A program made the translations under genes and the position numbers. Source: Pseudomonadota bacterium (GTDB taxonomy: Bacteria > UBA10199 > 2-02-FULL-44-16 > JBDRGF01). Taken from it: a stretch of 51,695 nucleotides of DNA. The stretch is taken from contig JBDRGF010000099.1 of the NCBI GenBank assembly GCA_043818055.1, positions 1 to 51,695 on the forward strand, in the 5' to 3' direction. This document shows positions 1-51,695 of this stretch, in pieces (the first letter of the stretch is position 1; the number at the start of each line of letters is the position of its first letter). Below the pieces are notes generated by a model that was given only the letters and a program-made list of their open reading frames with translations, was not told the origin of the DNA and ran no database searches.

Positions 1-1689
1 TCTCATTTTATTAAAGGGGATTGGGCGGCGAAGGGTAAAATAACAGGCCAGCTAAAAAAGAATGCCGTTTTTAAGTTCGCACTTTCAGCCCTTCACGACG
101 GAAAAAAATTGAAATACAGCCTTGATGGAAATTATGATAAGGGAACGATTAAAAGCTTTCTCAATATTGCAGGGAAATATTCCTCAGATCTGGTAGAGGC
201 GGTTATCAATGGTAAGATCGAAAATCCCACCTCGGGTGTGCCTAAAATTATGATGAGCGATTGCCGCATTTCGCTAAAGAAAAAAAGCTTTAGGAGCTCC
301 CTTGGAAAGGCAAGCCTTTCATGTCCTCTTGATCTCTTTCTTAAAACGATCAAGATGCCGAAAGGGGCCGAGTTGTTTTACGATGCGCCTGATCAGCTGA
401 GGGTGCAGCTGACCGCTGATGCCGACATGCCGTTTCTTCCGAACGAAAACAGCAGCATCTCAGGAAATGCTAAAATTAATTTAAAGCCAATTAGCGGTAA
501 ACTCATATCAAACAGGGGAGAGACAAATGTCATTTTTGAAGGAGTGCTCTCAGGATTTCCCGACACATGGAAGATCAATGCGAATGTTGATATTGATTTT
601 GCCATAGAAAATTATTCGAAGCTGGTGAGGTTTTTGGTCTCGACGCCATATTCGATCCCGGCCCCTCTCAATTCGCTCGATGGCAGGGTCTCGCTTAAGG
701 TGAAGGGGGCGTTTGATTTTCCTTTGAGCTTCAGCCATCTGCCGATTGAGATTCAAACGCGCCTTGGCTCGGAACATCAAAAACTCAACATAGACGGAAG
801 AGGTTACGCCGATCTCCATATGAAGGATATGGAGATCACAAAGATCGATGTCGTGGCTGATGTTGAATTGACCGAAGTTCAATTGCAGCTTCCAAATCTA
901 TCGCCGGTAGCTATCCCCCAACTCTTCCCAGACCCCCGGATTAAGTTAGCTGAAGGTCCTAAGCAGAAGAAGGAGAAAGCATTCCAGTTAAACTACAAGG
1001 CCTCATTGAAGACAAATAAGGGAAAGCCTCTTATACTCTTATCTAATCTTGCCAAAACTCCAGTGCCGATAGCTATAGATGTAGCAGCTGAGAATGGTAA
1101 ATTTTCAGGCTCGGTAAATGTTCAGCAATTTTCCATCGATCTTTTCAGGCGCAAAGCGAAACTTGAAAGATTGAATTTGAAGCTTGAGGATCCGATCAAT
1201 CTCTCCGATGTGAATGGGCTGGCTTCCGTAAAATACGCCGATTATACTGTGAACATCGGTGTGGAGGGGCCGGTGAAACATCCTGCAGTTATCCTTTCAT
1301 CCAACCCTCCGATGTCACAGGAGGATATCATCTCGACTCTGATATATGGTGAGCCGTACAGCAATCTGGACAAGACCGACGCGGAATCGGTCGGCGGTAT
1401 GAACGACGCATTTGCAAACAGGGCGTTAGCCCTCACCTCGATGTACCTCTTTGCCTCGACGCCGATTCAGAGGATAGGTTACAATCCGGATACGAAGACC
1501 GTCTCGGCGAAGCTGAAGATAGCGGATGGAACATCCCTCACTATCGCGACGGATGGAGAGAGCAAGGGAGAGGTTGGCCTAAGAAGGCGGCTTGGCAACG
1601 GTTGGATCATAAACACGACCGTCGAAAGCCCGACAGACGATGTGGACACCAAAGGAAGCGCATTTTTGGAATGGCACAAGAGACATTAA
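1..1689 (+). CDS. tamB: TamB/AsmA-like translocation and assembly module protein, C-terminal part (5' partial)
   Basis: Frame is open from base 1. TamB (DUF490)-type C-terminal signature GVEGPVKHPAVILSSNPPMSQEDIISTLIYG, followed by beta-strand-like segments ending FLEWHKRH. Confidence 0.7.
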   Translation, partial: SHFIKGDWAAKGKITGQLKKNAVFKFALSALHDGKKLKYSLDGNYDKGTIKSFLNIAGKYSSDLVEAVINGKIENPTSGVPKIMMSDCRISLKKKSFRSSLGKASLSCPLDLFLKTIKMPKGAELFYDAPDQLRVQLTADADMPFLPNENSSISGNAKINLKPISGKLISNRGETNVIFEGVLSGFPDTWKINANVDIDFAIENYSKLVRFLVSTPYSIPAPLNSLDGRVSLKVKGAFDFPLSFSHLPIEIQTRLGSEHQKLNIDGRGYADLHMKDMEITKIDVVADVELTEVQLQLPNLSPVAIPQLFPDPRIKLAEGPKQKKEKAFQLNYKASLKTNKGKPLILLSNLAKTPVPIAIDVAAENGKFSGSVNVQQFSIDLFRRKAKLERLNLKLEDPINLSDVNGLASVKYADYTVNIGVEGPVKHPAVILSSNPPMSQEDIISTLIYGEPYSNLDKTDAESVGGMNDAFANRALALTSMYLFASTPIQRIGYNPDTKTVSAKLKIADGTSLTIATDGESKGEVGLRRRLGNGWIINTTVESPTDDVDTKGSAFLEWHKRH

Positions 1690-1753
1690 AGCCTGCCGGA
1701 TTTATCGTGTTATTCGTTATAAAAACAAAAAACAGGCATAATCCAATATGCTC

Positions 1754-1979
1754 TAGGGTGTGTCGTCAGTTAGCAACGCTGTCATTCTGAGCAAAGAGAC
1801 TGTGTCATAATTCGACTTTTGTAGCCGCAGGCTTTAGCCTGCGCATTATAACGCCCTCTCAAAGCCCGCGGCTACATTAAAAAACCAATTATGACACAGT
1901 CTGTACGCTCAGGATGACAAGGCTCTTGAAAAAAAAGGTTCAAATATCACACTATTATGCTAACTGACGACACGCCCTA
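1754..1979. mobile_element. Nested MITE/REP composite with four concentric inverted-repeat pairs
   Basis: Inverted repeats at 1754-1775/1958-1979 (1 mismatch), 1780-1792/1907-1919 (1 mismatch), 1797-1812/1887-1902 (perfect 16 bp) and a GTAG-type REP pair at 1820-1828/1868-1876. Confidence 0.8.
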
Positions 1980-2103
1980 ATACCCACAGATCTGAACTGA
2001 CAAATTCCGTCAAAATTTTGATGAGGTGTCAAAAATTGAGCCTATTTTATCCACACTCTCATTGAAATCATTAATCTTTTTATCAATCCAACCAAAAAAA
2101 AGT

Positions 2104-2119
2104 TGGTATGACATATGCA
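2104..2119 (+). promoter_or_regulatory. Putative sigma54 (-24/-12) promoter
   Basis: TGGTATGACATATGCA has GG-N10-GC spacing, about 45 bp upstream of the 2165 start. GTCAAAA-N-TTGA-type repeats at about 2008-2040 may be enhancer sites. Confidence 0.55.
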
Positions 2120-2164
2120 GAAAACAAGCCGTGGTAGGTGGTGTGAATTTTATAGGAGGAATTT

Positions 2165-3178
2165 ATGAAGAAAAAACGTCAAATCTGTCTTGTTATTATC
2201 ACATTAATTTTCGCATTTGCGATCTGGGCGTGCGAAGGGAGTGGAGGTTCAGGGGATACAATAACACTTCCGGATGGCAGCGAATTGCATATCAATGGCA
2301 CATCGGATGATTCAACCGGCACTGAAGTCCCTGCGACGCAACCCGTTCCACCGACAGAAACTCCAGGTGCTGAGACGACACCTCCAAAAACTGAAGAGGC
2401 ACTCCCAGTCTCACCACTATTGGTTCATTATAAATTTGATGAACTTGAGGGCGGCAAGGTCAAGGATCTCTCTGGAAAGGGTCATGATGGTGTGCTTCAT
2501 GGGGATACAATTTTGTCAAATAATGCTAATGATGCTATGGAAGGCTCCGCGCTTATATTTGATGGTGATGGCGATTATGTGAGCATCTCATATGATGATT
2601 TAAAACCCTTTCCGTTGATTGCAAATCCAAACTTCACAGTGTCAATCTGGATGAAAGCCCTTTCATTTCCACCAGCAGACTCAACAGCTTTATTTTCGAA
2701 TGGTGTAAATGCCGTTTCAGGATTCGATCTACAGTTTTATTCTAACAACAAGGTAAATATGGTCAATAATCCCTGGTTTAGCCTCTATAGCGGTTACATT
2801 CAATGGGGACAGCCGGCTTATGTTGATATCAATGCAGCTACTAAGGACTATTTTAAAATCGATCCAAATGTTTGGTACAATATCATTGTAACGTATTTTT
2901 ATGACAAAAATCTTAACAGCGGTCGAGGAGGATTTATTTCGAGGTTTTATATCAATGGAGTGTTGGTGGGTGAGAATCTCAAGGAGGGTTTAACCTCTGC
3001 TCCGACGCAAAGAGATATCATCATAGGTTGCGGATACAAGAAAAACACGCAAGCCAACCCTCCGACTGAAGAGATTGGAAATTGCTTCAACGGAATCGTC
3101 GATGAGATGCGCATTTATTCGAAGGGTTTTACAAATGAAGATGTGGTAGGCCTATATAATGAAACACGCATAAAATAA
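2165..3178 (+). CDS. LamG/concanavalin A-like domain lipoprotein
   Basis: GGAGGA RBS, lipobox IWAC, Pro/Thr linker, and LamG-type motifs HYKFDE..DLSGKG, FDGDGDYV, FYINGVL, FNGIVDEMRIY. Confidence 0.85.
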   Translation: MKKKRQICLVIITLIFAFAIWACEGSGGSGDTITLPDGSELHINGTSDDSTGTEVPATQPVPPTETPGAETTPPKTEEALPVSPLLVHYKFDELEGGKVKDLSGKGHDGVLHGDTILSNNANDAMEGSALIFDGDGDYVSISYDDLKPFPLIANPNFTVSIWMKALSFPPADSTALFSNGVNAVSGFDLQFYSNNKVNMVNNPWFSLYSGYIQWGQPAYVDINAATKDYFKIDPNVWYNIIVTYFYDKNLNSGRGGFISRFYINGVLVGENLKEGLTSAPTQRDIIIGCGYKKNTQANPPTEEIGNCFNGIVDEMRIYSKGFTNEDVVGLYNETRIK

Positions 3179-3674
3179 CGCGCTCCACATAATGTTCGAT
3201 TTTTCGATTTATCCAGTCAGAAAACTAAACGGCTGTGGCAAGATTTGATTGAAGAGATCATGTATGGTTTTTTATCAATGGTTCAAGATCATTCATTTTA
3301 TCATCAAATAACTTAGTTTTATTGGGCAATTCAGCTTCTTTGAGAATATCTCTTATTGCAAACGCCTGCCATGCGTTTTGGGCAAAAATCAATAAATGTG
3401 GGTTTCAGAAGTGTCATTTGGACATGTTCTCATTTTTTTATATAGTTCAAAATATTTGTCATCTTGTGCCCTTAACGTAGCTATTTTTCAGTTCCAGTGG
3501 AACAGTATTGCATAACCCAACGCAACCACCTGTCATGATTCACTCTGTTTATGTGCTGATTCAATTATCATCTAGATTAACCATTCCCTTGTTTACGAAC
3601 GAAATAGGGCTGGCGTTATATAAAGAAGAACATAGGAAATAAAAATTAAAATCTTTGATTATAAAATTAAAAAA

Positions 3675-4307
3675 TTAGCGTGCAGCTGCAAGGGCTGGAA
3701 GTTGATCCGACGATGGAGAGATAAACATCTGGGCGATTTCTTGAAGGGTTCTTTGCGATGTGAAGACCTGAGTATTCTCTGACAGTTGTTTTCCATTGAG
3801 CATTCTTCTTATGATATCAGCTTGTAAATCATCTGGAGCGAATATTGATAGTTTAGGTAATTTTAATGAAGGGTTGGTGCCAAAAAAAGCCACAGTGTTT
3901 ACCACGCCGGCATTTAATAACTCTGCAAACTCACTGCCCATATAATGTCCACCACTGTAAAGATACAAATTGTTTGGTTCAGCTCCTCTGGCTAGGCCAA
4001 ATTTATGCATTTTAAAAAAGTCAGCAGCATCTTTAAGCAAGCCGACAAAATTATTTGCGCTATAAAGCAGCCCGAATGAATCAATCTCAGGAAGCATAAA
4101 TCTGGCTACACGCTCAGTTCCAAATATACCAGCAGGCTTTTCTGTTGTCACAAACCTATCAACAGCGAGACTTGAATATCCGGCATCTTGAAAGCGCTGA
4201 GCAATTGTTTGATTTGTATCGGAATGAAAAACAGGATGGGCCACCACTTTTCGAAACACATCAAGGGGGCTTGCAGTTACATTAAATTTAGTAGGTATTC
4301 TAAACAT
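3675..4307 (-). CDS. Hypothetical protein
   Basis: Long ORF. The ATG at 4307 is preceded by GAGGA and is preferred over the TTG at 4394. No motif recognised. Confidence 0.6.
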   Translation of the reverse strand: MFRIPTKFNVTASPLDVFRKVVAHPVFHSDTNQTIAQRFQDAGYSSLAVDRFVTTEKPAGIFGTERVARFMLPEIDSFGLLYSANNFVGLLKDAADFFKMHKFGLARGAEPNNLYLYSGGHYMGSEFAELLNAGVVNTVAFFGTNPSLKLPKLSIFAPDDLQADIIRRMLNGKQLSENTQVFTSQRTLQEIAQMFISPSSDQLPALAAAR

Positions 4308-4407
4308 AAAATCCTCGTCCCCCGGGTTCCACCTACCGCTCTCTGATTGACAAAAGAACCACTTTTGCGCCAAATTGTCAAGAAAACGCTTCAAATGTGG
4401 CTATTTT

Positions 4408-5631
4408 TTAGCCAATTCTTCCATTTTCTACATCTTCTAAAAATAAGGCTATCGACTCTTCAATATCTAATTTATGGTCAGTTTTCTGTCTAATTTGCTC
4501 TTGTCTCAAGGATAAGCTATTATCACTTGTGATAATTAACACCTCGCCTTCATTACTGGAATTCATTTTTGATAACACCATTCTTTGGAATTTCTCTGAA
4601 AATTCAATAAGATGTTGAACATATTCGGCAAAATCTTGTTTGTTGGATTTGAAGAATCCTTGCACAGCTAAGTATGCGAATTCTGAGACAGAAATTGCAC
4701 GTGATAAAACGCTGCTTCTTACGAATTTTGTGGCCCATTCCCAAAATCCATCATAATCATTTTGAATCTCCAAAACAGCTGCTACATCGTAACAATAGTG
4801 ACTCAGAAAACCATTTAACAACGATAGAAAATGTCTTGTCCATGCATCTGATGCCATAATTTGACGATGAATTGTTTTATTTCTTCTTGCTGCTGTTGTT
4901 GCTGCAAGATATTGCATTCTTGCTTGTGTGAGGAAGGGGGTGTTGATAGCATGTGAAGCTCCGAATACCCATAATAAGCTTTGAGAGTCAACGAGATCGG
5001 GATGATGTGTACCTTCAAGTAATTGAGAGTAGCCTGCAGCATTGGCGATTGCTGCATTAAGAATAAGAGGAAGCGTTAAGAGTTGTGCTGCTTTGCGTAT
5101 ACCGTCATTCATTTCATCTTTAGAAAATGGTAATGAATTGAACACCCCTGCCCACGTCTGAGCTGCACTTGTAAGTATAATCTCCGGCAAGCCTTGAGGT
5201 ACAAATCCGAGCATTTGTCTCACTGACTGTAAAAATTCTCCTTCAAGAATCGCGCAGCTATCTGTGTTATGAGGGAATTCTCTTGTTACACCACTTAAAA
5301 GTTGGTTTAAAGGTTGAACAAGGGGAGAATGTATCTGATTAAAACCCCATACCTCTAATTGAAGACTGGCTAATTTTGCCGCTGATAACCGGGGCAAATT
5401 TGCTAAGCCAGCTCTTATCCTTCCTGTATAGGAACTATGTACATCTGGTGTTTTAAGTATTCTTGTAGCTAGAGGGGGTATATCATCTCTGATTTGTTTT
5501 ATGCTTCTTATGCTTCCATCCTGAGTATTAAATTGTGCAGGATGGAATCCGTTTAAGTCTGAACGCGTTCTGCGTGGAAATGCTTCTGACAAGACCACTA
5601 ATTTTCTTGCAATACCTATCAATCCGCTCAT
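4408..5631 (-). CDS. Hypothetical protein (helical-looking orphan)
   Basis: 407-aa ORF with a GGAGGA RBS. No motif recognised. Confidence 0.7.
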   Translation of the reverse strand: MSGLIGIARKLVVLSEAFPRRTRSDLNGFHPAQFNTQDGSIRSIKQIRDDIPPLATRILKTPDVHSSYTGRIRAGLANLPRLSAAKLASLQLEVWGFNQIHSPLVQPLNQLLSGVTREFPHNTDSCAILEGEFLQSVRQMLGFVPQGLPEIILTSAAQTWAGVFNSLPFSKDEMNDGIRKAAQLLTLPLILNAAIANAAGYSQLLEGTHHPDLVDSQSLLWVFGASHAINTPFLTQARMQYLAATTAARRNKTIHRQIMASDAWTRHFLSLLNGFLSHYCYDVAAVLEIQNDYDGFWEWATKFVRSSVLSRAISVSEFAYLAVQGFFKSNKQDFAEYVQHLIEFSEKFQRMVLSKMNSSNEGEVLIITSDNSLSLRQEQIRQKTDHKLDIEESIALFLEDVENGRIG

Positions 5632-5698
5632 CTAAATCCTCCATCCCCCCCATTTTATGTTTAGGCTGTTTGAAATTCGAATCTTCCCTTTGACTTAA

Positions 5699-5725
5699 TT
5701 ATCGGTTAGTTTGGAAATTAGTTGC
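5699..5725 (-). promoter_or_regulatory. Putative sigma28 (FliA)-type promoter
   Basis: Minus strand reads GCAACTAA-N11-ACCGATAA, resembling the FliA consensus TAAAGTTT-N11-GCCGATAA mainly at the -10 element. Confidence 0.45.
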
Positions 5726-5767
5726 TTCCTTAGAAAAATTTTTTTTGAAGGGACATCCTAAAACCGC

Positions 5768-6784
5768 TTGCCATTTGGCGATATGCTTAATATAGCCGAG
5801 TCTACATACATATCAAAGCATAAAATACATATGACAACATCGAGCACTTCAAACAGGGTACAAACAGTCGACATCACGATCTCAAAAAATGGCAGATGCA
5901 TCATCACGGATGCCGGTCTTGAGGGTTTTAAAAAACGCAATCAGCCGATCTTAAAAAAGGCTATTGGTGCTATATTTAAGCATTTTCCGATCGACATCAA
6001 AAAAGCTGCTTTGGCATTTTCCAAAATTTATTTTACCAAAGAGAATCTCTGTCGTACTGTGAATTACCCCTCGCGCATCCCAACAAACAAGCTGGCAAAA
6101 TTCAGAAAGAAGTTGTTGAAGACCACAAAGCTCAGCGATAAGGAGGCATTGAATCACGGTATTGTCTCACGAGGTGTGAAATTAAAAATATCCGCTAAGG
6201 GAATCGATCCTGCAACGTCGCCTTATTACCATGCTAAATTGAAGAAGTTGAAGATAGTCACGGATGAGATCAGAAAAGTTCTCCTCCCCTCCGCGATGTT
6301 TGCGCTGCCATTTCCGGTAGAAAGGGTGAAGGGGATTTTTGCAAATACTCAGAATACACCAAACTACACCCCACATGTTAAATTCAAAAATAAGAATAAC
6401 CCTTTGGTGATTAGTAAAACTGCGAACACCACAGTTTCCCGGCATGTCCTGCCAGCCTTCGCGTGGGTGAAGATCAAATTTCAGATAATCACGACGTTGC
6501 ATAAAAATTTTACCATGTGGACGTTGTGGCATGACAACCGCGATCTGGCATTTCAGTTCGGGGGGATGATATTTCTCAAGCTATATGTTGCAAAAACAGG
6601 GCCCGGCCAAAACAAGCCGGAAGTAAAAGAACAAACGCTAGCCATAACCTGTAACGCATCAAGACACATCAACGGTTTCATTCAGGGTATTGCACGCCTT
6701 GCGATCGGCAGGATCAGAGAGAGCTATAACGCTGCTATCTTGACAAAAAAACTATATGCTGTGGAAAAGGGTGGGGGGAAATAA
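5768..6784 (+). CDS. Hypothetical basic protein (start uncertain)
   Basis: 338-aa Lys-rich ORF. No motif recognised. Confidence 0.6.
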   Translation: MPFGDMLNIAESTYISKHKIHMTTSSTSNRVQTVDITISKNGRCIITDAGLEGFKKRNQPILKKAIGAIFKHFPIDIKKAALAFSKIYFTKENLCRTVNYPSRIPTNKLAKFRKKLLKTTKLSDKEALNHGIVSRGVKLKISAKGIDPATSPYYHAKLKKLKIVTDEIRKVLLPSAMFALPFPVERVKGIFANTQNTPNYTPHVKFKNKNNPLVISKTANTTVSRHVLPAFAWVKIKFQIITTLHKNFTMWTLWHDNRDLAFQFGGMIFLKLYVAKTGPGQNKPEVKEQTLAITCNASRHINGFIQGIARLAIGRIRESYNAAILTKKLYAVEKGGGK

Positions 6785-6869
6785 CGGGCTATTTATTGCA
6801 GACGGGATGTTAAGGGAGTTAGGGCTGGACAAAAGTTATAACTCATTGTAGTAAAAGCGAGTTTTTATA

Positions 6870-6997
<128 letters not shown>

Positions 6998-7166
6998 AGA
7001 GAAGGAGGGATGAGAACAGCCTTCGAAGTTTATCAATCTTTTGACTATAGAACCGAATTATACTATTCAGTTATTTCGTATGGTCTTCAGAATTAGCTAA
7101 TCGATAAGAATTTGGATGAACTGCTTAAGAAGGTGGTACAGTCATCAAAAAAGTAATGAGCCGTCT

Positions 7167-8534
7167 ATGACTAAAGAATGTCAAAATACAGAATGGAAAG
7201 AATTCTGGCGTGACGAATATCTAAAATGGATATGCGGCTTTGCCAATGCTGATGGCGGCAATCTGGTCATCGGCAAAGATGATAAAGGTCAAATTGTGGG
7301 AGTGAAGAACTCCGGGGAATTGCTGGAGATTCTTCCAAATAAAGTACGCGATTTGCTCGGCATCATGGTCGATGTCAACTTACGCAAGTCAGCCGGTAAG
7401 GAGTACATCGAAATCATCACTCCGGCTTATCCTAACCCCATTAGCTACAGGGGAGAGTATTATTACCGAAGCGGCAGTACCAATCAAGCCCTTAAGGGTT
7501 CCGCTCTCGATCGTTTTATCCTGCGTAAGCAGGGAAAACATTGGGATGGCGTATTGGAGCCCTCTTTTAGGCAGAAAGATTGTAGTGCGGGAGCCCTTCA
7601 ACTTTTCAAACAAAAAGCAGGACAAAGCGGGCGCATGGACCCTGTTGTGTTGAAGGACGGTCGTGATGTCCTGCTAGATAATTTGGAGCTGATCGAAACT
7701 CATGGACTCAGGCGGGCAACATGTCTCCTTTTTTCCGATCGGCCCGAAAAGTTCATCAGCGGATCATGGCTCAAGATTGGTTTTTTTGTGACCGACGATG
7801 ACCTACGCTACCAAGATGAAATTCACGGGAACCTTTTTGATCAGGTTGAAAAGACGTTGGAACTGCTGCAAACCAAATATTTAAAAGCCTATATCACTTA
7901 TGAAGGGGTCCAGAGAGTTGAAAATTTTCTCTACCCGCCCGATGCCTTACGTGAGGCATTGCTCAATGCGGTCGTACACAAGGACTATAGCAGTGCTATA
8001 CCGATCCAGATCAGTGTATACGAAGACAAGATTTGCCTTTGGAATCCTGGAGAATTGCCAGAGGGCTGGACCATGAAGCGTTTTTTGGGCAAGCACCCGT
8101 CAAAGCCTCATAACCCCCTTTTGGCCAATGCATTCTTCAGGGCAGGATATATTGAGGCTTGGGGGCGAGGGATCGACAAGATTAATGGGGAGTGCCACAA
8201 ACATGGGATTTTAAAGCCAAATTACGATTTTGAGATGTCGGGTTTGATGATCACCTTCCACGCAAACCTGGCCCATATTGAGGCTGCCGGTTCTCAGAAA
8301 GCAGGCCGGGGAAAAACTTCGGTGAAAACTTCGGTGAAAACTTCGGTGAAAATTCTTCAGCTGTTGGAGGCAAATCCAAACTTGACGTTAGCGGATATTG
8401 CCAAAGAGGTTGGGAGATCGCTGCGTGCCGTTGAACTCGCCAGTTCAAAACTCGTTAAAGAAGGAAGACTGAGATATGTCGGCCCGCAAAAGGGCGGGCA
8501 TTGGGAGGTCATTTGGAAAGACGTGGAAAAATGA
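7167..8534 (+). CDS. Schlafen/AlbA_2 domain + HATPase_c_4 + C-terminal HTH protein
   Basis: ECQNTEWK, FANADGGNLVIG, YYRSGS, ALREALLNAVVHKDY, NPLLANAF..GYIEAWGRG, and a terminal wHTH ending GGHWEV. Confidence 0.85.
   Translation: MTKECQNTEWKEFWRDEYLKWICGFANADGGNLVIGKDDKGQIVGVKNSGELLEILPNKVRDLLGIMVDVNLRKSAGKEYIEIITPAYPNPISYRGEYYYRSGSTNQALKGSALDRFILRKQGKHWDGVLEPSFRQKDCSAGALQLFKQKAGQSGRMDPVVLKDGRDVLLDNLELIETHGLRRATCLLFSDRPEKFISGSWLKIGFFVTDDDLRYQDEIHGNLFDQVEKTLELLQTKYLKAYITYEGVQRVENFLYPPDALREALLNAVVHKDYSSAIPIQISVYEDKICLWNPGELPEGWTMKRFLGKHPSKPHNPLLANAFFRAGYIEAWGRGIDKINGECHKHGILKPNYDFEMSGLMITFHANLAHIEAAGSQKAGRGKTSVKTSVKTSVKILQLLEANPNLTLADIAKEVGRSLRAVELASSKLVKEGRLRYVGPQKGGHWEVIWKDVEK
8313..8352 (+). 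repeat. In-frame 12-bp tandem repeat (AAAACTTCGGTG x3)
   Basis: Encodes KTSV x3 in the linker before the HTH. Confidence 0.9.
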
Positions 8535-8602
8535 ACATTGATTTAACGTTTATAACTAATGAAGATGGCGCAAGGCTGTTCTCGAACAGGAATGGTCAAT
8601 GA
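8531..8602 (+). pseudogene. 23-aa remnant ORF, probably the N-terminus of a displaced helicase gene
   Basis: MNIDLTFITNEDGARLFSNRNGQ, with ATGA overlaps to both neighbours. Recalled resemblance to the 'DLTFxTNE' start of PLD-SNF2 helicases in RM loci. Confidence 0.45.
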
Positions 8603-9243
8603 GCCTGATCAAGTCAAAACAGCGTATCGCCGACCACGGGGAGGTCTTTACCCCCGCGTGGATGGTCGAGGCGATGCTGGGCCTAGTGAAGGACGAGACC
8701 GAGCGCATCGACTCGCGCTTCCTTGAGCCGGCGTGCGGGAGCGGGAACTTCCTCGTGCGAATTCTTCAGCGCAAACTCACCGCTGTTGAAATCAAGTTCG
8801 GCAAATCCGATTTTGAAAAACGGCACTATGCGCTTCTCGCACTCATGTGCATTTATGGGATTGAGCTTCTGCCGGACAACATTGATGAGTGCCGCGCGAA
8901 CCTGCTGGAGATCTTCGCCGCGTATCTGAACCTCGATAAGTCGGAAGAGCTGTATCGCGCCGCGTTCTTCGTGCTTTCGCAAAATCTCGTCCGCGGCGAC
9001 GCATTGACGATGCGCACGCATGACGACCTACCAATCACCTTCGCTGAGTGGGGGTATCTGGGTAAGGGCAGGTTTCAGCGACGTGACTTCCGCTTCGACA
9101 GTCTCACTCAGTCATCGGCTTTCAGCGCCGAGGGGACACTCTTCGCCCATCTCGGAAGACACGAGATTTTCCAGCCTGCTAAGACTTACCCGCCCTTAGC
9201 GGTAAGTAGTTTGGCCGGTGCTACAAAGGAGACAGCCCAATGA
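8599..9243 (+). CDS. Short N6-adenine DNA methyltransferase-like subunit (SAM-binding half)
   Basis: GEVFTP motif X, FLEPACGSGNFL motif I, IYGIEL. No NPPY motif. Confidence 0.85.
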   Translation: MSLIKSKQRIADHGEVFTPAWMVEAMLGLVKDETERIDSRFLEPACGSGNFLVRILQRKLTAVEIKFGKSDFEKRHYALLALMCIYGIELLPDNIDECRANLLEIFAAYLNLDKSEELYRAAFFVLSQNLVRGDALTMRTHDDLPITFAEWGYLGKGRFQRRDFRFDSLTQSSAFSAEGTLFAHLGRHEIFQPAKTYPPLAVSSLAGATKETAQ

Positions 9244-10828
9244 GCGCACAGGCCAACTTTACATTGCGCGGACGCAACCCGGACGTGCTGACTTGTATCG
9301 CGAACCTCTCCAACGACGAAGTGTTCACACATCCCGAGTTCGCGAACAGGATGCTCGACACGTTGGCCGAAGCGTGGGCCGCCAACAATGGCGGCGCGAA
9401 CATTTGGGCCGACAAGACTGTGAAGTTCCTGGACCCCTTCACGAAAACCGGCGTGTTTCTGCGCGAGATCACCAGTCGCCTCACCAAGGGGTTGGAGAAA
9501 GAAATTCCTCACCTTCAGAAGCGCGTGAACCACATCCTGACGAAGCAGGTTTTCGGCATCGGTATCACACAAATCACGAGCCTACTGACGCGCCGGAGCG
9601 TATATTGTTCAAAACACGCCACCGGCGAGCACTCCATCGCCAAATCCTTCACCAGCGACGACGGGAATATCTGGTTCCAACGCACGGAGCACACGTGGGG
9701 TGACACCAAGTGTGAGTTCTGTGGTGCGCCAAAAGCGATCTTGGACCGTGAGGTAGAACTTGAGAACTACGCTTATGCGTTCATTCACACCGACAACATC
9801 AAGACTCGGCTTGCCGAGATATTTGGAGGCAACATGCAATTCGACGTTATTATTGGTAATCCACCGTATCAAATGAAGGGCGGCGCGGGTGGTTCAAGCG
9901 ATTCATCCATCTACCATCTCTTCGTTGAGCAAGCAAAAAATCTTGAGCCACGGTTTTTGTCGATGGTGGTCCCATCCCGTTGGCTTGCGGGCGGACGCGG
10001 GCTTGATGAGTTCCGTAAGGAGATGCTCAGTTCAAGTAAGCTCCTCCGGTTGGTTGATTTCCCAGTCTCAAAAGAAGTCTTTCCGGGTGTTGAGGTCAAG
10101 GGTGGTATCTGTTACTTCCTCTGGTCTGCCGCCCATAACGGCCCATGCGATGTCACGGTAGTTCGTGGTGATGAGGAGACTTCGGCGTCACGGCAACTCA
10201 GCGAGTTTGACGTATTCGTCCGCGACCCGAGAGCCGTCGGCATTTTACGAAAGGTGTTGAAGGCTGGCGAGACATCCATTACCGAAATCCTGACTGCTGA
10301 CACTCCATTCGGCATCGCGACTAACTTCGACGGATTTCATGATAAAAAGAAGCCCGGTGACGTAGCTCTGTACTACGTTCGTAGTGGCAAGCGCGACATT
10401 GGCTTTGTTCCGCGAAATACAATCGCCAAGAACGCTGCCCTCATTGATAAATGGAAAGTGCTTGTTCCGGAAGCTGGTTCAGATGGTGGGCAGAAAATTC
10501 CAGACTCTGTTCTTGGTAAGCCTTGGTTGAGTCCGCCTCCATCTGTTTCTACTCAGTCGTTTCTCGCTTTTTGGGTTGCGAGTAAGGACGAAGCGCAAAG
10601 CGCAAAGCCTTGAGTCCTATTGCCGCACCAAGTTCTTCCGGCACCTAGTTTCGTTACGCAAACTCACTCAACACGCACTTCGATCGACGTATTCATGGGT
10701 TCCAGTTCAATCGTGGAATCGACAGTGGACAGATAAAGCTCTCTATAAAAAATACAGGCTTACAGTAGAGGAGATTGACTACGTCGAAGCAGTCATTCGC
10801 CCGATGGACCTAACCGAGGATTCTGAAG

Positions 10829-10836
<8 letters not shown>
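9240..10836 (+). pseudogene. Eco57I-like adenine methyltransferase with target-recognition region, frameshifted
   Basis: DEVFT, FLDPFTKTGVFL, FDVIIGNPPY. An extra AAGCGCA at 10591-10608 splits the gene into 9240..10613 and a tail ending at 10836. Confidence 0.85.
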
Positions 10837-13396
<2,560 letters not shown>

Positions 13397-13481
13397 CAAA
13401 ATTATTAAGGATACACTTACTGCCTTTTATGCGCCTGACCAAAGAAAAAATTGAAATTGTGGAGAGGGCTGGTGGATAAGA

Positions 13482-13928
13482 ATGTACTTTTGCCCTATCA
13501 TCAATGGCATTACCGACTTTTTTCGTTCGGTTACGCCAAACCCAAGTTTCTTGTCTGATGTTGCTGCATTCGAAGCAGCCATCATTGCTTTATTAATCCC
13601 TTTGAGTATTGAAATCGTTTCGAAGATATCAGAACGCTACAATTCAGATGCCATAACGCGCGCATTTGAGAATGGTTGGGGCAATAAAATCCTCCCACCA
13701 TTTCTTCTTATTAACATTGTGGCCGCAGTTTTTTTACGTTTTGTTGTTTCTGATCAGGTATCAAACGATTCAATTATCTGGAAAATATGTGCCTGGATTG
13801 TACTGTTGATATTTATAATCATTGCCGTAGCAATCTGGCGCGTGATTATGCGTATCAAAATGTTTGTGGGTGATCCAAAAGCAGTGATTGACCAATTATA
13901 TAAAGACGTAGAGGTCTCCCTTGAGTAA
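13482..13928 (+). CDS. Small membrane protein (about 3 TM helices), DUF2254-like N-terminal module
   Basis: Three hydrophobic stretches and IVSKISERY. Overlaps the start of the next gene. Confidence 0.7.
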   Translation: MYFCPIINGITDFFRSVTPNPSFLSDVAAFEAAIIALLIPLSIEIVSKISERYNSDAITRAFENGWGNKILPPFLLINIVAAVFLRFVVSDQVSNDSIIWKICAWIVLLIFIIIAVAIWRVIMRIKMFVGDPKAVIDQLYKDVEVSLE

Positions 13929-16266
13929 ACAAACTGCAAAAACACAACGCATGTTTATAGAGTCCCTGGAAGGCATAGGAGATATACTTGTCTATGAAAC
14001 GAAGAGACAGAAAAACAAACTCGTTTTAGAAGGATTGGGGAAAATAAAAAGCGCTATTGAAGGTATACTTGAATTACAAGCAAAGGAGCCTCAGAAATTT
14101 GAGGCGTTGATAGCGAGTCCAGAATTTCGCAAACTCCACAAGACTGATGAAAAAGAGGCACAGCTTCGCCTTGTTTTTAATGCCGACGATTACATGGTTG
14201 GTTTTTCTACCCCAATAAACCAAATCATCCGAATTTATGAGACTGCCGTCGATTCGCAAAATGAAACGGTAAGTCGAGAAGCAGCGTATCAACTCAACAG
14301 GATCCTTTCTCTGCTCTCAAAAAAACCAAAGAATGGACTCTTTGTTGAGCAGATTCTTCAGAAAATCGCCAAAATTCTACGCATTGCTCTTAAGCGTGGT
14401 GACGTATCAATGTTTTCAGCATCGATTAATTGGTATATCAGAACCGTCTTTGATAAGGAATTTGACCTTTCATACCTTGAACTATTTGATAAGTATTTTT
14501 TCTCGACCATTCGCTATATTGTAGTAGAGGAGCATACAACCCTATTTGAAGCTCTAATTTCAGCATTGGTTGAGCAGATCCATGTTCCATTTTATGACCG
14601 GAAAGAAATTTGGAACTATGGCCAGCTTATCCGTGGTAGCGATCTTTCTGAATATAAAAGATTAAACGATGAATTAAAGATTAATGATCGAGTCAAGGTA
14701 CTGGAAAATACTACAAGTGATCTAGATTCAAAAGATAAATTAGATTCATGGTTCCAGAATTTTAAAAGCCTTAAGAAGGCCCTAACTCCGCACATCCCCA
14801 AAAATCAAAGTGATAAAGCCCACGAGCTTGAAGGAAAAATAGAGGATTATGCTATTGCTCAATTCAAATACCTAAATTTATTGGAGATTGTTTTCGCCAT
14901 AGGCGCGTATTGTATTTTCAAGAAAAGATATTCTTACATCAAATACCTTTGGGAATACAAACAGCCGGAGGATACCGATACTGTTTGGGTGGGACATGAT
15001 ATCGTACCTACTTCACTTGATGAGGTGGTCACCTTTTATTTCAAAAAAGAGTTATTTGATCGTGCCTTCGATTTCTGGGAAGGTCACCATGGAAGCGAGA
15101 AGTACTACAAACAGTATTTCCTTTTGCTATTGGCACGTTTACTAAAAAACATGCCACCCGATAACGAAGGCAATTATCCTCAGGTGAAAGACTACCGTTT
15201 GCCTGACCTTCATGTTTATAGGTTGAGTGATTTAATACATTCCACAGACGAGCTGAAGACACTCGCGGCTGAACTCAGCAAAAAAACAGCCTTCCTTGAG
15301 GAGGTTGATTTGGTTGCCAATGATTGTGATCTGTTTAAGGAAAAGGTGATTTCGCTTTTAGAAAGGCTTAGGCAGGAAGCCAATGAACAGATTGTTGCAA
15401 AGCAGAAATCGCAGACAATTAACTCGAAAAAGGTAGAGGAATTTAAAAGCGATGTTGTGAAGGCATTTTATAAGTCAGCAACCATTCGAGAGATCTTTAT
15501 TAATTATTTTCACTGCTACGAAGATTTGCATGATAAAAAAGTCGCCGCGAAGATGGATCGATTTGGTTTTGATACGGTGACACCTCAAAAAGCGGCTTTT
15601 TTTGAAGAATGGTATATTAACTATCTTGGTTTTGGCGAAGGATCTGGTAGAAATCTGGCTCACGGTGAAAATTCCTGCTTGTTAAAAACAATAACAGAGA
15701 AATCTCAGGATGTTTCTAATCGGCGAATGGAAGAAATATTTGGTCAATTTGAGAATCCAGAAGATATTGTTATTTTCTCAACGAACATTGGCATCTGGCA
15801 ATATTTTGAGAAATCACCAAATTTTAAATCAAAATGGCATGGTGTTGAGCAGCTTAATCTAGAAGGCTTTGAGGGATGGTATGAGTTTAAAGGAGTACAA
15901 ATCCCCATATTTAAAATTTATAAGAATGATGCTGATCATCAAATCCTCATCATAAATAAATCTAAATTTGGCAAATTAGTACAACTCTCCCCTTTGAACG
16001 AGGGAGATGATGCCAAATTGATGAATGATATTTTTTATATGAATGTGCAGGCATTTTCTGAAAATAAGGATTTAATGGATGACATTCTTAAAAAACCACC
16101 GGATTGGTTAAAGAATATAGGAGATGAGCAAAAGCAGCGAGAGCATCTTACGGCATGCGTTCGAATTTCTGTGTTTGAGCGTTTTGAATATAAGACAGAT
16201 GAAGATTTTCAGGGGTATAAGCTTTCACTTCATGACGAGGAAGAGAAAGAGATGGGTACCCGATGA
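13921..16266 (+). CDS. 781-aa hypothetical protein with a helical N-terminus and a putative HK97-fold C-terminal domain
   Basis: Long ORF coupled to both neighbours. The fold call is pattern-based inference (see findings). Confidence 0.75.
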   Translation: MSKQTAKTQRMFIESLEGIGDILVYETKRQKNKLVLEGLGKIKSAIEGILELQAKEPQKFEALIASPEFRKLHKTDEKEAQLRLVFNADDYMVGFSTPINQIIRIYETAVDSQNETVSREAAYQLNRILSLLSKKPKNGLFVEQILQKIAKILRIALKRGDVSMFSASINWYIRTVFDKEFDLSYLELFDKYFFSTIRYIVVEEHTTLFEALISALVEQIHVPFYDRKEIWNYGQLIRGSDLSEYKRLNDELKINDRVKVLENTTSDLDSKDKLDSWFQNFKSLKKALTPHIPKNQSDKAHELEGKIEDYAIAQFKYLNLLEIVFAIGAYCIFKKRYSYIKYLWEYKQPEDTDTVWVGHDIVPTSLDEVVTFYFKKELFDRAFDFWEGHHGSEKYYKQYFLLLLARLLKNMPPDNEGNYPQVKDYRLPDLHVYRLSDLIHSTDELKTLAAELSKKTAFLEEVDLVANDCDLFKEKVISLLERLRQEANEQIVAKQKSQTINSKKVEEFKSDVVKAFYKSATIREIFINYFHCYEDLHDKKVAAKMDRFGFDTVTPQKAAFFEEWYINYLGFGEGSGRNLAHGENSCLLKTITEKSQDVSNRRMEEIFGQFENPEDIVIFSTNIGIWQYFEKSPNFKSKWHGVEQLNLEGFEGWYEFKGVQIPIFKIYKNDADHQILIINKSKFGKLVQLSPLNEGDDAKLMNDIFYMNVQAFSENKDLMDDILKKPPDWLKNIGDEQKQREHLTACVRISVFERFEYKTDEDFQGYKLSLHDEEEKEMGTR

Positions 16267-17081
16267 TCGTGGTCGAGGCTAAAGAAAATGATACGTATCT
16301 TGTAACAGTGGGAATGAAGTCGCCAATCGTTTATTTGGACCATTGGGCGGTGGCTAAAATCGCTTCGAATTTTGGTTGGCGAAAAAGGTTTGTTGAGGCA
16401 CTCCATAAAAATGAAGGGACGTTATTATTCTCATCTTTAAATATCATTGAGCTGGGCCGCCATATCAATGCTCAACCTAATGTAAAGATGCTCCTTGATG
16501 GCGTGGGAACAAGCTGGTGTTTCATTGATGTTAATGCACCGGCAGTTATTGAGAGAGAAGGAAAGTGGGCGTCCGGACAAATGCCATCGTGTTTTAATGA
16601 AACAGGATTGAAATCTTATTATCCCTATATTCATGATGAGCCACTAACACTCAGTAAAATTGTCGAACTTGTTACAGGTCAGAAAGATCATTACGACAAT
16701 ATTTATTTACGGCTTGACGAAAATGTAGATCAAATGGCGCATGTCCAAGAGGCGATTAAACGAAAAGATCCAAAAATCAACCAGAATGCCTACAAACCGG
16801 GCGGCTATAATCCACAGCAGCCAACAAAGTACGTATATTACTCATTAATGCGCGGCATCTTATGGAGCACATTAAAGTTAACAAGAAACCATATCGCCGA
16901 TCTTCAGCATGCAACGGCAGCGCTGGCTTATGCGGATTTTATTCTACTTGATGGGCACTGGCATCAACAGGCGTTGGATTTACTGAAAGAGCTACCGAAT
17001 CTTGAAAATAGGATATTCAGAGATAGCCCCAGCGAAATGGAAAGATTTTTGCGAACTTTTGAGGATGCTAAATTGAGCTAA
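16263..17081 (+). CDS. PIN-like domain protein (candidate RNase effector)
   Basis: VYLDHWA, IIEL and ADLQHATAALAYADFILLD give a PIN-type acidic residue pattern. Confidence 0.6.
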   Translation: MIVVEAKENDTYLVTVGMKSPIVYLDHWAVAKIASNFGWRKRFVEALHKNEGTLLFSSLNIIELGRHINAQPNVKMLLDGVGTSWCFIDVNAPAVIEREGKWASGQMPSCFNETGLKSYYPYIHDEPLTLSKIVELVTGQKDHYDNIYLRLDENVDQMAHVQEAIKRKDPKINQNAYKPGGYNPQQPTKYVYYSLMRGILWSTLKLTRNHIADLQHATAALAYADFILLDGHWHQQALDLLKELPNLENRIFRDSPSEMERFLRTFEDAKLS

Positions 17082-17087
17082 AGATAT

Positions 17088-17597
17088 ATGCTTCATCTCC
17101 AATGCACAAAAAAGGTTCTTAAGATTGTCGGAGAGACTAAGGGAGGACCTATTCCCCTTAAGCCGACATTGTTATCATGGCACGTGAACGAGTTTAGAGT
17201 GGACAGACGAAAGCTTTTACTCTTTACCAACGACCTGACCTATTATTCCGTATTCTGGTACCCAGCGACCAAACCGCATATTCTGAACATGAAAAATGTG
17301 TTGGCATCCGAGCTCATGCAGTCACTGATGGATGCCGGTTTTACACCAGATCAGGTCAAAGGTTACTTCACTGGCTTTGATCATGTCATTTTCACACCAA
17401 CCAGCTCGCGGCAAGTTTTGGGTGTCATGAATGACCTCAAGCAACAACTCATGTTTTTGATGTCAGATTATTATGAGCCACCGCTCTCTTTTAAGGAAAT
17501 CACAAAGAGACTGAACAATACACCGTATCGCATTCCTGGGCACGAGACGTGTTTTCCAGTCGAAGCCTTCGCGGAGAGGCTAAATATGGTGTGTTGA
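17088..17597 (+). CDS. DUF6933-like protein
   Basis: LQCTKKVL, LLSWHVN, RRKLLLFTNDLTYYSV, TSSRQVLGVMND, LNNTP. Confidence 0.7.
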   Translation: MLHLQCTKKVLKIVGETKGGPIPLKPTLLSWHVNEFRVDRRKLLLFTNDLTYYSVFWYPATKPHILNMKNVLASELMQSLMDAGFTPDQVKGYFTGFDHVIFTPTSSRQVLGVMNDLKQQLMFLMSDYYEPPLSFKEITKRLNNTPYRIPGHETCFPVEAFAERLNMVC

Positions 17598-17891
17598 TGG
17601 GTTGGAGGCAAAGGACCACCCCCATCATCGTTTAAAGGTGGCGGATTCAAGACCTTTGAAAATATATAGTGAGAGCCGGGGTGGGGTAACGGTAATTTCA
17701 AAGTCGTGAAAAAGGGCCATTTTCGTGAAAATTTGGCCCTGTGTGGCGATATTATCAATCAATGGCCATTATGGGCCAATAGGTTCCGCCTAAAGGCGGA
17801 CGTGGCCGCTTCACGGCCTCGTTTTAACAAAAATAAGAGGTTAAGCAGCTAATTGAGGGATGAAAATCGGGAATTGTGCTTGCTGAATCTT

Positions 17892-18100
17892 GGTTCTAAC
17901 GTCGTCCACGATGGCCCGCAAAACAAAAAGGCTCCACGAAAGTGGGGCCATTTTGTTTTGCGGATGAGGTGGGTATGATGAGAACCCTTTTGGGTTCGCA
18001 AACGCAGTTGGCATGAGCTGAAAGCGAATGCCAACAATATTATCTCATACATCCCGTTAACGAGTCCGCCGGAGGCGGATGAGTAATCCCTGCCTCTCCG
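17892..18100. repeat. tRNA-linked repeat unit / attR-like end
   Basis: Hairpin at 17916-17963, GATGAGAAC at 17977-17985 (also at 7009-7017), TCCGCC-GGA-GGCGGA palindrome at 18065-18079, and the tRNA 3' copy at 18085-18100. Confidence 0.7.
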
Positions 18101-18160
18101 TAGCGTTTATGGAATAGACGCTACGATTACGGATGCCCGTAGGGCCGACCAACCTTGTAT

Positions 18161-18619
18161 TTAATCACCAGAACACTTTCCCGAAATCGAGTCGATTTTG
18201 ACCTTTATTATTGCCACTTTTTCGACGGCTTGAATTGGAAACTGAAACTCTTTGTCGGTGTAATGCTGCATGATGAACTTTAGCGCCTTCATTTTCTCCT
18301 GCGAGTCTTCTACGAAGCTTGCCTCGCCAAATGCGATTGAACTTTTATACTTCATGCTCCACGCACAAGGGGAGGGCGACTCGACAAGCTCACAGCTCGT
18401 ATCAAATTCAACGCACACTGAATTGTTCTTCTTCAAAATATCGATCTTCTTTCCCTCTTGAGCTGAATGAAGATAGATGTTTTGGCCATCGTATCCAAAG
18501 CACATGGGAACCACATACGGTTTGCCATCATCCGAAAGCGCTAAGTGGCAGATTTTGGTCTCTTTGATGATCGAATCGATGCTACTTCTATCGGTAATCT
18601 CTTTATCTTTTCTTCTCAT
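18161..18619 (-). CDS. Pyridoxamine 5'-phosphate oxidase family / NimA-like flavin-binding protein
   Basis: MRRKDKEI, PYVVPMCFGYD, YLHSAQEGKKIDIL, ISGK. Confidence 0.9.
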   Translation of the reverse strand: MRRKDKEITDRSSIDSIIKETKICHLALSDDGKPYVVPMCFGYDGQNIYLHSAQEGKKIDILKKNNSVCVEFDTSCELVESPSPCAWSMKYKSSIAFGEASFVEDSQEKMKALKFIMQHYTDKEFQFPIQAVEKVAIIKVKIDSISGKCSGD

Positions 18620-18694
18620 CTGTTTCCGATTGAATAAGTTGGCCGATTCAGTTATTTCTAAAATCACAGAAATCTTCTTCTGAATTTACTGTCA

Positions 18695-19849
18695 TCAGGT
18701 TTTCTTCCTGATCCACTCCTGAAAGAAGGGATCGGAAAAAACATATCCGCTGGCTCGCAGATGGATGATAGAGCCCCTTGTCTGTCGGGAGATTTTTTGT
18801 AATCTGCGGGTGATTGTGGTCGCATTCATCCTAAGAGGACTACAGAATTCGGAACTTGAAACTGCCAGGTCTCTCTGTTCAGCAAGGCGTTTTAGTATAA
18901 GATGGTCTTTGGGGTCGCCGATTGCCTGCCATAATTGGAGATATAACTGGTCTCTGTTCTCAATTTCCTGATCTATCACATCTGCAATGGTTTTATCTTT
19001 TACAATATGAGCATTGAGAGGAAGGAAATTCCATAAGCATGAGCAAAGATGCTGGATATTTGCAGGGATGTCATTCCCCCAGTTATAAATAATTTCACAA
19101 ATTTCTTCAGGAATAGAAACATTTCTTGTCTTGAAATTATCCTGAATGAATATTGTAAAATCATCTCTGGATATCAAATCGACGTGAAACTTCATCGATG
19201 AGTTAAAAAATTTTTCATTTGGAGATGAAAAAAGCTGATCCAGAATTTTTGTCTCGCTTCCCATGAAGACATAACTGATCCGATCGTGCAATTGTAGTTC
19301 TGATCTCATTTCAGATATCATGTTTATATTTTCTATTTCCTGCGCTGCCTGAAACTCATCAAAACAGACTATAAACCTTTCGTTTCTTTGTTTTGCCAGA
19401 ACTTGTGGGAGACTCAGAACTTCCTGGACAGTTTTAGGTGTAATTTTATTAATCCCATCCCAATTTATTGATGCTGTCGGTGAACCGCTTTCATCGATAT
19501 CTATATTAAGTTTCAGACTCTTCAATCCTGTTTTAATCGTTTGAAGTATTTTTTTTGAAAAAGGAATTTTTTTTGTAAAAAGAGATGTATATCTCTCAAT
19601 AAAACTTTGGGGTGATGTTATAGGGTCGAAATTAAAATAAAATGTCGACACCCCTTTTTTCTCAAGCCGATTGAGGCAATGAATCAAGAGTGACGTTTTT
19701 CCGATCCTCCGGTCCCCTGTTACCAATATGTTGTTTTTACCAGAGAGCAGATTCAAAAGCCTTTTTCGTTCCTCAACGCGATCGAAGAAGTCTTCACCCT
19801 GGACAACTTTTCCATAGACAAACGGGTTTTGAAATATCTTTTCCTTCAT
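18695..19849 (-). CDS. AAA-family (archaeal-type) ATPase with C-terminal HTH
   Basis: NPFVYG, GDRRIGKTS Walker A, FDEFQ Walker B, DPFFQEW. Confidence 0.88.
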   Translation of the reverse strand: MKEKIFQNPFVYGKVVQGEDFFDRVEERKRLLNLLSGKNNILVTGDRRIGKTSLLIHCLNRLEKKGVSTFYFNFDPITSPQSFIERYTSLFTKKIPFSKKILQTIKTGLKSLKLNIDIDESGSPTASINWDGINKITPKTVQEVLSLPQVLAKQRNERFIVCFDEFQAAQEIENINMISEMRSELQLHDRISYVFMGSETKILDQLFSSPNEKFFNSSMKFHVDLISRDDFTIFIQDNFKTRNVSIPEEICEIIYNWGNDIPANIQHLCSCLWNFLPLNAHIVKDKTIADVIDQEIENRDQLYLQLWQAIGDPKDHLILKRLAEQRDLAVSSSEFCSPLRMNATTITRRLQKISRQTRGSIIHLRASGYVFSDPFFQEWIRKKT

Positions 19850-19865
19850 AGGGAGAAGCTAGCAA

Positions 19866-19914
19866 ATCATGCAAAAAATGCAATGCAAAATATGCATTGC
19901 ATTTTTTGCATGAT
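19866..19914. promoter_or_regulatory. Perfect 22-bp inverted repeat, likely operator
   Basis: ATCATGCAAAAAATGCAATGCA-N5-TGCATTGCATTTTTTGCATGAT, just upstream of the ATPase RBS. Confidence 0.6.
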
Positions 19915-19986
19915 ACATTCTATCCCACACTTGCTTTTGTAGGCAATCGATGATTTATAAGAAATTCCCATTGGAAAAGAGGAAAT

Positions 19987-21789
19987 ATGATTTTGCAGGC
20001 TAAAGAGGTTTTGAGGCGGTATTGGGGATATGATGAATTTTTGCCTTTGCAAAGGGAGGCGATAGAGTCGGTCTGCGCTTCTAAGGATTCCATCGTCGTG
20101 CTTCCGACAGGCGGGGGAAAATCGATCTGTTTTCAGGTGCCCGCTATCATCATGCCGGGGCTTGCCCTTGTGATCTCCCCATTGATATCTTTGATGAAGG
20201 ATCAGATCGATGGACTTGTCGAGTGCGGTGTTGCGGCTGCTCGTCTCGATAGCACATTATCGGCCGCAGAACGAAGTCAGGTCTTTAAACAGATTAACAG
20301 CGGAAAATTAAAACTCCTCTATGTCTCACCGGAGAGAATCGTCCTGGATAGTTTTGTCGATTTTTTGAGCTCAATTCGCATTTCATTTGTCGCAGTCGAT
20401 GAGGCCCACTGTGTGAGCATGTGGGGACACGATTTCAGGCCGGAGTATCGGCAGATAGGGATGTTAAAATCGAGATTTCCTGACCTCCCGTTCCACGCTT
20501 ATACCGCAACAGCGACTCAGATGGTCAGGGACGATATCGCCAAACAGCTGAGGCTCAACGATCCAAAGCTTCTCATAGGCTCGTTCGACCGTCCCAATCT
20601 TGTCTATAAAGCGCAAAGCAGAACAAACAGGCAAAAACAGATTTGCGAAGTGCTGGACCGGCATAAGGGGGAGAGCGGAATCATATACTGCATCAAACGC
20701 TCTGACGTGGATAGCGTGTGCAGCAAGTTGAAGGAGAGGGGCTATTCCGTGCTGCCATATCATGCAGGCATGCAACCTAAGGAAAGAAAGCGAAATCAGG
20801 ATGCCTTTATCAATGAGAAGTGCGAGACGATAATTGCGACCGTTGCCTTCGGCATGGGGATAGACAAATCCAATGTCAGATATGTGATTCATACAGGGAT
20901 GCCAAAATCATTGGAACATTATCAGCAGGAGAGCGGGCGCGCCGGTCGTGATGGATTGGAGGCGGAATGCATTCTGTTCTATTCCGGCGGCGACTTCGGA
21001 ATTTGGAAAAGCATCATGAGAGACATGGAGCCGAAGGTTCAGGAAGTTGCCATAAACAAGTTGAGCGATATGTACAATTTCTGTACCGGCATAACCTGTC
21101 GCCACAAGAGAATACTCGCCTACTTTGGTCAGGAGCTAAAAAAGGTAAGCTGTGAGGCATGCGATATCTGTTTTGGCGACATCGACCTTGTGGAGAATCC
21201 CCTTCCGGAAGCGCAGAAGATATTGTCTTGCATCGTTCGTTTGAAAGAGAGGTTTGGTGGTGATTATACGGCATCAGTGCTGTTGGGATCCCGCGAGACG
21301 AGGATAATCAACAACGAACATCACTTGCTGAGCACACATGGACTCATGTCGCATCAGACGAAGCATGCCGTTCGCGATTGGATAGAACAGCTGGTGGCGC
21401 AGGGATACATCGAGAGGAACGACGAATATAAAACTTTAAGCGTGACAAAGAGTGGATGGCTGGTGCTGAAAGGGCAAGAGACTCCGCGGCTTTTAAAGCC
21501 GGCTAAGAGAGCCTCTGAAGTTAAGAAGATTTCGAAGGTCGCGAGGGATTCATGGGATGGCGTCGATGAACGCTTGTTCGAAAAGTTGCGCGAGGTGCGG
21601 AGAGGGCTTGCGAATAAAAAAGCGATCCCGGCATATCTCGTATTCAGCGACGCAGCACTCCGCGACATGGCAAGGCGAAAACCGACGACTGAAAGTGAGA
21701 TGCTCGATGTGAACGGCGTGGGTGAAGCAAAGCTCAAACAATATGGAAAGGTTTTTTTGGCCGTGATCGAAAATTTTGCGCGACACTAA
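19987..21789 (+). CDS. recQ: ATP-dependent DNA helicase RecQ
   Basis: PTGGGKS, VDEAHCVSMWGHDFRPEY, QESGRAGRDG, Zn-binding CRH..CEACDIC, RQC and HRDC domains. Confidence 0.97.
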   Translation: MILQAKEVLRRYWGYDEFLPLQREAIESVCASKDSIVVLPTGGGKSICFQVPAIIMPGLALVISPLISLMKDQIDGLVECGVAAARLDSTLSAAERSQVFKQINSGKLKLLYVSPERIVLDSFVDFLSSIRISFVAVDEAHCVSMWGHDFRPEYRQIGMLKSRFPDLPFHAYTATATQMVRDDIAKQLRLNDPKLLIGSFDRPNLVYKAQSRTNRQKQICEVLDRHKGESGIIYCIKRSDVDSVCSKLKERGYSVLPYHAGMQPKERKRNQDAFINEKCETIIATVAFGMGIDKSNVRYVIHTGMPKSLEHYQQESGRAGRDGLEAECILFYSGGDFGIWKSIMRDMEPKVQEVAINKLSDMYNFCTGITCRHKRILAYFGQELKKVSCEACDICFGDIDLVENPLPEAQKILSCIVRLKERFGGDYTASVLLGSRETRIINNEHHLLSTHGLMSHQTKHAVRDWIEQLVAQGYIERNDEYKTLSVTKSGWLVLKGQETPRLLKPAKRASEVKKISKVARDSWDGVDERLFEKLREVRRGLANKKAIPAYLVFSDAALRDMARRKPTTESEMLDVNGVGEAKLKQYGKVFLAVIENFARH

Positions 21790-21881
21790 CCAGTTTTGCA
21801 AATGGATACAAAATATTTTTCCTGTTTCACTTTGCATAATTGTTGAAATTCGTTTATTTAAACAAAAAAAGGGGGAATTAT

Positions 21882-22586
21882 ATGAAAAAAGGAATTATAG
21901 CATTGATCGTGATCGTCTTTATCGTAGCGGGAGGGCTGCTTTATTTGAAGTATTCGGGGAAGCTAGAAAAGATCAAATTACCGATCTTTTCCTCTTATAT
22001 AAAGCTCCCACAGCCAAAGCATGACAGCCAGACTTCGATAGAGAAGGCGCTGCTCGAAAGAAGGTCAGTGAGAAACTATAAAGACGAGCCGCTAACCGTC
22101 GGGGATGTTTCCCAGCTGCTTTGGGCCGCTCAGGGTATCACCAATTCGAAGGATTACAGGACCGCACCGTCAGCTGGTGCTACCTATCCGCTCGAGATCT
22201 ATCTCGTGGCGGGAAATGTCATAGACCTGCCTGTCGGGGTATATAAATATTTTCCAAGCGGTCACAAGCTCTCAAAAATTTCATCAAAGGATGTGCGGGC
22301 CGATTTGATGATCGCAGCCGCCGGACAGGAGCCGGTTCAGATGGGTGCGATAGATATTGTGATTGCGGCGGTTTATGAAAGAACGACTGCAAAATATGGG
22401 GCGGATGGCACCAAATATGCCGATATGGAGGTGGGGCACGCCGCTCAGAATGTCTATCTGCAAGCCATAAGTCTTGGACTCGGCACTGTTGTCGTCGGTG
22501 CCATCGATGGGAAGACTGTAAAATCCATAATAGGAATGAAAGAGGATGAGACGCCGTTGTATCTGATGCCGGTCGGTAAAAAATAA
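21882..22586 (+). CDS. SagB/ThcOx-family nitroreductase with N-terminal membrane anchor
   Basis: RRSVRNY, LLWAAQG, RTAPSAGATYPLE, EVGHAAQN. Start taken at MKKGIIAL. Confidence 0.9.
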   Translation: MKKGIIALIVIVFIVAGGLLYLKYSGKLEKIKLPIFSSYIKLPQPKHDSQTSIEKALLERRSVRNYKDEPLTVGDVSQLLWAAQGITNSKDYRTAPSAGATYPLEIYLVAGNVIDLPVGVYKYFPSGHKLSKISSKDVRADLMIAAAGQEPVQMGAIDIVIAAVYERTTAKYGADGTKYADMEVGHAAQNVYLQAISLGLGTVVVGAIDGKTVKSIIGMKEDETPLYLMPVGKK

Positions 22587-22619
22587 CCAAACTTTGAGAT
22601 TACAACAAGAGAGGATGAA

Positions 22620-23123
22620 ATGAATCTACATATCAGAGGTATAGACATCGATGATGCGGGTAATTTTTTAAACCTGTGCAGGATGCTCGACGAAGAGACA
22701 ACCTTTATGATGTTGGAGCCGGAGGAGAGGACGACGAGCGTTGACAAGCAAAGGGATCTCATCCAAGCGGCCCTCGATACGGATAACCTGACGATAATCG
22801 TCGCCGAGGTTGATAAGATGCTTGTTGGATATGTCTCGGCTTATGGTGGCATATACAAGAGAAACCACCATAGTGCATATGTGGTCGCCGGCATAGTGAG
22901 CGAATATGCAGGGCAGGGAATTACGACTAAGCTCTTCGGAGAGCTCGACAAGTGGGCGATCGATCAAAATATTCATCGCCTCGAATTGGCAGTTCAGGTT
23001 TACAACGAGAAGGCGTACAACTTATACAAAAAGGCCGGCTTCGAAGTAGAAGGAATGAAAAAAGACGCCCTCTTCATCAAAGGCGCCTATGTGGATGAAT
23101 ACATAATGGCGAAATTAATATAG
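22620..23123 (+). CDS. GNAT family N-acetyltransferase
   Basis: YAGQGI, RLELAV, NEKAYNLYKKAGFEVEG. Confidence 0.9.
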   Translation: MNLHIRGIDIDDAGNFLNLCRMLDEETTFMMLEPEERTTSVDKQRDLIQAALDTDNLTIIVAEVDKMLVGYVSAYGGIYKRNHHSAYVVAGIVSEYAGQGITTKLFGELDKWAIDQNIHRLELAVQVYNEKAYNLYKKAGFEVEGMKKDALFIKGAYVDEYIMAKLI

Positions 23124-23127
23124 AGCA

Positions 23128-23191
23128 GCATGTAGCATGTAGTGAAAAACCAGTTTTACGAGCCTTTGCCTACATACCACATGCCATATGC
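23128..23191. repeat. Inverted heptamer tandem repeats (C[CT]ACAT[AG]) between convergent genes
   Basis: GCATGTAGCATGTAG at 23128-23142 and CTACATACCACATGCCATATGC at 23170-23191. Confidence 0.7.
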
Positions 23192-23201
23192 GATTTTGCT
23201 T

Positions 23202-24224
23202 TTAAATGATTGACCTCAACTCCTCTCCAAGCTCCGATGATGTTAGCTCTGTCACAGCTTTTTTCGGATCCATACCTTCATATAATATCTGATATACTGT
23301 GGCGCATATGGGTGCGCTTATATTTCTTTCTTTCGCAATTGCATGGATCGGTTTTGCAGATGAGTATCCTTCCGCGACCATCTTCATGTTGTGGATGTAG
23401 TCGCCAGGTACTGTTCCCTCGCCGATCGCAAATCCAAGTTCATGATTGCGCGAACCCTTGCTCGTACATGTCAATGTCAGATCGCCGATGCCCGCCAACC
23501 CTGTGAATGTCAGCGGGTTTGCTCCGTAGCTCTTGCCTATTTTTATCATCTCATAGAGGCCGCGTGTGATTATTGCCGCCCTCGCATTTTGCCCAAGCCT
23601 CAAACCATCAGCTATACCGCATGCGATCGCAATGACATTTTTCACCGCTCCACCAACCTCTACTCCCGCAACATCGTCGCTGATAAATGTCAGAAAGGTC
23701 TCTGTCCTGAAAAGCTTCTGAACCTCTTTTGTGATCTCTTTATTCATTCCCGCCACGGTCACAAGGGTTGGTAAGTTTAGAGAGACCTCCCTTGCGAAGC
23801 TCGGCCCCGATAATACGACGATCCTCTCTGCCGGAAAGTTTGTTAACACATTCTGGAATACATCGTGCATCAGCTTGCAGCTTTCGATCTCTATCCCCTT
23901 TGTTGTATTGACGATAATGGCATCTTTCGAAATTGAGCCCTTCGCCCCCTCCCAAATCGTCTTCACAACCCGTGAGGGAAGGGCAGATATGATAAAATCA
24001 GCATCAGCTACGGCCTGAGAAATATCAGTTGTCGCCGATATCCTTTTTGAAAGCGATATATTGTTGAGATATAAAGGGTTTCGATGTGCTTTGTTTATGC
24101 CGTCACTGACCTCCGCCTCATAGCACCAAATTGATACATCAAAGCCTTTTAAAGCCAGGAGGTTTGCTAATGCTGTCCCCCAACTCCCCGCCCCAACAAC
24201 TCCAATTTTATTTATTTTATGCAT
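23202..24224 (-). CDS. gpsA: NAD(P)H-dependent glycerol-3-phosphate dehydrogenase
   Basis: GAGSWGTALA, TKGIE, SGPSFARE, KNVIAIACG, GDLTLTC..SRN. Start at MHKINK with a GAGG RBS. Confidence 0.96.
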   Translation of the reverse strand: MHKINKIGVVGAGSWGTALANLLALKGFDVSIWCYEAEVSDGINKAHRNPLYLNNISLSKRISATTDISQAVADADFIISALPSRVVKTIWEGAKGSISKDAIIVNTTKGIEIESCKLMHDVFQNVLTNFPAERIVVLSGPSFAREVSLNLPTLVTVAGMNKEITKEVQKLFRTETFLTFISDDVAGVEVGGAVKNVIAIACGIADGLRLGQNARAAIITRGLYEMIKIGKSYGANPLTFTGLAGIGDLTLTCTSKGSRNHELGFAIGEGTVPGDYIHNMKMVAEGYSSAKPIHAIAKERNISAPICATVYQILYEGMDPKKAVTELTSSELGEELRSII

Positions 24225-24260
24225 ATTTACCTCTAAAATAATATTTTTGTAGAATTTTAC

Positions 24261-24287
24261 GAAACTTAAGCTTATTCTAGCCGATAC
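24261..24287 (+). promoter_or_regulatory. Putative sigma28-type promoter of the PilZ gene
   Basis: GAAACTTA-N11-GCCGATAC. Confidence 0.45.
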
Positions 24288-24339
24288 ATGTAGTGAAACA
24301 TCTATTTTTTGGTTTGGCAAGTGATGAAGAGGGAGCGCA

Positions 24340-24666
24340 ATGTTTGAAAAGAGAAAATACAGACGACTCAATATGAATTTTCCCGTGACGATTCGTTACA
24401 AAGGCAGGTTCATTCCAGCCAGGGCATTGAATATAAGCTGCGGTGGAGTTTGTATCACCTCCTTAAATACCGGCGTTAAGCTGGATGGCTCCTTCGAAGT
24501 CTTTTTCGATCTCGATTCTAAACACAAGGATATCGCTCTTAGGGCAGAGGTTCTTCATACATCAAAGGACGACGGAGAGAACACGATGGGCGTTCACTTC
24601 ATCAATCCCTTCTCCGAAAAACACGCTATGCTGCAGGATTATCTTTCGACGCAACTCGGCAGGTAA
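24340..24666 (+). CDS. PilZ domain (c-di-GMP-binding) protein
   Basis: EKRKYRR (RxxxR), NISCGG (D/NxSxxG), MGVHF. Confidence 0.9.
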   Translation: MFEKRKYRRLNMNFPVTIRYKGRFIPARALNISCGGVCITSLNTGVKLDGSFEVFFDLDSKHKDIALRAEVLHTSKDDGENTMGVHFINPFSEKHAMLQDYLSTQLGR

Positions 24667-24729
24667 TTTCAATTTTGTTCTTCCAGAACTGTCTTGGCAT
24701 TACAATCTTACTCTGATAATGAATCATTT

Positions 24730-27294
24730 ATGAACGAAAACTGGCATACGCTTGATGTCGATCAGTCGCTTCTGCTCAACGGAACATCCCTGAATGGCCT
24801 GACACAGGAAGAGGCTGGTAAACGCTTTAATGACAACGGCCCCAACGAGATACCAGAGGGAAAGAGAAAGACCGCGATTTCAATCTTTTTCGATCAGTTC
24901 AAAGATTTTTTAATCCTGCTTTTGCTTGCGGCGGCGATAGTCTCAGGCGTTATCGGCGAGGTTCATGACACCATCGCTATTCTCGTCATCGTCGTAGTCA
25001 ATTCGATCATCGGATTTGTTCAGGAGTTCAGGGCACATCGGGCGATGATCGCTTTGAAAAAACTTTCAGCCCAGACAGCCCTTGTTAAACGTGGCGGCGA
25101 ATTCAAAATTATTCCATCACGTGAACTCGTGCCGGGGGATATCGTAAGTCTTGAGACGGGAAATGTCGTTCCGGCGGATATTCGACTCATCGAAGCCATA
25201 AATCTTGAAACGACTGAGGCCATCCTCACCGGCGAATCTGAGCCCGTAAACAAAAAAACAGAACCGTGTTCAAAAGTCGATCTCACGATCGGCAGCAGAT
25301 TCTGTATTGTTTTCAAAGGAACTCTCGTATCGCGCGGCAGAGGCTTAGGTGTCGTTGTTGCAACTGGCCTTGCCACCGAAGTTGGAAAGATCGCAAATTT
25401 AATTCAGAGCGCTGGTGAAGAGAAAACGCCGCTACAGAAGAGGCTGGCCAAATTCGGTTTCAAGCTTGGTATGGCCACCCTTGTGATCTGCGGAATAGTC
25501 TTTCTCACAGGTGTTGTACGCGGGGAAAAGATTATTCTGATGGTATTGACCGCTATAAGCCTTGCTGTAGCTGCTGTTCCCGAAGCGCTGCCTGCTGTCG
25601 TTACAATCAGTCTCGCCTTCGGTGCGCAGAGGATGGTCAAACACAACGTCCTCATCAGAAAGCTACCCGCTGTTGAAACTTTAGGCTCCGTCACATTTAT
25701 CTGCAGCGACAAGACCGGCACCATCACAGAGAACCGGATGGTGGTGGAACATTTTTTCTCGGGCTCCAAGCTTTTGGGCATTGAAAGCGCAGATGAAGAT
25801 ACGAAAAAAAATATCCTGTTGGCCTCGGCGCTTTGCAATGATGCAACGAAACTCACCGGCGAACCGACTGAACTCGCTCTCTACGACGCCGCCACCTCTT
25901 ATGGATATAAGAGGGAGGAACTCGTCGATGAATATTCAAGGATAGATGAGATCCCCTTCGATTCGAAGAGGAAGATGATGACGACGCTTCACAGGCTACC
26001 CGATGGCGAGAAGATCGCTTTCACCAAGGGTGCCCCTGAGGTCATTCTCCATAGATGTCTCGATGCGATCGATGGCGCTTTTGAAATAGAATACATTCAA
26101 AAGATGGTTTTGAAATTGACCTCCGAGGGGAAGCGCGTTTTGGCGCTGGCCATGAAAAAAGAGGATGCGATCTCTGAGAAGAAGCTCATCTTTCTTGGCC
26201 TTGCAGCTTTGTACGATCCCCCACGGGATGGCGTGATCGAGGCAGTGAAGGAGTGTAAGACAGCCGGAATCATCCCCGTGATGATAACAGGTGACCATCC
26301 AAAGACAGCACTCGCTATCGCAAGGCTTGTAGGCATCGCGGAGAATGAAGATGAGATAATAACCGGAGAGGAACTAAAAGAGATGCCGATAGAGGTCTTC
26401 GAGGAGAAGATCTTTCATTACAGGGTCTATGCGCGTGTCGAACCGGAGCAGAAGCTCAAGATCATACAAGCGCTGCAGGACAAGGGACAGTTTGTCGCGA
26501 TGACCGGAGATGGTGTGAACGATGCCCCGGCGCTCAAGAGGGCGGATATCGGCATTGCGATGGGAAAGGTGGGAACCGAAGTCGCCAAGGAATCGAGCGC
26601 GATGATTCTCACCGATGACAACTTCGCATCCATTGTCAAGGCGGCCAGAGAGGGTCGTCGCATCTATGATAATATCAGAAAGTTTGTAAAATATACGCTC
26701 GGCTCAAATTCGGGCGAGATCTGGACGATCTTTTTGGCACCATTTCTCGGACTGCCGCTTCCATTGCTTCCCATCCACATCCTCTGGATCAACCTCGTCA
26801 CCGACGGTCTTCCCGGCCTTGCCCTGACTATGGAGAGTGAGGAGCCCGACATCATGAACAGGCCTCCCAGAAAACCGAAGGAGACACTCTTCGCGCACGG
26901 CCTTGGCTTTCATGTGATCTGGGTCGGTCTCTTGATGGGAGCCGTCTCTTTGGGTGCGCAGGCGATAGGTGTGGCGAGAGGGGGACACTGGCAGACGATG
27001 GTCTTTACTGTGCTCTGTTTGAGCCAGATGGGACACGCGCTCGCCATCCGCTCTGAAAAATTGTCGCTCTTCAAACAGGGACTTTTTAGCAACAAGACCC
27101 TTTTGGGCGCAGTCATTCTCACATATGTTTTGCAGATGGCGATAATCTACATGCCCTTTTTTCAACCTATCTTCAGAACCCAGGCCCTCTCCTTTGGCGA
27201 ACTCATCTTTTGCCTCATCGTATCAACCATCGTCTTCTGGGCAGTTGAAGTTGAGAAGTGGATAAAGCGCAGATATTCTCCAAACATTTTTTAA
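24730..27294 (+). CDS. P2A-type (Ca2+-like) cation-transporting ATPase
   Basis: TGES, PEALP, DKTGT, KGAPE, TGDGVNDAPAL, WINLVTDG. Confidence 0.95.
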   Translation: MNENWHTLDVDQSLLLNGTSLNGLTQEEAGKRFNDNGPNEIPEGKRKTAISIFFDQFKDFLILLLLAAAIVSGVIGEVHDTIAILVIVVVNSIIGFVQEFRAHRAMIALKKLSAQTALVKRGGEFKIIPSRELVPGDIVSLETGNVVPADIRLIEAINLETTEAILTGESEPVNKKTEPCSKVDLTIGSRFCIVFKGTLVSRGRGLGVVVATGLATEVGKIANLIQSAGEEKTPLQKRLAKFGFKLGMATLVICGIVFLTGVVRGEKIILMVLTAISLAVAAVPEALPAVVTISLAFGAQRMVKHNVLIRKLPAVETLGSVTFICSDKTGTITENRMVVEHFFSGSKLLGIESADEDTKKNILLASALCNDATKLTGEPTELALYDAATSYGYKREELVDEYSRIDEIPFDSKRKMMTTLHRLPDGEKIAFTKGAPEVILHRCLDAIDGAFEIEYIQKMVLKLTSEGKRVLALAMKKEDAISEKKLIFLGLAALYDPPRDGVIEAVKECKTAGIIPVMITGDHPKTALAIARLVGIAENEDEIITGEELKEMPIEVFEEKIFHYRVYARVEPEQKLKIIQALQDKGQFVAMTGDGVNDAPALKRADIGIAMGKVGTEVAKESSAMILTDDNFASIVKAAREGRRIYDNIRKFVKYTLGSNSGEIWTIFLAPFLGLPLPLLPIHILWINLVTDGLPGLALTMESEEPDIMNRPPRKPKETLFAHGLGFHVIWVGLLMGAVSLGAQAIGVARGGHWQTMVFTVLCLSQMGHALAIRSEKLSLFKQGLFSNKTLLGAVILTYVLQMAIIYMPFFQPIFRTQALSFGELIFCLIVSTIVFWAVEVEKWIKRRYSPNIF

Positions 27295-27308
27295 TAGATG
27301 GTGGTGTT

Positions 27309-27357
27309 GAGTACTGCAACAAACTGCAATATTTTTTTGCAGTTTATTGCAGTACTC
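27309..27357. repeat. 21-bp inverted repeat (operator-like or terminator)
   Basis: GAGTACTGCAACAAACTGCAA-N7-TTGCAGTTTATTGCAGTACTC, one mismatch. Confidence 0.6.
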
Positions 27358-27417
27358 TGATGAGTGAAAATGTGGTAATTTGGAATCATTAAATAAAAGC
27401 CCTGGATTTCCGCATTC

Positions 27418-27536
27418 GAGACTGTTTTCGAACTAATTTGTAGGGGCAACCCCCCGTGGTTGCCCTCTTAAAAGGGCAGGTTTGAAACCTGCCCCTACAA
27501 TAATTCGATATACAAACGAATTTCGATAACAGTCTC
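27418..27536. mobile_element. MITE enclosing a GTAG REP doublet
   Basis: Terminal inverted repeats GAGACTGTTTTCGAA / TTCGATAACAGTCTC. Inner TGTAGGGGCAACC..GGTTGCCC and GGGCAGGTTTGAAACCTGCCCCTACA. Confidence 0.75.
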
Positions 27537-27560
27537 TAATAAGGGGAGGATCTTAAACAC

Positions 27561-28337
27561 TCAAACACTTCCCCACGGACATACCTCCAAACAAACATCA
27601 CACCCATACATTCCAGGCTGAATGAATGATTTGAGGTTGGGGTCTATCTCGCCTTTATGTTCAATTGTGAGATATGAGATGCAGCGGCTGGCATTCAAAT
27701 CGTGCTCAGCTATGAGTGCTTTTGTCGGGCAGGCATCGATGCATTTTGTACAATCTCCGCATTGATTTTGTATAGGTCGATCTGGTTCGAGTTTTATATC
27801 TGTGATTATCTCACCCAGCAACAGCCATGGGCCGAATTTTTCATTGATCAATAGAGTATTCTTTCCAATCCAACCGAGGCCTGCACGTTGAGCGAGAGCT
27901 TTTTCCAATATCAGTGACGTATCGACGCAGAGTTTGGCTTTCGCGTTTGGATGTTCTTTTTTTATTTCATCCCAAAGTTTTTTTAGCTTCTCTTTTATGA
28001 CTTCATGATAATCGGCGCCACGCGCGTAACTGGCGGATACCCCCCTCACCCTAACCCTAACCCTCTCCCGCAAGGGGAGAGGGGACAGATTTTCTATTAG
28101 GCCATTGTCGCCATATGTTAATGCGCAACAGATGACAGATTTCGCATCGGGCATGAGGGATTTTGGATCGATGCGCCTCTCAGGCGAACGCGCTAGCCAA
28201 CTCATAGTTCCGTTGTGATGTTCGCATAAGTATTTTTTTAGATGAGAAAGGTCTTCGCAAAGTGTATCTGCAGTTGTAATTCCACAGAGATCAAATCCAA
28301 CATCTAAGGCCTTTTGTTTGATGATAGTTGAGGACAT
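27561..28337 (-). CDS. queG: Epoxyqueuosine reductase QueG (short form, with an in-frame repeat insertion)
   Basis: GFDLCGIT, SYARGADYH, CVDT, GLGWIGKN, CGDCTKCIDACPT, RCISYLTIE, GCDVCLEVCPW. Confidence 0.92.
   Translation of the reverse strand: MSSTIIKQKALDVGFDLCGITTADTLCEDLSHLKKYLCEHHNGTMSWLARSPERRIDPKSLMPDAKSVICCALTYGDNGLIENLSPLPLRERVRVRVRGVSASYARGADYHEVIKEKLKKLWDEIKKEHPNAKAKLCVDTSLILEKALAQRAGLGWIGKNTLLINEKFGPWLLLGEIITDIKLEPDRPIQNQCGDCTKCIDACPTKALIAEHDLNASRCISYLTIEHKGEIDPNLKSFIQPGMYGCDVCLEVCPWGSV
28040..28086. repeat. CCCTCACCCTAACCCTCTCCC..GGGAGAGGG palindromic repeat inside queG
   Basis: Hairpin CCCTCTCCC-GCAAG-GGGAGAGGG. Translated as SPLPLRERVRVRVRG on the coding strand. Confidence 0.8.
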
Positions 28338-28339
28338 AA

Positions 28340-29653
28340 TCAAAAGGGGTTCAGTAACCATTTCCAGAGCGGAATATATTTAATGATTTTATCGTCATGA
28401 TGTTCTGTATCTTCATATGTCTCAGTGATAATCAGCCCCTCCGATACGTGGAGTTCCTCCATGCCTTTTATTAACGATTTAATTTCCCTCTCCTTTGTTT
28501 GTGGCGCAGAGATATCCCAACAAACCTGTATCAGATGACTTATTCTCTCTTCTTCCTTTATTACAAAATCCACCTCCCTGTGGCGAACATCCTTCCAATA
28601 ATAAATATCATAACCATGTTTAGTCTCCCGGATTCGTGCCAGTTCGAGAAATACCATCAGCTCAGCCAATTTTCCTATGTTCTGGTCTAAGCGAAAGCCG
28701 ACCACATTGGCAAGGCCTGGATCGATTGCATAAACTTTTCTGGGGCTCTTTTCCTGTTCCTTCACTTTAAATGAGAATCGCTTGAGGAAGAAGCAGAGAT
28801 ATGTCTCTTCCAGATAGCTCGAAAATTTTTCAATCGTACTCGCGGTGATGTTTAAAAATTTCTCGATGGAATTGTATGTTACGAGCGATGCAGAGTTGCT
28901 AAAATAAAATCTCGATAGACTTTTGAGCTGTTCAGGTTTTCTGATTTTGAATCTTTTGATGATATCTTTGCTAACGATGTCGTCATAATATGCCAACAAT
29001 ATTTCTTTTTTTTCTTCCGAGAGCACGACCTTTGGAAAGAGGCCGAACTCAAGAGACTCTCGTACCATGCGTGATAATTCTATGCGTTTTCTTTCAATAT
29101 CCAGATCATCTTTTAGATCAATTTTTTTAAAAAGAAGGTATTCGCAAAATGATAACGGTAATACTGTCAGGCCAACATGCAAGCCTGTCAAAAGGGTGGA
29201 GAGCTCACGGCTCAATAATTTTGCGTTTGAACCTGAGAGTATGATGTTCGCCTTGCCAAGTTCATGCATGGTTCGAACCCACTTCTCCCACTCATCAACT
29301 TCCTGTACCTCATCGAGAAAGATGTACGGTTTAGATTTAGGATTGAGGAATTCGAGATAGACTTCAAAAATTTCCTGCATCAGCTTCGTGTCAAGCTTCC
29401 CAAAACGGGGATCCTCAAAATTGATCATCAGTATTTCATTTGATGGAGTCCCGTTATCGATCAGCTGTTTTGCAAATTGTTTCATAATGTAGGATTTGCC
29501 TGCGCGTCTTGGGCCCTTGATGACGATAATCTGTCCGGTTTTCAAAATTGCATGGAGGCGATTGAGATAGTTCGTGCGAAGGATTCCGATGTCCAGCTCC
29601 TGTTTCCAGAAGTTCCAGTCGTTTAAAATGGATAAAATCTCATTTTTATTCAT
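28340..29653 (-). CDS. AAA_14 + DUF4143 ATP-binding protein
   Basis: GPRRAGKS, INFED, FLDEVQ, SGSN, KVYAIDPGL, EVDFV, LIQVC. Confidence 0.92.
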   Translation of the reverse strand: MNKNEILSILNDWNFWKQELDIGILRTNYLNRLHAILKTGQIIVIKGPRRAGKSYIMKQFAKQLIDNGTPSNEILMINFEDPRFGKLDTKLMQEIFEVYLEFLNPKSKPYIFLDEVQEVDEWEKWVRTMHELGKANIILSGSNAKLLSRELSTLLTGLHVGLTVLPLSFCEYLLFKKIDLKDDLDIERKRIELSRMVRESLEFGLFPKVVLSEEKKEILLAYYDDIVSKDIIKRFKIRKPEQLKSLSRFYFSNSASLVTYNSIEKFLNITASTIEKFSSYLEETYLCFFLKRFSFKVKEQEKSPRKVYAIDPGLANVVGFRLDQNIGKLAELMVFLELARIRETKHGYDIYYWKDVRHREVDFVIKEEERISHLIQVCWDISAPQTKEREIKSLIKGMEELHVSEGLIITETYEDTEHHDDKIIKYIPLWKWLLNPF

Positions 29654-29772
29654 TATTTACCGCCTATTTGTCATAATTTGCTAATTATGTATAATATAGT
29701 ATATAAAATTAGCATAAAATCAATAATAAAATGTAAATGATGGAAAATATGGTGTTTAGGTTTGAGATGGGT

Positions 29773-31056
29773 TTATTTCTTATCAATCTTTTTCACCCCA
29801 CCCATATATGGCAATAATGCTTTTGGGATTTCGATGGAGCCATCTTTTTGTTGGTGATTTTCTAGTATGGCGATCAGCGCGCGGCTCACTGCGATCGCTG
29901 TGCCGTTTAGCATGTGGACGAATTGTGGTTTTTTCTCATTCTCTTTACGGTAGCGAACGCCTAGTCTTCTCGACTGATAGTCGGTACAGTTGGATGTCGA
30001 TGTGACCTCTCCCCATTCTCCGGAATCACCGCGTCCCGGCATCCATGCCTCGATATCAAATTTACGATAGGCTGGTCCACCCAGATCGCCGCTGGCTACA
30101 TCGACGACGCGATAAGGAATTTCCAATCCCTGGAATAGTTCCTCTTCGTATTTCAAAATATCCTCATGCATCGCTGCTGAGCTTTCAGGGGTAGTAAATG
30201 CAAACATTTCGATCTTTGTGAACTGATGAACCCTATATAGACCTTTGGATGCCTTGCCAGCCGCACCCGCTTCAGTCCTGAAACAGTGAGAGACGCCGAC
30301 ATATTTTATCGGCAGGTCTTTTTCTTCTAAAATTTTATCCGAGAGATAGCTGCCGAGCGTTATCTCAGCCGTAGCGATAAGACAGAGATCTGTTTTTTCT
30401 ACGGAATAAATCTGGGTCTCCTCGCCTCTGGGATTGAAGCCGATGCCATCGAGAATATCGGAGCGGGCGAGATCTGGAGTTATGAATGGGATGAATCCCT
30501 TCTTTCGCAGTGTATTGAGCGCATACTGAATCAGGGCGAACTCGAGGAGCACCGCTTCGTTCTTTAAGTAGTAAAACTTTTGCCCGGTGACCTTTGCAGC
30601 TGTTTCAAAATCGAGGATATCGAGCTTCGTGCCGAGCTCTACATGGTCGAGTGCCTTGAAGTCTAATTTTCGCGGTTTTCCTACGACTCTCAGCTCTTTG
30701 TTTCCCTCCTCAGTTGACGCCTTTGGCGCGTCAGGGTGTGTGAGGTTTGGAATCTGTTTTGAAATTTCGCCGAGCTCCTTCTCGCAACTGTCGAGTGATG
30801 CTTGCAATTCAGAAGCGCGCGATTTTAAATTTTTACCCTCTTCGATGAGCTTCTTTCTTTCATCATCGGAGAGCTTCTGCTTCATAGCGGAAGCTGTCTG
30901 ATTTTGTTTCTGACGAGCCTCTTCGAGAGACTGAATAGCATCGCGCCTTTTGGTGTCGAGTTCGATGAATTTGTCCAGATCAACTCTGACATTTCGGTCG
31001 ACACAGTTTTTTTTAACTAAATCAATATTGTCCCTGATGAATTTTAAATCTAACAT
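29773..31056 (-). CDS. serS: Serine--tRNA ligase
   Basis: MLDLKFIR, coiled-coil arm, LIATAE, CFRTEAG, GLYRVHQFTKIE, STSNCTDYQSRR, LNGTAIA. Confidence 0.98.
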   Translation of the reverse strand: MLDLKFIRDNIDLVKKNCVDRNVRVDLDKFIELDTKRRDAIQSLEEARQKQNQTASAMKQKLSDDERKKLIEEGKNLKSRASELQASLDSCEKELGEISKQIPNLTHPDAPKASTEEGNKELRVVGKPRKLDFKALDHVELGTKLDILDFETAAKVTGQKFYYLKNEAVLLEFALIQYALNTLRKKGFIPFITPDLARSDILDGIGFNPRGEETQIYSVEKTDLCLIATAEITLGSYLSDKILEEKDLPIKYVGVSHCFRTEAGAAGKASKGLYRVHQFTKIEMFAFTTPESSAAMHEDILKYEEELFQGLEIPYRVVDVASGDLGGPAYRKFDIEAWMPGRGDSGEWGEVTSTSNCTDYQSRRLGVRYRKENEKKPQFVHMLNGTAIAVSRALIAILENHQQKDGSIEIPKALLPYMGGVKKIDKK

Positions 31057-31106
31057 AAAAAATACCTTTTAAAGTGTTTGTCTTTACTACATGCCACATG
31101 CTGTTT

Positions 31107-32129
31107 TTATTTCTTCAGCTCCTCATCGATGATCTCGGTGAATGATTCATATGGCATGGCTCCTGAGACGATGATGCCGTTTATAAAAAATGTCGGAGTT
31201 GCCGATACTCCAGCCTTTGAAGCGATCTCGAGGCTTTCCTCAATGAGGGCGTCGAATTTGTTGCTATCCAGACATTTGTCGAATTTCTCCGAATCGAGTT
31301 CCAGGCGCTTAGCATATTTTTTCAGATCATCTGCCGAGAGATTTCTTTGATTGTTGAAGAGCAGCTTGTTGTATTCAAAATATTTATCCTGCTCGCCGGC
31401 GCAATGTGCCGCCATATGAGCTTTTCTCGAGTCTGCGTGGAAAGAGAGAGGAAAATCCATGAAAGTGTATGTGACCTTTCCATCGTATTTATCGAGTATC
31501 TGATAAACTGTATCACGGACGCGTTTGCAGAAGGGACATTCATAATCAGAAAATTCGATGATCTTCACCTTCCCTGTACCTTTTGTAGGATGATTCTCTG
31601 TTGCGATATTGGCCCTTGGCGGTTCCAGCGCGATGGTCACAGCGTAGTCTTTCTTGAGCTTCTTTAAAAACTCCTCTTCCGCCTCTTTCTGTTTAGCCAT
31701 ACTGAGGTAGTTTTCAATTCTGTCTTTTATCTCCTCATATTTTTGAGCGCCCTCACTCTGACCTACCTTCAAGTCATAGAAGCTCTTCACCTCGGTCTCT
31801 GTGACAGGCAGCATTTTATCATAGACTTCAATTTTCAGCATCTCTTCCACTGTGGTTTTACGTTTCGCAGCCTCCAGCTCTATCAGTCGGGCATCTATGA
31901 GTTGATCCAATCCCCTTTTTCTTATGTTGAAGATCTCCGTCTTAGCTCGCACGAGGTCGTTGGCCACCTCTTTGTCGAGCTCAGAGAGGATTATCGGTGT
32001 TGTATCGATCTTGGCGACGATGGTATCCCCGTCGCTATCATCAAAGATAGTAACCGATGCGGTATTTTCCCTTTTGCAGGAAGTTAAGAGACAGATCAGA
32101 ATGATAAGTGCCAGTGAAATTTTTTTCAT
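31107..32129 (-). CDS. DsbA-like thioredoxin lipoprotein with SurA-like N-terminal region
   Basis: Lipobox LTSC, EFSDYECPFC, DFPLSFH, GVSATPTFFING. Confidence 0.88.
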   Translation of the reverse strand: MKKISLALIILICLLTSCKRENTASVTIFDDSDGDTIVAKIDTTPIILSELDKEVANDLVRAKTEIFNIRKRGLDQLIDARLIELEAAKRKTTVEEMLKIEVYDKMLPVTETEVKSFYDLKVGQSEGAQKYEEIKDRIENYLSMAKQKEAEEEFLKKLKKDYAVTIALEPPRANIATENHPTKGTGKVKIIEFSDYECPFCKRVRDTVYQILDKYDGKVTYTFMDFPLSFHADSRKAHMAAHCAGEQDKYFEYNKLLFNNQRNLSADDLKKYAKRLELDSEKFDKCLDSNKFDALIEESLEIASKAGVSATPTFFINGIIVSGAMPYESFTEIIDEELKK

Positions 32130-32325
32130 GGATAGCTCCCTTTTTGATTTCGCGAAACTATCACCAATATAAGCCAGCACACAAGAGAAAAAGGGCTTAA
32201 TCAGACTACAGTGAAAAGATTCAGAGAAATGAGCATATGAGTTTTCATAGGGGCGGTTCCGACTCAATTTCATTTTTAATCGATGCAACGTCAACTCCTC
32301 CTCAAATCCTTTCTCTGACAACAAG

Positions 32326-33222
32326 TTATCCTGCCTGAAAAGTATCTTCCGTTTCCTCCACGCCAGCGTCCTCTGACAACTCAGCTTCGTCTGAGCTTAT
32401 CCCCTTAGTTTCCGGAACTCTAACAACATCCACAATTATAACTGTAGCATTATCTTTTAAAATGGGTTTACCCGCTCGTTCTTTTTGAGGTGCATCTTTG
32501 ACTGCCTGAAGTATTTGTCCCGCAGCTTCCTTTGGTTTTTGTGTCGCCAGCAGGGATTCAATCCGTTTATCTTTTAAAATTTTGCTAACCCCATCTGTGC
32601 ACATGAAAAAACGATCGTTTATGTAAACCGGCATTATGGTGATATCCGCCCAAGCCCCATCTTTCATTCCGCCAAGCCATCTTCTTACAATGTTGCTCTC
32701 GGGATGGTCTTCAGCTCCCTCTTTTGAAAGCTTCTCTTCTCTCACCATATCATCCACTTTTGAATGTGAGCGGGTAATTTGTCTCAGAACGCCCTCGCTG
32801 TACCGATAACAGGGTGAATCACCGACATTGACACTGTAAACACTTGAACGCCTGAAAAGAAGAAATGACAGAGTTGTACCCATTTTCTTATAGGCTAATC
32901 TTTTCGCTTCTTCATTAAGCTCCTTGTTGACCACCCTGACAATCTTTTCCAGCAGTATCATATAATTATCCGCTTTGGGATTAACATCGCTATGCAAAAA
33001 GGTTGTATCTCCAATGGGTTTAAATAATAGATCTACCAGTTTAATCATCTCCCCTGTAACGTGTGAGGCAAAACGGCTTGCGAAATCTCCCCCCTCATAG
33101 CCGCCCATTCCATCTGCAATCAGGTATAAGTGCTCTTTAGAATCCGCATAAAAATAATCCTGATTTGTCTTTCTATCCATCTGCTCGGTTGCGCCATAAT
33201 GGCGAATGACTAGTTTATCCAT
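32326..33222 (-). CDS. PP2C-family Ser/Thr protein phosphatase
   Basis: NQD, IADGMGG, GTT, NVGDS, CTDGV, DNAT. Confidence 0.92.
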   Translation of the reverse strand: MDKLVIRHYGATEQMDRKTNQDYFYADSKEHLYLIADGMGGYEGGDFASRFASHVTGEMIKLVDLLFKPIGDTTFLHSDVNPKADNYMILLEKIVRVVNKELNEEAKRLAYKKMGTTLSFLLFRRSSVYSVNVGDSPCYRYSEGVLRQITRSHSKVDDMVREEKLSKEGAEDHPESNIVRRWLGGMKDGAWADITIMPVYINDRFFMCTDGVSKILKDKRIESLLATQKPKEAAGQILQAVKDAPQKERAGKPILKDNATVIIVDVVRVPETKGISSDEAELSEDAGVEETEDTFQAG

Positions 33223-33382
33223 GTTTTGCCCCCCTTGAGTTTATTTCAGCAACAGATACGGCTGTTTTTGAAATGCAAGATTACTACATTCAACAGAGGT
33301 AGCCAAGAGAAAACACATTTCTGATGACACCCCTCATCTCCTGGTGTAATATGACAGAAATCAATCAGAACCGGGGGGAACC

Positions 33383-34429
33383 ATGCCACAGAAAAAGAAA
33401 ACAACAGAAACGTCAAACAATACCGAAAACACTTTAAAGGACTACGAGCTGTTGCGTAAACTCACTGCTGATGAAGAACCCAGCTCATGGACGAGCTCTT
33501 ACTTAGCCAAAAATCCAAAAACTCACAGCAAAGTTATTCTATCCCGTTTAAATAAAGACCGGTATATCAACTACTATAGCCTTTCCAATTACACGGAAGA
33601 AACAAAAGACACTTACAAAGGAGAGTCGGAAAAAAAATATGATGAAAAGGTGAATCGTTTTGTTGAAATTTGCGAAAAAGTTCGTGAATTTCATCATCCG
33701 AATATCACACAGATTTTTGACGTTTTAAAAGATTTTGAGACAGGTGAACCGATCGTCGTTACCGATTCCGAGTACATTAAGGGCAGGCAGATTTATGAGG
33801 CTACCGGAGGTATGGATGTTTTGGATATGATGCCGATTTTTTTGAGTGAACTTGAAGCTGTGGAATTTATGCACCGTAAAGGCCTGCTGCACCTGAATAT
33901 AAAATCACGAAAGATTCGCGTCTATGAAGATGAAACATATGAAATAAAATTTACTGACTGCGGTTTTGCTGCCGACATGAAGGATGTTCCGGAGGATATC
34001 CTTGGCACACCTCTCTATTCGGCCCCTGAAGTGATTCTGATGGCAAAGGATAAAATCGGTGCACCATCCGATTTATATTCACTCGCAGTTTTGGCCTACG
34101 CCTGTATGTCCCGGGTATATCCTTTTAATCACCGCAAAGCGGCCAAGAGCATACCTGAATTGAAGGAAAGGATTTACCGGGAATCAACTCCGATACTTCC
34201 ATCTGAACAGAATCGCAACCTCATTGATGAACTGAGTGATACATCAAAACTTGGTAACGTGAAAGAGTTTGAAAAATTGATCGTACAGCAGTTAAATCCA
34301 AACCCAAACGAGCGACCGTTTAAAACTGCTCATGATTTTAAAGAAAAAATTATTGATCTGTTTCCAGAAGCAATAGAGATGAGACCGCTTGGGAACAGGA
34401 CATTGACACTCGGTTCAGCACCTAAATAG
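33383..34429 (+). CDS. Ser/Thr kinase-fold protein, probable pseudokinase
   Basis: HPNI, GTPLYSAPE and SDLYSL are present. The catalytic loop is HLNIKSRK, TDCG replaces DFG, and there is no Gly-rich loop. Confidence 0.82.
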   Translation: MPQKKKTTETSNNTENTLKDYELLRKLTADEEPSSWTSSYLAKNPKTHSKVILSRLNKDRYINYYSLSNYTEETKDTYKGESEKKYDEKVNRFVEICEKVREFHHPNITQIFDVLKDFETGEPIVVTDSEYIKGRQIYEATGGMDVLDMMPIFLSELEAVEFMHRKGLLHLNIKSRKIRVYEDETYEIKFTDCGFAADMKDVPEDILGTPLYSAPEVILMAKDKIGAPSDLYSLAVLAYACMSRVYPFNHRKAAKSIPELKERIYRESTPILPSEQNRNLIDELSDTSKLGNVKEFEKLIVQQLNPNPNERPFKTAHDFKEKIIDLFPEAIEMRPLGNRTLTLGSAPK

Positions 34430-34466
34430 GCTTGAGACATTGGGGGATATTCTCATTGTTAAGAAT

Positions 34467-37400
34467 ATGGATATTAACGACATCCTTCCAGGAACCGTTG
34501 TCAGCCGCAATCGAATAGAAGAGAAAATCGGCAGCGGCGGATCAGGTGTCGTTTATTTAGCCGCAGATTTAGAGTCAAAAAGAAAAATCGCCTTAAAATT
34601 CCTAAACAAAGAGATGTTGCGCGATATCTACAAGTCGCAGTTATCTTCAGACTTGTCTGCTGAGGAGGCGAAAGACAAACTCAATAAACAGTATAAGACA
34701 ATTACGAAGCGTTTCAAAAAGGAATATGAAAATCAGCTGCTCGGCATTCATCATCCCAACATAGCTTCGGTTTATGAGTTTGGATATTTTGAAGGATTTT
34801 TCTTTTTTACTACGGAATTCATCGAAGGGAAAAATATATTTTTAGCCGGAGTTAGGTTATCTCCGGATGAAAAAGTCTCTCTCTTTATTCAGATGTTTGA
34901 AGGTTTGCAGTTTATCCATGATAATGGCCTTCTGCATGGCGACATAAAACCGGAAAACGTCCTGGTGGAGAAGAGAAATGGCAAACAGGTTGTAAAAATA
35001 ATAGACTTTGGAATAGCCGCGGCTATATCGGACAGCAAAAGGATGATAGCAGGCACACCCATGTTCATGTCGCCTGAAGTAATCCTGTCGTGGGACGAAA
35101 AAAACGGGGTTTCCAGCGATCTATATTCAGCAGCAGTGCTAATGTATTATTGTCTTTTGACTGGAAGCTATCCATTTTTGGATCGACATGCGTGCAAAGG
35201 CAATTTGGAGAAACTCGCTGAAATCGTGGAAAAAGAATCTCCTCCTCAAGGTCTTGAGGAACAAAGCGATCGAATACCGCAATACCTGGACACAATCGTG
35301 ATGAGGCTCTTGAGCAAAAAACCCCAGGATCGTTTCTATGGAAGTGCACGGGCAGTGATTAACGCCCTTAAAACGCGCTCGCCCGATGATTTTAAAGATG
35401 ATCCCGAAATAAAATCTCCATATCTGATTCCTGATAAACATATCGCTCATGACGCTGAAATAAAAAATATCAGTGCTAATTTAGATCTGCTTGCGAAGGG
35501 CAAGCAGCCTTCACCAACATCAGTCTATTGTTTTTCGGGAGAGGAAAATCTGGGAAAAACACATCTGCTTCAGACTATAAAAAAACTTGCGGAAGAAAAA
35601 GCGGGGAAGATTTCCGTTCATTCTATGAAATTTCCGGTTGATGACGAATGGGCGGCTGCATGGATAAATCAACTTTCAAATGATCTGGATGAAAACAAGC
35701 TGCCACTTGTTATTCTGTTTGATGACTTGCACTTATTAGAGGGCTCGTCCAATTTCGCGCAGATTAAAAAAACGATTCTTGGATTAATCCGTACTATTGT
35801 TGAGCGTGAAATTCAGCCAGGGCTTTTCAAAAAGCAAAAACCGTTGTTTTTGTGTTTCACCACACATTCAGGCAAATTAACATCGAAAGAAAATATCGTA
35901 TCGATTATTACAGAAACAAAAAATCTTCCAATTCAGATTATAAATCTCAAGCCATTCACGGAAATCGATCTTAAAAACTATCTCAAATCTACAGTTGCAT
36001 TACGAGTTCAGGAAATCCCGCAAAGATGGATAAAATCACTTTTGCGTCAAACCGGAGGAGTACCGGGCGAAATCAATGAACATCTGATTCAACAGGACAG
36101 CGAAGGTCTGTTGTTTGATATCGATGGCAGTGTGCATCTCTTTGCAGCGCAGGCACCTGAAGCAGATGAAACGCACAAAGAAGTACCGAAATCGACGGAG
36201 ACTCGTCTTTTGAAATTGTACAACAGCCTTAGCCCCGACGAAAAGCGCGTGGTAAATTTTATCTCCACCTGGTACTATAAATGGTTGACTCCGGCTCTAA
36301 AACTCACAGACTTTAAAGAGCTATTTTCCACACCATCCTTAAATCAAACGCTTATTAACTTATGTAGAAAAAAAATATTGGTTCACTCCACCTCTGATGA
36401 GGAGCTCACGGAAACAGATACATTACCGCCACAGATATCAGATGAAAATTTAGACAAGGGGGATATTTATTCATTCGCTAATCCCTATTTGCCTGATTTG
36501 GTTTATAGTAAGTTAGATGAGAATAAAGGAGAAGAGTGGCATAGCACAATAGCTGCATATATATCCAAAAAATACAGTCATGATTCCCAATATCTAAACG
36601 CTATTCAATTGCATATCGGCTTGGGTTTTTCGACCAAAAAATCGATATCAAATATAATAAGGCTTTCAAGAACGCTTATTTTCAAAACGGTTCATGTTGA
36701 CTCTGCAATAGAACTTCTGGAAAACGCTTTGAAAAAAAATATTGCTAAAAATTTAATATCGGCAAATGAGGCTATTTATATTCATCTACTCCTGATACAC
36801 GCCCACCGATACGCGGGTGAATATAAAAAAGCTTTAACGATCTTTGATGAAACATTGAACTTTTTCGATGCTAAATACCAAACTACCTGGAAGCTCCGCT
36901 TCTATCTGGCTGCCTTACCTGCTTACATAGCGCTCCACAAATATGATGAAGCAAATCAGATTATAACGGAAGCTTATAAAACCGCATCTATCAACAAACA
37001 TCAAACTTACTATCTGCTGTTTCTTAATTGGGAAGGCCTTATTAATTTTTATCGCAAAGATGAAGGCAGAGAATATCTTGATAAAGCAAAGGCGATTTTT
37101 GAACAAAGTCTCGAATTGGAAAAAACACTTCCAAATGTCATTGTGAACCGAATAACGAATAACGAATTAGGCCAGGTATATCTGGCTCTGGGAGAGAAAG
37201 ATAAAGCCGCAAAAGAGATGCTGACGAAACTCACAAGATGCGAATCAACCGGAAACACAATATTAATAATGCTCGCGACACTCGCTTTGGCCGAAACCCT
37301 GAGAAATTGCCGCAAGTTTTCACGGGCTGTAACATATTGTCAAAAGGCCATTACATTGGCAAAGCGGACTAACCTCGGACACTGGCTGGTAAAAATTCAT

Positions 37401-37904
37401 CTGGTTTTATCTATGTGCTATCTTGACTGGCATAAATATAAAGAATCCATTGACCAGAGTCATCGATGCATTTCAGCAAGCGTCTGTCTGGATAATGAAA
37501 ATGAACACAGTGAAGTTCTAAAATACGCATGGACCAACATTGGAAATTGCTATAACGAAATGAAAAACTGGAACGAAGCCCCGAAATTTTTCGAAGCTGC
37601 AACTGATCTTGGAAAGGATGATTTTTTGCAAGCCAGAGCCAGGCTTGGAATGGCTGAATCCTTGTTGCACATGAATAAATTAGAGGAATCCCTGTCACAA
37701 ATTGATGAGGCAGATGCGATATTGGCTAAATTGCCGAACATCAGAGAAGATTTGAAATTTGTAAGCGGCTACTGGAGAATCAAAGTTCTAAAAAAACAAC
37801 AAAAATATGAGGAAGCAATATCTCTCCTCCCCTGCTTAAAAGAACTGGCGGGCAACAATTCATTATTTCTAAGAAAATACAAGGAAGTCGAAAAACGGGT
37901 TTAA
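34467..37904 (+). CDS. Ser/Thr kinase + P-loop NTPase (STAND/AAA-like) + TPR protein
   Basis: GSGGSG, ALK, HGDIKPEN, DFG, GTPMFMSPE; GEENLGKT, ILFDDLH, TGGVP; C-terminal TPR-like helices. Confidence 0.88.
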   Translation: MDINDILPGTVVSRNRIEEKIGSGGSGVVYLAADLESKRKIALKFLNKEMLRDIYKSQLSSDLSAEEAKDKLNKQYKTITKRFKKEYENQLLGIHHPNIASVYEFGYFEGFFFFTTEFIEGKNIFLAGVRLSPDEKVSLFIQMFEGLQFIHDNGLLHGDIKPENVLVEKRNGKQVVKIIDFGIAAAISDSKRMIAGTPMFMSPEVILSWDEKNGVSSDLYSAAVLMYYCLLTGSYPFLDRHACKGNLEKLAEIVEKESPPQGLEEQSDRIPQYLDTIVMRLLSKKPQDRFYGSARAVINALKTRSPDDFKDDPEIKSPYLIPDKHIAHDAEIKNISANLDLLAKGKQPSPTSVYCFSGEENLGKTHLLQTIKKLAEEKAGKISVHSMKFPVDDEWAAAWINQLSNDLDENKLPLVILFDDLHLLEGSSNFAQIKKTILGLIRTIVEREIQPGLFKKQKPLFLCFTTHSGKLTSKENIVSIITETKNLPIQIINLKPFTEIDLKNYLKSTVALRVQEIPQRWIKSLLRQTGGVPGEINEHLIQQDSEGLLFDIDGSVHLFAAQAPEADETHKEVPKSTETRLLKLYNSLSPDEKRVVNFISTWYYKWLTPALKLTDFKELFSTPSLNQTLINLCRKKILVHSTSDEELTETDTLPPQISDENLDKGDIYSFANPYLPDLVYSKLDENKGEEWHSTIAAYISKKYSHDSQYLNAIQLHIGLGFSTKKSISNIIRLSRTLIFKTVHVDSAIELLENALKKNIAKNLISANEAIYIHLLLIHAHRYAGEYKKALTIFDETLNFFDAKYQTTWKLRFYLAALPAYIALHKYDEANQIITEAYKTASINKHQTYYLLFLNWEGLINFYRKDEGREYLDKAKAIFEQSLELEKTLPNVIVNRITNNELGQVYLALGEKDKAAKEMLTKLTRCESTGNTILIMLATLALAETLRNCRKFSRAVTYCQKAITLAKRTNLGHWLVKIHLVLSMCYLDWHKYKESIDQSHRCISASVCLDNENEHSEVLKYAWTNIGNCYNEMKNWNEAPKFFEAATDLGKDDFLQARARLGMAESLLHMNKLEESLSQIDEADAILAKLPNIREDLKFVSGYWRIKVLKKQQKYEEAISLLPCLKELAGNNSLFLRKYKEVEKRV

Positions 37905-39325
37905 AACTTGCGAAGCTTCAATCTCAAACCAATCAAAATCATTATCGCTGACAATAGAGCACTAAGAAACAAAAGCTTCTCTTCCACAGGCGCATTTGAA
38001 GATTGAACTAACGAGCATGCTTTCATGGCGGCAACACCGGAACCGCCCGCTCCGGAGCCAAATCCTAAAACATCCTCTTTACCGCCTGCACCATCAATCG
38101 ATACCTGATCACCTGACCCCGCTTCCATTGCCTCTCCACCCTCAGTCGATATCGTCACAGGACCGGTGGATGTGAAGATGATTTCTTCACGAACCCAAAG
38201 GGCTGTGGTTGAACGCGTGGTGCCGGTGGGACCTGTGTATGTAGCCATAAGATATTTTCTCTGAAAACTTGGGTCGGAAATCGTAATAGCATCGCCACCT
38301 TTTATGAGTTCGTTGTTTTTAAGGTCATAGTGCACCCGAAATGCCGTCAGCTGATTTTGTTTTTGGTTGATATCGTCGCCGGCTTCATAGATTTCAACAT
38401 ATCTTATGGGATCATCTTTTGATAATGCAGTTTGTGGCAAAATAAACGTCGGTTTATCTTTGATGATTTGAGAATCAATCAACCCGATGTTTGAATTGGC
38501 ACCTTTTTCTAGCATATAAGTATCAGAGGCTTTTATTTTATCACCATTATCAGAGAGAGAAATCATCTTCGATATCGATAAATTCTTTACATCAGTATCA
38601 GCGTGGATGCCGATCTTGTTTTTCGTAACGCTGCTCTTTTCGACGAGGATGTTCTCGCCTGCAGCGTCAATGCCGATGTCGAAATTAGAAACCTTTACAT
38701 TCTTAATCGTCACATTGCTGCCATCTCTCATTGTTTTGATGCCAACGCTTGGATTATCTTTATCACCGGCTATTCCGGATAGATCAGAGTTCACTAACAA
38801 ACAGCCGCCATCATGACAATTCAATTGAAGAGAAGTCTTGCCGTTCGTTGTAACAATTTTATTCAAAATCAAAAAACCATCATAATCAATCACAAGGCCT
38901 GATTTTTCATTTTTAAATTCCAACCCTGAAATAATCATCGGAATGTTTATGTGATTCAAGTTTTTTAATTCGACAATGCTTTCAATTACCGCGTCCTCTC
39001 CCAGACCGTTATCCATCTGAAAACAGAGTTCATAATAGTTGCCACCAGCAACCAAATATCGTGAATAATTTTTAAAAGCGTTTATGATGCTCTGTTCATT
39101 TGTTACAAAAATTATTTTTTCTTTTTTCGGTTTAGCGCATATTGCGTTTAGATCGATTTCCACATTTGAATCTGGAATTTTGAATAAATTCTTTGATGGA
39201 AGTTGCGCGAAGATTGGTGGCGAAATATGGATATTTGGATTATCAAATGTTGCTACATCTGCGGTAAAGGATGTATTCGTCCAAAAAACCGTACAGAAAA
39301 AAATTATTATTGCTATCTTTTTCAT
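37901..39325 (-). CDS. Secreted beta-helix-like surface protein with a Cys-containing C-terminal sorting tail (MYXO-CTERM/GC_trans_RRR-like)
   Basis: Signal peptide MKKIAIII; parallel beta-helix-like repeats; Gly-rich linker, ACSLV, a TM helix, then RLKLRKF. Confidence 0.72.
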   Translation of the reverse strand: MKKIAIIIFFCTVFWTNTSFTADVATFDNPNIHISPPIFAQLPSKNLFKIPDSNVEIDLNAICAKPKKEKIIFVTNEQSIINAFKNYSRYLVAGGNYYELCFQMDNGLGEDAVIESIVELKNLNHINIPMIISGLEFKNEKSGLVIDYDGFLILNKIVTTNGKTSLQLNCHDGGCLLVNSDLSGIAGDKDNPSVGIKTMRDGSNVTIKNVKVSNFDIGIDAAGENILVEKSSVTKNKIGIHADTDVKNLSISKMISLSDNGDKIKASDTYMLEKGANSNIGLIDSQIIKDKPTFILPQTALSKDDPIRYVEIYEAGDDINQKQNQLTAFRVHYDLKNNELIKGGDAITISDPSFQRKYLMATYTGPTGTTRSTTALWVREEIIFTSTGPVTISTEGGEAMEAGSGDQVSIDGAGGKEDVLGFGSGAGGSGVAAMKACSLVQSSNAPVEEKLLFLSALLSAIMILIGLRLKLRKF

Positions 39326-39344
39326 AAGCCCCCAGCACCTCTTA

Positions 39345-39360
39345 TGCATTTTCTAGGCCA
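39345..39360 (-). promoter_or_regulatory. Putative sigma54 promoter for the surface protein gene
   Basis: Minus strand TGGCCTAGAAAATGCA, GG-N10-GC. Confidence 0.55.
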
Positions 39361-39708
39361 TGTTTGATGTGATGAGCATATCATAATATTGTTTATATTT
39401 CAAGATGTTAGATGTTGAGGCCGATGCAGATCAGGTGAGAAATGACCCGTTTTGTACGAACACCGTCAATTTTTTGAAAAATCCCAGTCCGGAAAACAGG
39501 ACATTCAGTTCAGATTTTTGGACAGAAAATAGAACATCACATGTATCGGATGTGGTCTTTGAATATAGCTGGTCTCCTCGTAATTTGATTTTCAAAAATT
39601 CAACTGAATTATTGCATCAGTACCAAAATCCGGACTCAAATATCGACAAAAATTTCATCTCAAAAAATAAAAGCCGTTCAAACCCCCTTTATAACAAAAT
39701 CTTACTTT

Positions 39709-39724
39709 TGGCATAAGAATTGCT
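39709..39724 (+). promoter_or_regulatory. Sigma54 (-24/-12) promoter upstream of the radical SAM operon
   Basis: TGGCATAAGAATTGCT closely matches the TGGCAC-N5-TTGC consensus. Confidence 0.72.
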
Positions 39725-39871
39725 TTATATCAGGGCAAAAGTTACATGATAAGAAGTTAAAGGATATTGGAATATTGTTGAATAGTTGATTGACAGGAAA
39801 ATCTGATTACATAAGGCCTTTAGCTTGACAAGGCTGCAACCTGCATATATACAGCGCTCAGGGGGGGCAAA

Positions 39872-41908
39872 GTGGGTGCTTTAAAAGATGATTTTCAAAA
39901 TGGAATAATAGCGGGTGATAAATTCGCTAACAGTTCACTCTTCTGCACCGATGATCTCCCTTTCTCAAATCAAAAAAATTCTATCCACACGGTTCATAAA
40001 AATAAGTCCATCAACACGGGAACAAACTCGAAAAAAATCTTACTTGTAAATCCTCCGTTGCCAAGTGAAAGCTGTTATCCACCCTTAGGTTTGTTGAGTA
40101 TTGCATCGATACCTTTTTCTTCCAAAGTTGATATCATGATTAAAGATTATAATCTTGTTTATCACAAAAACAAAAAGTATCAGAAAGTGTTCAACATTGC
40201 CATTAAAGACCTAATGACGTGTGAATACGATCTGATTGGGATCACAGCAAATTGCAATACATTGCCATTTGTCTTCGCTCTATGTGAAGCACTACAACAT
40301 CAGAAGTTAAAAATCATTTTAGGAGGCCCGGGTGTCACTTTTTTAGATAAAGAGCTTTTAGATAGATTGCCTAATGTTCTGGCAATTTGCAGAAACGAAG
40401 GCGAGCAAACGTTTCAGGCGTTTGTTAATAATAATTTTGTATGCTCTAATCAAATACCAAATATAAGCTATTTTGATGAATCAGGAAAATTCATTCGCAC
40501 AAATAGTTTTTTTATTGAGAATCTTGATACATTGTCATTTCCATTTACTGATATTGAAATTGATTTTAATGATTATCCTCTGAATCACCTCTATACGAAG
40601 GAAAAATTCGCCTTGATAGAAGCCGGAAGGGGTTGTCCTTATGACTGTTCATTTTGCACTACGAATAAGATGTGGGGCAGAAGGTATCGAGTGAAATCCC
40701 CTTTAAGAATAAAAAAAGAAATAATGCACTACCTGAATAAGGGATATCGAACAGTTAGTTTTGTTCACGACAATTTGGCTTGTTCAAAAAGTTTTATGGA
40801 AGAACTCTGTGGTTTAATATCAGATTTGGGCATTGCTTGGTCATGCAGTGTTTCGTTGAACAATTTTGATAAAAAATTGATGATTTCAATGAAAGAGGCG
40901 GGATGTAGAGGTGTTTTTCTTGGCATTGAATCAGGTTCCAAAAGAATTAAGGAAAAAATGCCTCACAAGCATGTCCGCGATGAAAAAAATAGGATTGAAA
41001 GTGCAATTAAGTGTTTCGACTTCGTCACTTTATCATTTATTGCTGGTTTTCCAGACGAAGATGAAGAATCATACATGGAGACTATAGCGATAGCTCACAA
41101 GTACAGGTTGAAAGGAGTCAACGATGTTCTCATACAACAATATTGTATCTTGCCTGGTAGTCGTGATCATACCGATCAATCATTTGTTGATACGGTAGTG
41201 ACGAAAGGACGACTACTCAAAAATGATAAATTTTTATATGAATGCATTGAAAGCTTTGAAAAACATATCCAAGAAAATAAAATAATCTTTATTAATTTTT
41301 TTGATTCAACCCCACTAAATTTACAGGCCTATAATTTATCTTCGATTACTACTATGTATAATATTTTAATAAATGTGTTCCCCAATATTTTGTTGTTATT
41401 GCTCAAACATGAAATCTTAGAGCTGAGTTCTGTGTCTAATGAGTTTGTGAACTATATCTTGAGATATTGTTCGTCATCTATCACATATGATAATGTTGGG
41501 AAAAAGATTCAGAACTATCTGTTCAAAGTGCTTAGAATTGATAACAGACGTCTCATTGAGGTGTTAAAGGAAATATATCAATGCGAAATCAATATCAAGA
41601 AGCTGTTATCCTCAGACAAAGGCAAATTTATTCGTCAGTCAGAAAAAATTATTATTCAAAATTCTTTCCCATACAAACATGTTACCGATACCGCATCAAC
41701 TTTAGTGCCTTGTCCTGGATATTATATTTACGTTCTTAGAGAAAAAGAAATCGAAGTTTTGAGAGTAAATCGGTCGGCCTATCTTGTTTATAATTTTCTT
41801 AAAAAGGACAGAGAACGAAAACAAATTTTATATTTTATGAAAAAAAACAATATTCCTGAATTTTATTTAGACAAGTTTATCAGTAATAAAATAGCAATTG
41901 AAAACTAA
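39872..41908 (+). CDS. Cobalamin-dependent radical SAM enzyme with a possible C-terminal RRE/PqqD-like domain
   Basis: ILLVNPP..YPPLGLLSIAS, IILGGP, EGE, GRGCPYDCSFC, GIESGS, FIAGFP. Confidence 0.9.
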   Translation: MGALKDDFQNGIIAGDKFANSSLFCTDDLPFSNQKNSIHTVHKNKSINTGTNSKKILLVNPPLPSESCYPPLGLLSIASIPFSSKVDIMIKDYNLVYHKNKKYQKVFNIAIKDLMTCEYDLIGITANCNTLPFVFALCEALQHQKLKIILGGPGVTFLDKELLDRLPNVLAICRNEGEQTFQAFVNNNFVCSNQIPNISYFDESGKFIRTNSFFIENLDTLSFPFTDIEIDFNDYPLNHLYTKEKFALIEAGRGCPYDCSFCTTNKMWGRRYRVKSPLRIKKEIMHYLNKGYRTVSFVHDNLACSKSFMEELCGLISDLGIAWSCSVSLNNFDKKLMISMKEAGCRGVFLGIESGSKRIKEKMPHKHVRDEKNRIESAIKCFDFVTLSFIAGFPDEDEESYMETIAIAHKYRLKGVNDVLIQQYCILPGSRDHTDQSFVDTVVTKGRLLKNDKFLYECIESFEKHIQENKIIFINFFDSTPLNLQAYNLSSITTMYNILINVFPNILLLLLKHEILELSSVSNEFVNYILRYCSSSITYDNVGKKIQNYLFKVLRIDNRRLIEVLKEIYQCEINIKKLLSSDKGKFIRQSEKIIIQNSFPYKHVTDTASTLVPCPGYYIYVLREKEIEVLRVNRSAYLVYNFLKKDRERKQILYFMKKNNIPEFYLDKFISNKIAIEN

Positions 41909-41922
41909 AACAGGAGGATGAC

Positions 41923-42111
41923 ATGAAGATAAACAATGCCACAAACATCAGAATTCCGAAAAGTGCTGGAGAGATCAAGATGTTAGCTAAAAAACGGAAG
42001 GCAACAGGAAATAATAAGCCATCATCACGAACATCAACAACAGAAGATAGCTTTCAAATGGTTAACAGAATAAGATTGGGAAGCTGTAATTCAAGAGATT
42101 ATCAAATGTAG
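41923..42111 (+). CDS. 62-aa peptide, candidate RiPP precursor
   Basis: Strong GGAGG RBS, fills the gap between two modifying enzymes, C-terminus RLGSCNSRDYQM. Confidence 0.6.
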   Translation: MKINNATNIRIPKSAGEIKMLAKKRKATGNNKPSSRTSTTEDSFQMVNRIRLGSCNSRDYQM

Positions 42112-42182
42112 GCGTATTTGCGCATTGATTTGGATTATATTGTATATAAGCTGCTATTTGCAGATAGCGGCGAGGGAGCGTC

Positions 42183-42950
42183 ATGAAATTGTTTTCTAAG
42201 ATTCTTCCGTATTATCCTACTTCTTCACCGTCCCACGGACAAGCCGTAGAATATATTTTTCAATCTTTGACTCAAAAATTTGGAGCGATGAAGTTTAATC
42301 TGCTGGATATTGGGGCAGGCATTGGTATTCAGGCAGAGAAATTTGCAAAAAAAGGCTGCGATGTTACCTGTATTGATAATTCACCGGAGATGGTAGCATT
42401 GTTTAAAAAACGATTTTCATCCCAACCGGCTTTCAATTTAAGAAATAATGTAAGGATCTTTGAAGATGATTGGCTAAATTCATCTGAAAAACAACAATGG
42501 AAAACACAAAAATATTACCATGGTGTATATGCTTTAGGCAACACGATAGGCTATTCTGGCTCAAAAGAGGATCTACGCAGAACATTCGACATGGCATATA
42601 ATTTATTGGTTGCAGGCGGTGTGTTTGGTTTCGATCAGATTGTCTTTCCAACGTCTTCTCACCTTGTTTGGTCGGATATCTATAAGACCGATGTGGATGG
42701 ACTTTCATTTCAACGTGCGGTTATGTACTCAATAGATGAAAATACCGGGATTGCGGAAGTCACATTAAATGTGAAGTGGTTAAGAAGTGGCAGGGAAGAG
42801 ATTGAAACAGAAACCTATCATAAATATGTTTTTTCACATGACGTTGTTTTGGAGTTTGCAAAACAGGCAGGATTTAGTCTTATTGATAAAATTGATTTGT
42901 TTGGATCACGTTATTCAAGAGATTCATTTATGTGGTTGCTGAAGAAATAA
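42183..42950 (+). CDS. Class I SAM-dependent methyltransferase
   Basis: LLDIGAGIG, IDNSPEMV, GNTIGY, LVAGGVFGFD. Confidence 0.9.
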   Translation: MKLFSKILPYYPTSSPSHGQAVEYIFQSLTQKFGAMKFNLLDIGAGIGIQAEKFAKKGCDVTCIDNSPEMVALFKKRFSSQPAFNLRNNVRIFEDDWLNSSEKQQWKTQKYYHGVYALGNTIGYSGSKEDLRRTFDMAYNLLVAGGVFGFDQIVFPTSSHLVWSDIYKTDVDGLSFQRAVMYSIDENTGIAEVTLNVKWLRSGREEIETETYHKYVFSHDVVLEFAKQAGFSLIDKIDLFGSRYSRDSFMWLLKK

Positions 42951-42975
42951 AAAAAACATAAGTTTTTTATCTGTT

Positions 42976-44523
42976 ATGGTTAAAAATTTTTTATTATTTT
43001 TTTTGACAGTGTTATTTGTCGCTGGCACAGCGCATGGTGATGACACCAATGTTTATTATAGTGCGTTAACAGCAGAGCCGACATCGCTGGACCCTAAAGA
43101 GATAAGAAATCATCCTACTGGAATGATAGGAAATCAGATCCATGAGGGTTTATTCTCATATGATGAGAATATGAATATTATACCAGCGGTAGCCAACACC
43201 TGGAAGGTGTCGAAGGATGGGAAAAATATTAATATTCAAATCCGAAGAGGAGCGAAATTTCATAATGGACAAGAGGTTAATTCTTTTGATGTAATCTATT
43301 CAATATCTCGTTTAGTCAAAACTGAAGGGTTAAATCATTACTTGTATAAGGAGTTGATGAATATCGATGGCGCTAAAGAATACAAAAAAGGCAATTCGAA
43401 AGCAATAAAGGGAATTGTTTTGATTGATAATTATTCCTTGCAAATTAATCTGCTAAAATCTCATCCGTATTTTTATAAAATATTAGCTGCACCAAACAGC
43501 GCTATTATTCCTGCAAATTTCGTTGAAAGATATCCAAGAGAAATTGACAACAAACCCGTTGGCGTTGGTCCGTTTAAAATACAAGAGTGGAGTAAGTGCG
43601 ATAAAATTGTTTTAGTGAGACATGATGAATATTATAGATCAAAACCCAACATCGATAAATTAGTGTTTTATTTTATGAAGCCAGACAAATTGATACAAGC
43701 ATTTGAAGATGGTAAAATCTATGATACCGCCAGCCTTAGCCTGTTTGAGGATTTTGATGTTAAGCTCCCAGAAGAACAGACATATCAAATAAAATTGCCG
43801 TTGGTTTATTTTCTTGCTTTCAATTCCAAAATCAAGCCGTTCAATAATAAATGTCTCAGGAAAGCTTTATACTTCTCGCTAAACAAAAAAATGCTTATGG
43901 AAAAAGTTTTTTTAAATCAACTTCCAGCTACATCAACAATTCCCTACGGGATTGGAGGCTATGAATTAGACAATGACGATTTAAAATATTCTCCGACTGT
44001 TGCGGAAGAAATGCTACGATGTGCAAAAGCATCGGGTTTTAATTTAAAACAAAAGCTTATCCTATACGGCAGGGAAACAATGCCGAATAAGGAAATGTTC
44101 AAAAAAGTTATTGAAGGCGATTATCGTAAGGTGGGGTTGAACGTTGAAGTGGCATTTCTGTCATCAGACTTGTTCTACAAAAAATTCTATAATGAAGAGT
44201 TGGGATTTTTTTATGCAGGGCATAACGCCAGCGTAAATGACGCGCTGTTCATATTGGGATGGTATGAAAGCGATCATCCATCTAATCTCACTGGCATGTC
44301 CAACAAACAATTTGACCTGTTGATGGAAATGGCCAGATCAGAGAAAGATGAATATGTTCGTTCTAAAATTTATTCTAATGCTGCAAAAATCATCAATGAT
44401 GAATATTTGCAAATCAATTTATTTAATCGTGTTTACAAGGGATATGTTAATCCTAAAGTAAAAAATTTTGAAATTTCTGAAATTGGTCCTTATGTTAGAT
44501 ATAACAAAATCATACTCGAATGA
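42976..44523 (+). CDS. Family 5 (DppA/OppA-like) solute-binding protein, stand-alone
   Basis: Signal peptide; EPTSLDP, IHEGL, PAVA..W, FHNG, GVGPF. No permease or ABC ATPase genes adjacent. Confidence 0.9.
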   Translation: MVKNFLLFFLTVLFVAGTAHGDDTNVYYSALTAEPTSLDPKEIRNHPTGMIGNQIHEGLFSYDENMNIIPAVANTWKVSKDGKNINIQIRRGAKFHNGQEVNSFDVIYSISRLVKTEGLNHYLYKELMNIDGAKEYKKGNSKAIKGIVLIDNYSLQINLLKSHPYFYKILAAPNSAIIPANFVERYPREIDNKPVGVGPFKIQEWSKCDKIVLVRHDEYYRSKPNIDKLVFYFMKPDKLIQAFEDGKIYDTASLSLFEDFDVKLPEEQTYQIKLPLVYFLAFNSKIKPFNNKCLRKALYFSLNKKMLMEKVFLNQLPATSTIPYGIGGYELDNDDLKYSPTVAEEMLRCAKASGFNLKQKLILYGRETMPNKEMFKKVIEGDYRKVGLNVEVAFLSSDLFYKKFYNEELGFFYAGHNASVNDALFILGWYESDHPSNLTGMSNKQFDLLMEMARSEKDEYVRSKIYSNAAKIINDEYLQINLFNRVYKGYVNPKVKNFEISEIGPYVRYNKIILE

Positions 44524-44529
44524 ACAAAT

Positions 44530-46377
44530 ATGAATATAAAGATTAAGCAAGCCTTGATAATTTCTTCAACTATTGTAATTGTTGTAATATGGATGTTAGC
44601 AGCAATCATTATTTTTTATTATTCCAAGAACATATTAAGGCAGGAATATGAAAAACAAAACATTGAAAAAATGCGCAACATAATCCTGATTATTACAAAT
44701 GATCTTATGACAGGTAATTATCTAAAAGTTAGAAACCAGTTAAAGCAGTTTGCAAATAATACCGACGCGACTGTTCTGACAGTGTATGATGATAATAGAG
44801 AAATAATAGAATCTGTCTCTGAGAAAGATTATCCTAAAGACATCGAGCATAATGTATTAGATCATTTTTCGAGCATTCTTTCTAAAAAAACATTCACTAC
44901 ATCCCATTCTGAGTATTCACTTTTTCATAAAAACAAGGAGCTTTTTGTCTGTATGGTGCCGATTTTTTTTAGAGATGATAAAAATGAGCCGTTTGGCTTT
45001 CTCGTAGGCGCTTTTAGTGTATCAGTCTTGCATAAATATCTTAAAAATTTATCAATCTTTCTATGTGTTCTGGCGATGTTGATGTTGGTTTTACAAGTGT
45101 TGGTTTCAACCAAAATTGCAAATAATATTTCAAATTCATTGCTCAGCCTTATGAGATCGGTTAAAAAATATTCCATGAACAAGGGGATACCTGAGATCAG
45201 AATCAAAAGCAGCATCTTTGAATTTAATAAACTGGCATGCGATTACAATCTGATGGCTCATAAAGTTATGGAGGCTCAAAAATCCGTTGAAAAAATGTCT
45301 AAGCTCGCCGCCATCGGTCAGATATCATCACAAGTAGCGCACGACATGCGATCGCCAGTGACGGTGATAAGGGGATATCTTGAAGGCGGGAGCAATTCCT
45401 CACTGAGAGAACCTGCGATAAAGAGCGTGGAGAAGCTCAACCGCATGGCAGATGAGCTGCTAGATTACTCGAAGGCATCGAAGATCGAGCCGGCTAAAAC
45501 ACCTTTCAAAGGTCTAATTGAAACTACAGTAAATTCAGAGGTGCAAAATCTCGCAGAAAAGAAAAATGTTAAACTCATCTATAATATAGAAAAGGATATA
45601 ACAGCTACTGTTGACGCTTATCGCATGGGACGCGTTTTAATAAACCTCATCACGAACGCGGTTCAGGCGGTCAAAGAGGATACCGGTGAGGTGAGAATCG
45701 CAGCCAGGGTAGAAAAAGATGCCCTTAAAATCACGGTTTCAGACAATGGCAGAGGGATTTCAAAAGAGGATTTGGCTAAAATATTCGACAGCTTTTTCAC
45801 GAAAGGAAAATCAGGCGGGACAGGGCTTGGGCTTTCATACTGCAAGAACGTCATCGAAGCGCACGGAGGAGCGATAGCAGTGAATAGCGAACCAGGAAAA
45901 GGTGCAGAGTTTGTTATTACAATTCCGTCCTGTATTTCAACACCACATACCACATGCTACATGCCACATGCTGTCCCTAGCCATCAGGCATCAGCGGTCA
46001 GCTGTCAGCCGACAAAAGGCGAGTTGGGCTCGAATGAAGACATCCTCGTCGTCGATGACGATGAAGAGATGGTGTTGCTGTGGAACGATATAATAGTAAA
46101 AAAATACAGAAGGCCTGCGATCACAGCATACAGCCCTGAAGAGGTGATGAGATTGCAGCTGGATTACGACAAGATATCGAAAGCGATAATCGATTATCAA
46201 TTTGATGGGAGCACACTCTCTGGTCTCGATGTCGTAAAGTTTTTAAGGGAAAAGGGTGTGAAGGTGATTCACATGTGCACGGGTATGTATAATGATAAAG
46301 AGCTTCAGGCTGAGGCTAAAAAGTTGGGGGTTGCATCAATAATACCAAAGCCGTTTGCTTTGGACATAAATATTTAA
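44530..46377 (+). CDS. Membrane hybrid sensor histidine kinase (2 TM, HAMP-like, HisKA, HATPase, REC)
   Basis: VAHDMRSP, NLITNAVQA, DNGRGI, GTGLGL; REC motifs ILVVDDD, IIDY, PKP. Confidence 0.93.
   Translation: MNIKIKQALIISSTIVIVVIWMLAAIIIFYYSKNILRQEYEKQNIEKMRNIILIITNDLMTGNYLKVRNQLKQFANNTDATVLTVYDDNREIIESVSEKDYPKDIEHNVLDHFSSILSKKTFTTSHSEYSLFHKNKELFVCMVPIFFRDDKNEPFGFLVGAFSVSVLHKYLKNLSIFLCVLAMLMLVLQVLVSTKIANNISNSLLSLMRSVKKYSMNKGIPEIRIKSSIFEFNKLACDYNLMAHKVMEAQKSVEKMSKLAAIGQISSQVAHDMRSPVTVIRGYLEGGSNSSLREPAIKSVEKLNRMADELLDYSKASKIEPAKTPFKGLIETTVNSEVQNLAEKKNVKLIYNIEKDITATVDAYRMGRVLINLITNAVQAVKEDTGEVRIAARVEKDALKITVSDNGRGISKEDLAKIFDSFFTKGKSGGTGLGLSYCKNVIEAHGGAIAVNSEPGKGAEFVITIPSCISTPHTTCYMPHAVPSHQASAVSCQPTKGELGSNEDILVVDDDEEMVLLWNDIIVKKYRRPAITAYSPEEVMRLQLDYDKISKAIIDYQFDGSTLSGLDVVKFLREKGVKVIHMCTGMYNDKELQAEAKKLGVASIIPKPFALDINI
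45943..46010 (+). repeat. Two adjacent heptamer tandem arrays in the kinase linker
   Basis: (C[CT]ACAT[AG])x4 at 45943-45970, then AGCCATC AGGCATC AGCGGTC AGCTGTC at 45979-46006. Confidence 0.75.
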
Positions 46378-46391
46378 TGGAGGGTGTTGAA

Positions 46392-47771
46392 ATGAACAAT
46401 GATTATACAATATTATGTGTGGATGATGATGAGAACTTTTTAGCATATATAAGGGATAGGCTTTCCGATTATAACGTTATTACTACAACATCACTAAAGC
46501 ATGCCCTCTCCTTGTTGAATACGGAAGATATAGACACTCTGCTTCTCGATATAGATTTGAAGGGAGAATCAGGGCTGGACGGCTTAAGGGATATCAAGGA
46601 GATGGACGCGTCGGTCGATATCGTCATGGTCACAGGACATCGCGACCCAAAGTTTGTTGTCCAGGCGATTAAGGCGGGGGCATCGGATTATATATGCAAG
46701 CCGATAAACAGCGACGATCTTTTAGTCTGCATAGAGAAGTCAAAAAAAATCAGGCTCGACAAGAAGAAGATAGACGCCCTGATGAGCGAACTCAATAACG
46801 TAGATATTTCGTCAAGGATAGTTGGAAGAAGTAAAGCGTTTTGTAACTTGATAAAAACGGCAGACAAGGTCAAAGGACACCTTAGCGCGAACGTGTTGAT
46901 CGAGGGAGAGAGCGGCACTGGCAAAGAGCTGTTGGCGCGATACATTCATCGTCTGGAGGGCGATCGGCCGAACAGGCCTCTGATCGTAGTGAATTGTGCA
47001 GCTATTCCTGAAAATCTGATTGAATCGGAGCTGTTTGGGCATGAGAAGGGGGCATTCACCGGCGCGACTAAGAATAAACTTGGAAAATTTGCCCTTGCAG
47101 ATGGAGGAGACATCTTTCTCGACGAGGTAAGCACATTGAAGATCGAGACACAGGCAAAGCTGTTGAGGATAATTCAGGAGGGGGAGTTCTGTCCTTTGGG
47201 AAGTAATGTTTCAGTGAAATCAACTTTCAGGGTTATAGCCGCCTCCAATGATGATCTTGAAAAGATGGTAGCTCAGGGAAGGTTCCGTCTTGATTTATAT
47301 CATCGTCTGAAAATCATAACGCTTACTACACCGTCGCTCAGGGATAGAAAAGAGGATATAGAGGATCTCGTGTTGCATTTTCTAAAGAAATACAGTGAGA
47401 AGGGAAAAGAAAAACAGATCACGAAATCCGCAATTGAGAAACTGGAAAGACATGATTGGCCGGGGAATATCAGAGAGCTTGAAAATGTGATTCACAGCGC
47501 AGCCATTTTTTCAGAGAAGGAGATCATCGATGAAAGCAACATCACGATTCCGACCTGCAAATCTGTAAAATATAACGGTGGAATTATGAATCTTTCTCCA
47601 TCAGTTACAGGGAACATCATACCGCTGAAGAAATTTGTTTCGAAGGTGGAGAGGGAATACATAAAAGAGTCTATTGATCTTATGAACGGTTCAAAGGAAG
47701 AAACGGCAAAGCATCTTGGCATCGGCAGGACGACGCTCTTTGCAAAGTTGAAGAAGACAACAAAGAAGTGA
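46392..47771 (+). CDS. NtrC-family sigma54-dependent response regulator
   Basis: REC domain (VDDD, LLDI, KP), GESGTGKEL, GAFTGA, FLDEV, WPGNIREL, Fis-type HTH. Confidence 0.95.
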   Translation: MNNDYTILCVDDDENFLAYIRDRLSDYNVITTTSLKHALSLLNTEDIDTLLLDIDLKGESGLDGLRDIKEMDASVDIVMVTGHRDPKFVVQAIKAGASDYICKPINSDDLLVCIEKSKKIRLDKKKIDALMSELNNVDISSRIVGRSKAFCNLIKTADKVKGHLSANVLIEGESGTGKELLARYIHRLEGDRPNRPLIVVNCAAIPENLIESELFGHEKGAFTGATKNKLGKFALADGGDIFLDEVSTLKIETQAKLLRIIQEGEFCPLGSNVSVKSTFRVIAASNDDLEKMVAQGRFRLDLYHRLKIITLTTPSLRDRKEDIEDLVLHFLKKYSEKGKEKQITKSAIEKLERHDWPGNIRELENVIHSAAIFSEKEIIDESNITIPTCKSVKYNGGIMNLSPSVTGNIIPLKKFVSKVEREYIKESIDLMNGSKEETAKHLGIGRTTLFAKLKKTTKK

Positions 47772-47784
47772 CTCACAATTAAAA

Positions 47785-50700
47785 TTATTCCATCATCGGC
47801 ATATCGACGATGATGGGTGGAGGGGTGTTGGGATGTTCGAGAAGCGAGTTTTGAATGATCTTCTGGGTGTCCAAGTAGCTGATGCCGCCGACGTATGGAC
47901 GACCGGGGAGAGTGAAGTCGGATGTATTGTAAGAAAGAGGAATGTGCTTGATGCCCCATGTTTCTTCGGTGCAAACATTTTTACCTAATTTCGTTTCCCA
48001 CTTTGAACATCTAAAAGAATCTGCAACTATCATCCATTCATCTTTGCATTGGAAGATGTATTTATCCTCCATATACAATGGTTTACAGCTTATATCGATA
48101 TATACAGGGGTAAAATTGTCCGGTGATGCCGCATTAGAAAATGCCCAGTTCTCGATAAGCTTAAACTCGTTGCCGGATTCTAAAATTCCAATCACATGCC
48201 CTGCCAACCAATAACTCGGTATCATTAACATTTGTTCGTTTCCTGAAAACTTCGGTCTTATTGGGTAGTTACATCTTTCAGCACCAAGCTTATTGTTGCA
48301 ATAATCGATATCATCCTCGTAGCCCGAAGCTATGCGGCCTGCTCCAGCCCCCCAAACTTGTAACTTTCCTGCATCAGGTAGAGTATCTGACGTCTTAATA
48401 TAAAACGCTTCAATATCTTTGCTATGTTTTTCTGCGGGGTAGCTCTGAGAACTCACATATGCCTGATATGCCCAGCCTGGAGCTGCTTTCAGTTGATCAT
48501 CCGTGAGATATTTTGCCTCGATATCCCATGTGCCATCGGGGCCGCTTGGCCCTCCAAGATCGACTCTCCAATAACCATCTGAACATATTATTGATATATC
48601 TGCCCATCCGTCGTTGTCTGTTCTCAAAGCCCCTACACTTGCCAAATCACTCACCGCAGGCCTTGAATATTTGCTCTTCCATGGGTCGATGTTCAGTTCG
48701 TCCTTCCAGTCGTATTGTAGCTGTCTGTCCCATGTTGCTATGCTATTCTCTGTGCCGTTTATGTAATCGACGTTCATATATTCGATGTACCACCTGCCGT
48801 GCTCTTTATCATAGAGCATTAGGTCGGATCTTTTATCTGCGTCTATGTCCTTTACGTATGGCAAGACCCATTTTGTGTTGATATCGTTGTAGCTGATAGT
48901 TAAATCCCATGAACCATATTTTTCCGGGAACTTGTCGCAATAGCCGTCGGTCTGTTTTATTCCCTTGAGATCGGAGCACCATCCTGAGTCTGCACCTTGC
49001 GAACTGAGGTCTATCTTAAACTCCCCGCGCTTCCAGGTCACAAGATCCATCAAACCGTCGCCGTCGATATCCATATCGACACTCATCTGAATAGCTCGTG
49101 GCCAGAGGAGATCGTCTGAGCAAAGAGGGTCGCTTGAACTGCCATCTGGGTCGTACTTGATACAGGTTAATCCAACGCCATCGGTACGCATTGAGATGAT
49201 ATCCTGTTTCGTCATGCGATCTATATTGGGATATTTTTGTTTCAACGCCGGGTATTTTGAAGAAATAGTCTGCCAGTAGTCATCGACAGCTTTTAATAGT
49301 TTATCCATCCTCGGCTGGACACCGATGTTTTTCCCTGTTGTGTCTTTCTGAGCATCCCCGCTCTGTCTTACGAGCTCTCTCATCTTCTTAGGCATGATGT
49401 ATCTCATGCGATTGTTGCCGGCTAATTGCATAAACCTGCTTTGAGCTAGTGTTATAGCTCCACCCACGATAGCAGTTGCGGAGGATGTGCCGTTAAATCT
49501 GTTTGTATAAAACCTGTTTTTATCATTCACAGGGCCTTGGGATGGCGGGCCGTTTGGTCCGCTCCAATAGAACGGGCTTGTTGTAGCATCGCCTGCGGGA
49601 TAGGATGTTGTGACAACACCTTTACCCCATGAATATGCATCGAGCCTTGGGCTGTAATTACTAAAAGCAGCCTTTTGCATATTAGCACCCTCGCTTGCAC
49701 CGACCATGATTGCTCCGCTGTCCTGTGTTGTTGGATTAACCCAGACGCTCCATTTGCCTGTGTATTGCGATGGATCACCGATATCTAAACTGGAATTCCC
49801 TGCACCTTCAACGACTGTGATGCCGATCGCTGCAAGGGTCTGGTAGTATTTCATCTCGTCGGGAACGACTTCACATGGAAGTTGCCCTTTGCCAAAACAG
49901 GGGTCATCGGGTCCACCGGTCGTTTTTTCACAACCATCTTTGCCTGTGACTGCAGATTCGATAACGACAACACCACCGTAATATAAATTTCTCTCGTCTG
50001 TGAGTCCTGCCAGCAACTTTGCGTCGGGCGCGATTCCCTTCACTCCGAAATTACCAGTTCCGTTGTTGTGTGATGCGTTCAAGATGCCTGCGACTGCCGT
50101 TCCATGTGCAAATGCAAAATCGAGCGGGACTCCTGTCATAATAAAGGGTTGCTTGTCTGGAGGCAGGTGTGCTGCAAGGGATGACACGCTGTTAACGAGT
50201 GAGCCTTTAGGATTATCCTTTTCATTATAAACAGTGTAATCCAATTGCAAATCCTCATGGTCGAAATTAAATGCGCTGTCTTCATCATACACATGCACGC
50301 CTTTTCCTGTAATTCCTTGATTCCATGCATATACGGCATCAATTCCACCGTTTGCTGTAAGATATCCCTGCTGGGATGAAAGATCGGGTGTAGTTGTGGC
50401 TGTCAGTACCTTTTGAAGATGTGGATAGATATATTCAACGCCGTAAAGCGTTTTCAGCTTATCATATAAAATCAGCGCTTCTTTAGGTTCCGCCTTGAAA
50501 TAATAAATTGAATTGAGATCGGGTAGTTCCTCGGAGTTCAGCTCTTCAAGATCGCGTTTGAAAGTGTCGTATTCATCCTGTCCCATGTTGGGATATCTTC
50601 TCACTTCAATTTGATGTTCTTCGAGAATTTTATTCAGATCATCAGCTAAACTTTGATAATAGGAATTCCGCACTTCGAATTGGGGTTGTGTTTCTGGTGT

Positions 50701-50985
50701 CGTAGGGGTCGACCCTGAAAACGGGCTGACACGCGGGTCAGCCCCTACAATCCTCACCACCAAATCATCCCGAAAATGCACGACAAGCTCGCCCAAGTAT
50801 CTATCGGACATGATCATATCTTCTGGTGTGATTTCTTTGGTGATGGAATCTGTGGGAGTATCGTAAAGGGAGTCGTTACTTTTTCCACCACAGACTGTTA
50901 GAAGCAGTATCAAGCATAAAAACAAAAAGGCAGGTTTTGAGCCCGCCTTTGTATTCAAACGATATTTAGAGGCACTACCCCTCAT
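47785..50985 (-). CDS. S8 (subtilisin-like) serine protease lipoprotein with FG-GAP-like C-terminal repeats
   Basis: Lipobox LTVC; catalytic motifs VYDED, HGTAVAG, GAGN, GTSSA; repeats DIDGDGLMDL, DIDADKRSDL, DNDGWADI. Confidence 0.9.
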   Translation of the reverse strand: MRGSASKYRLNTKAGSKPAFLFLCLILLLTVCGGKSNDSLYDTPTDSITKEITPEDMIMSDRYLGELVVHFRDDLVVRIVGADPRVSPFSGSTPTTPETQPQFEVRNSYYQSLADDLNKILEEHQIEVRRYPNMGQDEYDTFKRDLEELNSEELPDLNSIYYFKAEPKEALILYDKLKTLYGVEYIYPHLQKVLTATTTPDLSSQQGYLTANGGIDAVYAWNQGITGKGVHVYDEDSAFNFDHEDLQLDYTVYNEKDNPKGSLVNSVSSLAAHLPPDKQPFIMTGVPLDFAFAHGTAVAGILNASHNNGTGNFGVKGIAPDAKLLAGLTDERNLYYGGVVVIESAVTGKDGCEKTTGGPDDPCFGKGQLPCEVVPDEMKYYQTLAAIGITVVEGAGNSSLDIGDPSQYTGKWSVWVNPTTQDSGAIMVGASEGANMQKAAFSNYSPRLDAYSWGKGVVTTSYPAGDATTSPFYWSGPNGPPSQGPVNDKNRFYTNRFNGTSSATAIVGGAITLAQSRFMQLAGNNRMRYIMPKKMRELVRQSGDAQKDTTGKNIGVQPRMDKLLKAVDDYWQTISSKYPALKQKYPNIDRMTKQDIISMRTDGVGLTCIKYDPDGSSSDPLCSDDLLWPRAIQMSVDMDIDGDGLMDLVTWKRGEFKIDLSSQGADSGWCSDLKGIKQTDGYCDKFPEKYGSWDLTISYNDINTKWVLPYVKDIDADKRSDLMLYDKEHGRWYIEYMNVDYINGTENSIATWDRQLQYDWKDELNIDPWKSKYSRPAVSDLASVGALRTDNDGWADISIICSDGYWRVDLGGPSGPDGTWDIEAKYLTDDQLKAAPGWAYQAYVSSQSYPAEKHSKDIEAFYIKTSDTLPDAGKLQVWGAGAGRIASGYEDDIDYCNNKLGAERCNYPIRPKFSGNEQMLMIPSYWLAGHVIGILESGNEFKLIENWAFSNAASPDNFTPVYIDISCKPLYMEDKYIFQCKDEWMIVADSFRCSKWETKLGKNVCTEETWGIKHIPLSYNTSDFTLPGRPYVGGISYLDTQKIIQNSLLEHPNTPPPIIVDMPMME

Positions 50986-51065
50986 CGACAGCCTCCCGAT
51001 TTAAGGACAAGGCTAGCACTCCGAGTTTTTAAGTCAATTTCTATCTTTAGGGATTTGACCATATT

Positions 51066-51695
51066 CTACATATACATACTACATGCCACATACGTTTTTT
51101 GATATTTTGCACCTTCTTCAAGCATGAAAGTATCCAGCGTCTTTATGCCATCACCATTTTCTATCATTGATTCCATGGATTTTATTGAAAGGTTTTTGAC
51201 TGTTGAATCAACACGGATGCCGAAGAGTTTGTTATTTGTGATAGAACTCTCTTCGACGAGGATGTTTTCGCCTTGAGCATCGATGCCGATGTCGTAGGCG
51301 GATATTGTGACACCATTTATAGTTATCCCCTTGCCTAGCGTCTTAATGCCTGTTGAAAATTTAGGGGGAATTTCTGAAACACCTGTCAGCGTTGAATTTG
51401 CAACCAAACACCCATTTGGACAATTGAGTTCAATGCCGTGCTTTGATTTATCGATCGTGATGTTGTGGAGGATTGTGTAGGCATCGGAGTTGATAGCGAG
51501 GCCTGCTGCATCGCCGCTAAATTCTAGACCGGATATTATTACAGGTTTATTATCATAAGATGATTTTGCAAATTTGATTACTCTGTCGAGAGTGCGTGGA
51601 TATATAACTAATTTGTTATCAACTACTTTTTTTATTCCTATTTTAAAACAAAACTCATAATAACTGTTGTTTACGAGATAGGTAGAATTTGGATC
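51066..51695 (-). pseudogene. Paralog of the 37901-39325 beta-helix protein, 5' partial and C-terminally truncated
   Basis: Frame is open from the window end. YYEFCF, IISGLEF, DIGIDAQGENILVE and DTFMLEEGA match the paralog. The stop codon lies inside a heptamer repeat. Confidence 0.7.

Follow-up and report, generated by a model that had tools for sequence, protein, structure and literature searches.

Textbooks describe pheromone systems that pair a modified peptide with a membrane kinase as a Gram-positive trait, and the agr system of Staphylococcus combines the enzyme AgrB with positive feedback. In Vibrio, the ligand of LuxP is AI-2, and the protein does not belong to binding-protein family 5; the output of LuxP–LuxQ runs through the LuxU/LuxO step to a σ54 activator. 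ComQXPA of Bacillus subtilis has adjacent genes for a modifying enzyme (an isoprenyl transferase), a pre-peptide, a membrane kinase, and a LuxR-type regulator (PMC4008528, PMC7794433), and its kinase, ComP, has a variable N-terminal and a conserved cytoplasmic part (PMC4008528). In LuxP–LuxQ, a periplasmic binding protein without permease relays to a PDC/Cache hybrid kinase with tandem PDC domains (PMC8534201). The agr and fsr (Enterococcus) systems pair a processed peptide with a co-encoded kinase sensor, AgrC or FsrC, and AgrC takes the peptide directly through a six-TM domain (PMC8534201). The aminopyruvatide (apy) cluster has an RRE-containing B12 radical SAM enzyme (ApyD, which β-methylates Tyr of its precursor), a methyltransferase, a small precursor, a class-defining MNIO, a partner protein, and a P450; the available text describes no sensor genes for it (bioRxiv 10.1101/2023.10.30.564719). 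In the streptococcal SHP/Rgg RaS-RiPPs, radical SAM RiPP genes are tied to quorum sensing; the cluster answers to a separate peptide and to Rgg, with the RiPP as output and not as signal (PMC13361665, PMC8092268). Our literature search, with most subscription journals outside its scope, found no described system with the layout reported here.

The stretch of DNA that we analyzed (the window) is 51,695 nt of one contig. A preliminary description had proposed six co-oriented, tightly spaced genes behind a σ54 promoter, and all six ORFs were confirmed on the + strand with gaps of 14, 71, 25, 6, and −1 nt. The features of the unit are:

39709..39724, + strand: σ54 −24/−12 promoter, TGGCAT-N5-TTGCT
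39872..41908, + strand: ApyD-like cobalamin-dependent radical SAM enzyme (rSAM), C-terminal RRE-fold domain at about residues 590–678
41912..41917, + strand: strong ribosome-binding site (RBS) AGGAGG of the small ORF
41923..42111, + strand: 62-aa basic ORF, putative precursor peptide
42150..42171, + strand: 9-bp hairpin 3′ of the small ORF (z 0.47, not significant)
42183..42950, + strand: class I SAM methyltransferase (MT); the nearest named models are N-methyltransferases
42976..44523, + strand: permease-less family 5 (Opp/Dpp-type) periplasmic binding protein (SBP5; SBP_bac_5, 207 bits)
44530..46377, + strand: hybrid kinase, TM – single Cache-like domain – TM – HisKA – HATPase – REC
46377..47771, + strand: NtrC/AtoC-type σ54 activator (REC-AAA-HTH), GAFTGA at residue 225

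Judged from the genes alone, the unit's likely task is to methylate a small peptide encoded within it and to detect that peptide by a binding-protein/kinase receptor. We favor, with moderate confidence, an autoinducible modified-peptide signaling module; we infer that the ligand bound by the SBP5 is the product of its own cassette and that the operon induces itself. The layout occurs in several variant copies, like cell-to-cell peptide signaling systems.

As in ComQXPA, genes for a modifying enzyme, a peptide, a membrane kinase, and a regulator are adjacent, and the input half of the kinase is variable while the cytoplasmic half is conserved. Here, however, a B12 radical SAM enzyme and a methyltransferase replace the isoprenyl transferase, a separate periplasmic SBP5 accompanies a two-TM Cache-like hybrid kinase, and the regulator is a σ54 activator; there are several cassettes per genome, and the host is of deltaproteobacteria type and presumably diderm. 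The window cassette contains no ComQ or AgrB enzyme, no polytopic ComP/AgrC sensor, and no LuxR/LytTR regulator. The LuxPQ type of arrangement is present, with a permease-less binding protein adjoining a Cache-like kinase and a σ54 activator as output, but the Cache-like domain is single and the putative signal genes share the operon with the receptor. With agr and fsr the cassette would share a processed peptide sensed by a co-encoded kinase, with probable positive feedback, and 4 of 8 cassette peptides carry a Cys 5–8 residues from the C-terminus. The enzyme set resembles that of apy, without the partner protein, the P450, or the MNIO (no Pfam or NCBIfam match to the last; each of the six genes has another assignment or is unrelated, as is the case on both flanks). 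The window precursor also differs in having no C-terminal Asp and no CBX2–3G motif, its single Cys not being followed by the motif.

The rSAM matches Radical_SAM with 64 bits and the B12-binding domain with 30.4 bits, just below the Pfam cut-off of 32.1 that all six related enzymes scanned passed. Its GTG start is uncertain, and residues 1–37 were modelled with pLDDT < 50. ApyD is the top NCBIfam model for five of five cassette enzymes, which score 148–244 bits (168 for the window enzyme) against an equivalog cut-off of 750; the enzymes are only 24–40 % identical. In the model, the C-terminal domain consists of three strands and three helices. It matches the RRE of MibB (VIA Z 9.3, rmsd 2.3, 73 aligned), followed by TigE (Z 8.8) and TbtB (Z 8.6), and also those of McbB, MccB, NisB, and TbiB1; the best Foldseek E was 0.043. 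PqqD matches were obtained for 6 of 37 homologous C-termini and not for that of the window enzyme. The predicted RRE fold supports the earlier assignment of the rSAM as a RiPP-type maturase. The top whole-protein structural matches include CysS, OxsB, and TsrM, which act on small molecules. These matches would fit enzymes that produce a small-molecule signal or act on a different target, with the 62-aa ORF not the substrate, a reading that the RRE fold speaks against and that we consider improbable.

The small ORF bears on the same question. It had been described as having a strong RBS, which it does, and it encodes a peptide with a single Cys (position −8), a single Tyr (position −3), and a terminal Met. 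The peptide has no signal peptide or TM window and no Pfam or NCBIfam match. Of 15 cassette gaps picked by eye, 11 contain a tiny ORF preceded by an RBS, among them 8 of the 9 that adjoin a B12 enzyme, against a background of 18 in 374 co-oriented gaps of the genome (4.8 %), which argues for a peptide substrate and against a small molecule. A small ORF recurs by position in the homologous loci, and no conserved core was found among the peptides; one of the refuting conditions set earlier (an absent or unconserved ORF) therefore applies by half, and the lack of a core favors the small-molecule reading. The peptides (9–65 aa, most homologues 16–27 aa, so that the window ORF is unusually long) are not alignable. 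A short basic 5-residue motif, picked post hoc, is present in five of eight. From 13 precursors encoded upstream of ApyD-like enzymes in other phyla we built an HMM; the window peptide gave no match to it, and a shared IxIP-like motif was therefore dropped as evidence. Against that family of about 60 aa the peptide scored 2.1 bits, a value reached by 397 of 2,000 shuffles. Complex prediction of rSAM residues 52–678 with the peptide gave a median of 0.01 (runs 0.00, 0.49, and 0.01), evidence neither way. The homologous loci have strong 11–20-bp hairpins, unlike the weak one of the window. Read-through of TGA-ended peptides with selenocysteine was considered by eye and set aside.

The methyltransferase scored 36.5 bits with the daptide MTase model (cut-off 175), and its PDB neighbors are glycine N-methyltransferases. 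The absence of permeases beside the binding protein, noted earlier for the window, extends to all 16 SBP5 loci examined, none of which has an OppB/C-like gene; a canonical Opp permease on contig C102 of the genome could serve in trans. Beyond the sequences that trained it, the SBP5 profile had three best matches, each encoded directly ahead of a kinase. On a 79-protein tree, to be read with its long branches and training bias in mind, the 16 kinase-linked SBP5s are set apart from ABC-linked clades, and 2 label changes account for their placement (mean of 14.9 after shuffling). Judging from PDB matches, the usual ligands of family 5 proteins are peptides, a further point against a small-molecule signal. 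The SBP5s of the other cassettes are 21–29 % identical to that of the window.

The kinase has hydrophobic windows at residues 3 and 170 and carries H271. Its two halves differ markedly: the sensor half is 22–23 % and the kinase half 67–68 % identical to two paralogues, with a GC content of 0.31 versus 0.46. Among 14 kinases compared, the sensor half is lower in GC in 13 and in GC3 in 12. Residues 1–260 as query returned only self-matches among 1,415 candidates; the sensor half is thus AT-rich and unique, while the kinase half is genome-like and conserved. Between paralogues and distant genomes, hypervariability and AT-richness mark the enzymes, the peptide, the SBP5, and the sensor half, and the kinase core and activator are conserved, a pattern like that of ComQXPA.

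The genome has three further SBP5–kinase cassettes, four in total, and across the phylum at least 11 of 93 genomes contain such pairs. The window, C42, C35, G033:C3, and G005:C1 share the order rSAM – tiny ORF – (MT or unknown gene) – SBP5 – kinase, and G088:C69 shows rSAM – tiny ORF – SBP5 before the contig ends. The linkage proposed earlier thus holds in five loci of three genomes, while the exact six-gene order is that of the window only. The activator, part of the proposed layout, is present in the window and follows the kinase in only some copies. The window rSAM alone as query found no relatives. An alignment of five sequences as query yielded 158 loci (79 from genomes and 79 from metagenomes, each source limited to its best 80 of about 600; 96 of at least 8 kb), nearly all from other phyla. 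An SBP5 was present in 2 of these and a kinase in 8, with both in none; the linked layout was therefore not found outside the phylum in this best-80-of-about-600 sample, which by itself does not establish absence.

Modifying enzymes are present in 11 of the 15 SBP5 loci with a visible kinase, and three (G026:C29, G072:C58, and G014:C86) lack a co-oriented biosynthetic gene, so an SBP5–kinase pair can sense outside ligands. On this basis the peptide could be an effector (antimicrobial or metal-binding) whose production is switched on when the SBP5–kinase senses an outside cue, such as peptides of prey or lysed cells, the product not being the ligand. Related enzyme-less pairs lie beside peptidase or peptide-transporter-like genes (G026, G072, and G070), and the SBP5 of C35 is 42 % identical to that of the enzyme-less G014:C86. 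The identity patterns of SBP5s and enzymes also disagree: the window enzymes are closest to those of C42, and the SBP5 of C42 is closest to that of C73. However, each cassette has its own highly diverged, AT-rich SBP5 and sensor half, which one shared cue would not need, and receptor and enzyme genes stand behind the same promoter; we regard sensing of an outside cue as rather unlikely. C73 has an exporter, MT, SBP5, kinase, and activator, with neither rSAM nor RBS-bearing tiny ORF. Four related kinases, kept outside the RBS test, have as neighbors an MT, GNAT, or PRAI gene and binding proteins from other families; beside them no tiny ORF was seen. Together with C73, they count towards a small-molecule signal.

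The promoter at 39709 is the sole perfect σ54 match in the window. The pattern with one mismatch is not above chance there (2 versus 4.06 expected), but genome-wide the perfect pattern occurs 47 times versus 2–8 in three shuffles, and rpoN is present. The earlier assignment of a σ54 promoter thus stands. A basal σ70 promoter was looked for on the + strand and not found. Upstream we located the following elements:

39487..39502, unstranded: enhancer-like palindromic box 1 (GTYY-N8-RRAC), at −222 from the σ54 site
39508..39523, unstranded: enhancer-like box 2, 21 bp after box 1, at −201
39620..39635, unstranded: third enhancer-like box, one mismatch, at −89
39345..39360, − strand: divergent σ54-like site of a 482-aa upstream gene, also preceding 4 of 5 paralogues examined

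The third box lies where the paralogous promoters have their proximal box (−91). Such box pairs number seven genome-wide versus 0–2 in five shuffles, and six of the seven are at promoters inside or directly adjoining cassettes of the window's kinase family; the motif was derived by eye from these same promoters, and C35 and C73 are nearly identical in their upstream DNA. The box 1/box 2 pair is also 163/142 bp upstream of the divergent σ54-like site. The window pair is at double the usual distance from its promoter and could serve the divergent gene instead. S8 protease genes often flank cassettes and were considered as targets. Neither a σ54-like site nor a box pair was found in any of the nine upstream regions examined (some start positions approximate), and we therefore make no regulon claim for them.

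In the autoinducible module that we favor, the RRE domain would bind the small ORF product, as expected from its fold and from the substrate of ApyD. By analogy with ApyD, the enzyme would C-methylate a residue near the peptide C-terminus. After proteolysis (the window cassette has no dedicated protease gene), the methyltransferase would methylate the peptide, probably on an amine, going by its nearest models. Exporter genes head the cassettes in C42, C35, C73, C75, and G005 (MFS/MATE in paralogues), and here the product would be exported in trans, probably via the MFS/MATE proteins of paralogous cassettes. The permease-less SBP5 may bind it in the periplasm and present it to the Cache-like domain in the manner of LuxP/LuxQ, as the conserved adjacency suggests. 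The kinase would phosphorylate the activator, which could bind the GTYY-N8-RRAC boxes, fire the 39709 promoter, and also act on the promoters of further RiPP genes and of genes for secreted proteins that adjoin the window's kinase family. With variable input and conserved output, the cassettes may act as exchangeable signal types. Of the signaling reading as first proposed, the predicted RRE, the linkage, the missing permeases, the boxes, and the paralogous exporters stand in support; the peptides have no conserved core and the activator accompanies only some copies.

More tentatively, and with slightly less than even confidence, we propose a plug-in family of peptide-pheromone circuits in this uncultured, presumably Gram-negative phylum, with rSAM-methylated autoinducers, SBP5s docked on single-Cache kinases, a shared σ54 enhancer network, and four to six signal types per cell swapped by recombination within the kinase gene. 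If confirmed, the module would extend modified-peptide pheromone systems to a diderm lineage with different parts, namely B12 radical SAM chemistry, an Opp-type protein as kinase co-receptor, and a σ54 output, and would give orphan ApyD-like RiPP clusters a biological role. The four SBP5–kinase cassettes of one genome form a cognate/non-cognate matrix, so that work in a laboratory host could test the claim with no need for a culture of the organism itself.

As stated in the preliminary description, no exporter is visible in the window; no MFS, MATE, or RND gene resembling those of the paralogous cassettes was found. The window copy could thus be a decaying or half-assembled mosaic that has lost its exporter, retains the peptide ORF as a lengthened remnant, and works in its sensor part alone. 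The length of the ORF compared with most homologues, the weak hairpin, the doubled enhancer distance, and the disordered N-terminal extension of the rSAM would fit. Nevertheless, all six reading frames are intact and the catalytic motifs checked are kept, a search between the promoter and the rSAM found no remnant of a cassette exporter, and G033:C3 has the same exporter-less order with an ORF of 65 aa; a mosaic is highly improbable. One RNA run is uninformative on transcription because it offers contigs only, which also cover non-coding upstream DNA. Public DNA-run contigs, one run possibly being the source sample itself, are identical to the window over 41770–42360 and 41914–42162, so the 62-aa ORF does not stem from misassembly.

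The six co-oriented and tightly spaced ORFs of the preliminary description are present as claimed, as are the strong ribosome-binding site (RBS) ahead of the 62-aa ORF and, at 39709, the sigma54 site:

39709..39724 (+), sigma54 site
39872..41908 (+), B12 radical SAM enzyme (rSAM)
41923..42111 (+), 62-aa ORF, putative precursor
42183..42950 (+), class I methyltransferase (MT)
42976..44523 (+), family 5 binding protein (SBP5)
44530..46377 (+), hybrid kinase
46377..47771 (+), NtrC-type activator

The host genome (G000; 2.93 Mb, 43% GC; the window is its contig C99) encodes sigma54 and, on C102, one canonical Opp system, permeases included; cobalamin could come in through a BtuF/C/D-like uptake set, which it also encodes. 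We infer a diderm envelope. The cassette is a real, recurrent and undescribed combination of known parts, a putative variant of modified-peptide two-component signalling; no description of its layout was found in the literature searched. Its logic resembles that of ComQXPA, its receptor and output those of LuxPQ-LuxO; membership in ComQXPA, agr or LuxPQ was rejected. On balance, we favor a mechanism in which the cassette would produce a methylated peptide, a transporter encoded outside it would export this peptide, the SBP5 would bind it, and the signal would pass through the kinase and the activator to strengthen the cassette's own promoter. What was observed are the anatomy, the folds, the linkage, the lack of permeases, the elements of the promoter and the pattern of variability; substrate, chemistry, export, ligand, binding and feedback are inferred.

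We used the kinase core, the rSAM, the SBP5 and an SBP5 profile as queries against sets of 61 and 93 genomes, and read the fetched regions; the host phylum comprises 93 genomes in the set used and has the same membership as its class. At least 15 loci in at least 11 genomes have an SBP5 gene preceding a kinase gene, directly or one enzyme gene apart, a lower bound because only part of the SBP5 matches were inspected. The proposed synteny stood for rSAM, tiny ORF, SBP5 and kinase, which are linked in five loci (window, C42 and C35 in G000, G033:C3 and G005:C1); the exact six-gene order was found, among the loci examined, in the window only. G088:C69 agrees with the four-gene layout up to its contig end, and a contig end interrupts the SBP5-kinase locus G070:C360. 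Six of the 15 loci carry other enzymes (C73, G057:C60, G011:C92, G014:C58, G071:C129 and G087:C35), two of them as follows:

G057:C60 (L034 10666-12335), alpha/beta hydrolase, 38-aa ORF with signal-peptide-like N-terminus, ICMT-like MT, SBP5, kinase
G011:C92, 9-aa ORF, two MTs, SBP5-kinase pair

The former layout, with its signal-like ORF, we take to be PapR/Phr-like. Three further loci (G026:C29, G072:C58 and G014:C86) are SBP5-kinase pairs without biosynthetic enzymes. These pairs speak for an outside cue inducing production of a peptide that is itself an effector, a reading we consider unlikely.

An OppB/C-like gene was found in none of 16 SBP5 regions. In a tree of 79 SBP5 proteins (5 of 84 rows, fragments of the same genes, were left out), the kinase-linked ones are grouped, long-branched and separate from ABC-linked clades. 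Tandem arrays of 6-7 SBP5 genes (G014:C39 (L131), G003:C22, G012:C35) form a clade separate from the kinase-linked proteins. Among the high-scoring matches of the profile are fusions of SBP5 repeats to BTAD-AAA, MCP, Ser/Thr kinase-AAA or DyP domains (P0121, P0132, P0143, P0144), their scores being inflated because the domains are repeated.

Four paralogous cassettes occur in G000:

C42, MFS, rSAM, 18-aa ORF, MT, SBP5, kinase
C35, sigma54 site, MATE, MT, rSAM, 16-aa ORF, SBP5, kinase
C73, sigma54 site, MFS, gap without RBS-bearing ORF, MT, SBP5, kinase, activator
C75, sigma54 site, MFS, 26-aa ORF, MT, SPASM enzyme, LIV-type binding protein, kinase, activator

C75 has the same logic with different parts. 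No exporter is visible in the window, as was noted earlier; exporters do exist in the genome, where an MFS (C42, C73, C75) or MATE (C35) gene comes first in each paralogous cassette. These MFS/MATE types are found nowhere else in G000. A PP2C, Ser/Thr kinase, Ser/Thr kinase-TPR block adjoins both the window cassette (block at 32326-37904) and the C42 cassette (block at C42 8766-14419); G057:C60 likewise has two Ser/Thr kinase genes nearby.

The window rSAM is nearest to its C42 paralogue (40% identical), and the remaining matches listed are 24-36% identical; among them, it has no close relative outside its own genome. ApyD is the best curated model for this enzyme and for four other cassette rSAMs, in each case scoring far under the cut-off. 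The cassette is not an aminopyruvatide cluster. ApyD is an RRE-containing B12 enzyme and beta-methylates its precursor at the penultimate Tyr (bioRxiv 10.1101/2023.10.30.564719). The AlphaFold2 model of the window rSAM (pLDDT 84.8) has overall likeness to CysS, OxsB, MgmA and TsrM; three strands and three helices make up its C-terminal end. Modelled separately, this C-terminal domain gave structural matches to the RREs of MibB, TigE, TbtB, McbB, MccB, NisB and TbiB1; Foldseek alone gave nothing below E 0.001 for it. Since the modelled domain has an RRE fold, the enzyme is predicted to have a ribosomal peptide as its substrate, and its assignment as a RiPP-type rSAM held. The closest models for the MT, under all cut-offs, are amine N-methyltransferases. 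Given the RRE fold, a small-molecule product is quite improbable.

SBP5 and kinase occurred together in none of 158 rSAM loci, nearly all outside the phylum (best 80 of about 600 each from genomes and metagenomes). In L154, L161, L175 and L253, the gene directly after an ApyD-like rSAM encodes a kinase of 910-930 aa, which is a TPR-HisKA-REC-AraC hybrid in all three scanned; three of these loci are in Bacteroides or Maribellus records. Upstream of ApyD-like enzymes lie ORFs of ~60-100 aa (13 distinct sequences; L166, L178, L240, L243, L249, L255, L260, L266, L271 and others), most of which have an [IV]x[IV]P motif in their N-terminal part; they probably form a precursor family not described before.

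Of 15 cassette gaps, 11 contain an RBS-bearing ORF (8-70 aa), against a background of 18 in 374 gaps; shuffling the window gap gave one in 4.7% of cases. The small ORF had been expected to be conserved across homologous loci; it recurs by position with an RBS (8 of 9 gaps adjoining B12 enzymes), and the peptides could not be aligned to a core. The window ORF is backed by position, not conservation. A profile built on the longer precursors of other phyla did not recognize the 62-aa peptide. In its last 17 residues, this peptide resembles the short homologues through a basic motif, V-x-x-[VI]-[KR], with a Cys after it; the motif was picked by eye and is present in five of eight peptides. Strong hairpins lie 3' of the tiny ORF in C42, C35 and G014:C58 (z -4.5 to -6.5) and, without a z-score, in G005 and G088; 3' of the window ORF, significance was not reached. 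It is very improbable that the window cassette is a decayed copy.

The periplasmic part of the window kinase is a single Cache-like domain, the fold class by which LuxQ reads LuxP (PMC8534201). Upstream of the cassette lie:

39487..39502 and 39508..39523, enhancer-like GTYY-N8-RRAC box pair, -222/-201 from the sigma54 site, 21 bp apart
39620..39635, one-mismatch GTYY-N8-RRAC box, -89 from the sigma54 site
39345..39360 (-), divergent sigma54-like site

With the motif derived from the cassette promoters themselves, such pairs number 7 genome-wide versus 0-2 in shuffles. Five have the distal box 111-112 bp ahead of a sigma54-like site, and six are in or directly beside cassettes of the window kinase family. 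Related boxes, single or paired, lie 5' of several homologous cassettes in other genomes. Because the motif comes from the same promoters, at least six paralogous activators in G000 are candidate binders, and the window pair may instead be an element of the divergent gene, autoinduction is put only at likely from these elements.

GC content is 0.33-0.37 across the window rSAM, peptide, MT and SBP5, 0.31 in the kinase sensor half and 0.46 in the kinase half. Identity to C73 and C75 is 22-23% over the sensor half and 67-68% over the kinase half, and similarity at the DNA level starts at about kinase codon 260. The identities are mosaic: the window enzymes are closest to C42, the C42 SBP5 goes with C73, and for the window kinase core the partners are C73 and C75. 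The same pattern of variable input and conserved output halves is described for ComP (PMC4008528). The variability suggests exchangeable signal types.

Members of the same kinase subfamily belong to sigma54 cassettes that include an MT, GNAT or PRAI gene (L325, L329, L330, L331), whose binding proteins are ABC_sub_bind, LIV, dCache or NMT1 and whose activator comes first in three; these are possible small-molecule versions of the module. L042 (G000 C3, 80-8739 (-)) combines a kinase of the same broad type, an enhancer pair with a sigma54-like site, a 178-aa secreted protein, a 24-aa ORF with RBS, a PqqD-like 93-aa ORF and three SPASM-like radical SAM genes. At C38 3265-6901 (-), a sigma54 site and a SPASM-type radical SAM gene accompany a tandem row of five Cys-rich ORFs (71-151 aa) whose Cys spacing is CxxxC-like, presumably a ranthipeptide/sactipeptide-like cluster.

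A family of about ten proteins of 480 aa, secreted or on the surface, has a tail that is Gly-rich, hydrophobic and basic (members in the window at 37901-39349 (-) and 51066-51695 (-)); they have no Pfam or NCBIfam match and share a sigma54-like site overlapping the first ATG. An S8 protease of ~1,070 aa is present in about ten copies, some partial, 70-79% identical (G000 C99 47785-50985 (-), C34, C35, C38, C87, C100, C103, C107, C109, C148). The cassette kinase also has S8 genes adjacent or close by in C35, G005:C1, G057:C60 and G033:C3, and close by in G011:C92.
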